Part shown: positions 1 through 64,000 of the stretch, piece after piece
Numbering within the stretch: position 1 is the first letter of the stretch
How the letters are laid out: every line of letters starts with the position of its first letter
From: an uncultured Gammaproteobacteria bacterium
Lineage (GTDB): Bacteria; Patescibacteriota; Patescibacteriia; UBA2196; GWA2-42-15
Length of the DNA: 64,000 nt
NCBI GenBank assembly: GCA_964573135.1
Contig: CAZNIO010000002.1
Location: forward strand, 2,535 to 66,534
Direction: 5' to 3'
The notes under the pieces: model-generated
Told to the model about the DNA's origin: nothing
Seen by the model: the letters and a program-made list of their open reading frames with translations, nothing else
Databases searched by the model: none
Program-made: the position numbers and the translations under genes

Positions 1-742
<742 letters not shown>

Positions 743-748
743 TCATAT

Positions 749-1822
749 TTATACCAATTCTAACCCCAGCTTATGATCCAATGGTTCAAAATTAGTAATT
801 TTAAAGTTGTATTCTTTGCCTACTTCCATGGCTCTCTCATCCCCTTCGCTTTTTTTCTCAGCTTCACGTGCCAATCCTTGAATTTTTGAAGCAATCTCAG
901 CAAAAGCACCAAACTCATTTAATTTGACCACTTTGCCTTTCACCTTATCTCCCACCTTGTACTTATCCTTAATCTCTTCCCATGGATCTTTCTCAAGTCT
1001 CTTTAAAGATAAAGATACTTTATGATCAGATACATCAATAATTTGAGCTTTAACGATATCACTTTCAGAAACCACTTCTCTTGGATTATCAATTCTCTGC
1101 CAACCAAGCTCTGATATATGGATCAGTCCTTCTAGTCCATCATCAAATTCAACAAAGGCTCCAAAATCAACCACGCCAGTCACCTTGCCTTCAACTATGT
1201 CCCCTTTCTTAAAATTACGTAGAGCTTTTCTGCGCTTATCCTTTTCAACGTCTCTTTCGGAAACTATTAATGAGCACTCTTGTTCATTAATATCAATAAT
1301 TACCACTCCTAATTTTTTACCTACCAATGATTTAAGCTTTTCAAGTATTTTACTCTTGCTACCACCCACTACACGTGGATAATTTTGTGGTGACAACTGA
1401 GAAACTGGTAAAAAACCAAATACTTGATCCAATTTTACGATCAAGCCACCCTTGTTAGCTTCAAGCACTGTCACTTCTACAATTTCTGTCTCGCTTTTTA
1501 GTTTATCCAGTCTATCCCAGGCTTTTTTATGTCCAGCCTGCTTAACTGACAGCTCAAGTAATCCTCTCTCGTTTTCAAGATCAATTACTGTTGCACTTAT
1601 ATGGTCTCCCACAGAAATATTACTATACTCCCCAGATTCATCATAGGCCTCATGCCCACGAATAAGCCCAGTAGTAATTCCTCCTACATCAACTAAGATT
1701 TCATTACGCCCTACATATATTACATCCCCTTCAATTAAATCTCCAGGTTTGGGTAGAGCCTTGTCTTTGACCTCGTTCATTAATTTATCCATCTCGGTCA
1801 ACTTTGTTTGTACTTTTGTCAT
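749..1822 (-). CDS. rpsA: 30S ribosomal protein S1 (multiple S1 RNA-binding domains)
   Basis: 357 aa with repeated S1-domain signatures (GxV.G.V..i..fGaFV.l..g..GLiHiSel). Confidence 0.8.
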   Translation of the reverse strand: MTKVQTKLTEMDKLMNEVKDKALPKPGDLIEGDVIYVGRNEILVDVGGITTGLIRGHEAYDESGEYSNISVGDHISATVIDLENERGLLELSVKQAGHKKAWDRLDKLKSETEIVEVTVLEANKGGLIVKLDQVFGFLPVSQLSPQNYPRVVGGSKSKILEKLKSLVGKKLGVVIIDINEQECSLIVSERDVEKDKRRKALRNFKKGDIVEGKVTGVVDFGAFVEFDDGLEGLIHISELGWQRIDNPREVVSESDIVKAQIIDVSDHKVSLSLKRLEKDPWEEIKDKYKVGDKVKGKVVKLNEFGAFAEIASKIQGLAREAEKKSEGDERAMEVGKEYNFKITNFEPLDHKLGLELV

Positions 1823-2090
1823 ATTTTTTCACCTTTTTTTACCCCTATATTTCGGGATAAAAACGACTTTAGCCAGTGGATTTTAGACCCCAAGGGGTCC
1901 AAGTAGCCAAAACCGCTAATGACATATTATATCCAAGTATATACCATAAATATAAGTTTGACAAGGGCTACCAAAATTGGTAATATTTAAGTAGAATAAT
2001 TCACTTCGAGGCTCATAAAAATAGTAATTTCAGTATAAAATAATAAAATTGTCCAGTCTTTTAATACTTAAATTTTAACTACATAAATCT

Positions 2091-2756
2091 ATGCAAATTC
2101 AATGGTTTGGTCAATCTTGCTTCAAGCTTATAGCCAAAAATGCCGATAAAACTACCACCATTATCACCGATCCATACCACAGCGAATATGGACTAAAAAA
2201 ACTACCTCGTCTATCTGCTGATATCGTGACTATTAGCCACGATCATAAAGATCATTCAAATTCAAAAGCCGTTAAGGGAACAGAAAATCACCCAGACCCC
2301 TATGTTATAAGCGGTCCTGGAGAATACGAAATAAGTAACGTCTTTATCTACGGCATCTCAAGCTGGCATGATAACAAGCAGGGCAAAGACAAGGGTGAAA
2401 ATATCATCTATCTAATGAATGTAGAAAAAATCAATATTGCTCACCTAGGTGATCTCGGGCAAACAGAACTCACCGACCAGCAGCTAGAAACCATGAACAA
2501 TGTTGATATTCTCCTAATACCAGTTGATGGTAAATACACCCTCAACGCTGAACAGGCTACTAAGATAGTAGCCCAAGTTGAACCACGCATTGTTATCCCT
2601 ATGCACTATAAAATACCAGGACTTAAACTGGATTTTGACAGTGTTGATAAATTTATTAAACAAATGGGCGGCAAAGCCGAAGAACTCGATAAACTACGTA
2701 TTAATAAAAAAGATTTACCTCAAGAAGAAACCAAGCTCATCGTTCTCAAACCATGA
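2091..2756 (+). CDS. MBL-fold metallo-hydrolase (beta-lactamase superfamily)
   Basis: HxHxDH motif (ISHDHKDHSN) and later conserved His/Asp. Its TGA stop overlaps the next start (ATGA). Confidence 0.7.
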   Translation: MQIQWFGQSCFKLIAKNADKTTTIITDPYHSEYGLKKLPRLSADIVTISHDHKDHSNSKAVKGTENHPDPYVISGPGEYEISNVFIYGISSWHDNKQGKDKGENIIYLMNVEKINIAHLGDLGQTELTDQQLETMNNVDILLIPVDGKYTLNAEQATKIVAQVEPRIVIPMHYKIPGLKLDFDSVDKFIKQMGGKAEELDKLRINKKDLPQEETKLIVLKP

Positions 2757-3085
2757 AAAAAAACAAGGACAAAACCAAAATGTATCTAGCTATCACTTTA
2801 ATTATGGTTATAGTCTTTATCGCCTGGATTCTTAATCTTAAAAATTCATGGAACTCAATCAAGCAAAAACCAAATAACAACAACCAGTGGCAAGAAATAG
2901 AAAATAATCTAAACAAAGTTATTATAGACATAAAAAGCATGGGCCAAGAATTCACCCAGCCAGCCACTACGACTGCCACTGACCTCCAAGGAGGTCCTCC
3001 AATTTCTCCTGACCAACTCGGTAAAATCATTGAAAAATTAAATTTAGACGTAGTAACGACTACCCCAACTTCCACCTTGCCATAA
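2753..3085 (+). CDS. Hypothetical membrane-anchored protein
   Basis: N-terminal TM helix and 4-nt overlap with the upstream gene (operonic). No recognisable domain. Confidence 0.4.
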   Translation: MKKNKDKTKMYLAITLIMVIVFIAWILNLKNSWNSIKQKPNNNNQWQEIENNLNKVIIDIKSMGQEFTQPATTTATDLQGGPPISPDQLGKIIEKLNLDVVTTTPTSTLP

Positions 3086-3094
3086 CATAAAAAT

Positions 3095-6000
3095 ATGCCT
3101 AAAAAAACAATTACTAAGAAAAAAATAGAAAAAGAAAAACCAGCCGCTGCCCCCAAAGCGCTGGCTTCTGTAAATCCAAGAGAAATTACAACAGAAATGA
3201 AAGAATCCTACCTGGATTACGCAATGAGCGTTATAGTTAGACGCGCCCTACCAGATGTACGTGATGGCTTAAAACCAGTTCATCGAAGAATTCTTTTTGC
3301 TATGTGGAATCTAGGACTAAAAAGCTCTGCAAAGTTTAGAAAATCAGCCACTGTAGTTGGTGAAGTACTTGGTAAGTATCATCCCCACGGAGATACTGCA
3401 GTTTATGACTCCATGGTGCGCATGGCGCAAGACTTCTCTCTTCGCTACCCGCTAGTACACGGGCAGGGCAATTTTGGTTGCTTTACTAAAGATACTAAGG
3501 TCAAATTAACTGACGGCAGAAATCTAACCTTTGGCGAATTAATTAAAGAAAACAAGTTAGGCAAAAAAAACTTTACCTATACGGTCAACTCGCTGGGGCT
3601 AATTGCAGTAGCTGAAATCAAAAAACCACGGCTCACTAAAAAAAATACTCCAATCATTAGGGTAATTCTAGACAATGGGGAAAAAATTAAATGTACTCCC
3701 AATCATAAATTCATGATGAAAGACGGTTCATATAAAGAGGCCGAAAACCTTAAACCGCAAGATTCACTAATGCCTTGTTATGAAAAAGTTTCAAAAAATA
3801 CAGATAGGCTCAACAGAAAAGGCTATACGCTAATATTTCAAAATAAAAAAAATGAGTGGATTCCAGCCCATCATTTAGCCGATAATTACAACTTAACTAA
3901 TAAAAAATATAACAAAAGTGCAGGTCGAGTAAGGCATCATTTAAATTTTGACAAACTTAACAACAATCCAAATAATATAGCAAGAATGCATTGGAAAGAG
4001 CACTGGCAAACACACTATAAAAATGCCTCTGCTCTGCATCAAGACGAAAATTATCGCAAAAAAATTGCCACAGGCAGAAAAAAATTCTGGGCAAATCCAG
4101 CCAACAGAGCCAGATACTCAAAAGCACTCTCCAAAAGAAACACGAAAAACTGGGAAGACCCAGTATACAGAGAAAAAATGACAATTTTCTTGAGCGAAAT
4201 CAATAAACAATACATCCAAGATCATCCGGAACGTCGACAAGAACTAAGCGAGCAAGCAACAAAAACTTTAAAACGCTTATGGCAAAATCCAGACTATCGC
4301 GCCATAATGCACGAAAAAATAATTAAAGGAAACAAAAATCACACCACTAACAAAACGGGGAAAGTCAAATTTATAAAAATCTGTAAAAAAGTTATTGGGA
4401 AATACTCTGTTATCAACGAAAATAATTATCTTGCAACAAGAAATAGAATTTATCCTTATGGCAAAGCGCCACTTTGGGAAACAGGATTAAGTAAATATTT
4501 TCAAAACGACTCAAATCTAATTCTTCAAGAAATTAACAAAAATCATAAGGTAATTAGAATAGAAAAAATTATCAAAAAAGAGGACGTATACGACCTAACT
4601 ATTGATAAAACACACAACTTCTGCTTAGCCGCTGGAATCTTTGTTCACAATTCCCTTGACGGAGATTCTGCTGCAGCTATGCGCTACTGCATCACTGGAG
4701 ATTCTTTGATTCTAACCGACAAAGGAATCTTACCTATCAAAAATATATCTTCAAAAAAAGAGGATAAAATAAAACTGAATATCCTCAACCATCAAGGCAA
4801 ACAAAAACCAGCTGTCAAATTTTTCAATTCCGGTAAACACAACATCTTCCATCTAAGTACAAACCTCAATTACCAAATAAAAGGATCTTCTAACCATCCG
4901 CTACTCACCTGGCAGCCAAACGAATTCGGAATACCGACCACTAAATGGAAATTACTTGAAGAAATAACTACTCAAGATCACGTATTAATCAACAGAAACT
5001 CCTCACTTTTCAGTAAAAATAACCCCAATTTGTCACAATATCATCCTCGCAATTTAAATAAAAAACATAAAACTAATATCCAGCTTCCCAAAACAATGAA
5101 TAAAGACATTGCTTTCTTGCTGGGTGCCCTAACTGCTGAGGGCAGCTTACATCAAAATCAAATCCTATTTAGCAATCAAGATCAAGTATTCTATAAAAAA
5201 GTTAGAGATATTATTCTAAAACAATTTAAAGGTACTAAGCTCTATGAGCATGATACCGTAAACGGCAACTGCAAAGAGCTTAGCCTCTATCATCAAAAAG
5301 CTGTTAAATTTCTACACAACATCGGATTATCTACTGGAAAATCTCACACAAAAGAAATTCCATTCTCTGTTCTCCTATCCCAAAAAGGAACAGTTAAATA
5401 CTTTCTGCAAGGACTTTTTGAAGGAGACGGCTCTGTGTCTTTCCAAAAAGACAAACGCCATGGGGGCAATTCAACGGAAGTCACCTATAACTCCAAAAGT
5501 GAAATCCTTATTAAACAATTAAAAACTGTTTTGCTTAATTTTGGTGTTATCACCAGCACTCCATATAAAGACAAAAGAAACGACTGCTACAAGCTCCTAG
5601 TTCATGGCCAAAATAATATTAATAATTTCTATACTCAAATCAACTTCTTCTCTAAACGCAAAAAACAAGAGCTTGCTCATGTCAAAGACTTGAACAAAAA
5701 CAGAATGAGCAAAACGGATTTTATCCCGTACCTCTCGAATTATCTAAAAAACAATTACTCAAATTCTTTTTTCAAAAAACATAACCTGGATCGCTATAAT
5801 AATTTACAAAAAAATTATGACAGAATATCAAAAATACTAAACAAAAGTGATTTAAAAATGATAGATTGGCTACTGCAAAACCACTATCTCTTTGACAAAG
5901 TCAAAACCATAACTAAGTCCAAAACCAAGGAAGAAGTATATTCAATTAAAGTTGATAGCAACTGCCACTCATTTATTGCCAACGGCTTCATAAATCACAA

Positions 6001-8089
6001 CACTGAAGCAAAACTCAAACCCCTAACCGACGAAATGCTACTTGATCTTGAAAAAAATACAGTTGATTTTGCATCTAATTATGACGACACTCAAAAAGAA
6101 CCTAAAGTCCTACCGGCTAATCTACCCAACCTGCTGGTTAACGGTACATTAGGTATTGCAGTCGGTATGGCTACCAATATCCCTCCTCATAATTTAAGTG
6201 AAATAATAGACGGAGTATGCCTCCTCATAGACAAACCCAATAGTGATACCGACGACCTCTTTCAATTTATCCAGGGACCCGACTTCCCAACTGGTGCCAT
6301 TATCTATAACAAAAACGATATCAAGCAAGCCTATGCTACTGGCAAAGGCTCTATTGTCATGCGTGCCGAAAACGAAATAGTTGAAGCCAAAGGTGGTGCA
6401 TTTCAAATAATAATATCATCCGTTCCTTACCAGGTTAATAAAGCTACTCTGCTTGAAAAAATAGCTGATTTAGTCAAAACCAAAAAAGTAGAAGGCATTA
6501 GGGATCTGCGTGACGAATCCTCAAAAGGCGACGTGCGCATAGTCATTGATCTTAAAAAAGATGCTTACCCTAAAAAAATATTAAATCAGCTATATAAACA
6601 CACTTCTCTGCAAACCTCCTTCCACGTTAATATGTTAGCTTTAGTCGACGGTATCCAACCAAGAGTCCTCACCCTAAAAATGATTCTTGAAGAATTTATC
6701 AAACACAGACAAGAAGTAGTCGAGCGTAGAACTAAATTTGAACTAGATAAAGCCAAGGCTCGTGCCCACGTACTTGAAGGCTTAATGCTGGCTTTAAATA
6801 AAATAGATGCCGTCATTAAAACAATCAAAGCCTCAAAAGACAGGGAAGAAGCCAAAAATAACCTTATAAAAAAATTCAAACTCACAGAAATCCAATCCAT
6901 CGCCATTCTAGAAATGAAACTTCAACAGCTAGCTAATTTAGAAAAACTAAAAATTGAAACTGAACTTAAAGAAAAGAAAAAAATAATCAAAGAATTAACT
7001 GAACTACTCAAAAGTCCAAAGAAAATTTTAGCACTTATCAAAAAAGAACTTCTAGCTGTCAAAGAAAAATTTGGTGATGAAAGAAAAACTAGAATTATCA
7101 AAGGCGCAGTTAATCAATTTTCACAAGAAGACCTTATCCCAGACGAAAATGTTATCATTGTCATTACAAAAGATGGATATATTAAACGTATGCCACTGGA
7201 TACATTCAAGGCCCAAGGCCGTGGCGGCAAAGGAGTAACTGGACTAGCCACAAAAGAAGAGGATACTGTTGAAGAATTCTTCACAACCTCTACTCATAAT
7301 AATCTTCTCTTCTTCACCACTCGTGGCAGAGTCTTTCAACTCAAAGCATACGAAATTCCAGTCGCATCGCGCATAGCCAAAGGCCAATCCATCGTTAATT
7401 TCCTGGAACTAGCACCAAACGAAAAAGTATCCTCTGTCTTCTCTTTAGGTCTGCTTGATAAGTATAAATATTTAGTAATGGTTACAACATCAGGTACAAT
7501 CAAAAAAGTAGAAATTTCTGCCTTCTCTAATGTGCGTCGCTCTGGACTAATTGCCCTAAAACTTAAAGGAGAAGATACCCTAGCCTGGGTAGAGCCATCA
7601 ACAGGGCAAGATGAAATAATGTTAACCACTACTCTTGGTCAAGCAATACGCTTTAAGGAAAAAGATCTACGTGCCATGGGTAGAGGAGCTGCCGGCGTAC
7701 GTGGTATCCGACTCAAAAAGGATAGCCAAGTATCAGGCATGGATATGATTAATAAAGAAAAAATAAAAGGCTATCTCTTTGCCTTATCCTCTAACGGATT
7801 TGGTAAAATAACAGCCATCAAAAACTACAAAACCCAAGGCCGTGGAGGCTCTGGTATTAAAACTCTAAAGGTTACAAATAAAACTGGCCCCCTAGCTTCA
7901 TCCTTTATAGTCGATCCTAAAAACTTACCCGAAGAAACAAAAGGTGACCTCATAATAATATCCGAAAAGGGTCAAGTCATCCGCCTACCTTTAAAATCAG
8001 TACCAACCCTGGGTCGTGACACCCAAGGCGTACGCCTCATGCGCCTAAAAAACGCAAATGACAGTGTGGCCAATGTAACCCTGGTCTAA
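3095..8089 (+). CDS. gyrA: DNA gyrase subunit A carrying two inteins. The extein is about 835 aa; the whole ORF is 1664 aa.
   Basis: N-terminus [50 protein letters not shown] (catalytic Tyr), then TEAKL...[18 protein letters not shown]. The C-terminal beta-pinwheel repeats are intact. Confidence 0.95.
3479..4651 (+). mobile_element. Intein 1 in gyrA (391 aa), inserted between GQGNFG and SLDGD. It starts with Cys and ends with HN, and the +1 residue is Ser. It has a putative HNH-like endonuclease domain (HHL...HH..N).
   Basis: The host protein is continuous when residues 129-519 are removed (HGQGNFG|[12 protein letters not shown] matches the E. coli GyrA consensus). It carries the canonical intein terminal residues C...HN/S. 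Confidence 0.8.
4688..6001 (+). mobile_element. Intein 2 in gyrA (438 aa), at the classical gyrA-a site right after the catalytic Tyr (AMRY|C...HN|TE). It contains a LAGLIDADG homing endonuclease domain.
   Basis: [13 protein letters not shown]...FINHN|TEAKL parallels the Mxe GyrA intein (CITGDALVAL...VSHN|TEARL). LAGLIDADG-like blocks [14 protein letters not shown] and [14 protein letters not shown] are present. Confidence 0.9.
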
Positions 8090-8096
8090 AACATCT

Positions 8097-8390
8097 ATGA
8101 ATATTTTCATTATTATATTAGGAATAATTATTGGCTTTTTAGTTGCCAAATTCTACTCCGGCAAAAAAGAAGGCGATCCAGGACTTTTTAGATTAAAATT
8201 TAATACCAAAAAATACACCATTCACCTTCATCACTGGCTGCTAGCCACTCTGACCCTTATAATCCTATTCCCATTTAACTTCTACAATAATATTATTTAT
8301 GGGTTTCTTATTGGTTTAATTATTCAAGGATTAACTTATAAAGATTTCTATAAAATAATATATAAACAAACACTTTATTACTCTCAATAA
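8097..8390 (+). CDS. Hypothetical small membrane protein
   Basis: 97 aa with two predicted TM helices. No recognisable domain. Confidence 0.35.
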   Translation: MNIFIIILGIIIGFLVAKFYSGKKEGDPGLFRLKFNTKKYTIHLHHWLLATLTLIILFPFNFYNNIIYGFLIGLIIQGLTYKDFYKIIYKQTLYYSQ

Positions 8391-8558
8391 CAAAAAATAT
8401 TCATACACCTTAAACCCTTCGGGTAAAGAAGTTGCTTTTGTCGAATACTCAGCCGCTAAAATTTCACAAAAATTTCTAAACGAAGACATTCCCAATTTAC
8501 TTAGTGATCTACCCAATCTAATTATTACGGAAAAAACTGCAACAAGGAACAAATAGAA

Positions 8559-8671
8559 ATGATACGTTTCCGAGTCAACCCAAAAGACAAAAAAATAATT
8601 GAAAAAAAACAAACGGAAAAGGATATCCCACGGTATCTGCCTTTTTACGCAATTTAGCACTAAATACATAA
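8559..8671 (+). pseudogene. Frameshifted remnant of a MobC-like (ribbon-helix-helix) plasmid mobilization protein
   Basis: Frame 1 reads MIRFRVNPKDKKIIEKKQTEKDIP. The next frame continues TVSAFLRNLALNT*, matching the MobC N-terminal pattern FRV.P.e...ie.kA...g.S.SeYLR..aL. It is truncated and frameshifted near 8630. Confidence 0.45.
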
Positions 8672-8677
8672 AACTCA

Positions 8678-8705
8678 TTGACTTTCCAGTTAAATTCTGT
8701 ATAAT
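8678..8705 (+). promoter_or_regulatory. Sigma70-like promoter TTGACT-N16-TATAAT upstream of tRNA-Ile
   Basis: Near-consensus -35 and -10 hexamers read directly from the sequence. Confidence 0.4.
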
Positions 8706-8754
8706 AAAACTTATTAAAACCTGCTTTTAGAAAGCTTTTTTTAATATACAATCA

Positions 8755-8831
8755 GGGCATATAGCTCAGTTGGTTAGAGCGCAACACTGATAATGTTGAG
8801 GTCCGTGGTTCAAATCCACGTATGCCCACCA
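8755..8831 (+). tRNA. tRNA-Ile (anticodon GAU), CCA encoded
   Basis: Manual cloverleaf: acceptor GGGCATA/TATGCCC, anticodon stem CAACA/TGTTG, loop CTGATAA, T-loop TTCAAAT. Confidence 0.9.
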
Positions 8832-8841
8832 TCAAAATCCT

Positions 8842-10065
8842 ATGCTCAGGAAAAAAACACACATTATAATAACAGTTATACTACTAGCCCTTTTTTTTAC
8901 GCCAATTTTTTGCCAAGCTTTTGAATATACATCCCTAGACCACTACACCCGCTATTTCTATAACCGCTACTCCAAGCACTTTGATAACTTTGGCCTAAAA
9001 TATGCAAGCCCCACCTATGGTATCCAAAAACTCAAAAATCCAGAAACCTCTCGTGAATGGATATCCCTTGCCTCATACTATAAATACAGAAGCATCCGAG
9101 GTGATATCAAGGCCAAACAAGCACTCAAAGACGCCGTCCATCAATCCTACCTAGCCAGCTTAAACAAATTGCCTCACGCTCAATCGTTTCAAGATGCTGA
9201 AAGCTATTTTCTAATACTTCAAGTATTTGAAAATGACCCAAACCTTTTTAACGAATTTGAACAAAAAAGAATAATTTACCAAATCAAAAAATATATCGAA
9301 CCAGGCATTAAGGCGAATGATACAGAAAATAGGAGCTTGGTATCAGCAGCTCATTGGCAATACATTGTCAATCTACTACATACCAAAAACATATTAAACC
9401 AAAGTCAAAAAGAATATTTTGATAAATTAATAAAAATAAAGATTGATACAGCTATTAATAGTTGCATCAACCAAGATTACTGGTATTTTGAAAATAATTG
9501 GAAAGATTTTTCACCTCACTATCATACAGTATCAGCCTTTATGCTAATGATCTATGGAGATCTAACCCAGCAAGACAAATACCTAGACATCTCCCAAGGA
9601 ATGTACTACAATATTAAAAAGGTGTCTTTCAAAAACGGTATGGTGGAAGCCCATCTTGGCAGAAGACCCCTAGGACTGGGAGCCCAGTTCTATCTTATGC
9701 AAGGACTACTTGGTAAATATTTTGATGACCCAGATTATAGTGTCTATCTGGCATATGCCAAAGGCCACAGATTCTTCTCAGATAAACAACACCCCGACCG
9801 CTTGGAATTCCACTCAACTATAGAAAATTCAGATCCTCAATTCCATGATGATTACGCATTTTCAGATAAAGCAGAGCTTGCCTTAACTATACCCAAATTA
9901 CAAAATGTAAATTTCAGTTCTAAATACTATTTTGACGACCCAATCCAACAATCAAGTGATGATAGTTATAATATAAAAAATACAGGTAATAAAATAATAT
10001 TTAATAAAATAAAAAACGTTCTTGGAAGCTATGGGAATTGGTCCCATATTTACAATTTAAAATAA
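8842..10065 (+). CDS. Hypothetical secreted protein (signal peptide)
   Basis: The N-terminus MLRKKTHIIITVILLALFFTPIFCQA resembles a signal peptide. No recognisable catalytic motif. Confidence 0.45.
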   Translation: MLRKKTHIIITVILLALFFTPIFCQAFEYTSLDHYTRYFYNRYSKHFDNFGLKYASPTYGIQKLKNPETSREWISLASYYKYRSIRGDIKAKQALKDAVHQSYLASLNKLPHAQSFQDAESYFLILQVFENDPNLFNEFEQKRIIYQIKKYIEPGIKANDTENRSLVSAAHWQYIVNLLHTKNILNQSQKEYFDKLIKIKIDTAINSCINQDYWYFENNWKDFSPHYHTVSAFMLMIYGDLTQQDKYLDISQGMYYNIKKVSFKNGMVEAHLGRRPLGLGAQFYLMQGLLGKYFDDPDYSVYLAYAKGHRFFSDKQHPDRLEFHSTIENSDPQFHDDYAFSDKAELALTIPKLQNVNFSSKYYFDDPIQQSSDDSYNIKNTGNKIIFNKIKNVLGSYGNWSHIYNLK

Positions 10066-10071
10066 TACCAT

Positions 10072-10384
10072 GCCGAGGTAGCTCAGTGGTAGAGCACAGG
10101 ACTGAATTTTCGGTCCATCACAAAGCAATTTGTGATCGCAAACTGGGTGAATTCGGGGAAACCTACGGTCATATGTATGACTATGGCAATCCCGAGCCAA
10201 GCTCTAGAGGGTATAAGTTCTAGAGAAGGTGTAGAGACTAACAGGTGAGTCCCAACAATAACCCTGTATAAGCGCCCAGCCCCTAATATTCAATTAGGGT
10301 GATGAGATAGTCCGATCCTAAAGGAAACTTTAGTTAACACACAGGAAAATCCTGGTGTCGAGAGTTCGATTCTCTCCCTCGGCA
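10072..10384 (+). tRNA. tRNA-Phe (anticodon GAA) interrupted by a group I intron. Exons are 10072..10103 and 10345..10384; no CCA is encoded.
   Basis: The exons join to GCCGAGGUAGCUCAGUGGUAGAGCACAGGACU|GAAAAUCCUGGUGUCGAGAGUUCGAUUCUCUCCCUCGGCA, a complete cloverleaf with close similarity to bacterial tRNA-Phe. The acceptor stem GCCGAGG/CCTCGGC pairs across the intron. Confidence 0.8.
10104..10344 (+). ncRNA. Group I self-splicing intron (241 nt) in the anticodon loop of tRNA-Phe, between U33 and G34
   Basis: The core closely resembles Azoarcus/cyanobacterial tRNA group I introns (GAATTCGGGGAAACCTACGG, TATGGCAATCCCGAGCCAAGC, GAAGGTGTAGAGACTAACAGGTGAG). P1 forms between exon GGACU and intron GGUCC with a U.G at the 5' splice site. 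The last intron nucleotide is G. Confidence 0.8.
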
Positions 10385-10899
10385 AATCGCGGGATGTGGT
10401 ATAATGGTAGTACGTATGCTTTGGGAGCATATAGCGGGAGTTCGATTCTCCCCATCCCGAATTTAAAACTCTGACTTTGCGTCAGGGTTTTAAAATACCC
10501 CAATAAAAAAGATGATGTACTATTTAATATACACCATCTTATAATCTTATTTCTTGCCCTCTTTTCTATCCAAGCCCAATTGCGCTCGTTATCTGCTTTA
10601 ATAATTTGTGGATAATGAGCGCAGACATCGGAATTTAATAAAACACTGGCTCGCATTTTATACTTATCCAATAAATCCATTATCCGCCAAAGTCCCACCC
10701 GCACACCATAATCTCGCCAGCCATAATTTAACGGATCTGGATCCAAATTGGCAGTGCCAGAAAAAATACTTGTGGCCGGCTTACCGAGCTCATAATCCTC
10801 AATATTCAATCCAATATAAACAGCGAACCCTTCCCCGTTCGGCCATTTAATTTTTGGCCGTTCAATGATAGGGCTATAATTAAAAAGTTCATTTTCCAT
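10330..10899 (-). pseudogene. 3'-truncated PuuE/polysaccharide-deacetylase-like gene. Only about 115 N-terminal residues are homologous; the reading frame then runs through the tRNA-Pro/Phe genes.
   Basis: ERPKIKWPNGEGFAVYIGLNIEDYE...YGVRVGLWRIMDLL...NSDVCAHYPQIIKA parallels the PuuE N-terminus (KWPG.ARIALSFVLNYEEGGE...YGSRAGVWRLL...NPEVIRA). The catalytic GHE..SHG segment is lost and the 3' part overlaps tRNAs. Confidence 0.45.
10390..10460 (+). tRNA. tRNA-Pro (anticodon UGG)
   Basis: C1-G72 acceptor (CGGGATG/CATCCCG), anticodon loop TTTGGGA with G37, T-arm GGGAG/TTCGATT/CTCCC. It starts 5 nt after tRNA-Phe. Confidence 0.85.
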
Positions 10900-10902
10900 G
10901 TC

Positions 10903-11538
10903 TTACTCCGTCTGTTTGGTTAACGATTTTAAATATTTAATTACACCAGCTGAATTAATCACATCAGCATATCTTGTTTCTAAGTTGATCAAACTTTGCC
11001 GATGTGCATTTTTATCGCGATCAACAACTGCGTCCACAACCACAATTGGCCTATAACCATAAGATATAGCATCAACGGCAGTAGCTTTAACACAGCCACT
11101 GGTTGAGCAACCAATAATAATTAAAGTATCAACCTGTTTAAAATTTAACTGCGAAGCAAGATCAGTTCCAAAAAACGCCGAAGCATAATGCTTTTTAACT
11201 GTTTTATCCCAATCCTCTTTATTAATCCGTGAATCTATCTCAACTGCCGATGTTCCTTCCATTAGAGTATTTAACCCGCTTTGTTTTAAAAACCAAATAC
11301 CCGCTTCTGAGATATTCTTATAACAAGTGAGAGAAAAATAAATTGGAACATCTTTACTGCGGGCGGCCTGAATAACTCTGTTTATTATCTCAATTTCTCT
11401 ATTCATCACCATGCCCAATGGAGAATTTGTATTACTAAAAGCATTCATCATATCAACCACTATTACAGCTGGTCTTTCTCCAAAGCCCATTTTTTGACCG
11501 AACCCTCTTTTAATATAAATTTCTTTTACTTTCTTCAT
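10903..11538 (-). CDS. Isochorismatase-family cysteine hydrolase
   Basis: Conserved GCSTSGCV catalytic-Cys region and the family-typical fold pattern (VIVVDMMN..., DxK...). Confidence 0.8.
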   Translation of the reverse strand: MKKVKEIYIKRGFGQKMGFGERPAVIVVDMMNAFSNTNSPLGMVMNREIEIINRVIQAARSKDVPIYFSLTCYKNISEAGIWFLKQSGLNTLMEGTSAVEIDSRINKEDWDKTVKKHYASAFFGTDLASQLNFKQVDTLIIIGCSTSGCVKATAVDAISYGYRPIVVVDAVVDRDKNAHRQSLINLETRYADVINSAGVIKYLKSLTKQTE

Positions 11539-11541
11539 ACT

Positions 11542-12681
11542 TCATAGATTCCTCCTTTTTCTTGAAATTATTTTTAAGTACCCTTTTAATTTATTTAATT
11601 GCTCTGTCTGTTCAATAACCATGCATCGATCTACCACCTCTCCGTAAAAATCCAACAACTCCTGTCCGTGCAATCTCTTAATATTCCCGATAAAATCCAT
11701 ACCTGTTAATGCATCATTATAAATCGCAATCGGAATATCAAAATCAGCGACCTCAGGATATAAAGATTTTATCCCAGTCTTAAATTTTGACCCACTGCGA
11801 AATATCAATTTAAATAAGTCGCCATGATACTCAATATTTAAATAAGCCTCGGCAGTATAAACAAGAAAATCAGTTGATTCACTTCGGTCAGACAACTTAA
11901 AATGCTTGACACCTATTTGCTCATATTCTCTTATATCTTCCGGCCTAATAAAGGGGCTGGCAGGGAGTCGGATAGGGTCATTCAAATATTCCAATGAGCA
12001 CTTAGCAATATATGGATCAAATCTGGTTGTTATATGCTTATCTCCACTTTGCGACGCATAACCAAAAAACTTGTAATGAGCATCTCTCCATGGACAATGG
12101 CTCAGACATGGAATATTTGCATAGAGCACCACGGGGATATCAAGAGCACCAACAATTTGCTTGATCATTTTAAAATCCCTATTGATTGTAAAAGGACTCA
12201 AATGAATAACATCAACTCCCATGTCCTCATGTTTTTTAGCCTGCTCGACTGTATCCACGCCAGCAATTAACGAGAGATAAACTCCCAATCTTGGAAATTT
12301 CTCTTTAACTAACCCAATCAAAAAAGGATGGGTGATTGTCAAACAATCAACCCCAGCTTCTTCGTCAAGCCTGGCTATAAATTCAACCACTTCTTTCACC
12401 CATGATTTGTCGGCCTCCCTACCTCCAAAATCAGGGGCATTCATCGTATAGTTAAACCTAATGCCATACTTATGAGCATCTCTTACATGCTTAATCATTT
12501 GCTTCCACGAAACATCAGGTAACCGATAAGCTGGCCGGCCACTGCCGGTAATACCTGTTTTAAGGGATCCAAAAATCTCAGTAACCCTTCTGTCTTTCTG
12601 CTTATATTGCTGATTAAGTTTATGCAACCGAACCAGCAATTCATTATCATCCCACGATGTGGCAATTGCGAACTCAGTCAT
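11542..12681 (-). CDS. Peptidase U32-family (TIM-barrel) protein
   Basis: Pattern similarity to U32 family proteins (hk.gi..y.t.N..., vD.l.i.hp.l.gl..e..P.l...lS.....N......k..G...I.LS.e.....I..I......P..L...N.PCLSHC). First gene of a three-gene minus-strand operon. Confidence 0.5.
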   Translation of the reverse strand: MTEFAIATSWDDNELLVRLHKLNQQYKQKDRRVTEIFGSLKTGITGSGRPAYRLPDVSWKQMIKHVRDAHKYGIRFNYTMNAPDFGGREADKSWVKEVVEFIARLDEEAGVDCLTITHPFLIGLVKEKFPRLGVYLSLIAGVDTVEQAKKHEDMGVDVIHLSPFTINRDFKMIKQIVGALDIPVVLYANIPCLSHCPWRDAHYKFFGYASQSGDKHITTRFDPYIAKCSLEYLNDPIRLPASPFIRPEDIREYEQIGVKHFKLSDRSESTDFLVYTAEAYLNIEYHGDLFKLIFRSGSKFKTGIKSLYPEVADFDIPIAIYNDALTGMDFIGNIKRLHGQELLDFYGEVVDRCMVIEQTEQLNKLKGYLKIISRKRRNL

Positions 12682-12762
12682 AATCGTCTCCCATTTATTG
12701 GTTTTTTAAAATTTCAGTTTATTAACCCATCTTAAGAAAAAACAAAAATATATTCAACCAGG

Positions 12763-12844
12763 CCGTCGTTTTTTAACAAATATTTGACTTTTTGCCTAGG
12801 ATAAGCTAAAATTTGAGTATTAAAAAACGACGGAAAAGCCGTCG
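12763..12844 (+). promoter_or_regulatory. Candidate operator/promoter of the TrmB-family regulator. The palindrome arms CCGTCGTTTTTTAA / TTAAAAAACGACGG flank TTGACT-N17-TAAAAT, followed by the hairpin CGACGG-AAAAG-CCGTCG.
   Basis: Read directly: three CCGTCG/CGACGG half-sites at 12763, 12828 and 12839, with the -35 at 12784..12789 and the -10 at 12807..12812. Confidence 0.4.
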
Positions 12845-12856
12845 TAAATAGAGCAT

Positions 12857-13600
12857 ATGAAAACCAACAAAATATTAGAAAAGCTAGGTCTTAACAAAAA
12901 ACAAGCTTTAATATATAGTGCTGTCCTGGAAATTAGCCGTGGTAGCGGGCAAACCATTGCCGAAAAAGCTGAATTACCCAAATCCACCACCTATGACATC
13001 TTAAAATCCCTAACTCGTCGTGGCCTAATTAGTGTTTATCTAAAAGGGAAAAAACGCTATTTCACTGCCAATAATCCCAGTATCTTTAAAGACAAAATCA
13101 AAGAACAAAATGAAATTCTAACTAAATTTCTACCAATTCTTGAATCTCTTTATATTACAAGAGACCGTAAACCAGGGGTAAGATTCTATGAAGGCAAAAA
13201 GGGGATTGACATCGTTATTAAAGAAATATTAAAAGAAGCAAGGAATATGATATCATTCGGCTCTGTCGACGATATCTTTGCAAAACTCCCTGATTATTTC
13301 CCAAAATTTTCACAAGAGAGAGCTAAAAGAAAAATTCCTATCCGCATAATTCTAAGATCATCCTCTCTGGCTATTGAAAGGCAAAAATCCGGCCCCAAAG
13401 AATTACGCCAAGTAAAAATTATTAAAACTCAAATAACTTTTCACTCTCTTGTTTGGTTATGGAATAATAAAATTGCATTAATCACATTAAAAGAAAACTT
13501 ATCAGCGACTATAATTGAAAGCCACGAACTAACCAATTCACTCAAGGCATTATTTGAGATCGCCTGGAACTGCCATTGCCAAGACGCAAATGAAGTATAA
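12857..13600 (+). CDS. TrmB-family transcriptional regulator
   Basis: N-terminal wHTH LGLNKKQALIYSAVLEISRGSGQTIAEKAELPKSTTYDILKSLTRRGLI typical of TrmB. Confidence 0.7.
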   Translation: MKTNKILEKLGLNKKQALIYSAVLEISRGSGQTIAEKAELPKSTTYDILKSLTRRGLISVYLKGKKRYFTANNPSIFKDKIKEQNEILTKFLPILESLYITRDRKPGVRFYEGKKGIDIVIKEILKEARNMISFGSVDDIFAKLPDYFPKFSQERAKRKIPIRIILRSSSLAIERQKSGPKELRQVKIIKTQITFHSLVWLWNNKIALITLKENLSATIIESHELTNSLKALFEIAWNCHCQDANEV

Positions 13601-13678
13601 AAATAACTTACCCAAAAAATACTTTACTAAACCCCATAAATTATATATCCTTAAAACATAACTAACTAACTTCAATAT

Positions 13679-14743
13679 ATGCCAACTACACTTTTTGGAT
13701 TTAATCTCACTCATTATGAACTCTGGGGTAATACTTTAGATGAATATCTCCTCACTTTAGCCGTATTTATCGGCTGTGTCATAATATTTAAAATTTTCCA
13801 AAGTATTATCATCCATCGTCTAAAAAAATTAGTTAAAAAAACCAAAACTGACATTGATGATACCCTACTCGAGATAGTACAAAGCCTGCGTCCCAAATTC
13901 TACTTCCTAATCTCCTTCTATATAGCCCTTAATTTCCTCATAGTCCACCACATTATACAAAAAACAATTGAAGTAATTCTCATCATCTGGATAATTTATC
14001 AAATTATTAAAGCAGTTCAAATCCTAATAGAATTCATTGCCCAAAAAAACACTGATGAAGAAAGCGAAGGCGAAACCAAAGCAGCTATAAATCTCATTAG
14101 TAAATTAGCCAGCATAGCTCTTTGGGCATTGGGGCTTTTGCTCGTCCTCTCCAACTTAGGCGTTAATATCACTTCGCTAATTGCTGGCCTAGGCATTGGT
14201 GGTATTGCTGTTGCTCTTGCACTTCAAAATATATTAAGTGACCTTTTCAGTTCATTTGCAATATATTTTGATAAACCATTTACCATCGGGGATTTTATCA
14301 TTGTTGGTGATAAAATGGGAGAAGTCGAAAAAATCGGTATTAAAACAACTCGCATTAAATCCATCCAAGGTGAAGAGTTAATAATTTCAAACCAAGAATT
14401 AACATCAGCTCAAATCCAAAACTTCAAAAAAATGGAAGAACGTCGCATCGTTCTTTCTCTGAGTGTTCTCTATGAAACACCAGGGGCAAAATTAGAAAAA
14501 ATTCCCAACCTCATACAAGAAACTATTCAAAGCGTCACTAAAACCCGTTTTGATCGCGCACATTTCAAGTCCTTTGGTGACTCAGCCCTCATATTTGAGG
14601 CTGTTTATTACGTTGAAAGCGGCGAATATCTAGATTACATGGATACCAACCAAGAAATCCATTTTAAGCTTAAAAACGCCCTTGATAAGGAAAAAATCGA
14701 GTTTGCCTACCCAACTCAAACCCTTTATCTCAATAAAAGCTAA
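13679..14743 (+). CDS. Mechanosensitive ion channel (MscS family)
   Basis: TM helices followed by the conserved MscS pore/beta-domain region (LGVNITSLIAGLGIGGIAVALALQN...FDKPFTIGDFI...GEVEKIGIKTTRI). Confidence 0.85.
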   Translation: MPTTLFGFNLTHYELWGNTLDEYLLTLAVFIGCVIIFKIFQSIIIHRLKKLVKKTKTDIDDTLLEIVQSLRPKFYFLISFYIALNFLIVHHIIQKTIEVILIIWIIYQIIKAVQILIEFIAQKNTDEESEGETKAAINLISKLASIALWALGLLLVLSNLGVNITSLIAGLGIGGIAVALALQNILSDLFSSFAIYFDKPFTIGDFIIVGDKMGEVEKIGIKTTRIKSIQGEELIISNQELTSAQIQNFKKMEERRIVLSLSVLYETPGAKLEKIPNLIQETIQSVTKTRFDRAHFKSFGDSALIFEAVYYVESGEYLDYMDTNQEIHFKLKNALDKEKIEFAYPTQTLYLNKS

Positions 14744-14828
14744 AACCCTTGCTTTTCTTAAGGGTTTATGATAATATGAGATAAATAAATCCTCATGTAT
14801 TCAATATAAATTAACTAGTCAAAATACA

Positions 14829-15287
14829 ATGAAAAAATACGAAATCCTGTTCTTTGTGCCTGTTACCATGGAATCTGAAAAAATAGAGCAAACCAGAAAA
14901 CAAGTCGTCGAGGCTATTGCCAAACATGAAGGCAAGGTCACTACAGAAGAAGAATTTGGCAAAAAAAAGCTTGCCTATACCGTCAAGCACACAAGGCATG
15001 GTCATTTTATTTTAGTAATCTTTGAATCAGATAAAGATAAAATAGATTTAATTAAACGAGAGCTTAATCTTATCACAGAAATTGTCCGCTACCGCTTAGT
15101 GATTAAAGAAAAAATAGACCACATACCAAGACCAGTCATCAAACAAGAAAAAGAGGAGACACCACAGGCCCCAAAACAAGAAGTAGAAATCAAAAAAGAA
15201 AAAATTGAAACAGATGAAAAAGTCGATCTCAAAGAACTTGATCTAAAAATCGACGAGTTACTTTCCGAAGACGAAGAAAACCTCTAG
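14829..15287 (+). CDS. rpsF: 30S ribosomal protein S6 with acidic C-terminal tail
   Basis: MKKYEILFFV...HEGKV...GKKKLAYTV...GHFILV; it sits in the conserved rpsF-ssb-rpsR context. Confidence 0.85.
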   Translation: MKKYEILFFVPVTMESEKIEQTRKQVVEAIAKHEGKVTTEEEFGKKKLAYTVKHTRHGHFILVIFESDKDKIDLIKRELNLITEIVRYRLVIKEKIDHIPRPVIKQEKEETPQAPKQEVEIKKEKIETDEKVDLKELDLKIDELLSEDEENL

Positions 15288-15295
15288 TTTAATAA

Positions 15296-15775
<480 letters not shown>

Positions 15776-15798
15776 AATAATTTAAAATATCTTGAACT

Positions 15799-16020
15799 AT
15801 GAACAAAAATAATCCAGTAGAAAAACATTGCCATTTCTGTGCCAATCAAATAAATAACATTGATTGGAAGGATATTCCTGCTCTTCAACGCTTTATGTCA
15901 CACTACTGCCGTATCGTACCCAGAAGAAGAACTGGTCTATGTGCCAAGCACCAAAGAAAAATATCAAAACTTATCAAAAGAGCCAGGGAAATGGGCCTCA
16001 TGCCTTTTGTTAGAAAATAG
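15799..16020 (+). CDS. rpsR: 30S ribosomal protein S18
   Basis: CHFCANQINNIDWKD...LQRFMSHYCRIVPRRRTGLCAKHQRKISKLIKRAREMGLMPF. Confidence 0.9.
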   Translation: MNKNNPVEKHCHFCANQINNIDWKDIPALQRFMSHYCRIVPRRRTGLCAKHQRKISKLIKRAREMGLMPFVRK

Positions 16021-16022
16021 TT

Positions 16023-16586
16023 ATGCTATCAATCAATGACCTTAAGGTAGGTACTACGTTTAAATACCAAGGCCAACCATACCAAATCGTCAAAGCCAGT
16101 CATCTCAAAATGGGCAGGGGAGCCGCAGTTCTTCAAGCTAAATTCAAAAACCTGCTTAATGGCAATACTCTAGAAAAAAACTTCAAACAATCAGACAAAT
16201 TAGAGGAAGCTGAAGTCGAAAAACGAAGTGCAGATTATTTATATCGCGAAAAAGATGAGTGCTATTTCATGGACGAAAATTATGAACAATTCTTTGTTAA
16301 CGCAGACGTTATTCAAGATAAATTAAAATTTATCAAAGACTCATCACCAGTCAACGTACTCTTCTTTGAAGATCGAGCCGTTGGCATAGAGCTTCCCCCA
16401 AAAGTTGACTTAAAAGTAACTGAAGCCCCTCCAGCAGTAAGAGGCGATACCGCGCAAGGCTCTGTCACAAAACTTATTAAACTTGAAACAGGTCACGAAC
16501 TTCAAGCCCCCATATTTATAAAACAAGAGGATATCGTCAGAGTCAGTACAGAAAGTGGGGAATACGTTGAAAGAGTTAATAAATAA
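16023..16586 (+). CDS. efp: Elongation factor P (Arg at the modified-loop position: KMGRGAA)
   Basis: Three-domain EF-P signature. The loop KPGKG is replaced by KMGRG. Confidence 0.9.
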   Translation: MLSINDLKVGTTFKYQGQPYQIVKASHLKMGRGAAVLQAKFKNLLNGNTLEKNFKQSDKLEEAEVEKRSADYLYREKDECYFMDENYEQFFVNADVIQDKLKFIKDSSPVNVLFFEDRAVGIELPPKVDLKVTEAPPAVRGDTAQGSVTKLIKLETGHELQAPIFIKQEDIVRVSTESGEYVERVNK

Positions 16587-16596
16587 AATCTTAATT

Positions 16597-16632
16597 AAAA
16601 AGACCTGGGAATTAAATCCCAGGTCTTTTTAA
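16597..16632. terminator. Bidirectional rho-independent terminator between efp and recA
   Basis: AAAAAGACCTGGGA-ATTAAA-TCCCAGGTCTTTTT, a perfect 10-bp stem flanked by A and T runs. Confidence 0.6.
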
Positions 16633-16650
16633 TTACATAATAATATTCTA

Positions 16651-17670
16651 TCATTCCTTCTCTTTGAGCACCTTCCATATCTTGCCGCCAATCTCTTTCA
16701 TAATCTTTCTATTCTCTCTTAAAAATTGTTTGGCATTCTCTCGGCCAACTCCAAGTTTTACCTCCCCATAGCTATATGAATGACCGGCTTTTTTAATCAC
16801 CTCACTCTCAACACCTCGGTCTAATATATCCCCTGGTAACGAGATGCCTTCATTATACATGATATCAAACTCGCAAGTTTTAAAAGGAGGCGCTACCTTA
16901 TTCTTCACAATTTTAGCCTTTACTCTATTACCAATAATCTTGTCTCCCATCTTAATTTGTGCTGACCGACGGAGCTCAATTCTCACCGATGAATAAAACT
17001 TCAAGGCCATACCACCCGTAGTGGTTTCCGGATTACCAAAAACTACACCTATTTTTAATCTAGTTTGATTTAAAAATATTACTGTTGTACCCGTCTTGCT
17101 AACAACCGCAGTCAATTTACGCAGAGCCTGGCTCATCAAGCGTGCTTGCAACCCCATATGTGACTGGCCCATCTCCCCTTCAATCTCTGCCCTAGGCGTC
17201 AAAGCCGCCACTGAATCAATTACAACCAAATCTACCCCGCCAGAACGCACCAATGTCTCCACAATTTCAAGAGCCTGCTCTCCATTATCTGGCTGTGATA
17301 TTAAAAGTTCATCTACTTTAACCCCAATTTTTTTAGCATAATCAGGATCAAGAGCATGCTCCGCATCCACAAACGCTGCCACTCCACCCAGTCTCTGTAC
17401 AGTAGCCACTGCATGCTGAGATAAGGTAGTCTTACCAGAGGCCTCAGCCCCATAAATCTCCACCACTCTACCCTTTGGTAATCCTCCAACACCAAGAGCC
17501 AAATCTATAGACAAACAACCAGTGGGTATACAAGGCACCTGTTGTTTCTTTATCTCACCAAATTTCATAATGGCCCCCTCTCCAAACCGTTGCTTTATTT
17601 CATCTATCGCCGTCTCAGCAGCCTGTATTTTCTTATCATCCCCCTTGCCCCCCTCTACTTTCTTAGGCAT
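16651..17670 (-). CDS. recA: Recombinase RecA
   Basis: [17 protein letters not shown] (Walker A), [21 protein letters not shown]2 loop and C-terminus. TGA stop. Confidence 0.95.
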
Positions 17671-17702
17671 ATATTTCTTATATTTAATTTACTAATAATA
17701 AC

Positions 17703-18350
17703 TTATTTTCTTAAATATTCAATTGCTTTCCTTATCTTACCAGAAAAATCCTTATCCATCAAAAAAACTTTCATCTTGTGCTTAACAACCTCTTTTTTAA
17801 TAATTTTTGAATAATCACATGCCATTTTGGCAATCTTTTCTAAAGTTTCCTCCTTTTTTGTCCTGCCCAATATCCAATCATTATGTGTACGACTTTTCTT
17901 AATACCTTTCAAAAATTCCTTTTGATTATTCTTAACTAAAAAAACTGCTCGTATATTGTCCTTACCATACCTGTGCATTAGCTTAGCCGCTAGTCTGGGC
18001 TCTATATGATACCCTTCAATAATATGGTCATTACCATCCGTCATTTCACCTAGAACCATCATATCAATAGCTGTATAAACAGCCTTTGCCTGGCGCCTAT
18101 AGGCGTCTATTATACGCTCTATACTATACTCCTTATACTTTAAATCATTATTCCTCTTAGTCTTAATTGTCATCTTGCTTGCAGGAAACTTCTTCAATCT
18201 CTCCTCTTTGTCCATATATGCCCAAACAATAGACTGCAATGTATCAACAGCAATCCATGGTACTTTAATTTTACGAGATAACTCCCGTGCCAAAGTTGTT
18301 TTACCGCACTTTGGCGGCCCGCCAATTAAATAAATCATATTATTCAACAA
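17703..18350 (-). CDS. P-loop NTPase / kinase-like protein (hypothetical)
   Basis: Walker A LIGGPPKCGKTTLAREL near the N-terminus. No further assignable domain. Confidence 0.45.
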   Translation of the reverse strand: MLNNMIYLIGGPPKCGKTTLARELSRKIKVPWIAVDTLQSIVWAYMDKEERLKKFPASKMTIKTKRNNDLKYKEYSIERIIDAYRRQAKAVYTAIDMMVLGEMTDGNDHIIEGYHIEPRLAAKLMHRYGKDNIRAVFLVKNNQKEFLKGIKKSRTHNDWILGRTKKEETLEKIAKMACDYSKIIKKEVVKHKMKVFLMDKDFSGKIRKAIEYLRK

Positions 18351-19005
18351 TTATTCGCCGATAAATCACTTTTGACTTACCATATCTTTTCCTGGCTTCT
18401 AGCTTAATTACATTTAAACCCGGATTCAAATCTATGTCAACCAAAAAATATCCATCTTCCCCTAATGCTATTTCATCATCATTTAAGCGCACCAAAGACT
18501 CATCTCCAACATACCCCAAAATTTTGATAAAAGATAGAGTTGTTACAAAGTTCTCCTCTGGATAAACCACCAAAAAACGGGGTGGTGAGACTAAAGACCA
18601 AATTTGTTGACCCAGATAACCAACAATTAAAAAAACAACAATTCCTATTAAAACATTTCTAATAATTCTGGGTAAAACCACAAATCTTTTTCTCCCTACC
18701 CCAAATTTTTCAGCTCCTACATTTTTACTTACCCTATTAAGCCTTAATTCTTTTTCATACTTATCCTTTATTTTTACAAAACTAATCCCTAAAAATTCAG
18801 CATATTTTTTTAAAAAATTCTTCCTATAAATCTCACCTGGAATTTCTTCCCACTCATTATTCTCTAATGCATTTAAATAATGCTGGCTAATTCCCAATTT
18901 TTTCTCAATTGCCCATAAAGACAAATTAAGCGCTTTACGCGCTTTTTGTAAATCTTCACCAAGAGAATCTGTGGTGATTATTCTTTTTTGTCGAAAAACA
19001 ACCAT
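18340..19005 (-). CDS. RodZ-like cytoskeleton protein (XRE-type HTH + TM + C-terminal domain)
   Basis: HTH LGEDLQKARKALNLSLWAIEKKLGISQHYLNALE, one TM helix (VLIGIVVFLIVGYL) and a beta-rich C-terminal domain. Confidence 0.55.
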   Translation of the reverse strand: MVVFRQKRIITTDSLGEDLQKARKALNLSLWAIEKKLGISQHYLNALENNEWEEIPGEIYRKNFLKKYAEFLGISFVKIKDKYEKELRLNRVSKNVGAEKFGVGRKRFVVLPRIIRNVLIGIVVFLIVGYLGQQIWSLVSPPRFLVVYPEENFVTTLSFIKILGYVGDESLVRLNDDEIALGEDGYFLVDIDLNPGLNVIKLEARKRYGKSKVIYRRIIVE

Positions 19006-19013
19006 AAAAAATA

Positions 19014-21263
19014 TTATCTTTCTTCTTCCTCATCAAGCTCTTCTTCTTCTGCTACTTCTTCCTCTTGAGTCTCTTCTTCTATTTTGTCTTCTGCATATTC
19101 ATCTATAATCTCATTATCACCAATTTCTTCGGAGCTAGCAACTAAAATCTCTCTCGGTTTAGATCCTTCTTGAGGACCAATTGCCCCCTCCTCTTCCAAT
19201 AAATCCAAAATTCTTGCAGCGCGTGCATAACCAATTCTTAATCTTCTCTGTAAATATGAAGCCGAAGCCTTGCCTGCTTTAATAACTAAATCTCTGGCTT
19301 CATCTAAAAACTCATCCGAATCTTCATCCTCAAAACCAGAAGATACTCTAACTCCAGTAGCACCACCAGTAGCTCTTTCAACTACTGCCTCATCATAATC
19401 AGATTCAGCTGATTTACGTAAATAACCCACCACATTCTCAATATCTTCATCACTCGCATATGCTCCCTGCAAACGCTTTGGTTTTGAAATTTCTGCTGAA
19501 GTGAAAAGCATGTCTCCTCTACCAAGCAACTTCTCAGCTCCAGACACATCAAGTATTGTACGTGAATCCGTCAAAGACGCCACCGAAAACGCAATCCTAC
19601 CAGGTATATTTGCTTTTATAAGACCAGTGATAATATCAACTGATGGTCGCTGAGTAGCCAAAACTAAGTGGATTCCTACAGCTCGAGACATTTGTGCCAA
19701 ACGTATAATCGCTGCCTCTACTTCAGCAGAGGCCACTGACATCAAATCTGCCAACTCATCGATCATAAATACCAAATAAGGCATCTTCTCCCTTGGATGA
19801 GCTGTGTTATAACTTTGAATATTTCTCTTACCAGCATTTGATAAAACATGAAAACGCCTCTCCATCTCAGAGATTGTCCATTTTAATGCATTAATTGTTT
19901 TTTTAATGTCCACAATCACCGGTGTCATCAAATGAGGAATATCATTATACCCAATCATTTCTACTCTCTTGGGATCAACCAAAATCATCTTTAATTCATC
20001 GGGCTGATTTTGATAAAGCAAAGATACAATAATGGAATTTAAACACACCGTTTTACCAGAATTAGTCGCACCCGCTACCAATAGATGAGGTAACCTACTC
20101 AAATCGGTAATCCACGGCTTACCAGCCACATCTTGCCCCAAAACAATAGTTAAATTAGATTTTCTTGTTTTAAATTCTTTCGATTCCAAAACCTGTCGCA
20201 AAGGCACCACTGCAATTTTCTTATTAGGCACCTCAATACCTACCAGCGCCTTACCAGGAATTGGCGCCTCAATACGAATCGGATGTGCTGCCAAAGCTAA
20301 AGATAAATCATTACCCAAACCCACTATACGCGATAATTTAACACCATCCATGGGACGAAAAGTATATTGAGTGACGGTTGGGCCAATAGATATCTCTCCC
20401 ATCTCAACCTCAATCCCAAAATTATTAAGTGTTTTTTTAATAATCTCTTGGCACAAGGTAGTATCTCTGGCTGTCGGCTCACCTGCTTTCGCATTTAAAA
20501 GATCAAGCGGAATATCAATCCGTGGATATTTCTTTCTTCTTTTTTTGGGGCGATCCTCATCCCCCTCTTCTTCATCTTCTTCCTCCTCTTCCTCCTCTTC
20601 TTCCTCATCACTATCAGCCAATTCTCTTCGGTCAAATTCAACTTCACCCTCTTCTTCCTCCTCATCCTCTTCTTCAGAATCTTCTCCTTTCCCCCTTACT
20701 CTCTTATTCACAAAATCTCCCATGCCTTGCCTTAAATTTTTTAAGGTAGCTCTTTCAATTAAGGATTCAAGCGTAGTATTAAACATAAGTAACACACCAA
20801 TCACCAAAAAGGCAAACATTACTACCATCGAAGCCCAACGACCCATCATCGCAAAAAATGGATAGCTTATAGCAAAACCAACATAACCCCCACCCATGCC
20901 ATCTTTTAAAATTTCCTTATACGATTCAGGATCCTGTACCAAATGAAAAAATCCAGAATAACCCAAAATTAAAAGCATCACTCCAATCCAATTAATCATT
21001 CTAAAAGAATGTTTGGTATTTTTTAAATTCAAATATCCAGCAGCTAAGAGCACCAAAGGAAATATCCAAAAACCCCAACCAAATACCAATTCCAAAACCC
21101 TATACATCCATCTACCAAATCCACCCGCCAAATCAAAAATAGACAGTAAGCTTATAAGAGCTACTGCGAAGATTATAACAATAAAAATACCTTTTTTAGT
21201 TGAATTCTCTACTTCCAAAAAATCACCAGAAAACCCAAATTTTCTCTTTTTCCTTCTTCCCAT
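19014..21263 (-). CDS. ftsK: DNA translocase FtsK/SpoIIIE with a long acidic low-complexity linker
   Basis: N-terminal TM helices, Walker A VAGATNSGKTVCLNSII, Walker B LVFMIDELADLM, C-terminal gamma wHTH (ASASYLQRRLRIGYARAARILDLLEEEG). The poly-Glu/Asp insert is coding low complexity. Confidence 0.9.
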   Translation of the reverse strand: MGRRKKRKFGFSGDFLEVENSTKKGIFIVIIFAVALISLLSIFDLAGGFGRWMYRVLELVFGWGFWIFPLVLLAAGYLNLKNTKHSFRMINWIGVMLLILGYSGFFHLVQDPESYKEILKDGMGGGYVGFAISYPFFAMMGRWASMVVMFAFLVIGVLLMFNTTLESLIERATLKNLRQGMGDFVNKRVRGKGEDSEEEDEEEEEGEVEFDRRELADSDEEEEEEEEEEDEEEGDEDRPKKRRKKYPRIDIPLDLLNAKAGEPTARDTTLCQEIIKKTLNNFGIEVEMGEISIGPTVTQYTFRPMDGVKLSRIVGLGNDLSLALAAHPIRIEAPIPGKALVGIEVPNKKIAVVPLRQVLESKEFKTRKSNLTIVLGQDVAGKPWITDLSRLPHLLVAGATNSGKTVCLNSIIVSLLYQNQPDELKMILVDPKRVEMIGYNDIPHLMTPVIVDIKKTINALKWTISEMERRFHVLSNAGKRNIQSYNTAHPREKMPYLVFMIDELADLMSVASAEVEAAIIRLAQMSRAVGIHLVLATQRPSVDIITGLIKANIPGRIAFSVASLTDSRTILDVSGAEKLLGRGDMLFTSAEISKPKRLQGAYASDEDIENVVGYLRKSAESDYDEAVVERATGGATGVRVSSGFEDEDSDEFLDEARDLVIKAGKASASYLQRRLRIGYARAARILDLLEEEGAIGPQEGSKPREILVASSEEIGDNEIIDEYAEDKIEEETQEEEVAEEEELDEEEER

Positions 21264-21584
21264 AATATTAGTGAAAAAATTAAGTATAACTGTATTTTAT
21301 CATCTTATCCCTATAGCTACAATAGCTACAACATATCCAGTAGGTTATCTAGGCTAGCGAAGTGATTACTACTAACTTTAGTATAAATTTGTATAGTTTC
21401 TAAACCTAATAATTACTAAATATATCCAATATCCTAGTTTACAGTCCGCGATAAATTTTTATTGATTTGCATATTCTAGGAATCTTCAGTTATAATAAAG
21501 ACAAGAATTAAAAATAATAACATAAAGTATAGATAACATACAAATTACAAGCATTATCAATCAAAAAGTTTAGATATACGCTAG

Positions 21585-21825
21585 TTGTCAAAAATATCGT
21601 TCGCTCCACTCCGCTACCGCTACGTTACACTCCTCAATTTTTGACAATGCCGACGAATAGGCTTGGGCCTTCTAAGAGCTCACGATTCTTCTGACAACAA
21701 CGGATAAGCGGCTCGCAACGACCCTACTGGCTTCCCTGCTCGGCCCAAACCTAACTCAGTCCTTTCCTTAGTCTGAAAGCCTTCGGCTTTCACCCTGCGG
21801 AAAGTCCTTCGTTAGGCTTCGCCTA
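21585..21825 (+). repeat. Copy A of a ~231-241-nt GC-rich structured repeat. It contains an 11-bp inverted repeat (TTGTCAAAAAT...ATTTTTGACAA), a UUCG hairpin and a 69-nt attC-like palindrome (ACCTAAC...GTTAGGC) at 21749..21817.
   Basis: ~99% identical to copy A' (3 substitutions and one 10-nt indel). It lies immediately upstream of the ORF at 21884. Confidence 0.75.
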
Positions 21826-21883
21826 TCCGTCGGCATTATTCGAAATATATTTTTATTTTTACTTACCATTTAACTAAAATTTT

Positions 21884-22321
21884 ATGTCAGATCAACTTCC
21901 AGACGAAAATTCAAAACGTTTTATTGCTGTTCTCAACAAGAAAGTTGAAACAGGCAAACTTATGAACGCACTTGGGCACATTACGGCTGGTCTTGCGGGT
22001 GGCTCTAATAAAACCGACGAAATGTGCTTTTTACAATATCAGGATAAAGAGGGCGGTAGTCATCCAAATATTTCTCACTTTCCGTTTATTGTACTCAAAG
22101 TTGACAACTCTAATAAAATTCGCAAAGTTCGCAACGAAGCCATCGACCGAAACATACCTTTCTCTGATTTCACGAGTACTATGACTGTTGGCACTTCTCA
22201 AGAACAACAGGACGCCACCCGCAAGACCTCCGAGGAAGAATTAGAATATTACGCTATTGTCTTGTTTGGTGGAACTGAAGAGCTGAAAGAATTCACAGGC
22301 AAGTTCTCTTTATACCAGTAA
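21884..22321 (+). CDS. Hypothetical protein, possibly DUF2000-like
   Basis: 145 aa, no motif I can assign with certainty. It is flanked by the A and A' repeats. Confidence 0.45.
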   Translation: MSDQLPDENSKRFIAVLNKKVETGKLMNALGHITAGLAGGSNKTDEMCFLQYQDKEGGSHPNISHFPFIVLKVDNSNKIRKVRNEAIDRNIPFSDFTSTMTVGTSQEQQDATRKTSEEELEYYAIVLFGGTEELKEFTGKFSLYQ

Positions 22322-22471
22322 AAATAAAAATAAACTCAAACCCCGCTGCGCTCTCCTCCTTGCAGTCGTCGGGTCGCACAACACCGTATATCTGGAAAAT
22401 GGCCTCAGCTCGGCATTTTCTCGAATTTACAACTCATTGCATTCATTGTAAACTCCAGATATCCCGATACA

Positions 22472-22702
22472 TTGTCAAAAATATCGTTCGCTCCACTCCG
22501 CTACCGCTACGTTACACTCCTCAATTTTTGACAACGCCGACGAATAGGCTTGGGCCTTCTAAGAGCTCACGATTCAACGGATAAGCGGCTCGCAACGACC
22601 CTACTGGCTTCCCTGCTCGGCCCAAGCCTAACTCAGTCCTTTCCTTAGTCTGAAAGCCTTCGGCTTTCACCCTGCGGAAAATCCTTCGTTAGGCTTCGCC
22701 TA
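22472..22702 (+). repeat. Copy A' of the structured repeat. The attC-like 69-nt palindrome GCCTAAC-N55-GTTAGGC lies at 22626..22694.
   Basis: Direct comparison with copy A. It ends 71 nt upstream of the HD-domain gene. Confidence 0.75.
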
Positions 22703-22772
22703 CCCATCCCATTAGCTTAAATTACCCAAAACCATTTTAATCTTTTCTATTTAATTATAATTTTTCATAAAA

Positions 22773-23417
22773 ATGAACAAAAAACAAATCATAAATCAAA
22801 CGGCTAAGCACGTCAAAATGAAACTAACCGGCGAAGGTTCTGGTCATGACTGGTGGCATGTTTATCGTGTCTGGAAAAATGCTGTCCATATTGGTAAACA
22901 TGAGAATGCAGATTTATTTGTTGTTGAACTTGCCGCCCTGCTTCACGATATCGCTGACTGGAAATTTCATAGTAATGCAGGTCCAAAATTGGCTCGCGAG
23001 TGGTTAAAAAAATTATCTGTTGATGAAAACGTAATTTCTCATGTTTGCCAAATCGTTCGAGACGCTTCATTCAAGGGCGCTAGCGTCATGACCAGAATAA
23101 AAACCAAGGAGGGTATGGTTGTTCAAGATGCCGATCGTTTAGACGCAATTGGCGCAATTGGAATCGGTAGAACCTTCGCCTACGGTGGCAGTCAAGGTCG
23201 CGAGATGTATAATCCCAATATTAAAACTAAAAAATATAAATCGCCTGATCAGTTTAAAAACAGCAGGAGTCCCACAATAAATCATTTTTATGAAAAATTA
23301 CTACTCTTGAAAGAATTAATGAATACCACGACTGCAAAAAAAATTGCCAGGAAACGACATAAATTTATGGGGAAGTTTCTAGACAAATTCTTTCAAGAGT
23401 GGGAAGGTAAAGATTAA
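22773..23417 (+). CDS. HD-domain phosphohydrolase
   Basis: H...HD motif (WWHVYRVWKNAVHIG...LAALLHDIADWKF) and downstream conserved D. Confidence 0.8.
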   Translation: MNKKQIINQTAKHVKMKLTGEGSGHDWWHVYRVWKNAVHIGKHENADLFVVELAALLHDIADWKFHSNAGPKLAREWLKKLSVDENVISHVCQIVRDASFKGASVMTRIKTKEGMVVQDADRLDAIGAIGIGRTFAYGGSQGREMYNPNIKTKKYKSPDQFKNSRSPTINHFYEKLLLLKELMNTTTAKKIARKRHKFMGKFLDKFFQEWEGKD

Positions 23418-23624
23418 AATGGTTTTGGACAACTCAAGCCACGCTGCGCTCTCACCAGCCCTTTTATTTTTTTAACAATAATGATGGCGGGCTCAGGTCA
23501 GCTAACACCGAGTATACGGTTCAGGCCTCAGCTCGGCCTTCACCCATATTTGCCTCCGCTACGCTATAACAAGCATCGTATACACGCATACATTATTCGA
23601 AATTTATTTTAAAAATTATTTTTT

Positions 23625-24011
23625 ATGAGAAAAGACATAGTCGCATTAATACTTGAAAAAGACGGATTATTTTTAATAGAAGAAAGGAAGAGTACAAATA
23701 CGTTAGATCCTGATAAGTTTGTATTTCCTGGCGGGCATCTTCATGTAGATGAAAAACTAGAGGATGCTATTAAACGTAAAACGTTTGAAGAATTACACAT
23801 TAAACTGATTAATTTCAAATTAGTATATGTGAAAAATTTTGACGGACCAGAAGAAAAACAAAAGCTTCACTGGTATTGGTGCGATAATTTTACTGGTAAA
23901 ATACAAAATAATGAAGCTGAACAATTAATTTGGATAAATGCAACTGAAATAGAAAGACTATCCTACCAAGTTAGCAAAGACGCATTCAAGGCCATGCTAA
24001 ACCAAAAATAA
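23625..24011 (+). CDS. NUDIX hydrolase
   Basis: Nudix-box-like region (GGHLHVDEKLEDAIKRKTFEELHI) in a 128-aa protein. Confidence 0.75.
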   Translation: MRKDIVALILEKDGLFLIEERKSTNTLDPDKFVFPGGHLHVDEKLEDAIKRKTFEELHIKLINFKLVYVKNFDGPEEKQKLHWYWCDNFTGKIQNNEAEQLIWINATEIERLSYQVSKDAFKAMLNQK

Positions 24012-24100
24012 CTTTTAAAATAAACATCGCCCAACAACGCGATAAGCGACTCCAGAAATTTACATTAATTTATATTTTTTATTCTTTAAACTAAAAACAT

Positions 24101-24379
24101 ATGATCAATTTAAAACGAAAAATTCCTACAAAAGTTTGGATCCCCCTCTTCGCATTCATTCTCTTGCTACCAATTATTATTGCCACTATTACAGTAGTAT
24201 TACATTGTCAAAATACTGAATTACCATTTTGGGGAGATGAACATTCAGTTGAAACTGGATACTTTATACTTTTCGCAATTACAACATACTATCTTTTCTA
24301 TATAGTCGCTCCCATACTTGTCATCTATTTTCTAATCTGGTCAATAAAATTTTGGAGAAATAAAAAGAACTCTGAATAA
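24101..24379 (+). CDS. Hypothetical small membrane protein
   Basis: Two to three predicted TM helices. No domain. Confidence 0.35.
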   Translation: MINLKRKIPTKVWIPLFAFILLLPIIIATITVVLHCQNTELPFWGDEHSVETGYFILFAITTYYLFYIVAPILVIYFLIWSIKFWRNKKNSE

Positions 24380-24529
24380 TATTGAAAATCACAAATTTGT
24401 TCTTGTCTGCTCCATCCAAATCCTGCTACTAGCATCAATATTTAATTCATTTAAACATCCGCATTCTGAATTCAACGAATGTGTCATTCGACACGGCTAG
24501 ACTTCAAACATACGGATCCGTTATTCGAA

Positions 24530-24886
24530 ATGGCCACAAATTATTATGAAAAACAAATCAATAAATTTACTGACCAATGGTCTCCCAAAATCATCACCCA
24601 AATAAACAACAATCATTTTAAATTAGCGAGAGTCGAATGAAACTTTAAGTGGCATGATCACAAAAACACCGATGAAGTATTCATGGTATTAGAGGGCCAA
24701 TTACGAATTGATTATCGAGACAGCAGTATTATTTTGAATAAAGGTGAGCTACCTGTGGTAAAAAAAGGAATTGAACATAAACCTTTCGCCACCAAAAAGT
24801 GCAAAATTTTACTTATAGAGCCAGCTGGAACAGTAAATACTGGCGATGTAGGTGGAGACCAAATAGCTCAAAATGAATGGATTTAA
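24530..24886 (+). pseudogene. Cupin-domain gene interrupted by an in-frame TGA (nonsense at 24638..24640)
   Basis: MATNYYEKQINKFTDQWSPKIITQINNNHFKLARVE-TGA-NFKWHDHKNTDEVFMVLEGQLRI... lies in one frame. The cupin motifs (wH.H...dE.f.vleG, P.G.eH) are split by the stop. TGA is a genuine stop elsewhere in this window. Confidence 0.5.
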
Positions 24887-25044
24887 TAATTTGTGAATTA
24901 TACTCAATAACACCCGACATTAAAACAACCGAATCATCAATAAATATTCTAACACCACTGCCACTCCTAAAACAAACTCTTTAATCCACTTGCCAAACCC
25001 ACACAAATACTTTAAATTAAAGATAGAGGACATTAGCCAGTTAT

Positions 25045-25968
25045 ATGCAAGAAATATTACTCTCCAACCTACCCAAAGCCCATGGCCAAGTAAAAGGCTG
25101 CTGGTTTAAGGGCTACCCCATACACAAAGGCTTCACTCAAGCCAGTCTTAACTATGCCACAATCTATGCCAATCAAAAAAAAATACTCCCCAAACAAAGT
25201 GCCCTTAAAAAAGATTTTGAATTTTTTAAAAAAACTCTACGCTCAGCTGGTTTTAAAATCCATTCTGTCCCCTTTCCCAACGAGCTAAATCAAATAGATA
25301 ATTTACGCCATGATGCCATTTTTATTAGAGACGTGGGTTTTATGTATAAAAATCTATGGATAAAATCTAACTTTAGCTGCCGTCATCGCCAGCCAGAAGC
25401 AGATGCCTATGCCCCCATCATTGCTAAAAAATTTAAAAAAAGAATAATCAACCTACCCAAAGGAGCCTACCTGGAATTTGGAGACACTCTCTATGCAAAA
25501 ACCAAGAGTGGTGTTTTTTATTTCGGTGGACTTTCAAGGTCTAATAAAAAAGGACATGACTTTGTCAAAAAAATAATAAAACCAGATTTCTATTGCCTTA
25601 TAAAATCAGAAGGTTATCACCTTGATACAATTTTTGCCCCAATTATAAACAAAGATAATCAGCTCGTCGCATTTATTGTCAACAAGAAACGCTTTAATAC
25701 CAAGTGTTTAGATAAAATAAAAAAACTGGGGATTCCAATAATTAATATAAAACCAATCGACTCCTCAGGCATTCCAGGCAAACTTGGTAATTATGCCATC
25801 AACGCCCTCGTCGCCCCAGGAATTATGGTCAGCTGTCACAAATTTGAAACTCTAGGAGTAGAAAAAAAATTAAAAGAACTGGGTATTAAACACCATGTCA
25901 CCCCTCTCACATATTTCAGATTTGCAGGAGGGTCTTGCCACTGTCTGGCCAATGAAATTAACAAATAA
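25045..25968 (+). CDS. Amidinotransferase-superfamily enzyme (DDAH / arginine deiminase-like)
   Basis: Characteristic C-terminal catalytic Cys context (FAGGSCHCLANEI) and an internal GYHLDT segment. Confidence 0.55.
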   Translation: MQEILLSNLPKAHGQVKGCWFKGYPIHKGFTQASLNYATIYANQKKILPKQSALKKDFEFFKKTLRSAGFKIHSVPFPNELNQIDNLRHDAIFIRDVGFMYKNLWIKSNFSCRHRQPEADAYAPIIAKKFKKRIINLPKGAYLEFGDTLYAKTKSGVFYFGGLSRSNKKGHDFVKKIIKPDFYCLIKSEGYHLDTIFAPIINKDNQLVAFIVNKKRFNTKCLDKIKKLGIPIINIKPIDSSGIPGKLGNYAINALVAPGIMVSCHKFETLGVEKKLKELGIKHHVTPLTYFRFAGGSCHCLANEINK

Positions 25969-25980
25969 TTAATATAATCA

Positions 25981-26011
25981 AAAATCCGGGAATCAAGATT
26001 CCCGGATTTTT
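25981..26011. terminator. Bidirectional terminator hairpin between the amidinotransferase-like gene and rpoC
   Basis: AAAATCCGGGA-ATCAAGAT-TCCCGGATTTT. Confidence 0.55.
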
Positions 26012-26029
26012 AAATTACTTTAAAACAGC

Positions 26030-29000
26030 TTATTTACTCTCTGTCTTCTTCTCTTCGCCTTCCTTTTTAAAGCCAGTTCCACTTGGAATAAGCCGACCAA
26101 TAATTACATTCTCCTTAAGTCCGCGCAAATGATCAATTTTGCCAGTCACAGCTGCATCAATTAATACCCTGGTTGTTTCCTGGAAAGACGCTGCTGACAA
26201 GAATGATTGGGTAGATAAAGATGATTTAGTAATACCCAATAAGACTGGTAGGCCATATGCTCCTTGCTTACCCTCATTTTTTGCCTTAAGATTTTCCTCA
26301 ATTAAATCGTTCCGATCAACGATCTCTCCTGGTGATAGCATTGTATCCCCGGAAAACTCAATCATAAGCTTTGAAAACATCTGTTTAACTATAATCTCAA
26401 TATGTTTATTATTCAAAGGTTGCCCTTGTGAAGAATAGACATATTGTATTTCTTGTATAACATACTCCTGTACAGCTTTTTGATCCTTCAGCTTATAAAG
26501 TTCTCCCAAATTAACTGATCCTTCAATTAATTGATCTCCTTTAGCAATCAAGTCCCCATTCTTTACCCAAACCTCTCTACCTCTTGGCACAACAGTCTCA
26601 ATTTCCGCATCTTTTTCATTAGTAACCACAATCACCTTTAAATCATCATCTATCTTCTCTACTTTTATCTTACCGTCTTGCGGAGATTTTATCTTTCTTG
26701 GTTTTTCCATTAAAAATTCACCCTTCTTTACCGAAGATCCTTCCTTTTTAAGTAAATTCTTTATATCCTTGCTTCTTATATAAATCTTTTCTTTCTTTAC
26801 TTCTTTACCAATAATTTTAAGTGTTTTCTCGCGTGTTTCCTCATCATAGCTAATCTGAATCTGCCCATCAATTGGCGCAATAAAAGCTGCTTTTTTAACT
26901 GGCCTAGATTCAAAAATCTCTTCAACCCTTGGTAAACCCTGAGTAATATCCCCGCCACCAGCTACACCACCTGTATGAAATGTTCTCATTGTCAGCTGTG
27001 TACCAGGCTCACCAATACTTTGTGCTGCTATAATACCAACGGCAACTCCTAATTTTACAAGGTCATTCCGTCCTAAATCCCAACCATAACACTTAGCACA
27101 CAAACCTCGCTTAGATAAACAAGTAAATATAGAACGAATATTGACCTGGTCAATACTCTTGTCTTTATCAATTTCTCGAGCCTCTTTGTGCCCAATAACT
27201 TCTCCTTTTTTAACTACTACTCTACCACGCTTGGTTTTAACAGCAGATAATACAACTCTGCCTTTAATTCTTTTAATAAAATCTCTTAAACCCTCACGGA
27301 ACACAACAACACCTTCCTTATCACCACAGTCCTCTTCGCTCACAATCACGTCCTGAGCCACATCAATCAAACGCCTAGTCAAATATCCAGCGTTAGCCGT
27401 TCTAAGAGCCGTATCTGATAATCCTTTCCTAGCACCATGAGTTGTAATAAAATACTCAAGCACATCCATGCCTTCTTTTAAAGATGCTTTAACTGGCAAC
27501 TCAATGGTTTCACCATTTGGGTTAGCCATCAGTCCTCTCATGCCCATCATTTGAGTAGTCTGACCCCAAGAACCACGTGCACCTGAATTCATCATTGAAA
27601 ATACAGCGCCATCTTTGGGTAATTTATCCTTACATAAATCGACAATCTTATCCTTGGCTCCTGCCCAAATTTCAATTATTTTACTATGTCGCTCATCATT
27701 GGTTAAAAATCCCTGACCGTACTGATCTTCCACTTCTTCAGCACTGGCTTCGGCCTCTTCAAAAACACTATGCTTCTCTGGCAAAGGGGGCAAATCAGCC
27801 ATACCCCAAGAAATGCCTGAGCGAGTGACATAAATCATTGATAATGATTTAATATCATTTAAAAATTGGACTGTTCTCTCTCTGCCATAAACTTCCATCA
27901 CCTCTTGAGCCAAAGATTTTAAACGACCCTTATCCACTAATTCATTTACAAAATTAATTTTCTCAGGAATAACCTCATTAAACACAATACGACCCATACT
28001 TGTATCGATAATCTTGCCATTAATCCTCACTTTAACCTTTTCTCGTAAATCAACCAAATCATTATCAAACACCTGCCTAGCTTCTTCAGTTGAAGAAAAC
28101 AGCCTTGTTTCTTCGTCCGCCTTTTCAAGAGCTATAAAAGTAAGGAAATAGCAACCTAACACAAAATCCTGTGCAGGTGTTACTGATGGATCTCCAGTTG
28201 CTGGTTTTAAAATATTTTTACTTGAAAGCATTATTTCAGCAGCTTCCTTGCGTGCCTGCTTGGTCAAAGGTACGTGTACAGCCATCTGGTCTCCATCAAA
28301 GTCAGCATTAAAAGGTGGGCACACCAAAGGATGCAATTGAATTGCCTTGCCTTCAATTAATATTGGTTTAAAAGCTTGAATACCCAAACGATGCAAGGTT
28401 GGAGCCCTATTTAGATAAACATATGAATCTTTAGTAATTTTCTCTAAAATATCCCACACCTCACCACGATCAGCCTCAATAAAACGATTAGCCGATCTCA
28501 CATTGTGGACATATTCTTTTTTAATAAGCTCTGCAATAATAAAGGGCTTAAATAACTCAAGGGCCATTCTCTTCGGTATACCACATTCATCAAATTTTAA
28601 GTGTGGACCGACTACAATTACACTTCTCCCAGAATAGTCAACTCTTTTACCGAGTAAATTCTGCCTAAACCTGCCTTGCTTACCTTTCAAAATGTCGGCC
28701 AAAGACTTAAGCATTCTTTTTTGCCCAGTTGAAGCTGTAACTGTTTTACCATGCCTGGCTGAATTATCAATCAGGGCATCAACCGCTTCCTGTAACATTC
28801 TCTTTTCATTACGACAAATAACTTCAGGAGCATTTAAATCAATCAATTTACGCAAACGATTATTTCTATTAATAACTCGTCTATATAAATCATTCAAATC
28901 AGATGTAGCAAAACGCCCACCGTCCAATTGCACCATTGGTCGCAAATCTGGTGGAATAACAGGAACAGTATCAAGGATCATCCACTCTGGTCTAATACTA

Positions 29001-29878
29001 TTTTTCTTCAAACTTTTTATAACCTTCAACCTCTTAATTAACTTGCGATAGCCACCACCGACAGTCTTTGTCATAGCAATTTCAATCTTCTTTATTTCTT
29101 CATCTAAATTAATATTTGAAAGTACATTACGGATGCTCTCTGCCCCAATACCCACCTCAAAAATATGGCCATATTTAAGTGACCAATCCTGATAAATACT
29201 TTCGGGAATAACTTTTAATTTTTTAATCTCACCCAATTCTTTCTTGGCTGTATCAAAGGCTTGAGTTAACTCTTTAAGCTCTTTTTCCTTGCCTTCATCT
29301 GCTTTTTTAATATCACTTTCTTTGCCTTTTTCATTTTTGTCCTTAACCTGTTTTACCCTATTAGCAAAATCTCCTTCAATTCTTTTTTTCTTCTGCTTAT
29401 ACTCATCTTTAATCTGCTCCAAAGTCTGCTCTTTTAATTCTTCATCTACATTTAATATTAAATAATCAGCAAAATAAATTACCTTTTCCAGCAATTGTGC
29501 TGAAATATCTAAAACCAAACCCAATTTGGAAGGGATACCGCGCAAAAACCAAATGTGTGAAACCGGCACAACTAAATCAATGTGGCCCATTCTTTCACGT
29601 CTAACCAAGGATCGAGTTACTTCAACTCCACACTTATCACAAATTATTCCCTTATACCTAACTCTTTTATACTTACCGCAATAACATTCCCAGTCTTTAG
29701 TCGGACCAAAAATCTTTTCGCAAAACAGCCCGTCTTTCTCAGGTTTTTGTGTTCTGTAGTTTATGGTTTCTGGCTTTAGTACTTCGCCATGTGACCACGC
29801 ATGCATAACATCAGGTGAAGCAACCTTCAATCTAATGCTATCAAACTCGAGTGTTGGTTTTTGAAACTCATTTTGCAT
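26030..29878 (-). CDS. rpoC: DNA-directed RNA polymerase subunit beta'
   Basis: Zn-binding CYCGKYKRVRYKGIICDKCGVEV, NADFDGDQMAVHVPL catalytic motif. 1282 aa. Confidence 0.97.
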   Translation of the reverse strand: MQNEFQKPTLEFDSIRLKVASPDVMHAWSHGEVLKPETINYRTQKPEKDGLFCEKIFGPTKDWECYCGKYKRVRYKGIICDKCGVEVTRSLVRRERMGHIDLVVPVSHIWFLRGIPSKLGLVLDISAQLLEKVIYFADYLILNVDEELKEQTLEQIKDEYKQKKKRIEGDFANRVKQVKDKNEKGKESDIKKADEGKEKELKELTQAFDTAKKELGEIKKLKVIPESIYQDWSLKYGHIFEVGIGAESIRNVLSNINLDEEIKKIEIAMTKTVGGGYRKLIKRLKVIKSLKKNSIRPEWMILDTVPVIPPDLRPMVQLDGGRFATSDLNDLYRRVINRNNRLRKLIDLNAPEVICRNEKRMLQEAVDALIDNSARHGKTVTASTGQKRMLKSLADILKGKQGRFRQNLLGKRVDYSGRSVIVVGPHLKFDECGIPKRMALELFKPFIIAELIKKEYVHNVRSANRFIEADRGEVWDILEKITKDSYVYLNRAPTLHRLGIQAFKPILIEGKAIQLHPLVCPPFNADFDGDQMAVHVPLTKQARKEAAEIMLSSKNILKPATGDPSVTPAQDFVLGCYFLTFIALEKADEETRLFSSTEEARQVFDNDLVDLREKVKVRINGKIIDTSMGRIVFNEVIPEKINFVNELVDKGRLKSLAQEVMEVYGRERTVQFLNDIKSLSMIYVTRSGISWGMADLPPLPEKHSVFEEAEASAEEVEDQYGQGFLTNDERHSKIIEIWAGAKDKIVDLCKDKLPKDGAVFSMMNSGARGSWGQTTQMMGMRGLMANPNGETIELPVKASLKEGMDVLEYFITTHGARKGLSDTALRTANAGYLTRRLIDVAQDVIVSEEDCGDKEGVVVFREGLRDFIKRIKGRVVLSAVKTKRGRVVVKKGEVIGHKEAREIDKDKSIDQVNIRSIFTCLSKRGLCAKCYGWDLGRNDLVKLGVAVGIIAAQSIGEPGTQLTMRTFHTGGVAGGGDITQGLPRVEEIFESRPVKKAAFIAPIDGQIQISYDEETREKTLKIIGKEVKKEKIYIRSKDIKNLLKKEGSSVKKGEFLMEKPRKIKSPQDGKIKVEKIDDDLKVIVVTNEKDAEIETVVPRGREVWVKNGDLIAKGDQLIEGSVNLGELYKLKDQKAVQEYVIQEIQYVYSSQGQPLNNKHIEIIVKQMFSKLMIEFSGDTMLSPGEIVDRNDLIEENLKAKNEGKQGAYGLPVLLGITKSSLSTQSFLSAASFQETTRVLIDAAVTGKIDHLRGLKENVIIGRLIPSGTGFKKEGEEKKTESK

Positions 29879-29918
29879 AAATATTTTTTAAAATTATTTC
29901 TCCTCTTTTTTAACTTCT

Positions 29919-32900
29919 TTATCTGTCTCTTCTCCTTTTAGGTTCTTGAACTGTTTCTTCTGCCTCTTTCTCATCTCGTCTTTCCTGCATTTCTTCATCC
30001 TCATCCTGATCAACCAATTTGCCATCTCGTAAAAGCTCAACATCTAAACACAAACTCTTTAATTCCCGTACCAGCACATTAAAAGATTCTGGAATATTTA
30101 ACCTAGTTATAGGTTCCCCTTTAATAATAGATTCATAGGCCTTAGATCTGCCAGGTACATCATCTGATTTAATAGTTAAAATTTCTTGTAAACTGTAAGC
30201 AGCTCCATAAGCCTCTAGTGCCCAAACTTCCATCTCGCCGAATCTCTGACCACCAAATTGTGCCTTACCACCCAACGGCTGTTGGGTTACTAAGGAGTAT
30301 GGGCCAATAGATCGCTGATGAATCTTATCTTCAACCATGTGCACTAACTTCAACATATAGATATATCCAACAGTCGTTGGCAAAGCGAAAAGATCACCAG
30401 ACCTTCCATCAACCAATTTCATCTTGCCTGTCTTATCAAATCCAAGTTCTTCAAGTTCTTCCTTAATTGTTTCCTCAGGTACACCATCCAGTGAAGGTGT
30501 CGCCACCTTAATGCCCCTCTCTTTAGCCACAAGCCCCAAATGAGTCTCTAAAATCTGACCCAAATTCATACGAGATGCAACACCCAAAGGGTTAAGCATT
30601 ATATCTACCGGACGCCCATCAGGCAGACAGGGTAAATCCTCGACTGATACAATACGCGAAATTACACCTTTATTACCATGCCGTCCAGCCATCTTATCTC
30701 CAACCTGAATCTTTCTCATATGAGCTACAGTCACTTGTACCTGCTTAATCACTCCAGCAGACAACTTATCTCCACTAACACGAGAAAAAATCTTTACATC
30801 AATTACTTTTCCATGCTCTCCATGTTCTAAATAAAGAGAGGTATCTCGAACTTCTTTAGCTTTTTCACCAAAAATAGCTCTAAGTAATCTCTCCTCTGCT
30901 GTTAATTCGGTTTCTCCTTTAGGAGTAATTTTTCCAACCAAAATATCACCTGATGATATTTCAGCTCCAATCCTTACAATTCCTTCTTCATCTAAGTCCT
31001 TTAACTTGTCTTCACCCACGTTAGGAATATCTCGAGTTACCACTTCAGGACCAAGCTTTGTTTCTCTTACATCAAGCATATAATCTTCAATATGAATTGA
31101 AGTATATTTATCGTTATGTACTAACTTTTCAGAAAGCAAAATAGCATCTTCATAATTTCCACCTTCCCAAGGCATAAAAGCTACCAGTAAATTTTGCCCC
31201 AAAGCCAATTCACCGCCATCACACGCGGAACCATCTGTTAGCACATCGCCCTTCTCTACTCTTTGACCCTTGTCTACTAATACTCTTTGGTTCAAGCAAG
31301 TCGAAGCATTTGATCTTTCAAATTTTGTTAAGTTATATGTGACTAGATCTCCATCGTCTTGGCTAATCTCAATCTTGTCAGATTGTACTGATATAATTTG
31401 CCCAGCCTGTTTGGCTAGCAATATCTGACCTGAATCAAGGGCTGCTCTTCTCTCATTGCCAGTTGCCACAACAGGAGCCTCTGGTTTAACGATTGGGACA
31501 GCTTGCCTTTGCATGTTAGTTCCCATAAGCGCTCTAACGGCATCATTGTGTTCCAAAAATGGAATCAAGGAAGTTGCCACAGAAATAATCTGACTTGGTG
31601 AAACATCCATATAGTCAATCTCCTCAACATGTCCCAAAACTGGTTCACCCTCTTTTCGAATAGCCGCTTTTTCCTCTTTAAAATATCCTTGGTCATCAAG
31701 TCGAGTAGTAGCTGCTGTAGTAATCTTCTTTTCCTCAGAAAATGCATCTAAATATTCAAGTTCTTTGGTTACTTGCATCTTACCATTCTCGTCTTTCATT
31801 ACTTTTCTGTATGGTGTTTCAATAAATCCAAAATTATTCACCTTGGCATATGAAGCCAAGTGTCCTACTAAGCCAATATTTGGACCCTCAGGTGTAGCAA
31901 TTGGACAAATCCTACCATAATGAGTTCTATGTACATCTCTTACTTCAAATCCAGCTCTTTCACGTGATAAGCCACCTGGCCCCATAGCAGAAATTCTTCT
32001 CTTATGCTCAAGCTCAGCTAAAGGATTGGTTTGATCCATGAACTGTGATAACTGCGAGGACATAAAAAACTCTTTAACTGCCCCCATAATTGGACGCGTA
32101 TTAACTAACTGTCCAGGAGTAACACCAGCTAAATCAATCGTACTCATCTTGTCAACCACCGCTCTCTCCATACGTGCCAATCCAAGTCTAAACCTATTTT
32201 GAATAAGCTCACCCACTGCTCGCACACGCCTATTCCCCAAATGGTCAATATCATCTGGTTCTTTCTGATTTATATTAAGTTTAATAATCTCCCGTAAAAT
32301 ATTGATCAAATCGCTCTTCTTCAAAACCCTATCATCCTTATCTAAAAGATGGTCTTCACCAAATCTTTGATTTAACTTATATCTTCCAACTTTACCAAAA
32401 TCATAACGATCAAAATTAAAAAACATTGAATGAATTAAAGATCTAGCATTTTCAGCTGTAGCCAAATCACCCGGTCTTATTCTTTTATATACCTCACGCA
32501 AACCATCCTCTTCGGTCTTAGCCATATCTTTCTCCAGCGTCATGTCTATGTACTTATAATCTGGCAAAGTATCTACGTCACTAAATAAATCTTTAATTTC
32601 ACTATCAATTGAATAGCCAAAAGCACGCAACAATGAAGTAATGGGCACTTTTCTTTTTCTATCAATCTTAACCGTGATTATTCCATTCTGTCCTGTCTCT
32701 ACTTCCAACCATGCCCCGCGGTTAGGAATAATCTTGGCTCCATAATATCTTTTCCCTGCAACATAATCTGAAGTAAAAAAAACACCAGCCGAACGAATCA
32801 ACTGGGAAACTACTACTCTTTCAATACCATTTATAATGAAAGTACCGCGATCTGTCATTAATGGAAAATCTGCTAAATATATTTCTTGCTCCTTGGCTTC

Positions 32901-33212
32901 ACCCGTTCTCTTATTAACAAGTTTTACCATAGCTCGAAGAGCTGCCTCATAGGTAGCATTTCTTTCTTTAGCTGTCACCTCATCAAATTTGGGTTCATCT
33001 AAACTATAATCAGTAAAATGTAATTCTAAATCACGACCAATAAAATCCTTTATTGGGTTGATTTCATCAAACAATTCTCGCAAACCTTCTTTTAAAAACC
33101 AATAATATGAATCAGTCTGCACTTCAATCAAATTAGGCAAATCTACCACCTCGTGTCTTTTGGTAAAATAGTACCTATCATCTTTCTTGTTGTAAGTAGC
33201 CGATTTAGACAT
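29919..33212 (-). CDS. rpoB: DNA-directed RNA polymerase subunit beta
   Basis: Conserved rpoB blocks ([40 protein letters not shown]). 1097 aa. Confidence 0.97.
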
Positions 33213-33502
33213 GAATTTTTTAGAGTATAATAAAAAATGAACACAAAATAACCCGGTTTTCTATTATTTCGTTCCAAAAAACCGGAAACTGTGCTAGTCT
33301 ATAATATATAAATTTGCTTTAACTGCCTCAAAATAAGCATTTTATGGTTATCTCTTAAAAAGGCAGATGTGGATAACTCTTTTTCCAATATTATTCGCTA
33401 ACCTTAGAAAAAAATACATCTTTAATACTAGGATAGCACTAAACTAAATATTTGTCAAATTTATCAATAGGGTGTATGCTTTAGTAAACTAGCCACTTTA
33501 GC

Positions 33503-33577
33503 GCCCCGGTAGTTCAATGGACAGAACGGAAGCCTTCTAAGCTTTTGATGTAGGTTCGATTCCTACCCGGGGTACCA
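33503..33577 (+). tRNA. tRNA-Arg (anticodon UCU), CCA encoded
   Basis: Acceptor GCCCCGG/CCGGGGT, D-stem GTTC/GAAC, anticodon stem GAAGC/GCTTT with loop CTTCTAA, T-arm GTAGG/TTCGATT/CCTAC. Confidence 0.8.
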
Positions 33578-33687
33578 TCTCACTACATATTCTTTGATAT
33601 ATACTCAAAAACAAATGTTGCCACAAAGGAGTAATCCACAAGCCCATGTCTTTGCATCATTAGTAGGCTAAAGTATAATTAAAGCAT

Positions 33688-34171
33688 ATGCCCCAGGTAA
33701 ATTGCAAAATTTGCAATAAAGAATTCTACATAAGACCATCCCATCAAAAAAACAGGACATGGTAAGTACTGCTCAGCAAAATGTCATCATTTCGGTTTAC
33801 GAACAGGCAAATATGTCAACTGCGACGTTTGCGGGAAAAAAGTATGGAAACAACCAAAAGCTATTAAAAACTCGAAGAGCGGTAAGCTATTTTGCAACAA
33901 AGCCTGCCATATGATTTGGAAAAATAAAAATAGTTTATCAGGCGAAAATCATCCCAATTGGGTTAACGGAGAATTTTCAGGTAGAAGAAGTTTAGAGCGC
34001 TCAAAACGACAAGTTATATGTGTTTTGTGTAGCAATAATGATAAACGACTTTTGGCCGTTCACCATAAAGACCGCAATAGACAGAATAATAAACTTAAAA
34101 ATCTAATCTGGCTTTGTCATAATTGTCATCATTTAGTACATAGATATAATGTTCCCTTAATTTTAGGGTAA
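33688..34171 (+). CDS. HNH homing-endonuclease-like protein with a frameshift in an A7 run (33746..33752). The track ORF 33911..34171 is its 3' part.
   Basis: Frame 1 reads MPQVNCKICNKEFYIRPSHQKNRTW*. Frame +1 continues ...GHGKYCSAKCHHFGLRTGKYVNCDVCGKKVWKQP...CHMIWKNKNS...HHKDRNRQNNKLKNLIWLCHNCHHLVH (HNH motif). Removing one A restores a single ~161-aa ORF. Confidence 0.55.
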
Positions 34172-34178
34172 AATTCAT

Positions 34179-34253
34179 GGTGGTAGTAGCTCAACTGGTT
34201 AGAGCACTGGTTTGTGGTACCAGAGGTAGTGGGTTCAAGTCCCATCTACCACC
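34179..34253 (+). tRNA. tRNA-His (anticodon GUG) with encoded G-1. No CCA is encoded.
   Basis: Extra 5' G opposite discriminator C73 (His hallmark), acceptor GTGGTAG/CTACCAC, anticodon loop TTGTGGT. Confidence 0.9.
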
Positions 34254-34320
34254 TTTGCCCCTGACATTTGTCGAGGCCAAAGGAGAAAACATCTCCCCTA
34301 TAAAGGGGAGGTGTTTTTTG
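34251..34320 (+). repeat. Copy 1 of a ~65-nt two-hairpin direct repeat (ACCTTTGCCCYTGACATTTGTCGAGGCCAAAGGAGAA...hairpin+T-run). It overlaps the last 3 nt of tRNA-His.
   Basis: Near-identical to 35644..35708. CCTTTG/CAAAGG and TCCCCT/AGGGGA stems followed by a T-run. Confidence 0.6.
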
Positions 34321-34608
34321 TTTATTCACTAATATTAGCCCAAAAAGTACTATTTAGGCCTATTTACTATTGACAAATTATTCAATATATGCTATACTAA
34401 TATAACAATTAAAGATATGTTCATTAACGCTTCCTTCCCGAGTTTATCAATACAATTTGGTAAATTCAGAAAGGAAAATTGCTCTTTAAAAAAACAATAT
34501 AAATAATAGTCCTCCTAGTAGAGCAGTTGATTGGTTTTTCAAATTCCTCCTTTAGGGATTTAAATAGCCAATTAACTATACTTTTCATTAATTTATTAGG
34601 AGGTAACC

Positions 34609-35004
34609 ATGTGTTATCTAATAATACCTGACAGAGAGTTAATGTTGGAAGGAACAGACCCTTCTGACCGAATTCGCGTGTTTGAATTCGAGAACAAAAA
34701 AAAAGCCATGTCTTGGTTGGAAATCCAGGAATGGTATGAGCGGAAAAAAAGAGTTCCGTTCAATAGTTTAAACGATTTCGGTTGTATGACGCACCAGTTG
34801 TTTCAACCATGGACAACTGAAAATGTTTTTTGGAACGAGTTTGTAGAAAAAACTCCCAAAAAATTAGAAAGAATCAGAGATTGGCCCAGATATTTCAGGT
34901 TTTGTAACGGACCAAGCATCTGGATGTGCGGCATCAAAGCGGCAACTGATGAAGAAGTTCACCGCATACAACAGCTTAACGGCGGGAAAAGCTACTTATT
35001 TTAG
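34609..35004 (+). CDS. Hypothetical protein (131 aa) with strong AGGAGG RBS, inside the repeat-bounded islet
   Basis: ORF preceded by TTAGGAGGTAACCATG. No recognisable domain. Confidence 0.4.
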   Translation: MCYLIIPDRELMLEGTDPSDRIRVFEFENKKKAMSWLEIQEWYERKKRVPFNSLNDFGCMTHQLFQPWTTENVFWNEFVEKTPKKLERIRDWPRYFRFCNGPSIWMCGIKAATDEEVHRIQQLNGGKSYLF

Positions 35005-35643
35005 TGGCTAAAAATTTTCAAAGGTGAGAAAAACTGCCTTGACTTCGGTCTAAAAATGCGGGTAAGTGTTAAACCCATTAACACAAATAAGGAATTATGA
35101 GTAGCGCCATAATTCAAGGGAGCCTTCCCTGGTATAAAAGAAGGCTAGAACTGCGTGGTGAAGTAGTTCCACCCGTGGCGTCCAATTATTTAATATTGGT
35201 GAACTAACAGATAACTGTTAGAATAAGGTGAAAGGCTATGGCATATAGAGCCTTATGTGACAATTAAATGCCAGAGGCTCTGCCTCATTTTTAAAAAAAG
35301 CGAGATGAAATTTATCTCGCACCCAAAACTAAAAGCACTAAATTTATTAGGAATGGAGAAATTCAAACTAAGTCAATTCCTTTTCTCTATAAATTTATCA
35401 GTATTTATTGGTAGATTTATAAAGAAATTTTCTCCCACCCACTTGGGGGTTGATAGTGATAAAATGATGAACACATTTTAGAGATATTATCTCTCCTTTG
35501 CTATCACTCCTAGATGAATGAGAGAAACAAAAGCAGCCTGTTACGGCTGTTTTTTAATTAATAAAGAATTTATGTGACACTGTGAGGATATAAATACATT
35601 CACTTTGTCGCTCTAAAATAGTCCCAACATCCTCCACTATGCG

Positions 35644-35708
35644 ACCTTTGCCCTTGACATTTGTCGAGGCCAAAGGAGAAGACCTCTCCCCTATTAGGAG
35701 ATTTTTTG
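35644..35708 (+). repeat. Copy 2 of the two-hairpin direct repeat. It is preceded by a degenerate tRNA-His 3'-end-like stretch (AGTCCCA...CCAC...CCTTTGCCC).
   Basis: Aligned by eye with copy 1. It ends 46 nt before sfsA. Confidence 0.6.
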
Positions 35709-35753
35709 ATTGTGTCTTAATTATAAATCAAACTAATATGGTATAATTTATGC

Positions 35754-36467
35754 ATGAATAAATATAAATTTAAAGATAATCTCACCGAAGGTATTATAAC
35801 CTCAAGGCCAAATCGTTTTATAATGCTGGTTAATTTTAATGGTAAAATTGAAGAAGCTCATTGTCCATCCACCGGCAAAATAGGAAACATAGAGTTTAAT
35901 AATATTCCATGCTTGGTCTCAAAAAGTAATAATAAAAATAGACGCACTAAATATACCGTGGAAGCCATCTCCTTGGATAATCCAAATAAAAAAGAAAAGT
36001 CATGGATTGGCATCAACCAAAATAGAATTAATGAATACGTAAAATTTTTTCTAAGGCAAGGAAGATTTAATAAAATTGTAGGTAACTTTAATCAGCTGAA
36101 AAGAGAAGTGAAATTAGCAAACTCCAGAATAGACTTCCTGCTGGATGATACATTCTTAGAGGTAAAAATGCCGCTCATAACCCTTGCTGGCCAGAACCCT
36201 CAAAAAAATAAATCAAAATTTAATTCCTTCGATCGTTTAATTAAACATTTTGAAGATTTATCTAAAAACACCAGGGCTATTGTTTTATTATGTTATTTAT
36301 ATAATGCCAAACCATTTGAGCCTCCTAAAACTGACAAAACAAACAAAAAAGTTAAATCAGCTGCTTCTAAAGCCATAAAGCAAGGGGTCGAAATGTGGCA
36401 AGCTAACTATTCAATAAATAAAAATAGTGTCTCTCTAGCCAAATATTTTAAACTGGATATTATATGA
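35754..36467 (+). CDS. sfsA: Sugar fermentation stimulation protein A homolog
   Basis: SRPNRFIMLV...AHCPSTGKIGNIEF...NSRIDFLL...FLEVKMP, matching conserved SfsA blocks. Confidence 0.75.
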   Translation: MNKYKFKDNLTEGIITSRPNRFIMLVNFNGKIEEAHCPSTGKIGNIEFNNIPCLVSKSNNKNRRTKYTVEAISLDNPNKKEKSWIGINQNRINEYVKFFLRQGRFNKIVGNFNQLKREVKLANSRIDFLLDDTFLEVKMPLITLAGQNPQKNKSKFNSFDRLIKHFEDLSKNTRAIVLLCYLYNAKPFEPPKTDKTNKKVKSAASKAIKQGVEMWQANYSINKNSVSLAKYFKLDII

Positions 36468-36973
36468 AAAAAATTATATTATACATTGCTCAAAGTTTAG
36501 ATGGGTATGTAGCTACCAAAGATGGTAGTGTTGCTTGGCTTGACGAATTTAATAAGGCAGATTATGGTTATGAAAAATTTATAAAAAATATTGATACTGC
36601 TGTTCAAGGAAACACAACATATGAACAATTCAAATATCTCTATCCTGGAAAGAAAAATTACGTGTTTTCTGAAAACGCTGGTACCCAGTCACAAAAAAAC
36701 GTTATTTTTGTAAAAGGAAACATAAAAAAATTTATAGACGGCCTAGACAAGAAAACACATAAAAATATCTGGCTAGTTGGCGGACCAAATTTATTATCTG
36801 GTTTTTTGAATGAAGGGCAAGTTGACGAGATGATTATCTTTACTATGCCCGTTTTATTAAAAGAAGGTATACCTCTGTTTAGTAATATTAAAAAAGCCCC
36901 CGCTCTTACATTAAAAAATATTAAAAAGCACGATAATGGTGTAGTTGTGCTTCACTATTTGATAAAAAAATAA
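36464..36973 (+). CDS. Dihydrofolate reductase-family protein (RibD C-terminal domain type)
   Basis: ILYIAQSLDGYVATKDGSVAWL...NIWLVGGPNLLSGFL...DEMIIFTMPVLLKEGIPLF. Confidence 0.7.
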   Translation: MKKIILYIAQSLDGYVATKDGSVAWLDEFNKADYGYEKFIKNIDTAVQGNTTYEQFKYLYPGKKNYVFSENAGTQSQKNVIFVKGNIKKFIDGLDKKTHKNIWLVGGPNLLSGFLNEGQVDEMIIFTMPVLLKEGIPLFSNIKKAPALTLKNIKKHDNGVVVLHYLIKK

Positions 36974-37145
36974 ATTTCAGATTAAAATAATCTTTGTATT
37001 CCCCCTAATCTTAACCATTAAATTCTCTTTTTCCACTTTATTCAACAATAAATTTATAATATAATTTCGGTTACGACCCCACAAAAAATATCCCCAAAAT
37101 TAGGGATATTTTTTATTTACCCCTAAAGGGAGTTGAACTTTAAAG

Positions 37146-37751
37146 ATGTTTTTTGCTATAATAAAATCTATGACATTTAAAGAAAAAGAATACAGCAATA
37201 AAAAATTTAATAACTTTGATTTTAAGAACCAAAATATAAAAAAAAAGTCTTTTTCTGATTGCCAATTTCAAAATTGTAATTTTACAGAAAGTAATTTTAA
37301 TAATAGTGAATTTTTTAATTGCAAATTCAAAAAATGCAATTTTAGCTTGGCTAAATTTTCAAATTTAAGTCTAAGGGATATAGAATTTGAAAACTGCAAA
37401 TTAGCTGGTATTAAATTTTATGAATGCCAAACAGAACTTCTTGAAATTAAGTTCAACAAATGCCTAATAATGTATTGTAATTTCCTTAACCTAGACTTGA
37501 GAAACACTCTCTTTGTTGAATGTGAAATCAAGGGAACTGATTTTATTGATAATAATCTAACTAAAGCTGATTTTTCAAAATCAATTTTTGATAAAAGTAT
37601 TTTTCATAATGCAAATCTTACTCACGCAAACTTTACTGGAGCAATAAATTACTGCATTAATCCAAAAGATAATATTTTAAAAAAAACAAAATTTTCTAAA
37701 CCAGAAGTTATTTCTTTGCTTCAAACATTGGATATTATTATCGAAGAATAA
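37146..37751 (+). CDS. Pentapeptide-repeat protein
   Basis: Tandem A(D/N)(L/F)xx-type pentapeptide repeats rich in N/F/C across ~200 aa. Confidence 0.8.
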   Translation: MFFAIIKSMTFKEKEYSNKKFNNFDFKNQNIKKKSFSDCQFQNCNFTESNFNNSEFFNCKFKKCNFSLAKFSNLSLRDIEFENCKLAGIKFYECQTELLEIKFNKCLIMYCNFLNLDLRNTLFVECEIKGTDFIDNNLTKADFSKSIFDKSIFHNANLTHANFTGAINYCINPKDNILKKTKFSKPEVISLLQTLDIIIEE

Positions 37752-38037
37752 AATAGTATGAAAGATCCATTCTCTTTACGCCAAGACATTTTTATTACTA
37801 TCCTAAATTTATAATAATTATAATCTATCTAATAAATTACGTGCCAATAAATCAGACTATGAATTGATCAGTAAAAAAATTATGGATGAATTAAATGGGT
37901 ACGAACTAATTGTGCACTCAAGTCTAATACAAAATGATAAAAGCTTGCCAACAGTCTCGATTAATCACCCAATCAAAAAATCTCTCAATAATTTCCGAGA
38001 GATTTTTTGTTTAACTAATTAAACTATCAAAATATTC

Positions 38038-38970
38038 TTATTCTTTATTAAGATGCTCAATAATACAATCAATAATTGCTCCGTTAAAATTCCAATAATC
38101 ATTACCCTCAGATTTTCGATGAGCTATCCCAGGCCTAGAATTTAACTCTAGCAACTTAAATCCTTTTTTGGTATTTATAAAATCAGCCCGAAATATAACA
38201 GGATAAAAACTAGAAACCTTATCTATAATTTTATTTAATATCTCTAATACTTCTTTTGGAATCTCCCCTAAAGGCAAAGAAATGCAACTACCGCCCAATT
38301 TTAGATTAGCTAAATACGACCCCTCTGCTGGCTGCCTAAGAAGTCCAGAGATTATCTTCTTGTTAACCACGATTACACTTATGTCATGCATCCCTTTAAC
38401 AATATTAGGAATGCCCATAGAAGAATCCATAAATTCCTGAATCAAAACATTAGTCCAATCATCATATAAATCTTGCTTTATCTCTTTTTTATCAATAACA
38501 AAAACCCCTCGCCCTTCTTCACCAAATCTTTCTTTCAATACAATCTTATCCCCCTTAATTTTCGCAAAAGAGTTAATAGCCTCTTGATATGAATTAACAA
38601 GTAATGTTTTAATCGCTATAGATGAAAATAATTCAAAAGTTTTCAATTTATCTCGACAGATCTCATCAAAATCTGGATGATTAATTATGGGGCAATCATT
38701 AATTTTTGGGATTGTGTTTAAATTATCTTTATTATAAATCAAGTCAACTTTGATCTTTTCATTTTTAGTAACAAATTTTTCTCCATTCCAAAATGAATAA
38801 TTTTTAAAAAGCCCATTACCTTGATAAGAATAACCTCTAACAACATAGGTATCTACACCCTTCTTTTTTAACTCCTCTATAATCTCTATATAACTTTAGT
38901 AATATTCCTTGTTGTCAAAAGGATAGTCCAGTATTCCAGAAGATGAAAAATAAACTGCTAATCTTTTCAT
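38038..38970 (-). pseudogene. RimK-like ATP-grasp ligase with an in-frame TAA at codon 25 (38896..38898). The track ORF 38038..38742 starts at an internal TTG.
   Basis: Upstream in-frame sequence MKRLAVYFSSSGILDYPFDNKEYY-TAA-SYIEIIEELKKKGVDTYVVRGYSYQGNG... forms the pre-ATP-grasp domain; the total of ~311 aa equals RimK length. ATP-grasp motifs ANLKLGGS and ELNSRPG are present. Confidence 0.55.
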
Positions 38971-38999
38971 ATATTTTTTAAATACTACCACTTTCTTTT

Positions 39000-40388
39000 T
39001 TAAAGTATTTTAATTTCAATAGCTTGTTCAGTGCGCCTAACGTCTGACAAAAGAGATGAACGACTTTTATTAAATAAAGTCAAATCAAACACACTCTTCC
39101 CTCCATTTTTGGCATACAAACATTTATCACCAACCTTTTTATGAATATCAATAGTTTCAAAAGATTTTAATTCTTGTATTTTTTTAATGCCTTTAATTTC
39201 AGTAATAACTCCTTCTTCTCTAGCAAAAAATTTCATAGTTTCTGCATAGCCTAAGCATTTCTTGGGGATAATTACCTTTTTAGGTATCCGAATTAAAATG
39301 TCATTTAATTGGTGGTCAATATTAAAGGTTAGCTTATACATCAAGTGTCTAAAGCCACCCATTCTTGGTCCTAGTTCAATTATTTTCCACCCTTCATTTG
39401 TTTTAATTAATTCAATGTGAACAGTGCTATTTCTCAAGCCCATTGCATAAACTGATTTTATAGCCACGCTCTCTGCCTCTTTAATAGCTTCTTTGGTTAA
39501 TGTCGTCGGAGTAATTGCCTTATAACTAAAAAAATCATCAAATCCGATTGAGTGCCCAGTAATAACATGTACTAATGGGCAAAAAGTTATTTCACCTTCA
39601 GCATTAACATAGGCATCAACTGAATACATATCGCCTTCAAAAAATTGCTCAATTAAAATTTCGGGGTCTGTTATTCTGTTGTTCTCTTTATATATTTTTT
39701 TAACTTTTTTGAATGTTTTCTTTAGCGTATCTTCAAGATCTTCCTCGTGAAAACAAATACTAACCAGCAAACTTTGCGCTAACCCAGCCGGCTTGATAAT
39801 TAACGGAAAACCAATATCTTCTTTAATCTGTTTTAGTATTTTTTTACCAGAATTTTTAGCAACTAGAAATTTAGGAGTAATTGTGGAATCGTATAATTTT
39901 AAATGCTGACGCATATCAATCTTATTGATAGACCATCTAAGAGATTCTGCCGTCGGAATTTTTAAATACGGAACATGTGGAATAATTTTTGCGAAGATAG
40001 GAATATTTGACTCTGGGCTTCTACTGGTGATGGCTATCAACTCCTCTTTATATGGCAACAATGCTTCTTCTATTTTTAATGAATTGGTAAAATTACATGG
40101 AATTGCGATATCAACACTTTCAAGTAACTCTTTATCTTGTTGTTTGGTCTTTTTAGAATCAAAAATAATGGCAAATCTAAATTTTTGATTTATCTCTTTG
40201 CCATATTTTTTCAGTGAGTCAATCGTCTGATACGTAACCTCAGGTTTTTCCGTATTAATAAATAAAATAATATTTTTATTTATTAATACATCATCACCAT
40301 CTTCGCCTAAAATATTTTTATCCAGCTTTTTAATTATATTTCTTGCTACTGAACTAGCAGAATTAACAATTTTTTTAGTTTTAATCAT
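39000..40388 (-). CDS. ATP-grasp domain ligase (L-amino-acid-ligase / carboxylate-amine ligase-like), 462 aa
   Basis: C-terminal ATP-grasp fold (FPLIIKPAGLAQS..., EQFFEGDMYSVDAYV, IELGPRMGG) with an N-terminal extension of ~180 aa. Confidence 0.65.
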   Translation of the reverse strand: MIKTKKIVNSASSVARNIIKKLDKNILGEDGDDVLINKNIILFINTEKPEVTYQTIDSLKKYGKEINQKFRFAIIFDSKKTKQQDKELLESVDIAIPCNFTNSLKIEEALLPYKEELIAITSRSPESNIPIFAKIIPHVPYLKIPTAESLRWSINKIDMRQHLKLYDSTITPKFLVAKNSGKKILKQIKEDIGFPLIIKPAGLAQSLLVSICFHEEDLEDTLKKTFKKVKKIYKENNRITDPEILIEQFFEGDMYSVDAYVNAEGEITFCPLVHVITGHSIGFDDFFSYKAITPTTLTKEAIKEAESVAIKSVYAMGLRNSTVHIELIKTNEGWKIIELGPRMGGFRHLMYKLTFNIDHQLNDILIRIPKKVIIPKKCLGYAETMKFFAREEGVITEIKGIKKIQELKSFETIDIHKKVGDKCLYAKNGGKSVFDLTLFNKSRSSLLSDVRRTEQAIEIKIL

Positions 40389-41094
40389 TTTATTTAGTCT
40401 TATTCTATAATAAAAAACTCAACCTCTATGCTGATGGTTGGTTCTTTGAGACACTTTGCGCCTTAATTAAAGACTTTTTAAGCTCTACCCTCTTCCCATT
40501 TTTTATTACTTTGGTCAACTTGCTAGAAATAGTCTCTTTTTTTACTTTTTTATAATTTTTAACCATAAAAAGTTATATATAAAGTGTATCATATCCGAGC
40601 AATAACTCAAGGACTTTAACATATATTTAAAAAAATCAAATTATTAAATTACACACCGATTTCATCGGCAGCTTTCTTGTTTGTTCATCTTTTTCTACCT
40701 TATTTGATAAAATATTTATAATAAAATTTCGCTTACCACCCCATTAAAAAACCAGCGCTAATGCGCTGATTTTTTAATGGGGTCTAATTAAACGGATATT
40801 GAATTATCTTTTATTCTTAAAAAAATATATTATGCTATATATAACAGAAGTTAAAAAATATATAGGAATTATTATTACTGTAATAATAAAAAAAACAGGT
40901 TCCTCTACTTTTAGTAGGCCACTTATTAAATTATGTAATAATATCGAAACAAAGCCAATCACAACAATTAACCATAACTTCTTCCAACTTAACAAAAATA
41001 TTTTTGTAGAGAGTAATGGTTTGCTCATAAGGAATGTATATTAATCAGATATTTGTAATAGGTACGTAAAGCTTTACCTGCTTAATTTATTCTA

Positions 41095-41298
41095 TCAAAT
41101 TGAAATAATAAACAAGATGACTGCAATAATTAAAAAAATAATGCCTAAAACTTTATTAGTAGATTTAGAATCTGAATGTTTGATATGCAGCTTTTTCAAA
41201 CAATAGACATGGAACTTCAATACTTTCTCTGGAAAAAGAATCAAAACCAAACCAGCCACCAGGAAAATAATTGAACGAATAAACATTTGAATGTCCAT
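41095..41298 (-). CDS. Hypothetical small membrane protein
   Basis: 67 aa with two TM helices. A similar 51-aa ORF lies at 41326..41481 (-). Confidence 0.3.
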   Translation of the reverse strand: MDIQMFIRSIIFLVAGLVLILFPEKVLKFHVYCLKKLHIKHSDSKSTNKVLGIIFLIIAVILFIISI

Positions 41299-41724
41299 AG
41301 TTTAAGTATATCAAAAAACCACTTTCTAATTTGATTTTCTGTTAAGCAACCCGATTATAATCATCACCAACCCACCAACAACCCAAATTGCTAGTTCAAT
41401 ACCAGTATGCAAGCTCAAACCAACAAAAACCCAAATAAGTCCCAAGATGATATGGATTTGATAAGGAAATTTTCTTTTCATATTTTTAATTTAATTAATT
41501 ATTAATTAATTTAATTATACCAAAAAACCACCTTAGTTGAAAGATGGGTTTGAAAGTCTATATTATTAAAGATTTGGTATATTTTATCCACACGAAAAAT
41601 GTTTTTTAAAAGTCATTTCTATTGTTTTATTTGAAGTATCTAAAAGGTAACACACTATTCACTTTAGCTTACCACCCCACTAAAAATCATTCCTATCAGA
41701 ATGATTTTTTGATATAATAAAATT

Positions 41725-41991
41725 ATGATAAAAAATATAATCAATTGGATATTTAGCATAGTTTTTCTTACAATCGGCGTATTGAATATATTTTTGGTAC
41801 ATCCTGTTCCGGGAATTTTTTACCTTCTTCTTTCTTTAGTTTACTTGCCTCCAATAAGCACTATTATCAAAAAAAGATTCGACTTCTCAATTCCTTACAT
41901 AGTTAAAATCATCTTGGGTCTTGTTATTCTTTGGGGAACGTTAGCCGTGGGTGAACTTATGGAAATATTTGAAGCCTGGTTGGGGCATTAA
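41725..41991 (+). CDS. Hypothetical membrane protein
   Basis: 88 aa with three predicted TM helices. Confidence 0.35.
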   Translation: MIKNIINWIFSIVFLTIGVLNIFLVHPVPGIFYLLLSLVYLPPISTIIKKRFDFSIPYIVKIILGLVILWGTLAVGELMEIFEAWLGH

Positions 41992-42131
41992 CCCTACTTT
42001 ATTTAATAATCAATTTATAACTAAATTTCTGTTGTGGCCCCACAAAAACGGAAATATTTTTTTGAAAATAAAAGCACACTATGATAAAATTAACCTAATA
42101 AGACAAAAAAATATTAACTATAAATATATCT

Positions 42132-43484
42132 ATGAATACAACAACAAAAATCCTAGCTTATTGCCTCCTTCTTATCTTCCTGGTATTGCCCTTCACCGTA
42201 AATTCCGAGGGTAGTAGTGATTTAATAATTAGCAATCTAAGTTATACAAATCTTCCCCCTGCGGGTGACGACCCTTACGCATATTTCAATATAACTATTA
42301 AGAATCAAGGTACACAAACAGCCAAATTAACCGGTGGAATATTAGAAGAGCATATTTTTTGTTTAACTATATATAATTCAACAGACGGGGAAACATACAC
42401 TGAAGTGGGCGGAAGTTGCCGAGGAAAAGATGAATTATTAAATCCACAAGCGGAAACCGAATTTAGTAATGTATTTACTTATCGAAAATCGAATTGGACA
42501 AATGCTAAAAAAGTTAAAATAACTCTGGACGATTCCGCCAATGTTGTTCATGAGAGTAATGAGTGTAACAACAGCATGATTCTTGATATTGCCAGCGGGC
42601 AAAAAACATCAGGTTGGGATAAGGATACATATTGCCAGCAAGACCCAATCCCTCCTGCTGATACTACACCTCCCACTATAAACAACGTCAGTATTGTCCA
42701 GGTTAGTGAAACTCAAATCGGAATCAGCTGGACAACAAACGAAGATACTGTTTTTCTAGTTGACTTTGGAAATTCGGCAGGAGACTATCATTTATTCGGA
42801 GGAGGCAATAATAAAAACTATAAAAAAACTCACAGCTACTCTCGAGATACCCTGGAGACGGATAAAAAATATCATTTTCAAATTACTGCCATCGATTCAT
42901 CTAGTAATACCACTCGAAGTAGTGATTTTAGTTTTACTCTTTCAAAAAACCAGGAGCCACCTGTAATCGTACCGACAACGATAAGTAATAAACCAAGCAA
43001 TATGGCCAAACGATTATCCGGCAGACTGCTTTTAAGCGTAGAGGATAACGGAAAAGTGTGGTATGTAGATGATAATAAATATCAAAGGCATAATATAACT
43101 TGGGATAACGCCTTAGCACTCTTTGAAAATTTTGCCTTAGGTATTACCGACGAAAATTTATTAAAAATTCCAGCTGCCGTGGATAGCATTAAACCTGATT
43201 TGGATACAGATGAAGATGGCTACACAGACAGATCAGAATTAACTCATGGCTTTAGCCCATATACACCTGGAGCATATCAAGGTAAATTTTCAATAGATAC
43301 TAATTTAGCCAATAGGCTAAAAGGCAAACTACTTCTTCAGGTTAATCAAAAAGGAGCAATTTGGTATGTTGACCAAGATGGAAAAAGACATAGCGTTAGA
43401 TGGGATAATTTAATGGATTTATTTAGAAAATTAGCTTTGGGTATTAATAATAATGACTTAGAAGAAATCGAAAAAAGTGAATGA
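42132..43484 (+). CDS. Secreted protein with an FN3-like domain, a Ca-binding D-x-D-x-D-G motif and two tandem ~58-aa C-terminal repeats
   Basis: Signal peptide. TTPPTINNVSIVQVSETQIGISWTT (FN3-like), DLDTDEDGYTDRSELTHGFSPYTPG, and the repeats RLSGRLLLSVEDNGKVWYVDD...WDNALALFENFALGI / RLKGKLLLQVNQKGAIWYVDQ...WDNLMDLFRKLALGI. Confidence 0.55.
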   Translation: MNTTTKILAYCLLLIFLVLPFTVNSEGSSDLIISNLSYTNLPPAGDDPYAYFNITIKNQGTQTAKLTGGILEEHIFCLTIYNSTDGETYTEVGGSCRGKDELLNPQAETEFSNVFTYRKSNWTNAKKVKITLDDSANVVHESNECNNSMILDIASGQKTSGWDKDTYCQQDPIPPADTTPPTINNVSIVQVSETQIGISWTTNEDTVFLVDFGNSAGDYHLFGGGNNKNYKKTHSYSRDTLETDKKYHFQITAIDSSSNTTRSSDFSFTLSKNQEPPVIVPTTISNKPSNMAKRLSGRLLLSVEDNGKVWYVDDNKYQRHNITWDNALALFENFALGITDENLLKIPAAVDSIKPDLDTDEDGYTDRSELTHGFSPYTPGAYQGKFSIDTNLANRLKGKLLLQVNQKGAIWYVDQDGKRHSVRWDNLMDLFRKLALGINNNDLEEIEKSE

Positions 43485-43532
43485 ATATTAACTCCTTCTT
43501 CTACCAAATATCCCCAATTATAATTCCTTCAA

Positions 43533-43570
43533 GCAAAAACGAAGTTTAAATCCTCGTTTTTGCTAATTTT
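43533..43570 (+). terminator. Rho-independent terminator after the secreted-protein gene
   Basis: GCAAAAACGAAG-TTTAAATC-CTCGTTTTTGC followed by a T-rich tail. Confidence 0.5.
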
Positions 43571-43581
43571 TACAATAAAAA

Positions 43582-43656
43582 TGTATAAGGTTGACAAAAT
43601 TTTGTATAAGGTTTACAATAAAAATGTATAAGGTTCAGCCGAATTTGTATAAGGTT
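43582..43656 (+). promoter_or_regulatory. Four direct repeats of TGTATAAGGTT at ~21-22-nt spacing (43582, 43603, 43625, 43646), overlapping a TTGACA-N17-TACAAT promoter and the RBS of the HTH-GHKL gene
   Basis: Read directly. The larger unit TACAATAAAAATGTATAAGGTT occurs twice. The -35 is at 43591..43596 and the -10 at 43614..43619. Confidence 0.55.
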
Positions 43657-43657
43657 T

Positions 43658-44392
43658 ATGGATATCAACTTAATTACAATTAAAAAAGCATCTGAAATAC
43701 TTGGTGTTTCAACTCAAACCTTACGTCGCTGGGATGAGAGTGGTCGCCTAGTTTCGGTTCGTGGAAAAAATAATTATCGTTATTATAAAAAAGAAGATAT
43801 CAATGAATATATAAAAAATAATTTAAAAGATATATTCAAAATGGCAAAAAATTGGACTTTGAACAAAGAAGGAACTGAACCACAATCTGATTTTTATTGC
43901 AAAGATATTTATATTTTTAAAGCTAGAGCAGATAAACTAGAAAGGGAATTAAATAAAACAAAAGCAACAAAAGAAATGTATGCTTTAGTTGGCAGCATTG
44001 TCGGCGAGATTGGTAATAATTCTTTTGATCACAACCTAGGCAATTGGCCAGATATCAGAGGAATATTTTTTGCTTATGATTTAACCAAGAGAATAGTTAT
44101 TTTGGCAGACAGAGGCCAGGGCATCTTGGCCACATTAAAAAAAGTTAAACCAGAATTAAATAATCATTTAGACGCCCTGAAAACTGCTTTTACTGAAATT
44201 ATTTCTGGTCGTGCGCCAGAAGCTCGCGGCAATGGCTTAAAATTTGTAAAAAAAATGGTAATGACATATAATTTAAATTTATTTTTTCAAACCGGCGACG
44301 CAATACTTAATATTTATAAAAAAAATAAAAAATTAGAAATTAAACAATCTACTGTTAATTTTCACGGTTGTTTAGCTTTAATCCAATATTAA
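43658..44392 (+). CDS. Fusion protein: MerR/excisionase-type HTH + GHKL (histidine-kinase-like, anti-sigma-factor-type) ATPase domain
   Basis: N-terminus IKKASEILGVSTQTLRRWDESGRL (MerR-type HTH). C-terminus EIGNNSFDHN...ILADRGQGI (G1 box)...GRAPEARGNGLKFV (G2 box). Confidence 0.6.
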   Translation: MDINLITIKKASEILGVSTQTLRRWDESGRLVSVRGKNNYRYYKKEDINEYIKNNLKDIFKMAKNWTLNKEGTEPQSDFYCKDIYIFKARADKLERELNKTKATKEMYALVGSIVGEIGNNSFDHNLGNWPDIRGIFFAYDLTKRIVILADRGQGILATLKKVKPELNNHLDALKTAFTEIISGRAPEARGNGLKFVKKMVMTYNLNLFFQTGDAILNIYKKNKKLEIKQSTVNFHGCLALIQY

Positions 44393-44393
44393 T

Positions 44394-44687
44394 ATGACTA
44401 TTTTATTTAAAAAATTTGGTACAACTTTAACTGGACGGCAATTTGGCAAAGAAGCTTTTGCTGCTTTTTTGCCTTCTTTAAAAGATGTGGGCAGTGACGA
44501 GAAAATAGAAGTGGATTTTGAGGGCGTTAATGTATTTACACCATCTTGGGGAGATGAATTTTTAAGTCTGCTGTTAGAAAAATTTGGCAATAGGGTATTT
44601 TTAAAAAATACACAAAACCCTTCTGTCAAAACAACTATCGAACTATTAGAAGAAATCCATAAAATCAAATTTAACGTGGAAAGTTAA
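44394..44687 (+). CDS. STAS-like (DUF4325-type) protein, putative partner of the GHKL ATPase
   Basis: 97 aa, LTGRQFGKEAFAAFLPSL...EKIEVDFEGVNVFTPSWGDEFLSLLLEKFG, matching the DUF4325 pattern (sR..g..l...l......v.lDF.gV...s.SF.de). It starts 1 nt after the upstream stop. Confidence 0.5.
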   Translation: MTILFKKFGTTLTGRQFGKEAFAAFLPSLKDVGSDEKIEVDFEGVNVFTPSWGDEFLSLLLEKFGNRVFLKNTQNPSVKTTIELLEEIHKIKFNVES

Positions 44688-44777
44688 TGCTTTTTTGACA
44701 TACAAAATAATATCGAAGCATCAAAAAAATCTCCCAAATATTTTGGGAAATTTTTTCTTTAGGTTAATTAAATAAAA

Positions 44778-45509
44778 CTAAGGACAATTAGTGGCTTTAC
44801 GGAACCCTGCGTCTTCAGCCTCTTTCTCTGTACAAAAATACTTTTCACCTTTGCGAATGTCTATTTTTACTCTATCATAATTATCACAACCAGGCACTAA
44901 ATATGTCATGCCAAAACCTTTTTCTGAAATATTCCCTTTTATAATACACTGCGGATCACTTGGCCCTAAGTCCTTTTCTTGCTTTGATGTATCAATTCTC
45001 TCTTCATAATCACACTCGCCCCATAATCCCCTCTCCTTTCTCCTCGCTTCTTCCTGAGCAGATGACAATAATGCTCGATAATATTTATCTGGTGGAATAG
45101 CCGTCGCTATAGCATAACCTTGTCGCACCAAATAGTCGTTAACTAAAACATTATCCCCGTCTTCAACCAACAAAACCGCATAGCGCAACCAACGATCATA
45201 TCTGTCCTTGTCGGTAATATCTTTTTCTAGTTTAACTTTTCTTTTATCAATTAAATCCGTTAGCGCAATCCTTGCTTCGTTATAATAACATTCACCTTTT
45301 TCTGGGCTATCAATACCCATTAGCCTAATCCTAATATTATCGTCTATTCTAAAAGTGTCTCCATCAATAACGCTCTTTACTAAATATATTTCCGTGCCTC
45401 CCAATTTATCAGAAAAAATCTTGGGAGCTAAAATCCGCCCACCCGCCAAAAGACCCAACAAAAAAAGTATAGCCCCTAAAATAAAACTATGTTTTTTATT
45501 ATAAGTCAT
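44778..45509 (-). CDS. Secreted thermonuclease (SNase-like) with a Cys-containing C-terminal extension
   Basis: Signal/TM N-terminus and SNase motifs DGDTFRID...IRLMGIDSPE...RYDRWLRYA. Confidence 0.8.
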   Translation of the reverse strand: MTYNKKHSFILGAILFLLGLLAGGRILAPKIFSDKLGGTEIYLVKSVIDGDTFRIDDNIRIRLMGIDSPEKGECYYNEARIALTDLIDKRKVKLEKDITDKDRYDRWLRYAVLLVEDGDNVLVNDYLVRQGYAIATAIPPDKYYRALLSSAQEEARRKERGLWGECDYEERIDTSKQEKDLGPSDPQCIIKGNISEKGFGMTYLVPGCDNYDRVKIDIRKGEKYFCTEKEAEDAGFRKATNCP

Positions 45510-45520
45510 AAAAACTACCC

Positions 45521-47203
45521 TTAATTATTAATATCAAATAAAAACATTCTCCCTATCCTTATCTCATCATAGGAAAAATCACTTGAAAGAATTTCTTTAA
45601 CTGGTGCTAGCTTTGTATCACCACTTTTTTTAAAAGCTCGACTTATTTCCTCTAAACGACTTGTCTCTGGAATTAAATATTCCAAATCAACATCAACTCC
45701 CCTAGCTATCATTTTCTCCAAATGAGATAATACAGTCCCCTGCGTCATTCCACGTATCTCAGCAATTTCCGCGATTGAAAGTTTTTGATCAACCAACTTC
45801 TTCGTTCTTTCCTGCGAAGAAACTTTCTTCTCTCTCCTTTTTCTTTTTTCTCCTTTTTCTTCTTCTGAAGGTAAAATTGAATTTAAAAATCCTCTTTGTC
45901 TGGCTTCTTTTTCTTTAATATCTAAATTTTGAATTTCCAAGGTATTATTTTCTGATATCCCAATAAATATTTTATCTAACTTTAATATATCTTCATTCAC
46001 TCGTAGCGCCAAATTATTTAAACCCATCAATCGCAAACCACTGATTGATCTCACTCGTGAAAGACCCACATAACCCATACCCTCTACAAATGATTTTGAA
46101 AGATCAATTTCTGCCCCATCTAAAGTCATCCCCTGACTCTTATGCACGGTAATCGCCCATGCCAACCGTAAAGGAATCTGTACTATTTCAGCTTTTATCT
46201 TCCCCTCTTCCTCAATCACCCAACTTTCAGGCATCGCTGTAATTTCATCACCCAAAAAAGTTTTAACAACCGGCATGCCATATTCATCAAAACCAATTAT
46301 CCTTCCCAAAGTCCCATTCACGTACCCCTCATCAAAATTATTTTTGACAAACATAACCATCGCTCCCTTTTTTAATATTAATTCCTCTGGTGCCAAGCAA
46401 TTCTTAGCCAAAATTTCTCCAAGCTTGCTAGCACCATGAACCTTCATGGCATATTTTTTTATTTCACCCGGCACCTTGCTCAACTCTCTATGATTTACCA
46501 TATCCACATCTACATTATGCGTAAACAGTTTAGTCGGTGTTATCTGGCCCTCAATGTCCCTCTTGTAACTGCCCCTTAATAACTCCAGGGTATGTTCGCC
46601 CGTGTCATTTGTGCGTATGTCATTCAAAACACTGGCTAAGGCATCATCACCGGTCTGCCTATACTGCTCACTTAGATAACACACCTTCAAATCCATTTCG
46701 TCCCAAATTTGAGATTTGTGAACAAATTCTGCCTTTCCCTCACCCTTACTAATTGGAGGTAATTGAAAAAAATCACCACACAATACTATTTGCATTCCTC
46801 CAAACGGGCGCATGTCCTGCCGAATCATTTTACAAACATAATCAACCATATCTAATCGATATGAATGCAACATAGAAATCTCATCTATAATCAACACCTT
46901 AGTTCGCGACAAGCGACTCCTGAGTCGCCCATTTTTTTGAAGCTTCCTTAAATCACTTTCTTGTAATTCATCTTTTATACCTATGCCTGCCCAAGAATGA
47001 ATGGTAATACCATTCATATGCGTAGCCGCAATACCAGTTGAAGCCGTTACTCCCACGGCCACTCCTTTTTCTTTTAAAAAACTAATATATCTATTCAACA
47101 AAAAAGTCTTCCCGCTTCCAGGAGACCCCGTCAAAAATACGTTCTTTCCCAATTTTAATATATCCAGTGCTTCTTGTTGTTTCATATTTATATAATATAG
47201 CAT
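45521..47203 (-). CDS. PIF1-family (RecD-like) helicase with C-terminal HTH domain
   Basis: Walker A GSPGSGKTF, motif II LIIDEISM, the Pif1 signature LCGDFFQLPPI, and the C-terminal HTH KLSIAEIAEIRGMTQGTVLSHLEKM. Confidence 0.8.
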   Translation of the reverse strand: MLYYINMKQQEALDILKLGKNVFLTGSPGSGKTFLLNRYISFLKEKGVAVGVTASTGIAATHMNGITIHSWAGIGIKDELQESDLRKLQKNGRLRSRLSRTKVLIIDEISMLHSYRLDMVDYVCKMIRQDMRPFGGMQIVLCGDFFQLPPISKGEGKAEFVHKSQIWDEMDLKVCYLSEQYRQTGDDALASVLNDIRTNDTGEHTLELLRGSYKRDIEGQITPTKLFTHNVDVDMVNHRELSKVPGEIKKYAMKVHGASKLGEILAKNCLAPEELILKKGAMVMFVKNNFDEGYVNGTLGRIIGFDEYGMPVVKTFLGDEITAMPESWVIEEEGKIKAEIVQIPLRLAWAITVHKSQGMTLDGAEIDLSKSFVEGMGYVGLSRVRSISGLRLMGLNNLALRVNEDILKLDKIFIGISENNTLEIQNLDIKEKEARQRGFLNSILPSEEEKGEKRKRREKKVSSQERTKKLVDQKLSIAEIAEIRGMTQGTVLSHLEKMIARGVDVDLEYLIPETSRLEEISRAFKKSGDTKLAPVKEILSSDFSYDEIRIGRMFLFDINN

Positions 47204-47269
47204 ACATTATTAATTTTCAAATAACAAAAAACAGCCCTAACGGCTGTTTTGTTAATATAATCTAAAAAA

Positions 47270-48727
47270 TTATCTATCAATATATTCTTTATACTGCGAA
47301 CTATTCTGCCAAGCCATCCAACTAATAGTTGGATGTACGGTCTTACCGCCAAATCTCATGGCTTGAGTAATGGCCACTCCAGGATATTTACCATAAATAT
47401 ATGCATTAGTTAAAATCGTCCAGTTAGAATCACTTACTCTAGTATAACCAATTTGTCTATGAATAAAAGCTTTTAACTCATTTATTTTCTGTTCCTCATA
47501 GGCACCCGATAATTTAGGCCTAAGATACCTTTCAGGTTTTAATCTACTTTCTAAAGTACTCCCGGGTATTAAGGGATCATAACCATATTTCATTTCATTA
47601 CCATCTCCATAAGAATCCCCATCGCTGTCAAACAAAAAAGGATCTGTACCAATTTCTAATTCATAATTATCTGATAACCCATCCTGATCATGATCAAAAA
47701 AATCAGCCACAGTATCTTTTCGTTCTTCAACTTGGGGGCCATAAGGCTCAGCTGAAGATGTAGTAAAAGTCATTTCATTAGTTATCTTACCTTTATTATA
47801 TAAACCCCCAAACGCCTCTATCTTGTAATAATATGTTTTATTAGATTCAATGTCAGTTAAAGTTATCTGATGATCTAAACTTCTCTTCTCAATATTAACA
47901 TCAATCCGCTTGTCATATTTACCCTGAGTAGTACCTAAGTGCAATCTGCTCTTGGCAGCTAAATTTGTTTTCCATTTTATAGTTGCGGAATTATTAGTCA
48001 CATAACCGGGATCAGAGGCCACTGGCCGAATATCATAAATTTGTAGTTCAATATTTCCCTTAATAATACCACCCGTTCTAAACTCTAAAAATGATATTTT
48101 TTTATTCCCTCCTTGATCTTCTGCAATAATTTTTACATAATATTTAGAATATGGATAAAGTTTGTATAAAAACATTTCATGGTATTTATGAAAGGCTTTA
48201 TAACTAGCTCTACCACCCAAGCTATCCTTGTAATACCCATACTGTACTGCTGCCCTAGTTAACTCATTTGTTTCCCAACTAATCACAGCTGCATCTCGGG
48301 TCGTCTGCAATACCCTCTGCCCGACAAACTCTGGATAAACAGTATCCTTCATGCCACCAGTAGAAAAAACTTGAACAAAAGACTCCGTCTTTTGCTGAAA
48401 TTTATTATACGCCACTATTTTATAATAATAAGTAGTATCCTTTTGTAATTCATACAAAAGAACCTCATGTGAAAAATCATAAGCTCCATAACCCGCAGTT
48501 CTTGTTAAATCCTCAGCTATTTCTCCAAAATAGATAAAGGCCTTTGTTGGCTCCTGTGCTGTATACCACTTAAGCTTAGCTGTACCATTTTTAACGTCTG
48601 TCACCTCAAAACGGCTAAAGTAAGTACTTTGAGAAAAAACCGGCATGCCAGCAAATATCAATACAAAAACAATTGCTGACAACAACAATTTTTTCATTAA
48701 ATTATGAGAGTATTTAAGCTTTATCAT
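47270..48727 (-). CDS. Secreted protein with three FN3-like domains and thrombospondin-type-3-like Ca-binding repeats
   Basis: Signal peptide, repeated FN3-like blocks (ISWETNEL..., IKWKTNLAAKS...YYYKI), and DHDQDGLSDNYELEIGTDPFLFDSDGDSYGDGNE. Confidence 0.55.
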   Translation of the reverse strand: MIKLKYSHNLMKKLLLSAIVFVLIFAGMPVFSQSTYFSRFEVTDVKNGTAKLKWYTAQEPTKAFIYFGEIAEDLTRTAGYGAYDFSHEVLLYELQKDTTYYYKIVAYNKFQQKTESFVQVFSTGGMKDTVYPEFVGQRVLQTTRDAAVISWETNELTRAAVQYGYYKDSLGGRASYKAFHKYHEMFLYKLYPYSKYYVKIIAEDQGGNKKISFLEFRTGGIIKGNIELQIYDIRPVASDPGYVTNNSATIKWKTNLAAKSRLHLGTTQGKYDKRIDVNIEKRSLDHQITLTDIESNKTYYYKIEAFGGLYNKGKITNEMTFTTSSAEPYGPQVEERKDTVADFFDHDQDGLSDNYELEIGTDPFLFDSDGDSYGDGNEMKYGYDPLIPGSTLESRLKPERYLRPKLSGAYEEQKINELKAFIHRQIGYTRVSDSNWTILTNAYIYGKYPGVAITQAMRFGGKTVHPTISWMAWQNSSQYKEYIDR

Positions 48728-48827
48728 ACATTAAAATTATATCATAAATAATAGATATTGTCAAATAAATCCCAATTTTCCCCCTTCTGTGGTATAATTA
48801 AAATATTATAAATAACCCCACAACCCC

Positions 48828-49868
48828 ATGTCTATCAATCACATTTTTAAAGCTGGTGTTGAAAAAGACGCCTCAGATATTCATTTAGTCGTCAACCGAC
48901 CACCCGTTATTAGAATCAATGGTGAACTCGTTGAACTAAAGGACTCCCCACTCACCAAATCTAAACTCGAAACACTGGTTCTCTCAATCCTAAGTGCGCC
49001 ACAAAAAGAAGAATATATTAAAAAAAGAGAATTAGATCTGGCCTATGAAATAGAAGGCTCCGGGCGCTTCAGAGTTAATCTCCATTTTGAAAAAGGCATG
49101 CCCAGCTTAGTCGCAAGAATTATTAAAGACGAAATACCAACCATGGAAGGCATTGAAATGCCAGAAATTGTCTACTCATTGGCTCGTCTCCATCAAGGCC
49201 TAATTCTTCTCACTGGTCCCACTGGATGTGGCAAATCAACCTCTCTTGCTGCCATGGTTGATCTGGTCAACAAAGAAAGAACTTGTAATATTGTAACTTT
49301 GGAAGATCCAATTGAATTCACATTTAAACCAAATAAAAGTATTGTCCGCCAAAGACAATACGGTTCTGATTTTCTTTCTTTCCCAGAAGCTTTAAAGCAC
49401 GTCGTTCGTCAAGACCCAAACGTGATTATGGTTGGCGAAATGAGAGACTTGGAAACCATCGGTGCCACATTAACACTGGCTGAAACAGGTCACCTGGTCT
49501 TAGCCACCCTTCACACTTCAAACGCATCACAAACCATAGACAGAATTATAGATATTTTTCCACCACATCAACAAGAACAAATAAGAATGCAATTATCCAT
49601 GTCGCTTGCCGGGGTCATATCCCAACAACTGATACCAACACCAGGCAACACCAGTCGTATAGCGTCTAGAGAAATAATGATCAATACCCCAGCTGTAGCC
49701 AACCTGATACGTAAAAATAAAATATCTCAAATTAAAACCATTATCCAAACCTCAGCTGACGACGGCATGACGTCCATGGATCAATCCTTAAAAATCATGG
49801 CTGAAAAAGGATTAATAGAAAAAGAGGTAGCACAAGCATACGCCGTTGATCCAAGCATGATAAAATAA
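48828..49868 (+). CDS. pilT: Type IV pilus retraction ATPase PilT
   Basis: GLILLTGPTGCGKSTSLAAMVD (Walker A), TLEDPIEF, the Asp box, the His box TLHTSNASQTIDRII, and the C-terminal AIRNLIRE-like ANLIRKNKISQI. Confidence 0.85.
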   Translation: MSINHIFKAGVEKDASDIHLVVNRPPVIRINGELVELKDSPLTKSKLETLVLSILSAPQKEEYIKKRELDLAYEIEGSGRFRVNLHFEKGMPSLVARIIKDEIPTMEGIEMPEIVYSLARLHQGLILLTGPTGCGKSTSLAAMVDLVNKERTCNIVTLEDPIEFTFKPNKSIVRQRQYGSDFLSFPEALKHVVRQDPNVIMVGEMRDLETIGATLTLAETGHLVLATLHTSNASQTIDRIIDIFPPHQQEQIRMQLSMSLAGVISQQLIPTPGNTSRIASREIMINTPAVANLIRKNKISQIKTIIQTSADDGMTSMDQSLKIMAEKGLIEKEVAQAYAVDPSMIK

Positions 49869-49923
49869 ATACTTCTAATAATTTAAAAACACCCCAATGG
49901 GGTGTTTTTAAATTATTAGAATT

Positions 49924-49996
49924 TACGCCCACTAGGGCTCGAACCTAGGACCTTATCCTTAAGAGGGATCTGCTCTACCAGCTGAGCTATGGGCGC
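49924..49996 (-). tRNA. tRNA-Lys (anticodon CUU)
   Basis: Minus strand GCGCCCATAGCTCAGCTGGTAGAGCAGATCCCTCTTAAGGATAAGGTCCTAGGTTCGAGCCCTAGTGGGCGTA. Anticodon loop CTCTTAA; G1.U72 acceptor pair. Confidence 0.75.
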
Positions 49997-50008
49997 ACAG
50001 TTTCTATT

Positions 50009-50082
50009 TGCGCCTGGAGGGACTCGAACCCCCAACCTTCTGGTCCGAAGCCAGACGCTCTATCCAGTTGAGCTACAAGCGC
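50009..50082 (-). tRNA. tRNA-Arg (anticodon UCG)
   Basis: Minus strand GCGCTTGTAGCTCAACTGGATAGAGCGTCTGGCTTCGGACCAGAAGGTTGGGGGTTCGAGTCCCTCCAGGCGCA. Anticodon stem TCTGG/CCAGA, loop CTTCGGA. Confidence 0.75.
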
Positions 50083-50228
50083 ACAAATAAAAAAATTTTT
50101 AGAAGGCGAGATTTTTAAATCTCGCCTTTAAATATAAACTAATGATTTAAAAAATAACGATACAAAACCCAAACTAAACTACACAAAATTAGCACCTCTT
50201 AAAAAGTACAACAATTTTTCAAGCCAGT

Positions 50229-50540
50229 CTAGCTATCTTCTCTTCTCTCTTCATCCACGTGGGAATGTTTTAAGGCATCCTTTAGCGTTTTGCCAGCACG
50301 AAACTTGGGTACAGTAACCGCTGGCACCTGAATCCTTTCACTTGGCTTCTGCGGATTAACTCCTCCCCTGGCTGACCTAAACTTTGCCAAAAATGTACCA
50401 AAGCCAGTCAAAGTAACCTCTTCTCCTTTCTTCAAATTCTCTATAACAACTTCCTCAAAACCCTCTAGGACTTGAGTTACCACTTTCTTGTCTAAAGACA
50501 CCTTGTTTGCTAGTTTTTCGATTAGCTCTACTTTGTTCAT
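50229..50540 (-). CDS. hup: DNA-binding protein HU
   Basis: MNKVELIEKLANKVSLDKKVVTQVLEGFEEVV...GFGTF...R.ARGG.NPQ. A terminator hairpin follows at 50104..50127. Confidence 0.9.
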   Translation of the reverse strand: MNKVELIEKLANKVSLDKKVVTQVLEGFEEVVIENLKKGEEVTLTGFGTFLAKFRSARGGVNPQKPSERIQVPAVTVPKFRAGKTLKDALKHSHVDEERREDS

Positions 50541-50639
50541 ATGTTTCTAATCTTTTTTAACAAATTAAGACCTTTTACTAATAAAATATAACACTTTTAT
50601 TAAATTCTAGCAAAATTATTAAAAAACAACAAGTTTAGT

Positions 50640-52154
50640 TTATCTGGCATATTCCTCAATTCTTGATTCACGTATAACTGTCACCTTAATCTCTCCTGGA
50701 TATTTCAACTCTTCTTCAATCCTATTAGCAATCTCTCTTGCCATTTTCTTGCAACCCCAATCGTCTACAATCTTTGGCTGCACAAATACACGCAACTCTC
50801 TGCCAGCTTGAATAGCATAAGTTTTTTCAACCCCTTCAACATTCTTAGCCGTTGCTTCTAGATCCTCTAATCTCTGAACATACTGCTCATAAGTGTCTTT
50901 TCTAGCGCCAGGCCTAGCACCTGAAATTGCATCAGCAGTTTTAGCTATTACACCTTCCAGACTTTCAGGATGATCCATGTGGTGTTCCAATGAAATCCTG
51001 GCAATCTCCTCTGGCAAACCAAACTTCTTCATAATATCATAACCAATCTTAGGATGCCCACCTTTCACCTCATGATCAACTGCCTTACCTATATCATGCA
51101 ACAATCCTCCTTTTTTAGCCACCATAACATCAGCCCCCAGCTCCTCTGCCAACAATCCAGATAACATTGATACCTCGATTGAATGCTGTAATACATTATG
51201 ACCATAACTTGTCCTAAATTTAAGTCTACCCAAAATCTGAGTTAATTTAGGATCAAGACCGCCAACTCCTACAGTATACATAGCGTCCTCTCCTGCTTTT
51301 TTAATTTCAAGCGCCAACTGCTTTTTAGCTTCTTCAATAGCTTCTTCAATTCTACCAGGATGAATCCTTCCATCAGCCATTAATTTTTCTAAAGCCACTC
51401 TAGCGACTTGTCTCCTAATAGGAGAAAAACCAGAAATCCAAATAGTCCCCGGTGTTTCATCTATTATAAGCTCAGTACCAGTTAACTGTTCAATCGTTTT
51501 AATATTTCTTCCCTCTTTACCAATAATTCTACCCTTCATTTCATCATCTCGTAAAATTACTGTAGTGGTGGTTGTATCAACTGAATGATTTGTAGCACAT
51601 CTCTCAATCACTCGCGATAACGCTTCCTTTGACTTTTCTTCCAATTCCTCTGTGTTCTCTTTTTCTATTTTGCGCACTCTGCTATATAACTCTTCTTTTA
51701 CCTCCGATTCCACATTATTCATCAAAGCCTCCTTGGCTTGATCTTGTGTTAAGTTAGAAATTTTTTCTAACTTTTCCATACCCTTCTCCTTGATCTTAAG
51801 TAATGAATCGCGAAGATCATCAACCCCCTTTTCCTTGTCTGTAAGCTTTTGTTGCTTCTCTTCAAACTCAAGAATCTTTTTATCGAACATGCTTTCCCTT
51901 TTCTCAATCCTTCTTTGAATACTAGTTAATTCCCCCCTTCTTTCATCCTCGTCTTTCTTAGCTTTTTCAGTCACTTCCAGAGCCTTATTTTTGGCATCAA
52001 TCACAATCTCTTTTTGCTTGTCTTTGGCTGCACTTAAAATTTTCTCAGCCTTAGCCTCTGCGTTTTCTGCTTCACGCCGTGCCAAAGTACGACGAAAATA
52101 GTATCCGGCAACAATACCGATACCAAATACAATTAAAAATATAAAAATTTCCAT
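50640..52154 (-). CDS. rny: Ribonuclease Y
   Basis: N-terminal TM, coiled coil, KH domain (GRIIGKEGRNIKTIE), HD domain (GLLHDIGKAVDHE). Confidence 0.9.
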   Translation of the reverse strand: MEIFIFLIVFGIGIVAGYYFRRTLARREAENAEAKAEKILSAAKDKQKEIVIDAKNKALEVTEKAKKDEDERRGELTSIQRRIEKRESMFDKKILEFEEKQQKLTDKEKGVDDLRDSLLKIKEKGMEKLEKISNLTQDQAKEALMNNVESEVKEELYSRVRKIEKENTEELEEKSKEALSRVIERCATNHSVDTTTTTVILRDDEMKGRIIGKEGRNIKTIEQLTGTELIIDETPGTIWISGFSPIRRQVARVALEKLMADGRIHPGRIEEAIEEAKKQLALEIKKAGEDAMYTVGVGGLDPKLTQILGRLKFRTSYGHNVLQHSIEVSMLSGLLAEELGADVMVAKKGGLLHDIGKAVDHEVKGGHPKIGYDIMKKFGLPEEIARISLEHHMDHPESLEGVIAKTADAISGARPGARKDTYEQYVQRLEDLEATAKNVEGVEKTYAIQAGRELRVFVQPKIVDDWGCKKMAREIANRIEEELKYPGEIKVTVIRESRIEEYAR

Positions 52155-52514
52155 ACACGCCTTATCTTTTCGAAGATAGAGAAAAGAGACTGCCTAACAC
52201 CTAAGTTGGCAGTAAATTAGTAACAGCAAGAAAATCCTTACTATTATCAAGAGTTGTTACCTTGTTTAAAGTAAACAAGCACAATTTTGAATCAATATGA
52301 ATTAAAAAATTCATTAAGTTATTTTGAAATATTACCAATCAATTTCTTATTTATCCTGACTGTCTAATTACTAATTTCTCTTATCTCGAAATTATTTAAA
52401 TAAGTTAAAAATTTAAAAAATCGACTAATTCTATTCTACCACAAACAAATACTTGTGGCAAGCCTTGATTTATTTCAAACAATATGATAGTATTGGAATA
52501 ATCGTAATAATTAA

Positions 52515-52558
52515 CGATATTCTTGGCTTTCGGCGCATGCCAATGACTCGGAATATCG
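52515..52558 (+). promoter_or_regulatory. Nested stem-loop in the rpsO leader (CGATATTC-[TTGGC...GCCAA]-GAATATCG), a candidate S15 autoregulatory element
   Basis: An inverted repeat 52515..52522 / 52551..52558 encloses a second hairpin at 52523..52543, ending 14 nt before the rpsO start. Confidence 0.35.
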
Positions 52559-52571
52559 CAACAAGGAATAT

Positions 52572-52928
52572 ATGATAGATAAAAAGAAAAAACAAGCCGT
52601 TATCAACAAATATAAGACACATGACGGCGACACTGGCTCAACGCAAGTCCAAATAGCTATCCTCACCGAGGAAATCAAGGAGTTAACAGAACATCTAAAG
52701 AAGCACAAAAAAGATTTCTCTTCTCGCCGTGGATTATTGCGCAAAGTTAACCTACGCAGAAAACTCTTAAAATATTTAGAAAAAGAAGAACTAAGCGCCT
52801 ATGAGGACTTAATGGGAAAACTCAAAATTAAGAAAAAATCTTTTATCAAAAGGGTTGAAATCGATGATGAAAGGTATGTTCCACAAGACCAGAAAAAAAA
52901 CGAGAAGCCAAAAGATACTTCCAAATAA
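52572..52928 (+). CDS. rpsO: 30S ribosomal protein S15 with Lys-rich C-terminal extension
   Basis: HDGDTGSTQVQIAILTEEIKELTEHLKKHKKDFSSRRGLLRKVNLRRKLLKYL. Confidence 0.9.
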   Translation: MIDKKKKQAVINKYKTHDGDTGSTQVQIAILTEEIKELTEHLKKHKKDFSSRRGLLRKVNLRRKLLKYLEKEELSAYEDLMGKLKIKKKSFIKRVEIDDERYVPQDQKKNEKPKDTSK

Positions 52929-52933
52929 TTAAC

Positions 52934-52959
52934 AAACCCCCATTTGAAATGGGGGCTTT
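52934..52959 (+). terminator. Hairpin between rpsO and pnp (terminator/processing stem)
   Basis: AAACCCCCATTTGAAATGGGGGCTTT. Confidence 0.4.
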
Positions 52960-53053
52960 GTAAACTTAATAATTAATTTGACCCTCAAACACACAGGCAT
53001 CTTCGTGAATAAATTCGCGACCTGCAGTTTGATGGTCAAAAAAGGTTAAACAA

Positions 53054-55297
53054 ATGACCACAAATACTCAGAAGTTCTCCACCCAAATCGGCGGTAAAGA
53101 ACTTACTATTGAGACTGGCAAACTTGCCAGTCAAGCCAACGGTGCTTGCACCGTCCAATATGGAGACACCGTAGTGCTTGCTACGGCTTGTTTAAGTTCT
53201 TCCATTAGAGAAGGTATTGACTATTTCCCTCTAATGGTTGACTTTGACGAAAAACTTTATGCTGCTGGAAAAATTAAGGGCTCTCGTTTTATAAAACGAG
53301 AAGGTCGTCCAGCAGACGAGGCCATTCTTTCCGGCCGTATTATCGACCGCTCAATTAGGCCTCTTTTTCCGCCAAGCATTAAAAATGATGTACAGGTTGT
53401 CAGCTCTGTGCTTTCTTTTGATAACGAAAACGATGCTGATGTTATTGGCCTTATCGCTGCTTCATGCGCTCTCTCTATTTCAGACATTCCTTTTGACGGC
53501 CCTATCGCCGCTGTCAGAGTCGGACAAATTAATGACGAGTGGGTATTAAATCCATCCTATGAAGCCAGACAGAAAAGCAATCTTGATCTTTTTGTGGCAG
53601 CTAATAAAGAAAAGGTCATTATGATCGAAGCTGGTGGTAATGAAGTCGATGAACAAACTATTTTTGACGCCATTAAATTTGGTCAAAAACATATTAATAA
53701 AATAATTACTCTCATCGAGGAAGTAATTACCAAAGCAGCCAAGGAAAAAATATCAGTTAATCCAGAATTAACCGAGGAAGAAAAAACTACTCAAGAAAAA
53801 GTTCACTCCAAAGTTAATCAATTCATGACTGAGGAAAAAATTACCAATATTTTTAACTACCAACACAAAGAAGAATTCAAAAAAAATATTGAAAAAGCCA
53901 AAGAAGAATTAGACGCCATGCTTAAAGAAGATAATGAAATATCAAAAGAAGAGCGCAAGCAAGGAATCTCTTTAGCTGATGATTTTATTGATAAAAAAAT
54001 GAGACAAATTATTCTTGAAAAAGAAGAGCGTCCTGACAAAAGAGGATTGGATGATGTGCGCGCCCTAAGTGCGGAAATAGGAGTATTACCCAGAACTCAT
54101 GGCACTGGTCTCTTTAAAAGAGGTGAAACACAGGTTCTTTCAGTCGTTACTCTGGGTGCACCTTCTGATGAACAAACTCTTGATACCATGGAAGAATCCG
54201 GTAAAAAAAGATATATGCACCACTATAACTTCCCTGCCTTCTCTGTCGGCGAAACAGCTCCCATGAGAGGTCCTGGCCGTCGTGATATTGGTCACGGAGC
54301 ATTAGCTGAAAAAGCTCTTATGCCAGTACTACCAAGTAAAGAAGACTTCCCATATACCATTCGCGTAGTTTCAGAGGTTCTCTCTTCTAACGGCTCTTCT
54401 TCCCAAGCTTCGGCCTGTGGGTCATCTTTGTCCCTAATGGACGCTGGTGTGCCCATTAAGCGCGCTGTAGCAGGTATTGCCATGGGCCTTATCGTTGATG
54501 ACAACAATCCAGACAACTATAAAATATTAACTGACATCCAAGGACTAGAAGATCACTCCGGCGACATGGATTTTAAAGTGGCTGGTACCAGCCAGGGCAT
54601 AACCGCTATTCAAATGGATACTAAGACCAAAGGATTAAATGACAACGTAATCAAAGACGCTTTAGCTAAGGCTAAACAAGCCAGACTAAAAATCCTTGAA
54701 GTCATGAATGCTACCATCAAAGAACCTAATAAGGAAATGTCTCCTTATGCTCCACGCATTACCTCAATAAAAATCAACCCAGATAAAATTAGAGATGTCA
54801 TTGGCCCTGGTGGTAAAATGATTAATAAAATAATAGATGAAACTGGCGTGGCTATAGACATAGAAGACGATGGCACAGTAATGATAACTGCTGGTCCAGG
54901 TAGTGATTCCAAAAAAGCCCAAGAGTGGATCGAGATGCTCACCGCTGAAGCAGAGGTTGGCAAAACATATAAAGGTAAAGTTACCCGTATGTTTGAATTT
55001 GGCGCTATGGTAGAATTTCTACCTAAACAAGAAGGTTTAGTCCATGTATCTGAAATGGCACCTTTCCGAGTTAATACTCCAGAAGATATTGTTAAAATAG
55101 GGGACGAAGTTCCAGTCAAGGTGGTTGGCGTTGATGAACAAGATAGAGTAAACCTTTCCCTTAAACAAACCGACTTTGACTTTTCAAATTTTAAACCACC
55201 CGTTATGCAACCATCAAAACCTTTTGGCAGTAGAGGTGGTGGAAATAACGGAAAATTTAACTCAAGAAACAGTAATCCCAGAAAACCCAGATTCTAA
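53054..55297 (+). CDS. pnp: Polynucleotide phosphorylase
   Basis: Two RNase PH domains, KH (IRDVIGPGGKMINKII) and S1 (GKVTRMFEFGAMVEF) domains. 747 aa. Confidence 0.95.
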   Translation: MTTNTQKFSTQIGGKELTIETGKLASQANGACTVQYGDTVVLATACLSSSIREGIDYFPLMVDFDEKLYAAGKIKGSRFIKREGRPADEAILSGRIIDRSIRPLFPPSIKNDVQVVSSVLSFDNENDADVIGLIAASCALSISDIPFDGPIAAVRVGQINDEWVLNPSYEARQKSNLDLFVAANKEKVIMIEAGGNEVDEQTIFDAIKFGQKHINKIITLIEEVITKAAKEKISVNPELTEEEKTTQEKVHSKVNQFMTEEKITNIFNYQHKEEFKKNIEKAKEELDAMLKEDNEISKEERKQGISLADDFIDKKMRQIILEKEERPDKRGLDDVRALSAEIGVLPRTHGTGLFKRGETQVLSVVTLGAPSDEQTLDTMEESGKKRYMHHYNFPAFSVGETAPMRGPGRRDIGHGALAEKALMPVLPSKEDFPYTIRVVSEVLSSNGSSSQASACGSSLSLMDAGVPIKRAVAGIAMGLIVDDNNPDNYKILTDIQGLEDHSGDMDFKVAGTSQGITAIQMDTKTKGLNDNVIKDALAKAKQARLKILEVMNATIKEPNKEMSPYAPRITSIKINPDKIRDVIGPGGKMINKIIDETGVAIDIEDDGTVMITAGPGSDSKKAQEWIEMLTAEAEVGKTYKGKVTRMFEFGAMVEFLPKQEGLVHVSEMAPFRVNTPEDIVKIGDEVPVKVVGVDEQDRVNLSLKQTDFDFSNFKPPVMQPSKPFGSRGGGNNGKFNSRNSNPRKPRF

Positions 55298-55324
55298 TTA
55301 ACCAACGAAAAACAGCCCAAGTAA

Positions 55325-56011
55325 TTAACCTGAGCTGTTTTTTAATTCTTTTAGTCTCAGAATTCTAGCGACAATATATTCTGCCGCCTCCCTTTTATCT
55401 GGAATCGAAACAATAAAAGGCTTACCAATAATTATATCTATTTTCTTAAATGGATTAAATAGATATTTAAGAAAATTAACCATCCCGTTCTGTACTGATG
55501 ATTTCACCAATACGGGGATAATCGGTTTCTGAGTTTCAAGGGCAAGACGTGCTGCACCTGTCCCAAGAGATCCACTCTTAAAATTCTTTAAAAAACTGGT
55601 CATATAAAGAACCACTGGATAACCCTCATCTAAATATTTCACAGCCTCCTTATACCAACGCCATTTTTCATTTTTCTCTCTTATTAAAAAATTAAATTTT
55701 TTAATAAATTGATTACCACACAAAAAATCAACAACTGTGGGTAGCCAATAAATTATTAAAAAATAAAATCCTCGGGTACCAAGACCCCTCCTAAGTATGT
55801 TAAAAACCAACATAGTTTCCATAACATCGCTATGAGGGTGAATTGCATAAACATATCCGCCTCTCTTTATATTCTTCGTCCCTATAACTCGTACTTTAAG
55901 AAAAAAAATAACCTCAATTAGATTCAATAAAAAATCCCCATTCACTCTTCCAGCTATTTTTTTAATTTTTCTTAAAATTTTTTTTGCCTTTTCCAATGGG
56001 TCTCTTTTCAT
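55325..56011 (-). CDS. Lysophospholipid acyltransferase (PlsC-like) family protein
   Basis: HxxxxD-like acyltransferase motif (IHPHSDVMET) and overall family length. Weak. Confidence 0.45.
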   Translation of the reverse strand: MKRDPLEKAKKILRKIKKIAGRVNGDFLLNLIEVIFFLKVRVIGTKNIKRGGYVYAIHPHSDVMETMLVFNILRRGLGTRGFYFLIIYWLPTVVDFLCGNQFIKKFNFLIREKNEKWRWYKEAVKYLDEGYPVVLYMTSFLKNFKSGSLGTGAARLALETQKPIIPVLVKSSVQNGMVNFLKYLFNPFKKIDIIIGKPFIVSIPDKREAAEYIVARILRLKELKNSSG

Positions 56012-56065
56012 CTTCTCTCCCTCTCTATTTTTTGTTTTATTTAATTATTTTGTTAATATATAGAT

Positions 56066-57592
56066 ATGTACCGCCAATTATTCATCATCCTATTCCTACT
56101 CATTATTCTCGGGGGCTTAGTTATTTTTATCAAAAATCAATCTATAAATCAACTAACAAATAATATGTCTCCATCACAAGACAACAACCAAATAATCCGT
56201 CAACCTACGGTTGCTGGACAATTCTATCCAGATAACCAAAAAGATCTTAATCAAATGATTGATCAATTTTTTAATAACACATCAAATAAAAAAACGAACA
56301 AACCCCATATACTCATCCTCCCCCACGCTGGTTATGTTTTCTCCGGTCAAACGGCCAGCCATGGTTTTAAAACTCTTCAAAATCATTCATATAACACAGT
56401 TATCATCCTTGGCTCAAGTCACAACCTCCCCATCACCAACCTTGCTCTATACAGTGGAGACATAATTAAAACCCCTCTTGGTAATGTGCCAGTTAATAAA
56501 GAATTAATAAAAAAACTAACACAAAATAATAATATATCAATTAATAACGACCCCCACATAGAAGAACACTCACTTGAGGTCCAGATTCCTTTTCTTCAAA
56601 AAATATTAACCAACGACTGGCAAGTTGTTCTGGGATTAATTAATAACCATGATCCACAAACCCTTGAATCAATATCGCAAACAATTCAACAAAACACAGA
56701 TGACAATACTCTAATTATTGCCAGCTCTGATCTGTCTCATTATCCCACATATAATGACGCTGTTTATAGTGATAATAAAATAATTAAAGCCATTCTAACC
56801 AAAAACGCTTCCCAACTAGAAAATACAACTAAATCAATCATCCAAGAAAACCTTCCTGGCCTTGATACCTGTGCTTGCGGAGCAAGTGCCATTAAAATAG
56901 CCATGCATTTAGCTAATAATTTAAACTTAACCGGCCAACTATTAGACTCTACAAACTCAGGTGACACCCAATTTGGCGATAAAGACAAAGTGGTTGGCTA
57001 CGCCTCTATTCTCTTTACTAAAAATCAACTAAAATATTTGAATCAACAAGAAAAACAAACAGCTCTTCAACTCGCACGTAATACTTTAGAGCAAGAATTT
57101 AAATTAACTCAAAAAAAATTTAAAGAATATAATAACTACCCTATCTTTTCTGAAAAACGAGGGGTCTTTGTTACTCTAAACATCAACCATCAACTACGTG
57201 GTTGTATTGGACTCATAGAATCGGTCCAAGCGCTCGGTCCAGGCATCATCGAAATAACTAAATCCGCTGCTTTCAATGACCCTCGCTTTCAACCACTCTC
57301 ACAAAAAGAGCTTGAAGATGTAGTCATTGAAATTTCTGTTTTAACCCCTCCCCAACCAATAAACAATATTTCTAAAATAGAGCTGGGCAAACACGGGGTA
57401 ATTATTAAAAAAGGATTAAGCTCTGGAGTTTTTCTACCCCAAGTGGCCACAGACACCAACTGGAGCTTAGAAGAATTTTTAAACCACCTTTGCCAAGATA
57501 AAACAGGCCTTCCCTCTAACTGTTACCAAGACCCAGACGTTAAAATCTATACCTTTGAGGCTCAGGTTTTTGAAGAAAAAACCAACCACTAA
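56066..57592 (+). CDS. Fusion of a Memo-like protein (AmmeMemoRadiSam system protein B) with an AMMECR1 domain (system protein A)
   Basis: N-terminal half VAGQFYPDNQKDLNQMID...ILPHAGYVFSGQTASHGF (Memo). C-terminal half with AMMECR1 motifs (GVFVTLNINHQLRGCIGLIE...GVFLPQVA). Confidence 0.75.
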   Translation: MYRQLFIILFLLIILGGLVIFIKNQSINQLTNNMSPSQDNNQIIRQPTVAGQFYPDNQKDLNQMIDQFFNNTSNKKTNKPHILILPHAGYVFSGQTASHGFKTLQNHSYNTVIILGSSHNLPITNLALYSGDIIKTPLGNVPVNKELIKKLTQNNNISINNDPHIEEHSLEVQIPFLQKILTNDWQVVLGLINNHDPQTLESISQTIQQNTDDNTLIIASSDLSHYPTYNDAVYSDNKIIKAILTKNASQLENTTKSIIQENLPGLDTCACGASAIKIAMHLANNLNLTGQLLDSTNSGDTQFGDKDKVVGYASILFTKNQLKYLNQQEKQTALQLARNTLEQEFKLTQKKFKEYNNYPIFSEKRGVFVTLNINHQLRGCIGLIESVQALGPGIIEITKSAAFNDPRFQPLSQKELEDVVIEISVLTPPQPINNISKIELGKHGVIIKKGLSSGVFLPQVATDTNWSLEEFLNHLCQDKTGLPSNCYQDPDVKIYTFEAQVFEEKTNH

Positions 57593-57719
57593 AAAACCAT
57601 TTTATTTGACTTTTGTCTTAATCCATGCTATACTAACACTAGAAGTTAAGGTCTTAGTTCTTCCCATATAAGGGAAGTTTTTTAATACCTTAATATTATT
57701 TTGACCAATACCATTTTAT

Positions 57720-58244
57720 ATGTTTTTTAATGATTCTTTCCTGGAATTAGCCAAAAAAATAATCTTCGTGGTTTGTCTTCTTTTTACTGTGCACATGATA
57801 TGTCCTCAGTTTGTTATAGCCACAGAAAATATAGATATAAATCACGGGCAAGGTCCTGCCGATCTCGCCTTCGTTAATCATCCAGATAATCCAGACCCTC
57901 CCCCGCAAGAACCCCAAATTACCTCCACCCTTCCCCAAAACGAAGACTTGCCATATTACACTATGTATACCACTGCCACGGCATACTCCTCAACAGTAGA
58001 TCAATGTGATGACGATCCATTTACCGCAGCTTGGGGTAAACACGTTTACTGGGGTATGATAGCCTCAAACTATTTCCCCCGTGGAACAAAAATTCAAATA
58101 CCAGAATACTTTGGCAATAAAATGTTTTCCATTGAAGACACTATGAATAAACGATATTACAATCGTATTGATATCTGGATGCCAGACAGGCAGCCCGCCA
58201 AAGAGTGGGGAGTAAAATATGTTCAAATAAGAGTGTTTAAATAA
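57720..58244 (+). CDS. 3D-domain (MltA/RlpA-like double-psi beta-barrel) secreted protein
   Basis: TAYSSTVDQCDDDPFTAAWGK...GMIASNYFPRGTKIQIPEYFGNKMFSIEDT...RIDIWM. Confidence 0.65.
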   Translation: MFFNDSFLELAKKIIFVVCLLFTVHMICPQFVIATENIDINHGQGPADLAFVNHPDNPDPPPQEPQITSTLPQNEDLPYYTMYTTATAYSSTVDQCDDDPFTAAWGKHVYWGMIASNYFPRGTKIQIPEYFGNKMFSIEDTMNKRYYNRIDIWMPDRQPAKEWGVKYVQIRVFK

Positions 58245-58373
58245 TATAATAACCTATGCACTGATAGTTCATTACAATAGAATATAAAAACAAAAACAAA
58301 AAAGCGCTCCCTATGGGGCGGTTTTTTATTACCAAAAAATTATATAAAATTATTTATTCTATATCCTAAAAAA

Positions 58374-59468
58374 TTACTGTCTTATGGGCATTATCAAATA
58401 TAAATAATCATCATCGCCTACTGGACGCATCACTGCGGGTGTATCAGAAGATGTCACTTCTAAATTAATCTTTCTTGTAGTTATATTCTGCAAACCATCA
58501 AGTAAATACTTATAATTAAAAACAATACTATTCTTATCCCCCGAAACCTGGGCTTCCATACTAGACCTACTCTCACCCAAATTAACATTAGCCGAAGACA
58601 CTTCTATCTTCTTGTTAATATTAATTAATATATCATTAATGCCTGCCTTGGAAAACAAGCTGGCCGCCTTAACCACTTTAATAAATTCATTTCTCTCAAT
58701 TTCAGCCTTTGTTTTATATGACTCGGGTATAATCTGTTTATAATCTGGATAATTACCCTCAATCAATCGAGAAATTATAGTCACACTATCCATTTTAAAC
58801 ACCACCTGATTATCACTAAAGAATAATTTAACATCACCACTTTCTTCAAGTATGCGCACCACCTCTTGTAAAGCCCTAAGCGGTATTATTTTAGTACCAC
58901 CATCTTTAAACTGGCTACTTTTTACACTAATACCTTTTTCCGCCAGCCGATAACTATCTGTGGCCACAAATCTCACGTTTTTATCCCCAAAAACAAACAA
59001 AACACCTGATAATTCCGGTCGGGTATCATCATACGAAGCGCTAAAAACCACTGACGACAAGGCCGCTTTAAGTTCAGCACTACCAATTATCACCCCTTCA
59101 CCACCCTCAACATCCGGCACAATTGGGTATTCTTCAGCTGCTTGACCCCGAATAACCGTCTCCTGCTTATCATCCTTAATTATCAAATCATTCTCCTTGG
59201 TCTCTAATTCTAACTTCTTATTATCCAACAAAGATACATATTCATTAAATAACTTAGCAGCTACAGTAATCTCGCCATCCGCCTCTATCTTGCCACGCAC
59301 CACCGCCTTAATACCCGTATCTAAATTAGTACTAATTAAAACCAACCGACCCTCTTTGGCTCGAATTAATATATTGTTCAAAATTGGTAGGCTAACATTT
59401 TTACCCGCAATATTTGAAACGATCCCCAACCCCTTCTTTAAATTCTCTTGTGTACAAATGACTCTCAT
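58374..59468 (-). CDS. dnaN: DNA polymerase III subunit beta (sliding clamp)
   Basis: Three-domain clamp of 364 aa, N-terminus MRVICTQENLKKGLGIVSNIAGKNVSLPILNNILI. Downstream of dnaA. Confidence 0.9.
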   Translation of the reverse strand: MRVICTQENLKKGLGIVSNIAGKNVSLPILNNILIRAKEGRLVLISTNLDTGIKAVVRGKIEADGEITVAAKLFNEYVSLLDNKKLELETKENDLIIKDDKQETVIRGQAAEEYPIVPDVEGGEGVIIGSAELKAALSSVVFSASYDDTRPELSGVLFVFGDKNVRFVATDSYRLAEKGISVKSSQFKDGGTKIIPLRALQEVVRILEESGDVKLFFSDNQVVFKMDSVTIISRLIEGNYPDYKQIIPESYKTKAEIERNEFIKVVKAASLFSKAGINDILININKKIEVSSANVNLGESRSSMEAQVSGDKNSIVFNYKYLLDGLQNITTRKINLEVTSSDTPAVMRPVGDDDYLYLIMPIRQ

Positions 59469-59750
59469 ATATTAATAGTTTCCTTATACTAAATCTAATT
59501 ATAATAATATACACACTGGATAACCTCGACTTTTATACTTTTTCACTTGTTTTAATTAGCTTTTCTATGTGTATAATATACCCTTAACACATTAATATCT
59601 CCACCCACACCTGTTTCTAAAAAAAGAATAACTTTAACACTCCTTAATAAACCCCGGGATAACTCTTTTCTTATTAACTACCTTTCTACACCCTTGTCCC
59701 AAGCAAACACAGAACTAATTAACAACTCTTTAACTACTTGTTAACACTTT

Positions 59751-61124
59751 CTATAGTGTACTATTAAATATCTTCTGTCTCAATAGGGTTATATCCTGTT
59801 TTAATTTCTCATTATCAATAATTCCATTTTTAATTTTAGCATAAGCATGCATTGCTGTGGTATGATCACGCCCGCCCAGCTCATTGCCAATATTTGGAAA
59901 AGAAAATTCAAGCTCTTCTCGTAAAAGGTACATAGTAATTTGTCTTGGATTTACTAATTCTTTTTTACGAGAGGCCCCCACCACGTCATCAATTGCCACT
60001 TCAAAGTATTGAGCCACCGTCGATAAGACTGTTTTTGGAGAAATTGCTCCACGTCTTGGCAGGTTTACTAAACTAGACACAATTCCCTTAATTGACTCCA
60101 TAGTTGGGTCTTGTTTTTGTAAACTATGATGAGCAATAATCCTATTTAATGCTCCCTCAATCTCTCTAATGTTGCTTTGAATAGCCGAAGCTATGAAATT
60201 AACAATTTCATCACTCAGCCCATAGTCCTTTTCCTCTAATTTAGCTTTAATAATAGCCGTTCTTGTCTCTAAATCAGGTTCTCCAACGTCTGCTATCATA
60301 CCGCACTCAAAACGCGACCTCAGGCGATCCTCAAGCGTAGGAATAGCCTTCGGTGGTCTATCAGAGGATATAACAATTTGCTTGTTTTTCTGGAACAATT
60401 CATTAAAAGTATGAAAAAATTGCTCTTGGGTCTGTTCTTTTCCCTCAATAAACTGAATGTCATCCATAATTAATAAATCAACATCCCGATATTTCTCCTG
60501 GAACTCCTTGGTTTTTCCAGTTCTAATTGCATTTACAAAATCATTAGTGAATTTTTCACAAGTTGTATATAGTATTTTGGGATTATCTTTTTTTGACAGC
60601 ATTGCATGCCCCACCGCCTGTAATAAATGAGTTTTACCCAAACCAACCCCGCCATATAGGAATAATGGATTATAAATAACCCCGGGCTTGTCTCCAACCG
60701 CTTGAGCAGCAGCATGTGCTAGTTCATTGTTTTTACCAACAATAAATTTCTCAAAAGTATATTTAGGATTTAATCCAAGTGGATTCGCTGTTTGAACAAA
60801 AACCATTGCCTCATCATCTCTTGCTGTTTCTTCACCAGTAGCTTCCGTTTTTTTGGCTAATATTGGGTCATCTTTCCTTGTCTCTATCTTATATATAACA
60901 TCCTTAATTCTATTCTCTGTAATTTTCTTTAATGTTTTTATAATCAACTCATGATATTTTTTTTCAAACCAAGCTTGAGTAAATAAATTAGGTACACCAA
61001 TAATAATCTGATCATTTTCTTCAGCCACAATAAAAGTATATTGAAACCATGTTACAAAGCTGGCCTTAGATAAAGACAACTCTAGCTCACCTAATACTGC
61101 CTGCCATAGTTCATCCTTGGTCAT
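59751..61124 (-). CDS. dnaA: Chromosomal replication initiator DnaA
   Basis: AAA+ Walker A LFLYGGVGLGKTHLLQAVGH, Walker B DLLIMDDIQF, C-terminal DNA-binding domain (LGGRDHTTAMHA). Confidence 0.95.
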   Translation of the reverse strand: MTKDELWQAVLGELELSLSKASFVTWFQYTFIVAEENDQIIIGVPNLFTQAWFEKKYHELIIKTLKKITENRIKDVIYKIETRKDDPILAKKTEATGEETARDDEAMVFVQTANPLGLNPKYTFEKFIVGKNNELAHAAAQAVGDKPGVIYNPLFLYGGVGLGKTHLLQAVGHAMLSKKDNPKILYTTCEKFTNDFVNAIRTGKTKEFQEKYRDVDLLIMDDIQFIEGKEQTQEQFFHTFNELFQKNKQIVISSDRPPKAIPTLEDRLRSRFECGMIADVGEPDLETRTAIIKAKLEEKDYGLSDEIVNFIASAIQSNIREIEGALNRIIAHHSLQKQDPTMESIKGIVSSLVNLPRRGAISPKTVLSTVAQYFEVAIDDVVGASRKKELVNPRQITMYLLREELEFSFPNIGNELGGRDHTTAMHAYAKIKNGIIDNEKLKQDITLLRQKIFNSTL

Positions 61125-61366
61125 AAAAATTACATATTTAAATCAAATAATCTAAGTCTAAATATATCATACAAAGACAAGATACACAACAAAACCCAAT
61201 AAAAATTGGGTTAAATTGAAAATTAATAAAAGAATGTGTATAACTAGTGGATATTTACGTGTATATGTTGATAATAAATTAACTAACCTTAAGGACCATC
61301 CCTTGTTTTATACGTATTTTTATGCTATTTTAAAATTAATCTAATTTAATATTAATTTTTAAATAC

Positions 61367-61507
61367 ATGCCGAAAAGAACATACCAACCCAAAAACAGGA
61401 AAAGAGCTAAAACCCATGGTTTTAGGTCGCGCATGAAAACCAAATCAGGTCAAAAAACAATAACCAGTCGCAGAAGAAAAAAAAGAGCCAATCTGTCAGT
61501 TGTTTAA
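61367..61507 (+). CDS. rpmH: 50S ribosomal protein L34
   Basis: Manual translation gives [46 protein letters not shown]. At 46 aa it is below the ORF-track cutoff. Confidence 0.85.
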
Positions 61508-61536
61508 TTTTTTTATTTTTTTGAGCTTTTAAGCCA

Positions 61537-61884
61537 ATGTTAGCAAAAGAATATCGATTATCTAAAGACAAAGATTTTCAGAATGTCTATAAAAAAGGCC
61601 ATATTTTATATAGCCTTTTTTTTAATCTTAAGTTTTTACCCAATAACCCTAAAAGCTCACGTTTCGGTATAGTAATTTCCACCAAGATTAGCAAAAAAGC
61701 CGTTGTGCGCAATAAAAGCAAGAGACAGATTAGAGAAGCTATACATAAAAATATAGATAATATTAATAAGGGTTTTGATGTGGTAATTTTAACTAAACCA
61801 GCCATTACCACGGCTAATCAAGAAAAAATAGAGCAAACCCTCATTTTTTTATTAGAAAAAGCTAAAATTTATCAAGGTAATTAA
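61537..61884 (+). CDS. rnpA: Ribonuclease P protein component
   Basis: Basic 115-aa protein (KKAVVRNKSKRQIREAI) immediately after rpmH. Confidence 0.8.
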   Translation: MLAKEYRLSKDKDFQNVYKKGHILYSLFFNLKFLPNNPKSSRFGIVISTKISKKAVVRNKSKRQIREAIHKNIDNINKGFDVVILTKPAITTANQEKIEQTLIFLLEKAKIYQGN

Positions 61885-61981
61885 TCTTATATTAGCCAAA
61901 AATAGCCCCAAAAAGCTATTTTTTTGTATTTAATTCTAAATTGATTTATTAAAACTCTTCTGTTACAATTAAACCAATCTT

Positions 61982-62239
61982 ATGTGGAGCATTTTAAAAA
62001 TCACCCCAAAAATTACCATTCTTTTTTTTATCAAATTTTATCAAAAAACCTTATCTTTGGACCACGGGCCATTTAAGTTTTTAAAACCCTTTGGTCAGTG
62101 TAAATACCGCCCTACCTGCTCAGATTATGCTTATCAGGCAGTTAGTCGCTACGGAGCCATTAAAGGCGGAATACTGGCCACTAAAAGGCTATTTAAATGC
62201 AACCCTCTGTCTAAAGGAGGCTTTGATCCATTAAAATAA
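61982..62239 (+). CDS. yidD: Membrane protein insertion efficiency factor YidD
   Basis: CKYRPTCSDYAYQAVSRYGAIKGGILATKRLFKCNP motif. Confidence 0.85.
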   Translation: MWSILKITPKITILFFIKFYQKTLSLDHGPFKFLKPFGQCKYRPTCSDYAYQAVSRYGAIKGGILATKRLFKCNPLSKGGFDPLK

Positions 62240-62243
62240 TATT

Positions 62244-63035
62244 ATGATTGAAATATATAATACTCTCTTGTTTCACCCACTTTTTAATCTCCTTGTTTTT
62301 TTATACAACACAGCCTCTTTTCACGATATTGGAATTGCCATTATTTTAGTTACCTTGATTATAAAAATAATTCTCTATCCCTTATCAGTTAAATCCATTA
62401 AAGGCCAAAAAGCCCTACAAGAACTTCAGCCCAAAATGGAGGAGATTAAAAGAAAGTATAAAAATAATAAAGAACAGCTTGGTCGCGCCATGATGGAGCT
62501 CTATAAAAAAGAAAAGATATCTCCCATGTCTTCATGCCTACCTCTTTTAATCCAATTCCCATTCCTTATCGCCGTCTACCATGTTTTTCGCGCTGGCTTT
62601 AAACCGGAGAGCCTTGATATGCTTTATACTTTTGTGAATAATCCTGGTACTATCGACCCCATCGCTTTCGGATTCTTAAATCTTGCAGATAAAAACATTG
62701 TTTTAGCGATTCTGGCTGGCGCTGCTCAGTTCTGGTCAAGTAAAATGCTTATCTCTAAAAAGCAACCCAAAGTACCTGGTGCCAAAGATGAAGGCATGTC
62801 TGCCATGATGAATAAACAAATGCTCTATTTTATGCCGGCTATCACTATTTTCATCGGCGCCGGCTTACCTGGCGGTTTAACCTTCTATTGGTTTTTAACT
62901 ACCCTGCTAACGGCCTTCCAGCAATTATATATCTTTAAAAAACATGGAGGGGATGATAAAACTACGCAAGCCCCAGCTGACACCAAGCCTGTACACGTTG
63001 AAGAAACCAAAAAAATTGAGCAAGAGAATAAATAG
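62244..63035 (+). CDS. yidC: Membrane protein insertase YidC (short form)
   Basis: Five-TM core with conserved blocks (PLSVKSIKGQKALQELQPKM, MSSCLPLLIQFP, QMLYFMP) and a basic C-terminus. Confidence 0.85.
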   Translation: MIEIYNTLLFHPLFNLLVFLYNTASFHDIGIAIILVTLIIKIILYPLSVKSIKGQKALQELQPKMEEIKRKYKNNKEQLGRAMMELYKKEKISPMSSCLPLLIQFPFLIAVYHVFRAGFKPESLDMLYTFVNNPGTIDPIAFGFLNLADKNIVLAILAGAAQFWSSKMLISKKQPKVPGAKDEGMSAMMNKQMLYFMPAITIFIGAGLPGGLTFYWFLTTLLTAFQQLYIFKKHGGDDKTTQAPADTKPVHVEETKKIEQENK

Positions 63036-63038
63036 TTT

Positions 63039-63344
63039 ATGTTAATTAAATACAAACAACTAAAAGGCCTGCCCATCGTTACTGAATCTGGTAAAGAAAT
63101 AGGTCGCCTTGAAGACCTTATTATTGAAACTGACTCGCAAAGCGTGCTTAACTATGTTGTCAAACCCACCCACCTATTTGAAGGCTTAATTAGAGATAGT
63201 CTTATCATAAATCGTGGCCAAGTCATTGATATTTCTGACAAGAAAATTATAGTTCAAGATAATTTCCCCAAAGTAGCAGTTTTTCAAAAGCTTAATAAGA
63301 TTATTGATAAGAAAAAACTATTATCGCTAACCAAAAACAACTAA
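63039..63344 (+). CDS. PRC-barrel domain protein (YlmC/YmxH-like)
   Basis: LKGLPIVTESGKEIGRLEDLIIETDSQSVLNYVV fits the PRC-barrel pattern. Sits where jag is usually found. Confidence 0.45.
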   Translation: MLIKYKQLKGLPIVTESGKEIGRLEDLIIETDSQSVLNYVVKPTHLFEGLIRDSLIINRGQVIDISDKKIIVQDNFPKVAVFQKLNKIIDKKKLLSLTKNN

Positions 63345-63369
63345 GACAACTATTTTATTAAAATCAAAA

Positions 63370-63398
63370 AACGCCCCAGTATACTGGGGCGTTTTTAA
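63370..63398. terminator. Bidirectional terminator hairpin
   Basis: AAAAAACGCCCCAGTATACTGGGGCGTTTTT. Confidence 0.55.
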
Positions 63399-63407
63399 CT
63401 TATATAA

Positions 63408-64000
63408 TTAATCAAACAATCTTTCTTTGCCTACAATTACTTTTAATTTTTTATGTGCTACCTCAACTTCAACAGGTGTTTTAATATTTCTTTGTTTATC
63501 AATTGATAAAAGTATTGGTTTTTTATTATGTTTAATTGATACTTTTTTAATAGGAAAAACACTTACACTTTCTTCCTCTTTATCCTTGCCGCCAAAAAAA
63601 GACGACCAGCCTGATGTTTTCCCCGGCATAAATACAGCTTCCATGACTCCATCTTTGGGACTTGATTTAAAATTATCTCCATGCGCTATATTATATATCC
63701 CCACTCCCATATTGTTCTTTCTGGGACTCACATTATATCCATCAAAACCAAATACAATTTCATTACTTGGAGACTCAAGTGATAACAGAAAGCATTGACC
63801 GTTCAGTTTGCCCACATCAATTTGTTCTATTTTTCTTTTGGATAAAATCTCTGCTGCTGTCTCCCATGAATTAATCCCAAAAGCAGAAGCAAAAATATTT
63901 TGTTCACCCAGGGGTATAATACCAATTACTAGGTCCTTACCTACCGTTAGGTTGGCCAGCTTACTGACTGTCTGGTCATTGCCTACTGCTATAATATTCT
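63408..64000 (-). CDS. Diacylglycerol-kinase-family lipid kinase (YegS/BmrU-like), 3' part. The gene continues past the window end.
   Basis: The minus-strand frame stays open to 64000: ...NIIAVGNDQTVSKLANLTVGKDLVIGIIPLGEQNIFASAFGI... (DAGK catalytic-domain motifs), joined to the track ORF 63408..63815. Confidence 0.65.
   Translation of the reverse strand, partial: NIIAVGNDQTVSKLANLTVGKDLVIGIIPLGEQNIFASAFGINSWETAAEILSKRKIEQIDVGKLNGQCFLLSLESPSNEIVFGFDGYNVSPRKNNMGVGIYNIAHGDNFKSSPKDGVMEAVFMPGKTSGWSSFFGGKDKEEESVSVFPIKKVSIKHNKKPILLSIDKQRNIKTPVEVEVAHKKLKVIVGKERLFD

Follow-up and report, generated by a model that had tools for sequence, protein, structure and literature searches.

In the window, that is, the whole 64-kb stretch of DNA analysed here, the gyrA gene is interrupted by two long insertions that lie within a few codons of each other. 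This raises the questions of whether both are inteins able to restore an intact gyrase subunit, whether they are still mobile, and how two of them came to occupy adjacent positions in one essential gene. With high confidence, we interpret them as two unrelated full-length class-1 inteins at neighbouring homing sites, from whose features we infer that they splice, that their nucleases act, and in which order they invaded the gene.

The gyrA open reading frame (3095..8089, + strand, stop codon included) encodes a two-intein GyrA precursor of 1664 aa (189.7 kDa), which matches DNA_topoisoIV with E 3e-146 as well as six DNA_gyraseA_C blades, and exceeds the cutoffs of the NCBIfam gyrA equivalog models. 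All features described below are on the same + strand. The N-extein (3095..3478, aa 1-128) ends with GQGNFG, the last Gly being the -1 position of intein 1 (3479..4651, aa 129-519, 391 aa). The following extein linker of 12 codons (4652..4687) is at once the C-extein for intein 1 and the N-extein for intein 2, and terminates with the TAC codon of the catalytic Tyr (4685-4687). Directly after it comes intein 2 (4688..6001, aa 532-969, 438 aa), and then the C-extein (6002..8086), which starts with TEAKL and comprises the rest of the breakage-reunion domain and the C-terminal beta-pinwheel. The initial annotation had placed two gyrA inteins 12 codons apart; both inserts pass curated intein models at scores that rule out a chance resemblance (see below), and the coordinates given there are exact to the base.

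Removal of aa 129-519 and aa 532-969 in silico yields a GyrA of 835 aa and 92.8 kDa; the other predicted splicing products are intein 1 of 46.1 kDa and intein 2 of ~51 kDa (by difference). Compared with intein-less proteins, as the initial annotation had proposed, the spliced sequence aligns with B. subtilis GyrA (4ddq, E 8e-179) with no gaps at either junction, and with S. aureus GyrA gaplessly over ...GNFGS[LVM]DGD.AAAMRYTEA... Thus, since the alignment with solved GyrA structures is gapless, both intein junctions are precise. The insertion point of intein 1 presumably corresponds to that between Gly110 and Ser111 of E. coli GyrA. The empty sequence is ...GCTATGCGCTAC/ACTGAAGCA... at the intein 2 site and ...GGGCAGGGCAATTTTGGT/TCCCTTGACGGAGATTCTGCTGCAGCTATGCGCTAC/ACTGAAGCA... 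over both sites, slashes marking the insertion points.

If the gene were a pseudogene, or if one of the inserts were incapable of splicing, no active GyrA would be produced from the locus. This is hardly conceivable, as the frame is uninterrupted across 4,995 nt, with no stop codon or frameshift in any of the 1664 codons, every splicing residue is present, the catalytic motifs of GyrA are intact, and the extein shares 60-67% of its residues with the GyrA cores of other CPR. Nothing specific speaks for this variant, apart from the fact that 64 kb of the genome are visible and a second gyrA copy is possible.

The total GC content is lower in the inteins than in the extein (0.336 vs 0.397), and we considered whether this could indicate recent acquisition. 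This explanation was rejected: the gap reflects amino acid content, not foreign origin, the GC content at third codon positions (GC3) being the same (0.32 and 0.36 in the inteins, 0.32 in the extein). Hence the inteins are compositionally at home in the host gene. No further inteins were found in the 64-kb window when both were compared by phmmer with all six-frame open reading frames, and the rpoB and rpoC genes of the window are intein-free.

Intein 1 (CFTKD...GIFVHN) interrupts gyrA at GNFG/S. Its splicing residues are Cys1, T73-P-N-H76 of block B (nt 3692-3706, within CTPNH), D372, and H390-N391 (block G, FVHN), followed by Ser in the +1 position; a further intein block lies at nt 4586-4621. 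It scores 85.5 bits against the Pfam family Intein_splicing (PF14890, cutoff 35.8) and exceeds the cutoffs of the NCBIfam models intein_Nterm and intein_Cterm (TIGR01445 and TIGR01443). C1, T73, H76, D372, H390 and N391, together with the His/Asn set of the endonuclease considered below, are invariant in all sequences of the family (17/17). The AF2 model (pLDDT 85.4) has the Hint fold, and in the Foldseek search against PDB at least the top 30 matches were intein or Hedgehog Hint domains (best E 6e-6). Judged by these features, intein 1 is a bona fide class-1 intein and would be expected to splice. Relatives with 29-35% identity along the entire intein are also found in GyrB (P0063, P0068).

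The initial annotation had ascribed to intein 1 an endonuclease module different from that of intein 2 and HNH-like. The region in question is the predicted endonuclease and DNA-binding insert at intein aa 101-352 (3779..4534). Since Foldseek with the whole intein model returned exclusively Hint domains, the central insert was modelled separately. In this AF2 model (pLDDT 88.6), the HNH-like motif forms two strands and then a helix, and the best PDB match of the model is I-HmuI (1u3e; probability 0.97, weak E 0.2, 97 columns), the next being Cas8-HNH domains (E 2-4). PHROG 7545, annotated as HNH endonuclease, matches residues 12-94 of the insert with E 8.4e-6. Pfam applied to the isolated central domain yielded no endonuclease family, HNH families being absent even at E up to 10, and a profile search of this domain against PDB sequences returned noise alone (E about 0.6). 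In the HNH-like core (nt 3926-4015), the motif RHH(153/154)...NN(161/162)P.N(166)...H175...H179 contains the expected His/Asn set: H154, N161, N162, N166, H175 and H179 are invariant in 17 sequences, H153 is nearly so, and H131 is also invariant or nearly so. Taken together, there is moderate evidence for an I-HmuI-like HNH nuclease, in agreement with the original assignment. Downstream of the core lie W-x-x-P-x-Y-R helical repeats (nt 4088-4108, 4151-4171 and 4280-4300), three in the window intein and approximately 11 in variants of 520-528 aa. No annotated family matched the repeat array, which is probably DNA-binding.

Intein 2 (CITGDSL...GFINHN), likewise a bona fide class-1 intein and situated at the site RY/T, has Cys1, block B GSSNHPLL (4883-4906), the C-terminal blocks (5936-6001) and Thr in the +1 position as its splicing residues. 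It also passes the intein models, with 60.4 bits against PF14890 (cutoff 35.8) and scores above the cutoffs of the NCBIfam intein_Nterm and intein_Cterm. In block B, Ser stands in place of the canonical Thr, and the same Ser is found in 8 of 10 homologues in the alignment. C1, N-H-P, the Glu of the first endonuclease motif, EGDGSV and the terminal HN are invariant in the family, and the window copy has all of them. The LAGLIDADG endonuclease described initially is indeed present: its core (5105..5437) consists of motif 1 (5105-5149) and motif 2 (5396-5437), LAGLIDADG_3 (PF14528) matches in two stretches with 69.9 bits (cutoff 22.5), LQGLFEGDG is retained, both motifs keep the acidic residue, and EG and EGDGSV do not vary among 11 homologues. 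The endonuclease residues that the initial annotation had wished to see checked for integrity, that is, His/Asn in intein 1 and the LAGLIDADG Glu/Asp in intein 2, are thus conserved in both inteins.

Based on these features, the following course of events would be expected in the low-GC host, probably a member of Patescibacteria (CPR). The gene would be translated as a single 190-kDa precursor, in which each Hint domain would fold and excise itself, starting with the N-S acyl shift at Cys1, followed by trans-esterification onto the +1 residue (Ser for intein 1, Thr for intein 2); the terminal Asn would then cyclise, and an O-N shift would complete the process. The outcome would be the mature GyrA with its catalytic-Tyr motif restored, gyrase being inactive before both splicing events are completed. 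At the DNA level, each intein would behave as a selfish element, whose nuclease (LAGLIDADG in intein 2, HNH-like in intein 1) would be expected to cleave its own site wherever that site is empty, and recombinational repair of the cut would then copy the intein in.

The same dependence of gyrase on splicing would be exploited if the inteins had been co-opted as a post-translational switch, with splicing conditional on redox state or temperature and gyrase made under permissive conditions. Conditional splicing is known in the replication and repair inteins of RadA (PMC4513877) and DnaB (PMC6195587); moreover, both gyrA inteins have Cys1 and both split the catalytic centre, so that the precursor must be inactive. 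However, there is no regulatory sign in the sequence, such as a second Cys placed for a disulphide trap, and the patchy presence of the inteins among relatives speaks against a needed function. Hence we consider a switch improbable, and retain the reading of two inteins acting as selfish elements.

More than 300 genomes at species level, from Patescibacteria, DPANN archaea and Omnitrophota, have a relative of intein 1 at the same gyrA site, and in all readable loci from other genomes (74/74) the site was identical. The closest relatives of intein 2 come from Nanoarchaeota and Patescibacteria (50-65% identity). Most alleles have one intein out of two, site occupancy being patchy. The double allele was found, as complete reading frames, in 2 of the 74 GTDB genomes with intein 1, and also on 29 metagenome contigs. 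Thus, the initial description of this arrangement as uncommon is correct within gyrA, but has to be qualified, as genes with several inteins are well known (PMC10643990) and the same allele recurs on these 29 contigs. The probable CPR affiliation of the host is based on the best extein and intein matches, which are from Magasanikbacteria, Doudnabacteria and Parcubacteria (64-69%); no homologue is more than 69% identical, a distance at which synonymous sites would be saturated.

The recurrence of the double allele also bears on a possible assembly artefact, in which reads of a strain with intein 1 only and of a strain with intein 2 only would have been joined via the 36-bp linker. Many database gyrA homologues are partial and situated at contig ends, which suggests that assemblies often break in gyrA, as would happen with an intein content that varies within populations. 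On the other hand, the frame is intact over its entire length, GC3 is uniform over exteins and inteins, final assembly usually works with k-mers longer than a 36-bp overlap, and the same architecture with very different sequences occurs on the 29 contigs and in the two GTDB genomes, which come from different projects and assemblers. We therefore regard a chimera as very improbable, and treat the double allele as genuine.

If so, the double allele could have spread as a unit or could have arisen from alleles with one intein. The window inteins are closer to those from single-site alleles (69% identity for intein 1, 59-65% for intein 2) than to those from other double alleles (51-55% and 37-54%, respectively). 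As each window intein is closer to single-intein alleles, the double alleles were probably assembled independently, and the window allele would most likely have been formed by one intein invading an allele that already held the other. Invasion of single-intein alleles has been reported for haloarchaeal MCM (PMC10643990), and the similarity of the window inteins to single-site alleles fits such a scenario.

Whether the endonucleases are still active is less certain. It is possible, though we would not favour it, that both inteins splice while one or both endonucleases are inactive relics, the inteins being fixed and vertically inherited, and the domain being kept for folding or splicing. Endonuclease decay after fixation is a textbook part of the homing cycle, and splicing dependent on the endonuclease domain is documented (PMC10643990). 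A requirement of the domain in folding or splicing can also preserve its motifs. Furthermore, mini-intein derivatives of 139-222 aa exist at the intein 1 site, and hence the endonuclease domain has been lost in some lineages, and in bacterial hosts the intein 1 similarity follows that of the extein (Spearman 0.68). Vice versa, in archaeal-labelled hosts the identity of intein 1 (54.5%) is not correlated with that of the extein (53.6%), and equals or exceeds it in 20 of the 28 cases. In addition, the catalytic residues (His/Asn in intein 1, Glu and Asp of the two motifs in intein 2) are invariant across distant hosts, the length of intein 1 stays at 391-394 aa from CPR bacteria to DPANN archaea, its conservation equals that of the catalytic core of GyrA, and the occupancy of the sites is patchy, mostly with one intein per allele. 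As the motifs are intact and the similarities of inteins and exteins are mismatched, recent or ongoing mobility of both inteins, suggested initially, is a reasonable inference from the sequences. A stronger version, that the HNH intein at GNFG/S is a previously undescribed, currently active allele moving between Patescibacteria (CPR) and DPANN archaea, is tentative and, in our view, rather doubtful. In the literature searched, we found no description of the GNFG/S site, of double gyrA inteins, or of CPR/DPANN inteins.

The gyrA locus is a fully intact case where an HNH-like and a LAGLIDADG intein, 12 codons from each other, both interrupt the catalytic centre of an essential enzyme. As the homing sites are 36 bp apart, the recognition sequences may overlap, and the nucleases may interfere with each other or be non-functional; the double allele is a very compact natural test case for the interaction of neighbouring homing endonucleases. 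If the cross-domain allele were indeed active, endonucleases of the two types would compete or co-operate at this distance, providing a system to set co-homing against interference. The two uncharacterised inteins, with their native Gly(-1)/Ser(+1) and Tyr(-1)/Thr(+1) junctions, are also candidate tools for protein engineering. The wider pattern probably outweighs the single locus: in hundreds of genomes from CPR, DPANN and Omnitrophota, gyrA hosts the same HNH intein, whose conservation, about the same as that of the host GyrA, points to intein traffic among ultra-small symbionts. The mechanism itself follows standard intein biology, and public data already contain many copies of the architecture, in dozens of environmental genomes.

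Among known systems, the closest to intein 2 is the Mxe GyrA intein (PDB 1am2), its best PDB match (E 1.6e-17), which is inserted at the identical point, between the catalytic Tyr and Thr; thus, the site had been correctly recognized from the start. The similarity of the termini, CITGDSL and FINHN, noted initially reflects homology: Mxe and mycobacterial GyrA inteins share CITGD... and ...NGF[IV]xHN with intein 2, and the model NF038098 (GyrA_w_intein) of mycobacterial endonuclease-containing GyrA inteins spans intein 2 end to end (positions 117-537, E 8e-58). However, Mxe GyrA is a mini-intein of 198 aa without an endonuclease and comes from an actinobacterium, whereas intein 2, from a CPR-like bacterium, is 438 aa long, includes a complete LAGLIDADG domain with both motifs, and has Ser-x-x-His in block B instead of Thr-x-x-His. 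By sequence, intein 2 is thus a relative of the Mycobacterium xenopi GyrA intein that is full-length and has a LAGLIDADG endonuclease, with predicted cleavage activity.

HNH inteins are well known as well; the Synechocystis GyrB intein was reportedly the first in which an HNH domain was described (Dalgaard et al. 1997). In intein 1, the central domain shows an HH...N...N...H...H pattern, matches an HNH endonuclease family of phages and has I-HmuI as its best fold match; it differs from I-HmuI and HNH inteins by the W-x-x-P-x-Y-R array and by the location at GNFG/S of GyrA.

Finally, well-known multi-intein genes include haloarchaeal MCM-a and MCM-d, PolB with three inteins, and M. smegmatis DnaB with i1 and i2 (PMC10643990, PMC6195587). 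Similarly to gyrA, these are essential genes of DNA metabolism with independent inteins at nearby conserved sites, both inteins retain endonuclease domains, and the double allele has apparently been built from single-intein alleles and not spread as a unit. The window locus differs from them in its host gene, gyrA, in combining endonucleases of two families, HNH and LAGLIDADG, and in the distance of only 12 codons (36 bp) between the sites, at which the recognition sequences could touch.

The gyrA precursor is encoded by a single open frame on the forward strand (3095..8089; 1664 aa). A motif search of its translation reproduced the coordinates that the initial annotation had given for both inteins: the N-extein ends with GQGNFG at nt 3478, intein 1 (CFTKD...GIFVHN, 391 aa) occupies nt 3479-4651, intein 2 (CITGDSL...GFINHN, 438 aa) occupies nt 4688-6001, and the C-extein starts with TEAKL at nt 6002. 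The inteins are separated by a linker of 12 codons (nt 4652-4687) that ends with the TAC codon of the catalytic tyrosine (4685-4687), the second junction being directly 3' of it. We take this tyrosine to be Tyr122 of E. coli GyrA, and the first junction to lie between Gly110 and Ser111.

In-silico splicing yields a GyrA of 835 aa and 92.8 kDa from a precursor of 189.7 kDa. Residues 1-508 of the spliced protein align with the GyrA of B. subtilis (4ddq, E = 8e-179) over ...GNFGS.DGD.AAAMRYTEA..., and the S. aureus enzyme aligns likewise, with no gap at either junction in both cases; thus, both junctions are exact. In Pfam, the whole precursor matches DNA_topoisoIV (3e-146), six GyrA C-terminal blades, Intein_splicing in two stretches and LAGLIDADG_3. 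That the gene is a pseudogene is very improbable.

Judged by sequence, both inserts are inteins. Taken alone, each exceeded the Pfam Intein_splicing cutoff of 35.8 bits (intein 1, 85.5 bits; intein 2, 60.4 bits) and passed the NCBIfam models intein_Nterm and intein_Cterm; no other inteins were found in the 64-kb window. The splicing residues of intein 1 (Cys1, T73-x-x-H76 in block B, Asp372 in block F, His390-Asn391 at the C-terminus and Ser at +1) do not vary among 17 aligned full-length homologues, and its AlphaFold model (pLDDT 85.4) resembles the solved Hint domains of the NrdJ-1, DnaB, DnaE and RecA inteins and of Hedgehog. Intein 2 has Cys1, block B S-S-N-H-P (N-H-P invariant), a 13-residue segment and Thr at +1, and it is matched over its full length (8e-58) by the NCBIfam model 'intein-containing DNA gyrase subunit A'. 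The initial annotation was thus correct and described the locus well.

The anatomy, the exact junctions, the intact catalytic residues and the homology are the established part of this picture; splicing and homing are the part that we infer. Since both inteins split the catalytic centre, the 190-kDa precursor would, by established intein chemistry, be inactive. Each Hint domain would remove itself: an N-S shift takes place at Cys1, the +1 Ser or Thr attacks, the Asn cyclises and an O-N shift follows. In one of these splicing reactions the 12-residue linker would be the C-extein, in the other the N-extein. That splicing is conditional and serves regulation is improbable.

Both inteins carry candidate endonucleases. 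In intein 2, two LAGLIDADG motifs, of 15 residues (nt 5105-5149) and 14 residues (nt 5396-5437), are present on the forward strand, each with an acidic residue invariant in the family. For intein 1, the proposed HNH-like module found moderate support in a profile match, a residue pattern and a fold match. PHROG 7545 'HNH endonuclease' aligns (E = 8.4e-6) with some 90 residues at the start of the insert; a 30-residue segment (nt 3926-4015) has the pattern HH...N...N...H...H, where H154, N161, N162, N166, H175 and H179 are invariant across the aligned homologues; and in a PDB fold search, a model of the insert by itself (pLDDT 88.6) best matched I-HmuI, an HNH homing endonuclease of phage origin (probability 0.97, but a weak E of 0.2), with Cas8-HNH domains next. 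No Pfam endonuclease family matched intein 1, the isolated insert included, and a profile search of the insert against PDB sequences returned nothing. By these motifs, the endonuclease residues of both inteins appear intact. It is nevertheless possible, if doubtful, that at least one of the two endonucleases is a relic in a fixed intein.

The HNH core is followed by three W-x-x-P-x-Y-R repeats (4088-4300), which form a helical array for which no annotated family was found. Longer variants of intein 1 (449-528 aa) have up to about eleven copies; the putatively DNA-binding array looks modular and expandable. The forms with ~11 repeats are 520-528 aa long and mostly from Omnitrophota, compared with three repeats in the 391-aa form of the window; longer arrays occur at loci L066 (WJOT01000078), L064, L068, L070-L072, L076, L078 and L080 of our GTDB scan.

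A protein search with intein 1 gave 102 matches, most with a GyrA domain and GN[FW]G/C...HN/S junctions; the GyrA-type matches come from Patescibacteria, Nanoarchaeota, Woesearchaeota and Omnitrophica, and remoter relatives are located in GyrB, RadA and RtcB. Among GTDB genomes, scanned at one per species, at least 306 loci encode a relative of intein 1. Junctions were readable in 74 of the best 80 of these, and all 74 are gyrA with the same site, at which mini-intein derivatives of 139-222 aa were also found. This site and family are well represented in public MAGs, and a match from Omnitrophica (P0059) bears the annotation 'intein-containing DNA gyrase subunit A'; our literature search found no paper describing them. 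The nearest relatives of intein 2 are GyrA fragments of Nanoarchaeota and Patescibacteria (50-65% identity), the remoter ones being from Acidobacteria (36-40%), and the intein 1 site is empty (GN[FWMC]G-S) in all 20 relatives with a readable upstream site.

A second intein after the catalytic tyrosine was observed in only two of the 74 loci, a Micrarchaeota MAG (L021) and a MAG labelled Clostridia (L066); both ORFs are open across both inteins, that of L066 being complete. The database proteins P0019 and P0065 also have both inteins, and 29 JGI metagenome contigs match the exact double-junction pattern FVHN-S.DGD.....RY-C, with at most 68% identity to the window, so that none is its source; in most, ORFs of 1413-1812 aa pair an intein 1 of 139-526 aa with an intein 2 of LAGLIDADG type and 433-449 aa. 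Thus, the double allele is a minority yet recurrent state. That two inteins in one gene are uncommon, as initially proposed, holds within gyrA, but genes with several inteins are frequent among archaea (Table 1, PMC10643990) and documented in bacteria for DnaB (PMC6195587). An assembly chimera joined via the 36-bp linker is very improbable, as GC3 is uniform and the same architecture recurs independently.

Many intein-containing gyrA homologues from Patescibacteria, DPANN and Omnitrophota are partial because the contig ends within the gene, also where the assembly is large. This suggests that assemblies often break in gyrA, perhaps because intein presence or absence varies within populations. 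One protein with intein 1 (P0005, 648 aa, from a 197,624-bp ENA contig) passes after ~45 C-extein residues into an Arg/Gly/Pro-rich, out-of-frame-looking tail, which may reflect a frameshift in that gyrA or an error in the sequence of that assembly.

The window inteins are closest to single-intein alleles (intein 1: L051 Parcubacteria, 69%; L001, 68%; P0001, 67%; intein 2: P0105, partial, 65%; P0103, 59%) and further from the double alleles L021 (55% for intein 1, 53.5% for intein 2) and L066 (51% and 37%); double alleles thus seem to have come together on several occasions. We also compared identity to the window over 570 extein-core residues and the whole of intein 1. For archaeal-labelled hosts (L016-L064), the means were 53.6% and 54.5%, respectively, with no correlation and with intein 1 identity equal to or above extein identity in 20 of 28 hosts; for bacterial hosts, they were 60.4% and 56.1% (Spearman 0.68). 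Conservation of intein 1 is thus close to that of the host enzyme. Considered alongside the patchy occupancy and the intact nuclease motifs, this favours continuing horizontal movement or strong constraint, short of proving either; the recent or ongoing mobility suggested initially is a reasonable reading of the intact motifs and of the mismatch between intein and extein similarity. The pattern hints at cross-domain transfer of intein 1 between CPR bacteria and DPANN archaea. The most novel tenable reading, though a rather improbable one, is that intein 1 is actively spreading across domains and that its double alleles, with sites 36 bp apart, are a natural system for testing how endonucleases interfere with each other.

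The nearby genes are ordinary bacterial housekeeping ones (S1-domain protein, MBL-fold hydrolase, FtsK, RpoB, RpoC, PNPase, RNase Y, Pif1-like helicase), and the window GC is 0.356. A second kind of self-splicing element lies less than 5 kb from the inteins: the anticodon loop of tRNA-Phe(GAA) (10071-10385, +; ARAGORN intron mode) is split by a group I intron (Rfam Intron_gpI, 10094-10334, 85 bits, E = 3e-20), with tRNA-Pro(UGG) (10390-10460) 4 nt downstream. Between tRNA-Ile (8755-8831) and this tRNA-Phe there is a 407-aa ORF (8842-10065, +) that matched no Pfam family (E up to 1e-4).

Compared with known systems, intein 1 falls into the class of HNH-bearing inteins, already known, and intein 2 belongs to the known GyrA catalytic-Tyr allele, confirming the proposed M. 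xenopi GyrA site. The closest solved relative of intein 2 is the M. xenopi GyrA intein (1am2, E = 1.6e-17), the match spanning the N-terminal (CITGD...NHPLL...WKL) and C-terminal (VYS..VD..H.FI.NGF..HN) lobes; the M. xenopi protein is a mini-intein, whereas intein 2 retains a complete LAGLIDADG endonuclease. By homing-endonuclease biology, each nuclease would target its own site where this is unoccupied, and with sites 36 bp apart the sequences recognised by the two may touch or overlap, so that simultaneous cutting of a doubly empty gyrA allele could be unproductive, as it is for MCM (PMC10643990). In haloarchaeal MCM, experiment and phylogeny indicate that double inteins arose via invasion of single-intein alleles and not by co-homing (PMC10643990), which agrees with the pattern of the gyrA double alleles.

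Follow-up and report, generated by a model that had tools for sequence, protein, structure and literature searches.

The number of bacterial tRNA classes found to be interrupted by introns was raised from 4 to 21 in the accessible text of Williams (2020, bioRxiv 10.1101/2020.01.27.920355). An intron between positions 33 and 34 of tRNA-Phe(GAA) has been listed for Doudnabacteria GCA_016699995.1 (Nakagawa et al. 2026, mSystems, PMC13011429, Tables 1/S3). Precise self-splicing in vitro was demonstrated for a tRNA-Asn intron (GCA_016700035.1) that shares the P7.1 motif of the intron described here, and a G-to-C mutation of its omega G blocked exon ligation (Nakagawa et al. 2026, PMC13011429). The same study reported that related Asn and Asp introns from Patescibacteria need only GTP to splice in vitro, and it gave the helix between P7 and P3′ the name P7.1 (Fig. 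2a). The accessible parts of that paper assign nearly all Patescibacteria tRNA introns to subgroup IA, and none to IC, by subgroup covariance models.

The locus examined here lies in a 64-kb stretch of DNA (the window) with a G+C content of 35.6%. The window was recognized as bacterial chromosome because it carries rpoB, rpoC, gyrA, ftsK, pnp and rny. A phage origin was rejected: blastn of 9000-13000 against a phage collection found nothing, and housekeeping genes are present. The encoded RpoB shares 80-85% identity with proteins of Candidatus Kuenenbacteria, and SSB gives the same picture, so the host is assigned to a Kuenenbacteria-like Patescibacterium (CPR), in keeping with the CPR-type lineage guessed at in the first-pass annotation.

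A covariance-model search with Rfam RF00028 (Intron_gpI), the check which that annotation had proposed, gave a match at 10094-10334 (+) covering the full model (1-253) with 85.2 bits (E 2.9e-20), above the gathering score of 50. No other intron match was found in the 64-kb window. The annotation had placed a 241-nt group I intron at 10104-10344, within the tRNA-Phe(GAA) anticodon loop, between exons 10072-10103 and 10345-10384 that join into a cloverleaf; type, host and coordinates were all confirmed by the RF00028 match, by splicing in silico and by uninterrupted orthologues. ARAGORN identified the spliced sequence as tRNA-Phe(GAA) with a perfect cloverleaf. The 5′ exon (10072-10103, +) comprises tRNA positions 1-33 and ends in U33, in agreement with alignment to the L243, L245 and L248 genes; the intron (10104-10344, +), supported by RF00028 and by covariation in 84 family members, has no ORF and ends in the omega-G at 10344; and the 3′ exon (10345-10384, +) runs from G34 to A73, as the same ARAGORN splice and alignment to the uninterrupted orthologues indicate. 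In default mode ARAGORN called six tRNAs in the whole 64-kb window, none of them tRNA-Phe, and no second tRNA-Phe gene was found within the window. Judged from these 64 kb, the genome probably has no tRNA-Phe(GAA) gene other than the interrupted one. We consider it very probable that the intron is functional, and that this 241-nt element without an endonuclease would splice itself out between U33 and G34 of tRNA-Phe(GAA) in its Kuenenbacteria-like host.

The gene for tRNA-Pro(UGG), detected by both ARAGORN and Rfam, lies 5 nt downstream (10390-10460, +), an order also seen in relatives, and the two tRNAs are probably co-transcribed. A promoter and terminator scan gave no promoter on the + strand and flagged a hairpin at 10471-10485 on the - strand only. 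The 3′ CCA of tRNA-Phe is not encoded in the window (GGCA followed by AATCG, 10384-10389); several of the orthologues L245, L248, L135 and L250 encode GGCACCA. An ORF of 189 aa (10330-10899, -), which public assemblies annotate as a gene, has no Pfam match, and toward its 3′ end it overlaps tRNA-Pro and the 3′ exon of tRNA-Phe in antisense. In all probability this is what remains of a truncated gene, or an ORF drawn too long, and not a real full-length gene.

With GAA at both intron ends, junctions from 33/34 to 36/37 all yield an identical mature sequence, and only junction 33/34 provides both a U at -1 and a G at omega. Together, P1 with its U.G wobble, a P10 of 6 bp and the terminal G fix the insertion site at 33/34. 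P1 (10099-10116, +) is formed by exon GGACU (10099-10103) and intron GGUCC (10112-10116) around the loop 10104-10111, and the U.G pair at the splice site (U10103.G10112) and the final intron G (G10344) are present as first described. P10, which was not mentioned in the earlier note, is formed by the guide AUUUUC (10106-10111, +) and 3′ exon GAAAAU (10345-10350), and the ligated exons, with a predicted junction of GGACU followed by GAAAAUCC, are complementary to the segment 10106-10116. Run in intron mode on the native window, ARAGORN placed a 220-nt intron at 34/35 and returned a tRNA of 95 nt whose anticodon stem contains mismatches. This call was rejected in favor of 33/34 because of U-1, omega-G, P1, P10 and the comparison with empty sites.

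Metagenome contigs matching the exon-1/intron junction, which served as the search pattern, together with the matches from the genome collection yielded 108 tRNA-Phe genes interrupted at 33/34. The matches listed included at least 96 distinct introns, 202-440 nt in length, and the anticodon called by ARAGORN was GAA in 106 of the 108 spliced products. The 84 distinct introns no longer than 262 nt were aligned with MAFFT (alignment A1) and scored against a hand-drawn structure of the window copy. Standard pairs were formed in 92.7% of the cells of A1 compared with 80.3% in shuffles, not one of 500 shuffles equaled the observed values, and compensatory changes were found for 43 pairs; sliding of the 3′ partners, as a control, gave pairing of at most 51%. 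Covariation was found in P2, P3, P4, P6a, P7.1 and P9, and P7 was invariant. In A1, P1 was 98.6% paired, P10 was 99.8% paired and the U.G pair at the 5′ splice site was kept in 83 of 84 members, an invariance that follows from selection, P1 and P10 having been fixed by the search pattern. The introns of L058, L101 and the Doudnabacteria genome adjoin exons reading GCCU/GAAGA and have a guide altered to match, in which UCUUC pairs with GAAGA.

The predicted structure begins, downstream of P1, with the P2 hairpin (10117-10136, +), which was recovered in the minimum-free-energy fold, is capped by a GCAA (GNRA) tetraloop and showed compensatory changes in all seven pairs tested. The 5′ strand of P3 (CUGGGUG, 10143-10149, +) pairs with the 3′ strand CGCCCAG (10273-10279, +); this helix was 99.5% paired, with compensatory changes in three of its seven pairs in A1. 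P4 (10153-10158/10190-10195), J4/5, and P5 with P5a (10162-10186) occupy 10153-10195 (+), as placed by the RF00028 P4/P5 alignment, and P4 was 99.8% paired with two covarying pairs. P6 (10196-10197/10229-10230) and P6a (10202-10208/10219-10225) follow at 10196-10230 (+); all seven P6a pairs covaried (98.1% paired), and the L6a loop starts with GGG (10209-10211). The 5′ strand of P7, G(A)GACU with bulged A10235 (10234-10239, +), pairs with AGUCC (10309-10313) and was invariant in 84 of 84 sequences. From standard group I architecture we infer that P7 is the guanosine-binding helix and holds the G-binding pair. The P7.1 hairpin (10241-10267, +) has a stem ACAGG/CCUGU, in which five of five pairs covaried (99.3% paired), and a conserved, nearly invariant loop, UGAGUCCCAACAAUAAC. 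Pairing of P7 with the AGUCC of the P7.1 loop was ruled out, the U being missing in about half of the family. P8 (CCCUAAU/AUUAGGG, 10281-10299, +) was present in the minimum-free-energy fold; its MAFFT columns were 57% paired, a low value probably due to variable length across the family. The columns of J8/7 and the P7 3′ strand (UGAUGAGAU AGUCC, 10300-10313, +) were invariant or nearly so. The P9 hairpin (10318-10333, +), with a GAAA tetraloop, was 97.2% paired and covaried in six of six pairs. The GNRA tetraloops of L2 and L9 were conserved across the A1 family. In the window copy every invariant family column is intact and all helices are perfectly paired.

This anatomy suggests how splicing would proceed. 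As the pre-tRNA folds, the guide 10106-10116 would pair with both exon ends (P1 GGACU/GGUCC and P10 AUUUUC/GAAAAU) and displace the anticodon stem. Free guanosine bound in P7 would attack after U10103, the terminal G10344 would next occupy the same P7 site, and attack of the 5′ exon after G10344 would ligate the exons and restore the anticodon loop CU-GAA-AA. We infer this mechanism from the anatomy of the intron together with its tested relatives. Many group I introns require proteins in vivo, for example CYT-18, and the intron could likewise be real and depend, inside the cell, on a cofactor or chaperone protein of its host; at 45% G+C it is less stable than the Azoarcus intron, and the z-score of its fold is just -3.2. 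We regard such a requirement as improbable, since its Asn and Asp relatives require nothing beyond GTP for splicing in vitro (PMC13011429) and RNA-only stabilization is offered by the GNRA loops L2 and L9 and by a putative pairing between L6a and L7.1.

The orthologous locus was retrieved from relatives as syntenic contigs, by way of SSB homologues, and has the order tRNA-Ile(GAU) .. tRNA-Phe - tRNA-Pro - S6 - SSB. At this locus tRNA-Phe(GAA) is uninterrupted in L243, L245 (GCA_053992435.1), L248 (GCA_054028335.1) and L249 (GCA_043823865.1) and bears an intron in the window, L135 and L250 (GCA_030631585.1). The spliced window tRNA-Phe is identical at 69 of 72 positions (96%) to the genes of L245 and L248, which read through GGACT followed by GAAAATCC and scored 72.4 bits on RF00005; two of the three differences form a compensatory pair in the acceptor stem. 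By this sequence comparison the exon boundaries are confirmed by the empty sites.

The same data bear on whether the intron is a decayed relic that no longer splices, in which case the tRNA-Phe gene would be a pseudogene and a functional copy would lie elsewhere in the genome. The view of this genome is limited to 64 kb of sequence alone, which leaves space for such a copy. Against a relic stand the intact invariant core positions and perfectly paired helices of the window copy, as well as the position of the gene, which is orthologous to the tRNA-Phe locus of relatives. [quoted passage not shown] Decay is accordingly given a very small probability, and a functional intron remains the preferred reading.

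Pairwise identity among the three introns (window, L135 and L250) is 82-86%. In a small neighbor-joining tree of S6 and SSB (about 300 residues), intron-bearing and intron-less relatives interleave, and on a tree of this size the interleaving may reflect repeated precise loss or lateral gain. No homing endonuclease gene was found: the 241-nt intron holds no ORF, and no sampled family member (202-440 nt) has room for one. The first-pass annotation had suggested intron mobility into a new tRNA. Such a move is not needed as an explanation, the family being old, widespread and without an endonuclease, yet patchy among close relatives. In the preferred reading the intron belongs to a widespread family that is passed on mostly by vertical inheritance, with occasional loss or gain at an unchanged site.

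Other features of the window were compared among the same relatives. The gyrA ORF (3095-8089, +; 1664 aa) has two intein-like insertions, with two Intein_splicing stretches and LAGLIDADG_3. The gyrA of L243 (847 aa) has no intein domains listed and that of L249 contains an intein; because the two differ, intein content is polymorphic among the relatives, as is the tRNA intron. The distance from tRNA-Pro to rpsF (S6)/ssb is a few hundred bases in L243, L245, L248, L249, L250 and L135 and about 4.3 kb in the window (about 10500-14750), where the interval contains a fragmentary ORF together with ORFs for an isochorismatase, a U32-like protein, a TrmB-family regulator and a membrane protein of 354 aa (13679-14743). 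The extra DNA beside the tRNA genes looks like an insertion. In L243, L245 and L249, rpsR (S18) lies between ssb and efp. In the window segment 15311-16586 no ORF of at least 80 aa was found between the end of ssb (15775) and 16023, a cut-off above the size of S18 (about 72 aa); the 187-aa ORF at 16023-16586 is taken as a putative efp from its position and size.

A further contact was suggested by the loops of P7.1 and P6a. In the P7.1 loop, the triplet that directly precedes AACAAU (CCC, 10251-10253) can form Watson-Crick pairs with the start of the P6a loop (GGG, 10209-10211), and this complementarity was found in 82 of 83 sequences. Where the triplet is not CCC, 10 of 11 cases showed matching changes (GCC/GGC in five, CUC/GAG in two, ACC/GGU in two and AUC/GAU in one). 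When unrelated loops were set against these 11 triplets as a control, a mean of 3.5 and a maximum of 8 matches were obtained in 1000 trials. Inspection by eye of the published Asn intron of GCA_016700375.1 revealed CCU/AGG at the same L6a/L7.1 positions. The covariation indicates that L6a and L7.1 form a tertiary contact, in which the P7.1 loop apparently pairs with that of P6a, clamping together the two core domains, P3-P8 and P4-P6. No published account of an L6a/P7.1 contact was found in the accessible literature, in a search largely outside subscription journals. Only this contact and the polymorphism in intron presence might be new in the present description.

The subgroup of the intron was addressed by scanning a genome collection with the IC3 core string, which gave at least 120 loci, and by comparing their P7-to-P7′ segments. 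Three layouts were seen among the matches listed. In the classical Leu, Ile2 and Arg introns P3′ (GACGG...) comes directly after AGAGACUA, and there is no P7.1; one set of patescibacterial introns has two small hairpins, P7.1 and P7.2; and a third layout has a single hairpin, with the conserved loop GUGAG(N)CCCAACAAUAA, ahead of a P3′ that reads AGCGCC. This third layout is that of the window intron (10241-10279), whose loop motif and P3′ recur in the Doudnabacteria Phe intron, in Saccharimonadia Asn introns and in 83 relatives. Its nearest relatives among the matches listed are all of the P7.1 type and in Patescibacteria.

The first-pass annotation had called the intron IC3-type, with core sequences close to those of Azoarcus tRNA-Ile and cyanobacterial tRNA-Leu introns, and had thought of a move into a new tRNA. 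On the sequence, the label fits the P4-P6/P7 core and only partly the intron as a whole. The strings GAGCCAAGC and AAGGUGUAGAGACUA are shared with IC3 introns, L2 is GCAA and L9 is GAAA, there is no P5abc or P2.1, and the tRNA-Leu intron of Nostoc is 68% identical to it; P3′, however, does not follow P7 directly, the covarying 27-nt hairpin 10241-10267 intervening, and neither P7.1, a typical feature of tRNA introns in Patescibacteria, nor this P3′ sequence occurs in classical IC3 introns. That a classical IC3 intron of the Azoarcus or cyanobacterial type has recently moved into a new host tRNA is therefore unlikely. Such a move would account for the core strings GAGCCAAGC...AAGGUGUAGAGACUA, common to the IC3 tRNA-Leu, Ile2 and Arg introns, for GNRA loops in L2 and L9 as in Azoarcus, and for the similarity to Nostoc. 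It would not account for the conserved P7.1 between P7 and P3′, for a P3′ of AGCGCC in place of the GACGGGCAGC of the IC3 set, or for nearest relatives that, among the matches listed, are all P7.1-type patescibacterial introns. A recent jump is also argued against because the family is large and diverged, its at least 96 distinct sequences being 57-83% identical to the window intron, and the published classification, in its accessible parts, puts no Patescibacteria tRNA intron in IC (PMC13011429). A more far-reaching proposal is that the P7.1-bearing introns form a distinct subclass, in which an IC3-like core is combined with a single IA-like P7.1 and an L6a clamp, and that the presence or absence of this endonuclease-less intron among very close relatives, at an identical target site, points to reverse-splicing mobility or to repeated precise loss. 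We put this forward tentatively, as possible but doubtful.

The host tRNA had been thought unusual. This view was overturned: besides the published Phe(GAA) 33/34 case (Nakagawa et al. 2026), tRNA-Phe 33/34 introns were found in at least five further genomes of the collection, namely Taylorbacteria L058, Moraniibacteriota L078, the Patescibacteria-group MAG L101, the unclassified MAG L111 and the Bdellovibrionales-labelled MAG L038, and in at least 119 metagenome contigs, which together with the genome matches held the at least 96 distinct introns. The closest genome relative among the matches listed is that of L038 (CAZSCV010000004.1, 4029-4277, -), 78% identical and at the same site; its occurrence under that label could reflect a mis-binned contig or lateral transfer. 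Three hosts called tRNA-Phe by ARAGORN (L020, L080 and L088) were rejected, being actually tRNA-Leu(UAA) with shifted boundaries. Beyond the four classical hosts, ARAGORN calls at loci within L004-L123 included Arg-UCU, Thr, Asn, Asp, Ser-UGA, Lys-CUU, Leu-CAA and Ile-GAU, and some of these minor calls are likely boundary artefacts like the three Phe calls.

The practical consequence concerns annotation. Because default tRNA finders miss the gene and the intron mode of ARAGORN misplaces its boundaries, a Kuenenbacteria-like genome of this kind would seem to lack tRNA-Phe and its completeness would be underestimated. The locus is one more example of how group I introns persist, in the genome-reduced Patescibacteria, within tRNA genes that are essential and present in one copy. 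Presence and absence at one site, together with the L6a x L7.1 contact, provide material on the upkeep, loss and spread of introns without an endonuclease, and leave knowledge of this kind of intron unchanged.

Comparison with known systems places the intron as follows. It shares with the phage Twort-type IA introns (P7.1/P7.2) an extra element between P7 and P3′, which in the accessible text of one study is thought to stabilize the P3-P7 and P4-P6 domains (PMC6257700); it differs from them in having a single P7.1 hairpin, a family-specific conserved loop and an otherwise IC3-like core. Like the introns of Azoarcus tRNA-Ile(CAU) and Anabaena/Nostoc tRNA-Leu(UAA), it is small, lies in the anticodon loop, has P2-P9 without P5abc and shares their core strings and GNRA loops L2/L9, whereas those introns have no P7.1, occupy other sites and hosts and, in the case of Nostoc, reach an identity of only 68%. 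The Saccharimonadia Asn(GUU) intron of GCA_016700035.1 is alike in its core, in P7.1 with its loop motif and in the P3′ strand AGCGCCC, with 74% identity; it differs in its tRNA and in its 35/36 site, and its splicing has been demonstrated whereas that of the window intron is predicted. The Doudnabacteria Phe intron of GCA_016699995.1 has the same host tRNA, 33/34 site, U-1 and omega-G, likewise lacks an ORF, and carries the P7.1 loop motif GUGAGCCCAACAAUAAU, with 77% identity over 205 aligned positions. It comes from another class of Patescibacteria, is 211 nt long compared with 241 nt, has almost no P9, and lies in an anticodon stem-loop reading GCCU/GAAGA with the guide changed to match. 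As an intron host tRNA-Phe is thus neither new nor rare, and the window intron is a further example of a published type.

Follow-up and report, generated by a model that had tools for sequence, protein, structure and literature searches.

The window analysed here, a 64-kb stretch of DNA from an uncultured Patescibacteria/CPR bacterium related to Kuenenbacteria, carries between ftsK and rpoC a 3.8 kb array of small same-strand genes with attC-type sites between them. ftsK lies on the minus strand and is followed on the plus strand by genes for a DUF2000 protein, an HD protein, a NUDIX protein and a 92-aa membrane protein, by a broken cupin gene and then by rpoC/rpoB. A tblastn search detected no integrase in the 64-kb window. 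In the closest relative (L010) a 93-aa N-terminal integrase fragment was present upstream of ftsK, and a truncated XerA/IntI-like integrase fragment of L010 shares homology, in its tail, with about 80 nt of the spacer adjoining ftsK in our window. Two copies of a structured repeat sit in the array, copy A and copy B, located 48-61 nt upstream of the start codons of the DUF2000 and HD genes, respectively. The features of the array are listed in Table 1.

Table 1. Features of the ftsK-rpoC array, in positions of the 64-kb window. A vertical bar within a sequence marks a crossover point.
Feature	Position	Strand	Details and basis
AT-rich spacer, ftsK to copy A	21264..21584	.	ends in AAAGTTTAGATATACGCTAG|TT, similar to the L'-spacer-R' end of site B
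Copy A (A1)	21585..21835	+ (array strand; best-folding strand is minus/bottom)	251-nt ORF-less cassette; repeat, folds, attC model
Cassette start (right half of R'), TTGTCAAAAAT	21585..21595	+	perfectly complementary to 21637-21647; 11/11, 0/300 shuffles
Pyrimidine-rich "cargo", 41 nt, between R' and R''	21596..21636	+	no ORF
Outer R'' box, extended, ATTTTTGACAA(T)	21637..21648	+	last base C in copy B, giving TGACAAC
Outer L''-like arm, GCCGACGAATAGGC	21649..21662	+	pairs with 21821-21834; 26-nt repeat-finder arms 21637-21662 / 21821-21846
Inner R''-spacer-L'' module, TGACAAC-AA-CGGATAAGCG	21692..21710	+	attC-model alignments
69-nt hairpin in variable part, (A/G)CCTAAC ... GTTAGGC	21749..21817	.	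reading, fold, L067 sites GCCTAAC...GTTAGGC
attC end of copy A: L' (CGCCTATCCG), 5-nt spacer TCGGC, R' A|TTATTC	21820..21841	+	crossover 21835|21836
DUF2000 cassette	21836..22471	+	ORF 21884-22321
attC site B of DUF2000 cassette	22376..22477	+	75.3 bits, family model
Copy B (A2)	22472..22711	+	240-nt copy of the same cassette as copy A; repeat, attC-site alignment
Cassette start in copy B	22472-22482		same feature as 21585..21595
HD-domain cassette	22712..23592	+	ORF 22773-23417
attC site B-prime (B') of HD cassette	23500..23598	+	93.5 bits, family model
NUDIX cassette	23593..24064	+	ORF 23625-24011; short degenerate attC ending TTACA|TT, 3.2 bits only
Degenerate attC remnant ending CCG|TTATTCGAAAT, before frameshifted cupin gene	24445..24530	+	7-11 bits, E about 1-2

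The two direct copies were located by sequence reading, by a repeat finder and by blastn with global alignment, and blastn gave a copy number of two for the 64 kb. A preliminary description of this DNA had reported two near-identical GC-rich structured copies in AT-rich surroundings, and this was confirmed, with a GC content of 0.49-0.57 within the copies vs 0.22-0.32 in the flanks. The starts given there (21585 and 22472) also stood, while the ends had been placed too early, as similarity between the copies runs on to 21835 and 22711. Within the shorter extents we recovered the same three substitutions (21648 T/C, 21749 A/G, 21804 G/A) and the single 10-nt indel, and the 3' extension added two transitions (21826 T/C, 21829 G/A) plus a GG/C change. 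The full tally of differences between copy A and copy B is five transitions, a 10-nt indel whose bases (about 21687-21698) only copy A carries, and a minor alteration of the 3' end. Copy B has a 49-aa ORF on the minus strand that the 10-nt indel throws out of frame in copy A, and a small protein encoded by the element was rejected as the ORF is not conserved between the copies.

The attC sites of the array were called using a lineage-specific model, not IntegronFinder. The sites following the DUF2000 gene (B) and the HD gene (B') are homologous to each other and to at least six sites of the CPR contig L067, and several L075 sites are homologous to them too. In L067 a tyrosine recombinase gene diverges from an array with DUF2000 and NUDIX cassettes, and the sites of this family have the layout R''-L''...L'-R', as in GCCTAAC-AA-AGGATATGAG ... 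CTCATATCCT-TAAAC-GTTAGGC. Site B is composed of R'' GCACAAC, L'' CGTATATCTG, L' CAGATATCCC, the spacer GATAC and R' A|TTGTCA. Site B' carries the R'' AGCTAAC, complementary to the start of the HD cassette itself (TTAGCT at 22712), and the R' A|TTATTC. In the L box of the family alignment 93.8% of cells were paired and compensatory changes were found in 5 of the 10 pairs; the covariation score was reached by none of 500 shuffles and slid controls were only 15-46% paired. Measured by fold energy B and B' were not significantly structured (z -1 to -2.6), and it is homologous sequence together with covariation that identifies them as putative attC sites. Compared with IntI4, the L067 recombinase is about 43 aa short at the position of the additional domain, and it scored 198 bits on TIGR02249, under the cutoff of 265. 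No adjacent IntI with the additional domain was found in the window or at L067.

Both copies of the repeat are bounded by crossover points of the R' type. Copy A opens directly after the G|TT crossover CTAG|TTGTCA, and its last base is the A of the crossover that follows it, GGCA|TTATTCGAAAT (GGCA|TTATTCG). The left end of copy B coincides with the crossover in the attC of the DUF2000 cassette (GATACA|TTGTCA), and its right end is CCCA|TTAGCTTAAAT (CCCA|TTAGCTT). In both copies the right end is CA|TT, where the next cassette starts. In the family attC alignment the first bases of copy B align with the next-cassette starts of L067, and TTATTCGAAAT has three exact occurrences in the 64 kb, each at an array junction. 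The base preceding TT is A at three of these four copy junctions; A rather than G is also the crossover base at most junctions of the array and at one L075 site. Identity between the copies drops from about 9 nt past the internal GTTAGGC, and an alternative crossover at 21811|21812 instead of 21835|21836 is therefore possible.

Contigs carrying the exact DUF2000 or HD proteins all belonged to the source population, none was an empty-site variant, and most break at the repeat; the cassette-array context accounts for the breakage of contigs of these genomes at the locus. L001 carries a chimeric copy B with the left and middle parts of the copy-A type and the right end of the copy-B type. L006 and L007 show an apparent 887-nt unit (copy A, DUF2000, site B) joined head to tail, for which an assembly loop through the repeat is another possible source. 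In the L066 population the DUF2000 gene is kept and 187 nt of the element are deleted. We considered whether the second copy arose without site-specific recombination, through a common segmental duplication or unequal crossing-over that took in an attI/attC-containing stretch, with the structure a relic of one large attC or attI region. Copy A lies at the expected attI position, between the integrase-remnant side and the first cassette, and the 887-nt units and the L001 chimera show, or are at any rate compatible with, homologous exchange between copies. However, both ends of both copies fall on crossover dinucleotides, unlike random breakpoints, the flanks past the crossovers are unrelated except for the R' consensus, and the L006/L007 structure may be the assembly loop already mentioned. 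We give this explanation a slim chance.

The placement of both copies exactly at attC crossovers, with the structured strand opposite to the cassette genes, could also be produced by a non-autonomous mobile element that targets attC crossovers and is moved in trans by machinery other than an integron-type recombinase, comparable to IS1111-attC elements and group IIC-attC introns. The copy interiors are 99% identical while the neighbouring attC sites are 74% identical to each other, and the breaking of contigs at the element would fit this as well. No transposase, reverse transcriptase or DEDD recombinase was found nearby, though. The element lacks terminal inverted repeats, as its two ends are not mutually complementary, and the flanks of both copies have no target-site duplication; these absences, together with just two copies in 64 kb and none in the collections searched, also argue against a MITE or IS derivative. 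The element is intergenic, has no group II 5' GUGYG or domain V and no group I terminal G, and gave no Rfam intron match, and at 240 nt it is far too small for either group II class intron. Finally its own ends and internal boxes fit a cassette layout, leaving the mobile element quite unlikely. Three other candidates were rejected: diversity-generating retroelement repeats (the repeats do not code for protein, their differences show no adenine specificity and a reverse transcriptase is missing), a retron, bridge-RNA or omega-RNA scaffold (no partner enzyme gene) and a promoter cassette (no sigma-70-like match within the element).

The interior of the element can be read as the parts of a cassette. 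In 7 of 7 gene-carrying cassettes tested, the first ~50 nt form an inverted repeat with sequence at R'' or immediately behind the ORF, with 0/300 shuffles for six of them and 24/300 for the seventh. The 11-bp inverted repeat noted in the preliminary description (TTGTCAAAAAT/ATTTTTGACAA, 21585-95 / 21637-47) is present and is the same feature, enclosing 41 nt instead of a gene. These 41 nt are the sole part of the cassette outside the recombination-site fold, and with so small a cargo the cassette is almost nothing but recombination site. Of the longer-range pairings that had been proposed, the 14-bp helix GCCGACGAATAGGC/GCCTATCCGTCGGC (21649-62 / 21821-34) was upheld and the pairing CTTGGGCC/GGCCCAAG was not found in copy A, which carries GGCCCAAA; it is perfect in copy B only. 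The inner module is a paralogue of the outer one and has the 7+2+10 spacing of the attC family. The R'' word TGACAAC is inner in copy A and outer in copy B, the R' (A/G)TTGTCA is perfectly complementary to it, and the L box is 10 or 14 bp long. Between the arms, the 69-nt hairpin is bounded by (A/G)CCTAAC and GTTAGGC, which serve the related array L067 as canonical R''/R' words. This hairpin contains four symmetric 2x2 internal loops (on the minus strand GA/GA, GA/GA, GC/AA and GG/GA), and at its tip is the hairpin described previously as a tetraloop, present here as GAAAGCC-TTC-GGCTTTC at about 21775-21791.

For a comparison of the copies with the attC family, a covariance model was made from the other attC sites alone. 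Its third-best match in the window was the 3' half of copy A (21688-21845), which scored 26.1 bits (E 1.6e-4) with the top-strand model and 27.7 bits (E 4.6e-4) with the bottom-strand model, a score that stems in part from the shared right flank TTATTCGAAA. The next-best matches in the window were at most 11.4 bits. The match includes the inner module of copy A, whose R'' is lost with the missing 10 nt in copy B; the L' arm of copy B carries two transitions and an indel, and copy B gave no match to the model. The hybrid copy of L001 scored 10.7 bits (E about 1).

The length of the copy A site depends on which module is read as its left half: about 150 nt for the inner reading and about 205 nt for the outer reading. 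attC sites usually measure 57-141 nt, which both readings exceed, and canonical ones require extrahelical bases and a central spacer left unpaired. The outer reading stacks the R helix directly on the L helix, with 0-1 unpaired nt per side, and provides neither such a spacer nor extrahelical bases; the internal 69-nt hairpin, too, offers symmetric loops only. The inner reading shows a 2 vs 5 nt asymmetry as in the attC family. Sites of the same family in L067 reach 127 and 181 nt, and a long site is therefore not far beyond the range of this lineage.

Both strands of the element fold far beyond shuffles and the minus strand is clearly the better. Using RNA parameters copy A folded with -111.7 kcal/mol (z -7.3) on the minus strand vs -85.4 (z -5.8) on the plus strand, and copy B with -101.8 kcal/mol (z -6.1) vs -68.7; DNA parameters gave -55.8 vs -44.7 for copy A and -45.2 vs -37.3 for copy B. 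All five transitions between the copies fall in helices; the minus strand accommodates them as G.T/G.U wobble pairs, and the plus strand is left with A.C. In total, minus-strand G.U pairs that are plus-strand A.C mismatches number 6 in copy A and 8 in copy B. Integrons recombine the bottom strand of attC, which is established knowledge (PMC9668308). The wobble bias and the better folds of the bottom strand may reflect recombination by an integrase acting on the folded bottom strand, for which they are indirect support.

The same strand bias could indicate a structured non-coding RNA gene of about 190-250 nt on the minus strand, antisense to the cassette genes and perhaps itself the cargo of the cassette, whose fold would serve an RNA function (a regulatory or antisense RNA, or a protein-binding scaffold). 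The strength of the minus-strand RNA folds and the confinement of all wobble pairs to that strand agree with this, and the long helix of copy B is kept under RNA parameters and lost under DNA parameters. On the minus strand the 2x2 loops of the 69-nt hairpin are regularly spaced and purine-rich, two of them tandem G.A, and the 41-nt loop is purine-rich too. Functions have been proposed for ORF-less cassettes elsewhere (PMC1382264). Against an RNA gene, each helix of the preliminary description has a direct counterpart in attC architecture, the wobble bias is expected of an attC bottom strand just as well, and on the minus strand the element is flanked by neither a sigma-70-like promoter nor a terminator. 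In addition 187 nt of the element are deleted in L066, no homologues were found, and no known Rfam family matched on either strand: Rfam 15 at gathering scores over the whole window had no match for the element, and a search of 21300-23700 with E up to 10 returned only a chance scaRNA match (27 bits vs a cutoff of 127). We consider an RNA gene unlikely. Elsewhere in the window, the Rfam intron models did find a genuine group I intron, at 10094-10334.

The preliminary description had also implied a link to the downstream genes, and a sense-strand 5' leader or riboswitch controlling DUF2000 and HD would agree with the position of the copies 48-61 nt upstream of the start codons and with two genes that could both act on nucleotides. 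The analysis gave this link no support. The plus strand folds worse and the substitutions break plus-strand pairs, Rfam gave no match, and near-identical leaders before unrelated genes are unlike riboswitch paralogues. DUF2000 homologues 82-88% identical to ours in L067, L068 and L075 have no such element upstream, and L066 retains the gene with most of the element deleted. We consider a leader or riboswitch close to refuted.

Searches for homologues extended to several further collections. The element was absent from the ftsK neighbourhoods of the relatives L010-L014, and BLAST against phage records and plasmids returned nothing or chance AT-rich matches. The hairpin 19-mer, searched against one genome per species, gave 27 unrelated matches in other phyla, none extending past the hairpin. 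A loop-only pattern designed to tolerate covariation gave 24 purine-rich chance matches in metagenome contigs apparently without the source population, and scans of viral contigs gave no match. In the collections searched no homologue was found outside the source population. Among the same contigs and collections there was no empty site, no circle junction and no copy in another genome, and movement of the element is for this reason something that we infer.

The preliminary description had left the choice between a functional RNA and a recombination site. The recombination site is supported by the attC-type array, the ends at crossovers, the R and L boxes and the attC-model match to copy A. 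A functional RNA, for which there was no Rfam match and no homologue outside this population, is a less likely alternative. We conclude with reasonable, if not strong, confidence that the repeats are most likely a paralogous ORF-less integron cassette with an oversized branched attC (about 150-205 nt), residing in a small chromosomal array that has no adjacent integrase gene in this genome (a CALIN). In such a cassette the first 11 nt (TTGTCAAAAAT) would form the right half of R', whose partner would be the extended R'' box ATTTTTGACAA(T/C) lying 41 nt downstream, the L''/L' box would be supplied by the 14-bp long-range helix, and the GC-rich three-way junction between the arms would be an unusually large variable terminal structure. 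The second half-site in the junction, TGACAAC-AA-CGGATAAGCG, would give copy A the 7+2+10 ... 10+5+7 arrangement that is canonical among the attC sites nearby. By analogy with known integrons the bottom (minus) strand would fold as single-stranded DNA, a tyrosine recombinase would cut at the A/G|TT crossover, and the element would be excised as a circle and re-inserted to yield the second copy. Such recombinase-driven movement may be all that the element does, with no function beyond it. Given the absent integrase, the copies of today would act mainly as 240-nt homology flanking the DUF2000 cassette; gene conversion would keep the interiors alike as the 3' arm of copy B decays, and recombination between the copies could delete or duplicate the DUF2000 cassette.

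A broader reading is that Patescibacteria possess an integron-like system of their own, with a short XerA-like recombinase lacking the IntI additional domain, an attC family with a conserved branched core, long inverted repeats bracketing each cassette, and A|TT crossovers permitted. The element would then be a self-propagating "empty" cassette or a cassette with a structured antisense RNA cargo of about 200 nt. We regard this as improbable at present. On the preferred reading, a gene-less duplicated integron cassette, the element is most likely of a known kind and it is the host that is unusual. Recognizing the repeat as this ordinary kind avoids misfiling it as a new riboswitch or small RNA. 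The context is more useful than the repeat, namely attC-type cassette arrays in CPR/Patescibacteria genomes, for which our literature search found no description. Residence in cassette arrays accounts for the roughly 80% identity of the DUF2000 gene among distant CPR lineages. If the recombinase of the L067 array does drive cassettes without the IntI-specific domain, integron-like systems would have to be defined more widely.

Several known systems resemble the locus. Group IIC-attC introns and IS1111-attC elements insert at attC and point the opposite way to the cassettes; they are 1.3-2 kb long, with defining ends of their own and a gene for a reverse transcriptase or a DEDD transposase. The element shares with them a fixed orientation at attC and a structured or functional strand opposite to the cassette genes, but has neither their size nor their enzyme genes or defining ends. 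CALINs are clusters of attC sites lacking an integron integrase (Cury et al. 2016, Neron et al. 2022, PMC9024848). The array likewise has at least two attC-type sites in the same orientation, small promoter-poor genes and no adjacent integrase, and resembles a degraded integron. It departs from CALINs in that its sites were found using a lineage-specific model and in that the only integrase seen beside a related array, that of L067, lacks the IntI-specific additional domain.

As in attC sites (59-base elements, including the long Vibrio cholerae repeats), the element is built of imperfect inverted repeats in the order R''-L''-variable part-L'-R', with the crossover before TT, an AAC triplet in R'' and a bottom strand that folds better. 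Copy A is homologous (26-28 bits) to the attC family of its own array, and the first bases of the cassette complete R'. The element differs from attC sites in its length (150-205 nt as compared to 57-141 nt), in its duplicated R''-L'' half-site, in a variable part formed by a three-way junction with a second attC-like hairpin (GCCTAAC...GTTAGGC), in the contiguous helices of the outer reading, without unpaired central spacer or extrahelical bases, and in a crossover base that is mostly A, not G. A close parallel is found in Vibrio arrays, which contain paralogous conserved non-coding cassettes possibly homogenised by gene conversion (Boucher et al. 2006, PMC1382264). Unlike these, the element resides in a Patescibacteria (CPR) host and in a tiny array of about 6 units without an integrase, it carries a cargo of just 41 nt, searches of other species returned no homologues, and its recombination is putative. 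Like the Vibrio cassettes it is short, ORF-less and bounded by crossovers, is present in more than one near-identical copy per array, is restricted in its distribution to one lineage, and has gene conversion as the suggested homogeniser.

The repeat is probably a duplicated cassette without an ORF, almost all of it recombination site, in a degraded integron-like array, the explanation that we favor with some reserve. Its two direct copies, starting at 21585 (copy A) and 22472 (copy B), were borne out by reading of the sequence, a repeat finder, and blastn with global alignment, and neither the repeat finder nor blastn found a third copy in the 64-kb window. Alignment of the copies reproduced the three substitutions (21648 T/C, 21749 A/G and 21804 G/A) and the single 10-nt indel, present in copy A only, of the preliminary description and carried the similarity beyond its limits to 21835 and 22711, adding two further transitions (21826 and 21829) and a GG/C change. 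The copies were GC-rich as described (GC 0.49-0.57 inside and 0.22-0.32 around) and contained all of the inverted repeats listed for them. A 49-aa ORF on the minus strand of copy B is broken in copy A by the 10-nt indel, and a protein-coding element was therefore rejected.

The FtsK adjoining copy A placed the window in Patescibacteria (CPR), its best named relative being from a Kuenenbacteria MAG (84% identity). Metagenomes of the Antarctic-lake type supplied the contigs whose proteins are identical to those of the window, and the majority of these contigs are broken at the repeat. The minus strand on one side of copy A carries recA, an HTH gene and ftsK, which is followed by 3.8 kb of small plus-strand genes (DUF2000, HD phosphohydrolase, NUDIX, a 92-aa membrane protein and a frameshifted cupin that appears to be a decaying cassette gene) and, beyond the cupin, by a 307-aa gene of unknown function, rpoC and rpoB. 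Relatives carry different DNA on the array side of ftsK. Within ftsK, positions 20540-20700 encode the long acidic Glu/Asp-rich low-complexity linker of FtsK and show a 9-nt periodic repeat in the DNA.

The GC-rich stretches after the DUF2000 and HD genes (sites B and B') are homologous but diverged, sharing 74% identity. Intergenic elements homologous to both were found in the CPR contig L067, where a 270-aa tyrosine recombinase gene (6792-7604, minus strand) stands divergently to a series of small genes on the plus strand, DUF2000 and NUDIX among them. With a layout such as GCCTAAC-AA-AGGATATGAG ... CTCATATCCT-TAAAC-GTTAGGC, these elements can be read as textbook attC sites. In an R and L box alignment of eight sites the L box was 93.8% paired and both sides changed in 5 of 10 pairs; the observed covariation was reached by none of 500 shuffles, and sliding the partner by 1-3 columns left only 15-46% pairing. 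Sites of this family recur in a 30-gene array on a third contig, L075. Because B and B' are homologous to the attC sites of this family, the window holds a small integron-type cassette array with no adjacent integrase gene. DUF2000 itself looks like a widely exchanged cassette gene, because its protein (encoded at 21884-22321) keeps 76-88% identity between many distant CPR lineages in whose genomes FtsK drops to ~55%, and because it lies within the long attC arrays of both L067 and L075. L067 also has a second hairpin repeat family after several genes (~8490-8525, 15740-15865 and 18860-18905; core GGC(G/A)xxCATTCACCCC...CC), unrelated to the attC family.

In the closest relative, contig L010, a recombinase fragment of 93 aa (N-terminal part, XerA/IntI-like) lies directly upstream of ftsK in the position and orientation expected of an integron integrase, and ~80 nt from the tail of this region can still be traced in the window. 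In L010 the place of copy A, which there lies between this fragment and the first of the small genes, is taken by another GC-rich element (395-500, ~100 nt) that forms two strong hairpins (repeated CAGAGTC/GACTCTG; z ~-5). The L067 recombinase aligned end to end with archaeal XerA and with IntI4 in two pieces only, missing ~43 residues where the additional domain lies, the domain that defines IntI (PMC9668308). It passed NF040815 (221 bits, cutoff 220) and failed TIGR02249 (198, cutoff 265), and the L067 array may belong to an integron-like system that works with a Xer-type enzyme.

The ends of the repeat fit this array. In the family alignment TTGTCAAAAAT, at the start of copy B, falls on the next-cassette starts of L067 (TTAGGCG..., TTAAACGAAAT), which puts the beginning of copy B precisely at the site B crossover, ATACA|TT (the bar marks the crossover). 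Copy A starts after CTAG|TT, and both copies end 3' in CA|TT followed by the next cassette start, TTATTCGAAAT or TTAGCTTAAAT; TTATTCGAAAT has three exact occurrences in the 64 kb, all of them at junctions of this kind. Nearly every cassette of the lineage has a bracketing inverted repeat of its 5' end against the bases just past the stop codon, which at 13-21 nt goes well beyond the 7-nt R boxes of classical cassettes, and in 8 of 9 cassettes tested (both repeat copies counted) it was equalled by 0 of 300 shuffles. In gene-carrying cassettes the first 50 nt held a match complementary to sequence immediately past the ORF or at R'' in all 7 tested (scores 9-20; 0/300 shuffles in six, 24/300 in the seventh), and in the L067 acetyltransferase cassette the match runs from the very first base and includes R''. 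The 11-bp inverted repeat of the element would be the same cassette feature, R' pairing with an extended R'' and enclosing 41 nt rather than a gene. Immediately next to it, where the L boxes lie, is a 14-bp long-range helix, and the sequence between the arms of this helix is the variable terminal structure.

Coordinates of array features in the window and in contig L067
Feature	Sequence	Position	Remark
attC-type site B	window	22376-22477	after DUF2000
attC-type site B'	window	23500-23598	after HD
Bracketing inverted repeat	window	21848-21863/22317-22332	
Bracketing inverted repeat	window	22726-22745/23409-23428	
Bracketing inverted repeat	window	23603-23623/24004-24024	
Bracketing inverted repeat	L067	8694-8709/9214-9229	
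Bracketing inverted repeat	L067	16060-16073/16619-16632	
Bracketing inverted repeat	L067	16783-16803/17279-17299	
Crossover junction	window	21835|21836	A, not G
Crossover junction	window	22471|22472	A, not G
Crossover junction	window	22711|22712	A, not G
Crossover junction	window	23592|23593	A, not G
Crossover junction	window	24064|24065	A, not G
Cupin-domain gene	window	24479-24886	two ORFs (53 + 67 aa) split by frameshift

The whole window was scanned, filters off, with a covariance model made from 11 attC sites of the family, none from the repeat. Site B' scored 93.5 bits and B 75.3 bits, followed by copy A (21688-21845) at 26.1 bits (E 1.6e-4), and all remaining matches in the window were at or below 10.5 bits. 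A bottom-strand model left the ranking unchanged, with copy A at 27.7 bits and 10 of 10 L-box pairs standard. The alignment uses an inner half-site in copy A, TGACAAC-AA-CGGATAAGCG (21692-21710), which pairs with CGCCTATCCG-TCGGC-A|TTATTC (21820-21841) in the family spacing of 7+2+10 ... 10+5+7, asymmetric spacers included, and is paralogous to the outer half-site TGACAAT-GCCGACGAATAGGC. The 10-nt deletion in copy B takes out the inner R''. Because copy B gave no match to the model and a hybrid copy in contig L001 just 10.7 bits, part of the copy A score is owed to the intact L' arm and the shared right flank, and the score is therefore supporting, not decisive.

Compared with a canonical attC, the site of the element is long (~150 nt in the inner reading, ~205 nt in the outer), and the outer reading lacks an unpaired central spacer and extrahelical bases; other attC sites of the lineage reach 127 and 181 nt. 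The variable part holds a 69-nt hairpin with the canonical R words of L067, GCCTAAC/GTTAGGC, at its base and symmetric 2x2 loops only, of which two are tandem G.A when read on the minus strand. An alternative crossover at 21811|21812 is conceivable because identity between the copies begins to drop just past the GTTAGGC of this hairpin. The canonical base before the crossover TT is G; it is A at most window junctions and at one L075 site (~2070), and the outer R'' of copy A ends in T (TGACAAT), matching this A.

Both strands of the copies folded far better than shuffles, the minus strand clearly better. RNA folding gave -111.7 (z -7.3) on the minus and -85.4 kcal/mol (z -5.8) on the plus strand of copy A, and -101.8 and -68.7 kcal/mol for copy B; DNA folding gave -55.8 and -44.7 for copy A and -45.2 and -37.3 for copy B. 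The minus-strand structure contains 6 (copy A) or 8 (copy B) G.U pairs that the plus strand reads as A.C mismatches. All five transitions between the copies fall in helices, where each leaves a wobble pair on the minus strand but a mismatch on the plus; without strand preference the probability of five out of five is ~0.03. Integrons recombine the folded bottom strand (PMC9668308). The preliminary description had proposed a functional RNA or a recombination site; array, crossover and attC evidence make the latter the best reading, and the main rival, a cassette-borne minus-strand RNA that the fold would serve, is unlikely.

Searches of Rfam 15 on either strand, as had been suggested, gave no match for the element, and the same scan picked up a genuine group I intron at 10094-10334 (RF00028, 85 bits). 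This 241-nt intron splits the anticodon loop of a tRNA-Phe(GAA) at 10072-10376 that was not called by ARAGORN, and a tRNA-Pro follows at 10390-10460. Nothing above chance was found in phage and plasmid collections, one genome per species, metagenome contigs or viral contigs, and the element was absent from the ftsK loci of relatives and from other DUF2000 loci. Pattern scans of two collections returned only noise, so the absence of homologues is weakly established. A non-autonomous element targeting attC sites would also place copies at crossover points, but the ends of the repeat carry no terminal inverted repeats and no target-site duplication flanks it, nor does any gene for a transposase, reverse transcriptase or nuclease lie nearby, and we consider such an element quite improbable.

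Contigs from the population carry rearranged copies. In L001 (782-1034) copy B is chimeric, its left and middle being of copy A type with the 10-nt insert and its right end of copy B type. In L006 and L007 the 3' end of site B is joined to a wholly copy-A-type copy and then DUF2000, which resembles an 887-nt unit (A - DUF2000 - B) in circular permutation. All three fit gene conversion and crossing-over between the copies, and could equally result from an assembly loop through the repeat. We give little credence to a plain segmental duplication as the source of the second copy. L066, from another sample and another population, joins the left flank of the window to the last 64 nt of copy A through a 187-nt deletion (window 21585-21771) at a TAGT microhomology. 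The DUF2000 gene downstream is intact and therefore not dependent on the element, and a sense-strand leader is close to excluded. L066 also has a frameshifted rve/DDE transposase (233-1121, 1198-1320) ~130 nt upstream of its DUF2000 cassette.

No description of attC arrays in Patescibacteria was found in the literature searched. Arrays without an integrase are known as the CALIN class (PMC9024848). Non-coding cassettes in Vibrio arrays are paralogous within the array, highly conserved and confined to one lineage, with gene conversion possibly homogenising them (PMC1382264), and as a non-coding cassette the element is a further case of a kind already known.

Follow-up and report, generated by a model that had tools for sequence, protein, structure and literature searches.

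The island between rpoC and ftsK in the window (the whole 64-kb stretch of DNA analysed here) is, with a probability that we put at about 0.85, the remnant of an integron-like gene-capture platform in a Patescibacteria (Kuenenbacteria-related) genome, the cassette array of which is decaying. The initial annotation of this DNA had suggested a cassette array with decaying recombination sites, a suggestion now supported by gene order, attI homology, attC-like palindromes and the graded decay of these sites. According to the model that we propose, intact relatives would carry a gene for a 270-aa tyrosine recombinase and then, on the other strand, a conserved attI-like site, past which co-oriented, unrelated cassettes would follow, the intervals between them being devoid of a consensus promoter. 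Each cassette would close with an imperfect palindrome of 60-200 nt, built as R''-L''-loop-L'-R', in which the R'' core ends in AAC and R' reads RTTRNNY followed by GAAAT, and the gain and loss of cassettes would take place at the junction immediately before the TT of R'. To judge from covariation and from the analogy with integrons, it is probably the folded single strand of the palindrome that is recognised. In the window, the recombinase gene would have been cut to about 25 codons and the attI-like site would have survived; the ORF-less A1 and A2 and the DUF2000, HD, NUDIX and 92-aa cassettes would be the units that can still be delimited, with site quality dropping along the array to the point where a cupin pseudogene and a 307-aa gene are followed by no detectable site. 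Such an array would now be static unless a recombinase comes from elsewhere in the genome.

Insertion between rpoC and ftsK

The island spans 4.77 kb (21264-26029) and is an insertion. Gene order, which the initial annotation had proposed to compare with relatives, is not conserved: rpoC almost directly abuts ftsK, ending within a few hundred nucleotides of it, in at least eight Patescibacteria relatives, and none of the six island genes lies in the rpoC-ftsK gap of those eight. All six genes are on the + strand and their Pfam families are unrelated. Sigma-70-like sites do not exceed those in shuffled sequence (12 versus 14.9), and a scan for such sites, whose coverage does not extend to CPR promoters, finds no consensus promoter in 21264-21584. 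In integrons, a Pc promoter within intI or attI drives the array, and here a promoter presumably lies in the attI region. At the junction between the island and the rpoC end, a terminator scan places a bidirectional terminator-like hairpin (25978-26013; 14-16 pairs, both strands).

Spacer motifs as probable cassette boundaries

The motifs that had first drawn attention to the spacers are, within the 64 kb, confined to the island and to the + strand. TTATTCGAAAT, described as lying upstream of three start codons, indeed has exactly three copies in the window (21836, 23593 and 24521, all on the + strand), where shuffles lead one to expect 0.13 and none of 100 shuffles reaches three; the third copy overlaps the ATG of the cupin gene at 24530. 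Both copies of the 22-mer ACTCAARCCMCGCTGCGCTCTC after two stop codons are also real, with the first coordinate shifted one base to the right (22334-22355 and 23432-23453, lying 12 and 14 nt past the stops; about 0 expected by chance), and the same two spacers have an additional block in common, GGCCTCAGCTCGGC, at 22401 and 23524. The fragment of the A core seen after the NUDIX gene, GATAAGCGRCTC, is shared by the two A copies and the stretch 24041-24052; shuffles lead one to expect 0 copies. Measured against shuffled-sequence controls, the spacer similarities are thus significant (0-0.13 copies expected). Aligning the six spacers with one another proved uninformative, large indels setting the elements apart.

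These motifs can be given a place in the architecture outlined above. TTATTCGAAAT is the R' box together with the start of the next cassette, that is, the 5' boundary of a cassette (consensus GTTRTYNGAAAT); AACGGATAAGCGGCTC is an L'' box; and ACTCAARCCMCGCTGCGCTCTC is part of a hairpin module, which in one subfamily of sites immediately precedes R''. The proposal that the motifs are relics of a repeat "A" does not stand, A being an ORF-less (empty) cassette and not a generic parent repeat. Nor do the motifs occupy every intergenic gap, as had been stated, since no site is detectable after the cupin gene (24890-25044) or after the 307-aa gene.

Prediction of attC-like sites

The decisive search was a two-part scan combining position-specific scoring (PSSM) with pairing, a heuristic of our own trained on 11 sites from relatives only. 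It replaced a covariance model, R1, with a short loop, the top match of which was a terminator palindrome at 49869 and which recovered sites only partially, missing B1 and B2 as full sites. Over 128 kb (both strands of the 64 kb), the scan returns only three full attC-like sites, 21693-21841, 22377-22477 and 23501-23598, all of them inside the island and scoring 58-59 versus 11.4 for the next best. Non-training loci score at most about 25 over 1.42 Mb, and in L109, which lay outside the training set, eight sites score 41-84, all on the strand divergent from the recombinase of that locus. The site model also picks out single halves, namely a 3' half without a partner at 24520 and, weakly, a 5' half at 24036.

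The 11 sites from relatives have a common stem of 19 pairs, in which 80.8% of the cells are paired versus 66.7% in shuffles and 35 cells are compensatory versus 12.4; slid controls reach 17-46%. In five of five sites, folding of the bottom strand is as good as that of the top strand or better, by 0-4.5 kcal/mol, and it is presumably the bottom strand that is used; in integrons, attC recombines as a folded bottom strand, with resolution by replication. attC sites are usually described as imperfect palindromes, R''-L''-loop-L'-R', whose cores read RYYYAAC and GTTRRRY and in which structure, not sequence, is conserved. The sites found here fit this description with variant cores, R'' reading YAYAAC and R' reading RTTRNNY. 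Four of the six R' boxes in the window begin with A, and this A-for-G exchange (ATT) is probably a trait of the lineage, not decay, because it is common to a related array that still carries its recombinase gene. Decay along the array is graded: A1 and B1 are full, B2 has kept its sequence and lost its stem from the predicted fold, and A2, IG3 and IG4 are left with half-sites or weaker.

Neither A nor B belongs to a family in Rfam at gathering or permissive thresholds. Searches by blastn and nhmmer found no match to A or B in 80 ftsK loci from GTDB species, and exact patterns of the B motif and the A hairpin gave no match in viral contigs.

Proposed cassettes of the window

All units lie on the + strand. 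Cassette 1 (21585-21835) is A1, the repeat "A" of the initial annotation, and has no ORF. Within it, R' with the adjoining AAAAT is paired to ATTTT and R'' (TGACAAT, 21641-21647), leaving a loop of 42 nt. An attC-like site comes next (21693-21841, score 57.9), consisting of L'' GCCGACGAATAGGC or an inner AACGGATAAGCGG, followed by L' GCCTATCCGTCGGC and R' ATTATTC (21835-21841). The inverted repeat I8 joins 21637-21662 to 21821-21846 (26 nt, 81%). Readings of A as an RNA gene, an intron fragment or an IS200/IS605-type end were rejected, as A starts exactly at the attI crossover in L095, L098 and L091, with R'', L'', L' and R' boxes; in L095, the A1-like architecture comes directly after attI. 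Cassette 2 (21836-22471) carries a DUF2000 gene (21884-22321; PF09391, E 3e-34), an outer stem, I16, of 16 nt at 100% (21848-21863 with 22317-22332) and the hairpin module that holds the first 22-mer. It ends in site B1 (22377-22477; R'' GCACAAC, R' ATTGTCA; score 58.0), the half-sites of which score 19.8 and 22.1 versus null maxima of 18.0 and 17.9, and which shares 86% identity with L098 site a, where a different gene precedes it. DUF2000 was rejected as an obligate cassette gene, since it is found among ordinary genes without sites in Woesebacteria, Gracilibacteria and other contigs.

Cassette 3 (22472-22711) is A2, a second ORF-less copy, 94.6% identical to A1 (blastn, 241 nt), and has a deletion of 10 nt; its 3' half, CGCCTACCCATCCC followed by ATTAGCT, is degenerate. 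The 5' half scores just 3.5 and no 3' half scores above 0. Two contigs in which the end of B1 is joined to A1 were considered as an excised circle, but an assembly path crossing the first 61 nt, which A1 and A2 have in common, would look just the same. Cassette 4 (22712-23592) carries an HD-domain gene (22773-23417; PF01966), the second 22-mer and an outer stem, I2, of 31 nt at 87% (22715-22745 with 23409-23439; 20 nt exact, E 2e-5). It closes with B2 (23501-23598; R'' AGCTAAC, R' ATTATTC), which scores 59.3, with 29.0 for its 3' half, and the L stem of which is absent from the predicted single-stranded DNA fold (z about -0.2 to -0.4).

Cassette 5 (23593-24064, 3' boundary approximate) carries the NUDIX gene (23625-24011; PF00293) within an outer stem, I7, of 26 nt at 88% (23598-23623 with 24004-24029). 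Its truncated attC relic (24025-24070) has CATCG, R'' CCCAAC, L'' AACGCGATAAGCG, no matching L' and a possible R' ATTAATT; model R1 matches 24022-24075 at E 0.011, and the 5' half scores 9.0, inside the null range. Cassette 6 (24065-24520, 5' boundary approximate) holds a 92-aa ORF (24101-24379) that has no Pfam match and that may, from its hydrophobic sequence, encode a membrane protein. Its orphan 3' half-site, made up of L' at 24504-24519 and R' GTTATTC at 24520-24526, scores 24.8 versus a null maximum of 17.9; no 5' half in this gap scores above 0, and R1 matches 24499-24531 at E 0.24. Cassette-specific outer stems also occur in the relatives L100 and L098.

The cupin gene (24521-24889; Pfam Cupin_2) starts at the cassette boundary and contains an in-frame TGA (24638-24640), which aligns with a Gly that is invariant in nine homologues and is one mutation from GGA. 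The gene is probably a pseudogene, and its TGA may stem either from a code-25 donor or from a single GGA-to-TGA mutation. The half-site scan finds nothing after it. The distal end of the island, which lies within the 4.77 kb that have no counterpart in relatives, is taken by the 307-aa gene (25045-25968), with neither a Pfam match nor a half-site. The gene names given initially hold for DUF2000, HD and NUDIX (Pfam) and for the cupin gene with its in-frame TGA; the label "amidinotransferase-like" for the 307-aa gene is unconfirmed.

Primary site and recombinase relic

The attI-like primary site (21510-21584, + strand) contains two direct repeats, AAAGTATAGATAAC at 21524-21537 and AAAGTTTAGATATA at 21565-21578, and its crossover presumably falls between G21584 and T21585. 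Its identity to the sequence that follows the 270-aa recombinase gene in Kuenenbacteria contigs is about 88%; contig by contig, the interval from the recombinase start codon to the first cassette matches it at 84-91% in L093, L094, L095, L096 (the same as L010), L097, L099 and L100. These contigs are identical up to A|GTT and differ completely immediately past it; in Kuenenbacteria contigs, an identical AACCA|GTT junction is followed by four different sequences. In an integron, cassettes insert at an attI site next to intI, and by its homology to the Kuenenbacteria site the stretch in the window would be such a site.

On the opposite strand, at 21368-21433, lies what appears to be the C-terminal end of a tyrosine recombinase, about 25 codons long, with two stops and one 3-codon gap. 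In a tblastn comparison, it matches residues 236-260 of the L010 recombinase as DIGYI, the two stops, LLG, the gap and LETIQIYTKVSS, with 12 of 25 positions identical; a search of the whole window gives an E-value of 0.9, and one restricted to the 501-nt spacer gives 0.001. At the DNA level, 21375-21403 aligns locally to nucleotides 746-773 of the recombinase gene with a score of 36 versus a maximum of 32 in 300 shuffles, and the position and strand of the relic relative to ftsK agree with L010. Besides the relic, about 700 nt of the recombinase gene have been deleted. Since the 64 kb contain no recombinase gene, nor any homologue of one, we do not claim activity here, and the array is presumably inactive at present.

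Platforms in related genomes

Within one Kuenenbacteria population, the first cassette varies: attI is followed by X, Y and Z in L100, by Y in L097, by Z in L093 and by W in L096/L010. L098 has an intact recombinase and the same attI, interrupted by an IS, followed by a truncated A cassette (98.6% identical), then a different cassette and a B1-type site (86% identity); L091 has the same truncated A and then DUF2000, so that L091 and L098 do not share the cassette that comes next. The units are co-oriented, mostly promoterless, unrelated and variably present among relatives, as cassettes are. In cassette Y, the bases past GTT read TTGTGC in one context and TTATAC in another, a difference not expected if the crossover were strictly G|TT.

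Alternative explanations

A chance origin of the motif matches in AT-rich spacers could be argued from the shortness of some of them (11-14 nt, with single blastn E-values of 0.003-0.09) and from the definition of the patterns on the data themselves. We regard this reading as refuted: shuffles leave next to no room for such copies, the matches are colinear, strand-specific and packed within 3 kb of the 64 kb, and they are found again with a model for which other genomes supplied the training sites. The repeats could also be structured RNA, terminators or REP/MITE-type elements, spread or kept for transcript processing and unconnected with DNA recombination; the predicted RNA fold of A1 is strong (z -6.05), the inverted repeats 5' and 3' of each ORF could pair within a transcript, and no copy lies outside the island. 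This we hold to be very improbable, in view of the missing Rfam match, the position of the elements exactly where related contigs switch to unrelated sequence, their association, in at least five independent platforms, with a conserved primary site and a gene for a recombinase, and a strain variant that tolerates a 183-nt deletion of A1.

More weight attaches to the possibility, unlikely in our judgement though less so than the preceding ones, that the recombinase is a host XerA-type chromosome-dimer resolvase and "attI" its dif site, at which IMEX-like elements exploiting Xer have been stacked, with no integron lineage involved. The relatives' recombinases score 231 and 221 bits on the NCBIfam XerA model (cutoff 220), the only model whose cutoff they reach, versus 211 and 198 bits, split into two stretches, on the integron-integrase model TIGR02249 (cutoff 265). 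They are about 270 aa long. Aligned to IntI4 (2a3v), they skip chain residues 201-241, and these 41 missing residues correspond to the IntI-specific additional domain of VchIntIA; a recombinase without this domain that reaches only the XerA cutoff therefore makes an Xer-type mechanism conceivable. The family also has at least 6848 homologues at E<=1e-40, as would a housekeeping gene, and both in L010 and at the relic in the window the gene adjoins ftsK, the Xer partner. Against this reading, however, the best match among solved structures is IntI4 (160.9 bits versus 149.6 for XerA), GC skew is negative throughout the 64 kb with no switch at the island or anywhere else, platforms adjoin different genes (ftsK, lepA, thrS, glycosyltransferases), and the arrays, in which 5-10 unrelated single-gene units share one orientation and each unit has a structured site, follow the pattern of integrons and not that of known IMEXs.

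Relation to known systems and implications

Read as an integron-like remnant, the island resembles sedentary chromosomal integrons in that the relatives' tyrosine recombinase gene is divergent from the attI site, in its array of co-oriented, unrelated cassettes, each ended by an imperfect palindrome with AAC and GTT cores of which the structure and not the sequence is conserved, and in the arrival of new cassettes at the attI-proximal position. It differs from them in its host, a CPR bacterium, in a recombinase without the additional domain, in a palindrome that extends 16-58 bp past R'' and R', in the conserved GAAAT after R', and in an R' that often begins with A, not G, in the window and in L098. 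Because the palindrome runs beyond the crossover point, every ORF has an inverted repeat of its own on either side. A complete integron has an intI with the additional domain around patch III; of a recombinase gene, the window has no more than the relic of about 25 codons. Clusters of attC sites without an integron-integrase are known as CALIN (Cury et al. 2016, PMC4889954; IntegronFinder 2.0, PMC9024848), and the window, with its degraded array and no recombinase gene, is like them, with three full sites (at least two are required) within 2 kb and no integron-integrase nearby. As with archaeal integrons, the architecture is found outside the classical bacterial phyla in metagenome-assembled genomes, although the IntI-specific additional domain is retained in archaeal IntIs (Ghaly et al. 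2022, PMC9668308), unlike in the CPR recombinases here. The literature that we searched contained no report of integrons in CPR bacteria.

There are likenesses to Xer systems as well, in the short recombinase without the additional domain and in its gene lying beside its own site, twice beside ftsK. The CTX-phage-type IMEX uses a folded single-stranded attP, and here, too, two inverted half-sites could form a recombination substrate by folding; in Acinetobacter pdif modules, genes are bracketed by inverted sites, as they are here. Dif sites, however, are 28 bp long and, in systems of the XerA type, lie at the replication terminus, whereas the sites of the island are structured palindromes of 60-200 nt that accompany many single-gene units in one orientation, at a locus where the skew does not switch.

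Integrons are the classic gene-capture system of bacteria, defined by an integrase with a special additional domain that is regarded as necessary for attC recombination. We find an integron-type platform without that domain, comprising a recombinase, an attI-like site, structured sites and cassette turnover within a population, in ultra-small CPR bacteria. For the window itself, this amounts to the annotation of a dead or dying array in which all the non-coding motifs are accounted for. One could go further and speculate, at odds that we set slightly below even, that CPR/Patescibacteria carry a widespread, previously unrecognised integron lineage with a 270-aa IntI/XerA-like enzyme lacking the additional domain and with attC palindromes that bracket ORFs, of which the window would be a decayed member; this lineage could be a reduced integron or an intermediate between Xer systems and integrons. 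Tools that demand an IntI-specific profile would label all such platforms "CALIN" or miss them. If the CPR recombinase were shown to move cassettes, the additional domain would not be required for structure-specific cassette recombination, and the platform would, if real, provide a mechanism for the exchange of accessory genes among CPR lineages.

The island between ftsK and rpoC

Over positions 20000-27000, our ORF listing places six genes, all on the + strand, between ftsK (19014-21263, − strand) and rpoC (26030-29878, − strand). These are a DUF2000 gene (21884-22321; Pfam PF09391), an HD-domain gene (22773-23417; PF01966), a NUDIX gene (23625-24011; PF00293), a 92-aa ORF (24101-24379; no Pfam match), a cupin gene (24530-24886; Cupin_2) with an in-frame TGA at 24638, and a gene for a 307-aa protein (25045-25968; no Pfam match). 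A scan with FtsK against GTDB species genomes assigned the window to Patescibacteria, with Candidatus Kuenenbacteria as the best match (66% identity). In eight relatives' loci (L011, L012, L013, L015, L017, L019, L020 and L087), the end of rpoC lies a few hundred bases from the start of ftsK on the same strand, with none of the six genes between them, while the separation in the window is 4766 bases. By this comparison, the six-gene island is an insertion between ftsK and rpoC.

The cupin TGA (24638-24640) falls on a Gly position that is invariant across nine homologues (VEGDF). The gene may have acquired a nonsense mutation from GGA to TGA, or may have arrived as a cassette from a donor reading TGA as Gly (code 25); the host's own genes include long TGA-free ORFs. 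The DUF2000 protein (145 aa) is 75-88% identical across lineages named by their sources as Woesebacteria, Gracilibacteria, Peribacteraceae, Magasanikbacteria and Shapirobacteria (homologues P0003-P0120), unlike FtsK, for which other Patescibacteria mostly show 40-55% identity to the window's. Its gene is a cassette in the window and in the relative's contig L090, whereas in contigs L101-L106 its neighbours are ordinary genes. Elsewhere in the window, a full-length group I intron (10094-10334; Rfam, 85 bits, E 3e-20) lies just behind a 407-aa ORF ending at 10065, and a tRNA gene (10390-10460) starts about 55 nt beyond the intron.

Repeats and probable recombination sites

The initial annotation had described short motifs recurring in the gaps of this island, and these are real, confined to the + strand and restricted to the island: TTATTCGAAAT occurs three times against 0.13 expected, GATAAGCGRCTC three times against 0, and a 22-mer following two stop codons twice against 0, its first copy lying at 22334-22355, one base away from the position originally assigned. 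An additional shared block, GGCCTCAGCTCGGC, is present in two places, and the two copies of repeat A (21585-21825 and 22472-22702) are 94.6% identical. Each of the first three genes, moreover, is surrounded by an inverted repeat of its own that had gone unremarked: 21848-63 with 22317-32 around the DUF2000 gene (16 nt exact), 22715-45 with 23409-39 around the HD gene (31 nt at 87%, including 20 nt exact), and 23598-623 with 24004-29 around the NUDIX gene (26 nt at 88%).

We built a model of an attC-like site from the joined halves of 11 sites in relatives' loci L098, L090, L093 and L100, leaving out those of the window. In these 11 sites the proposed 19-pair stem is 80.8% paired, compared to 66.7% in shuffles, with 35 compensatory cells against 12.4; slid controls gave 17-46%. 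Since a covariance model with a shortened loop performed poorly on long loops, the scan scored the 5' and 3' halves, and the pairing between them, as separate terms. Across both strands of the 64 kb, this two-part scan found only three prominent full sites, all on the + strand and within the island: one in the first copy of repeat A, A1 (21693-21841, score 57.9), and one after each of the DUF2000 and HD genes, B1 (22377-22477, 58.0) and B2 (23501-23598, 59.3). The best remaining score was 11.4, outside the island, and non-training sequence in 1.42 Mb of other loci never scored above about 25. Relative to 40 Markov simulations of the window, 3' half-sites were found at 21835 (17.2), 22471 (22.1), 23592 (29.0) and 24520 (24.8; null maximum 17.9), and 5' half-sites at 21699 (21.7), 22383 (19.8), 23507 (15.3) and 24036 (9.0; null maximum 18.0). 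A perfect AT-rich palindrome at 49869-49925 (AAAAACACCCCA/TGGGGTGTTTTT), adjoining a tRNA pair (49924-50082), was ranked first by the covariance model; it resembles a bidirectional terminator and is a false positive.

In terms of the boxes of this palindrome (R'', L'', L', R'), TTATTCGAAAT is the cassette boundary consensus GTTRTYNGAAAT, the previously noted core of repeat A, AACGGATAAGCGGCTC, is an L'' box, and its look-alike after the NUDIX gene is likewise an L'' box, from a site that has been truncated. The 22-mer is part of a hairpin module just upstream of R'', whose core CGYTGCRCTYTC is also present in L098 and L090, in the latter downstream of the DUF2000 gene. This GC-rich module lies between stop codon and R'' in some cassettes of three platforms (window 22334-22376 and 23432-23500; L098 12259-12270; L090 6490-6501).

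Read with the model, the − strand at 21368-21433 holds a relic of a recombinase C-terminus, including the IYTKV tyrosine motif and positioned relative to ftsK as in L010, the closest relative. An attI-like site with two direct repeats (21510-21584) is followed by A1, an ORF-less cassette (21585-21835) ending in a long palindromic site, in which R' plus AAAAT pairs with ATTTT plus R'' and a 42-nt loop occupies the usual place of the ORF; locus L095 has an empty cassette of the same kind after its attI. Next are the DUF2000 cassette, which extends to 22471, another empty cassette (A2, ending at 22711) that is more degenerate than A1, and the HD cassette, which ends at 23592. The site of the NUDIX cassette beyond it is truncated, and the 92-aa cassette after that has a 3' half-site only. 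The start of the cupin gene coincides with a cassette boundary, and the half-site scan detected no recombination site downstream of the cupin or 307-aa gene.

Cassette turnover in related platforms

In L010 (also L096), a 270-aa tyrosine recombinase gene lies immediately upstream of ftsK, and the non-coding stretch past its start codon aligns with window 21510-21589. Used as an exact pattern against JGI metagenomes, this stretch retrieved eight contigs, six of them from a Kuenenbacteria population, identical up to ...TTTAGATATAAACCA and divergent afterwards: GTTGTCGGAAAT... in L093, GTTGTCTGAAAT... in L096, GTTGTGCGAAAT... in L097 and GTTATCGGAAAT... in L100. Further on, L100 carries cassettes X-Y-Z, while L097 starts with Y and L093 with Z. 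These variants differ in the presence or absence of cassettes at a single fixed position beside the recombinase gene. Cassette Y starts with GTTATACGAAAT after X (L100 1379-1390) and with GTTGTGCGAAAT after attI (L097 7589-7600); a strict G|TT crossover does not predict two starts, and exchange may thus take place over a broader stretch than in classical integrons.

In L098 the 270-aa recombinase gene is intact and adjoins lepA, and the attI is the same as that of the window, interrupted by an IS whose DDE transposase has 412 aa. Next comes a truncated A cassette that shares 98.6% identity with that of the window, and then five cassettes; their spacers form clear imperfect palindromes, ...CATCG-YAYAAC-L''...L'-AC-RTTRNNY-GAAAT. 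The first site is 86% identical to B1, although the preceding gene differs. L091 shares the IS and the truncated A, in both a 183-nt deletion between TAGT microhomologies, but next carries the DUF2000 cassette of the window (99.7% identity); what comes after the A relic thus varies between two platforms that otherwise match. The IS (L098 9984-11401; L091 1-1199) sits between the intact recombinase gene and its array, its rve-type transposase being intact in L098 and frameshifted in L091.

A third platform, L090, was identified via an 86% identical DUF2000 homologue; its recombinase shares 49% identity with that of L010, its sites have GCCTAAC...GTTAGGC cores, and its cassettes include DUF2000 and NUDIX. 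L109, which played no part in training and was identified via a recombinase 62% identical to that of L098, has eight sites (scores 41-84). All of them lie between co-oriented unrelated genes, on the strand that diverges from its recombinase gene.

Between B1 and the corresponding L098 site, a 13-nt loop hairpin flanked by GAAAAT/ATTTTC is exactly inverted (GCCTCAGCTCGGC, window 22402-22414; GCCGAGCTGAGGC, L098 12311-12323). In two short contigs, L006 and L007 (JGI 3300025586, 3300005932), the last 14-50 nt of B1 are fused directly to an A1 with A1-type SNPs, followed by DUF2000 and B1 into A2. This arrangement may stem from a tandem or an excised form, or the assembly may have walked through the first 61 nt, which are identical in A1 and A2.

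In every cassette of L100 and L098, a 25-58-nt inverted repeat spans from R' to the cassette's own R'', and the palindrome therefore extends beyond the crossover point. It brackets the ORF in the array, and would make one long hairpin if the cassette were circular. The three gene-flanking repeats of the window are this same feature.

Recombinase identity and decay

The main rival explanation is a Xer/dif system rather than an integron-like platform. The relatives' recombinases score above the NCBIfam XerA / 'integron integrase' cutoff (231 and 221 bits; cutoff 220) and below that of TIGR02249 (211 and 198 bits; cutoff 265). Among solved structures, Vibrio IntI4 (2a3v) matches them best, with a jump in the alignment from chain residue 200 to 242 that corresponds to the IntI additional domain; archaeal IntIs are stated to keep this domain (PMC9668308). 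Homologues of about 270 aa number at least 6848, the named ones largely from Patescibacteria, and several are labelled 'site-specific tyrosine recombinase/integron integrase' by NCBI. Against a Xer/dif system, GC skew is negative over the entire window, the platforms adjoin different genes, and the array pattern is that of integrons.

Folded as single-stranded DNA, the Kuenenbacteria site L093a reaches −20.4 (top) and −24.9 (bottom) kcal/mol (z −5.6, −6.4); of the window's sites, B1 reaches −12.0 and −14.1, and B2 −8.5 and −10.5 (z about −0.2 to −0.4), the L stem being absent from the predicted fold of B2. A2 and the gaps after the NUDIX gene and the 92-aa ORF retain half-sites or weaker, and the cupin gene carries a stop at an invariant Gly position. 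An A-for-G change at the first R' position, which mismatches as C·A on the top strand but pairs as G·T on the bottom strand, is shared with L098 and is thus probably a lineage trait.

The observation of recurring motifs is confirmed, and its interpretation as a cassette array with decaying recombination sites is supported. Cassette arrays of this kind in CPR (Patescibacteria) were not reported in the literature searched in full text, which included papers on archaeal integrons (PMC9668308), IntegronFinder 2.0 (PMC9024848), attC taxonomy and permafrost; as this coverage is incomplete, their novelty is probable rather than established. The element in the window is a degraded representative of an integron-like family, set apart from classical integrons by its recombinase and by how far its palindromes extend.
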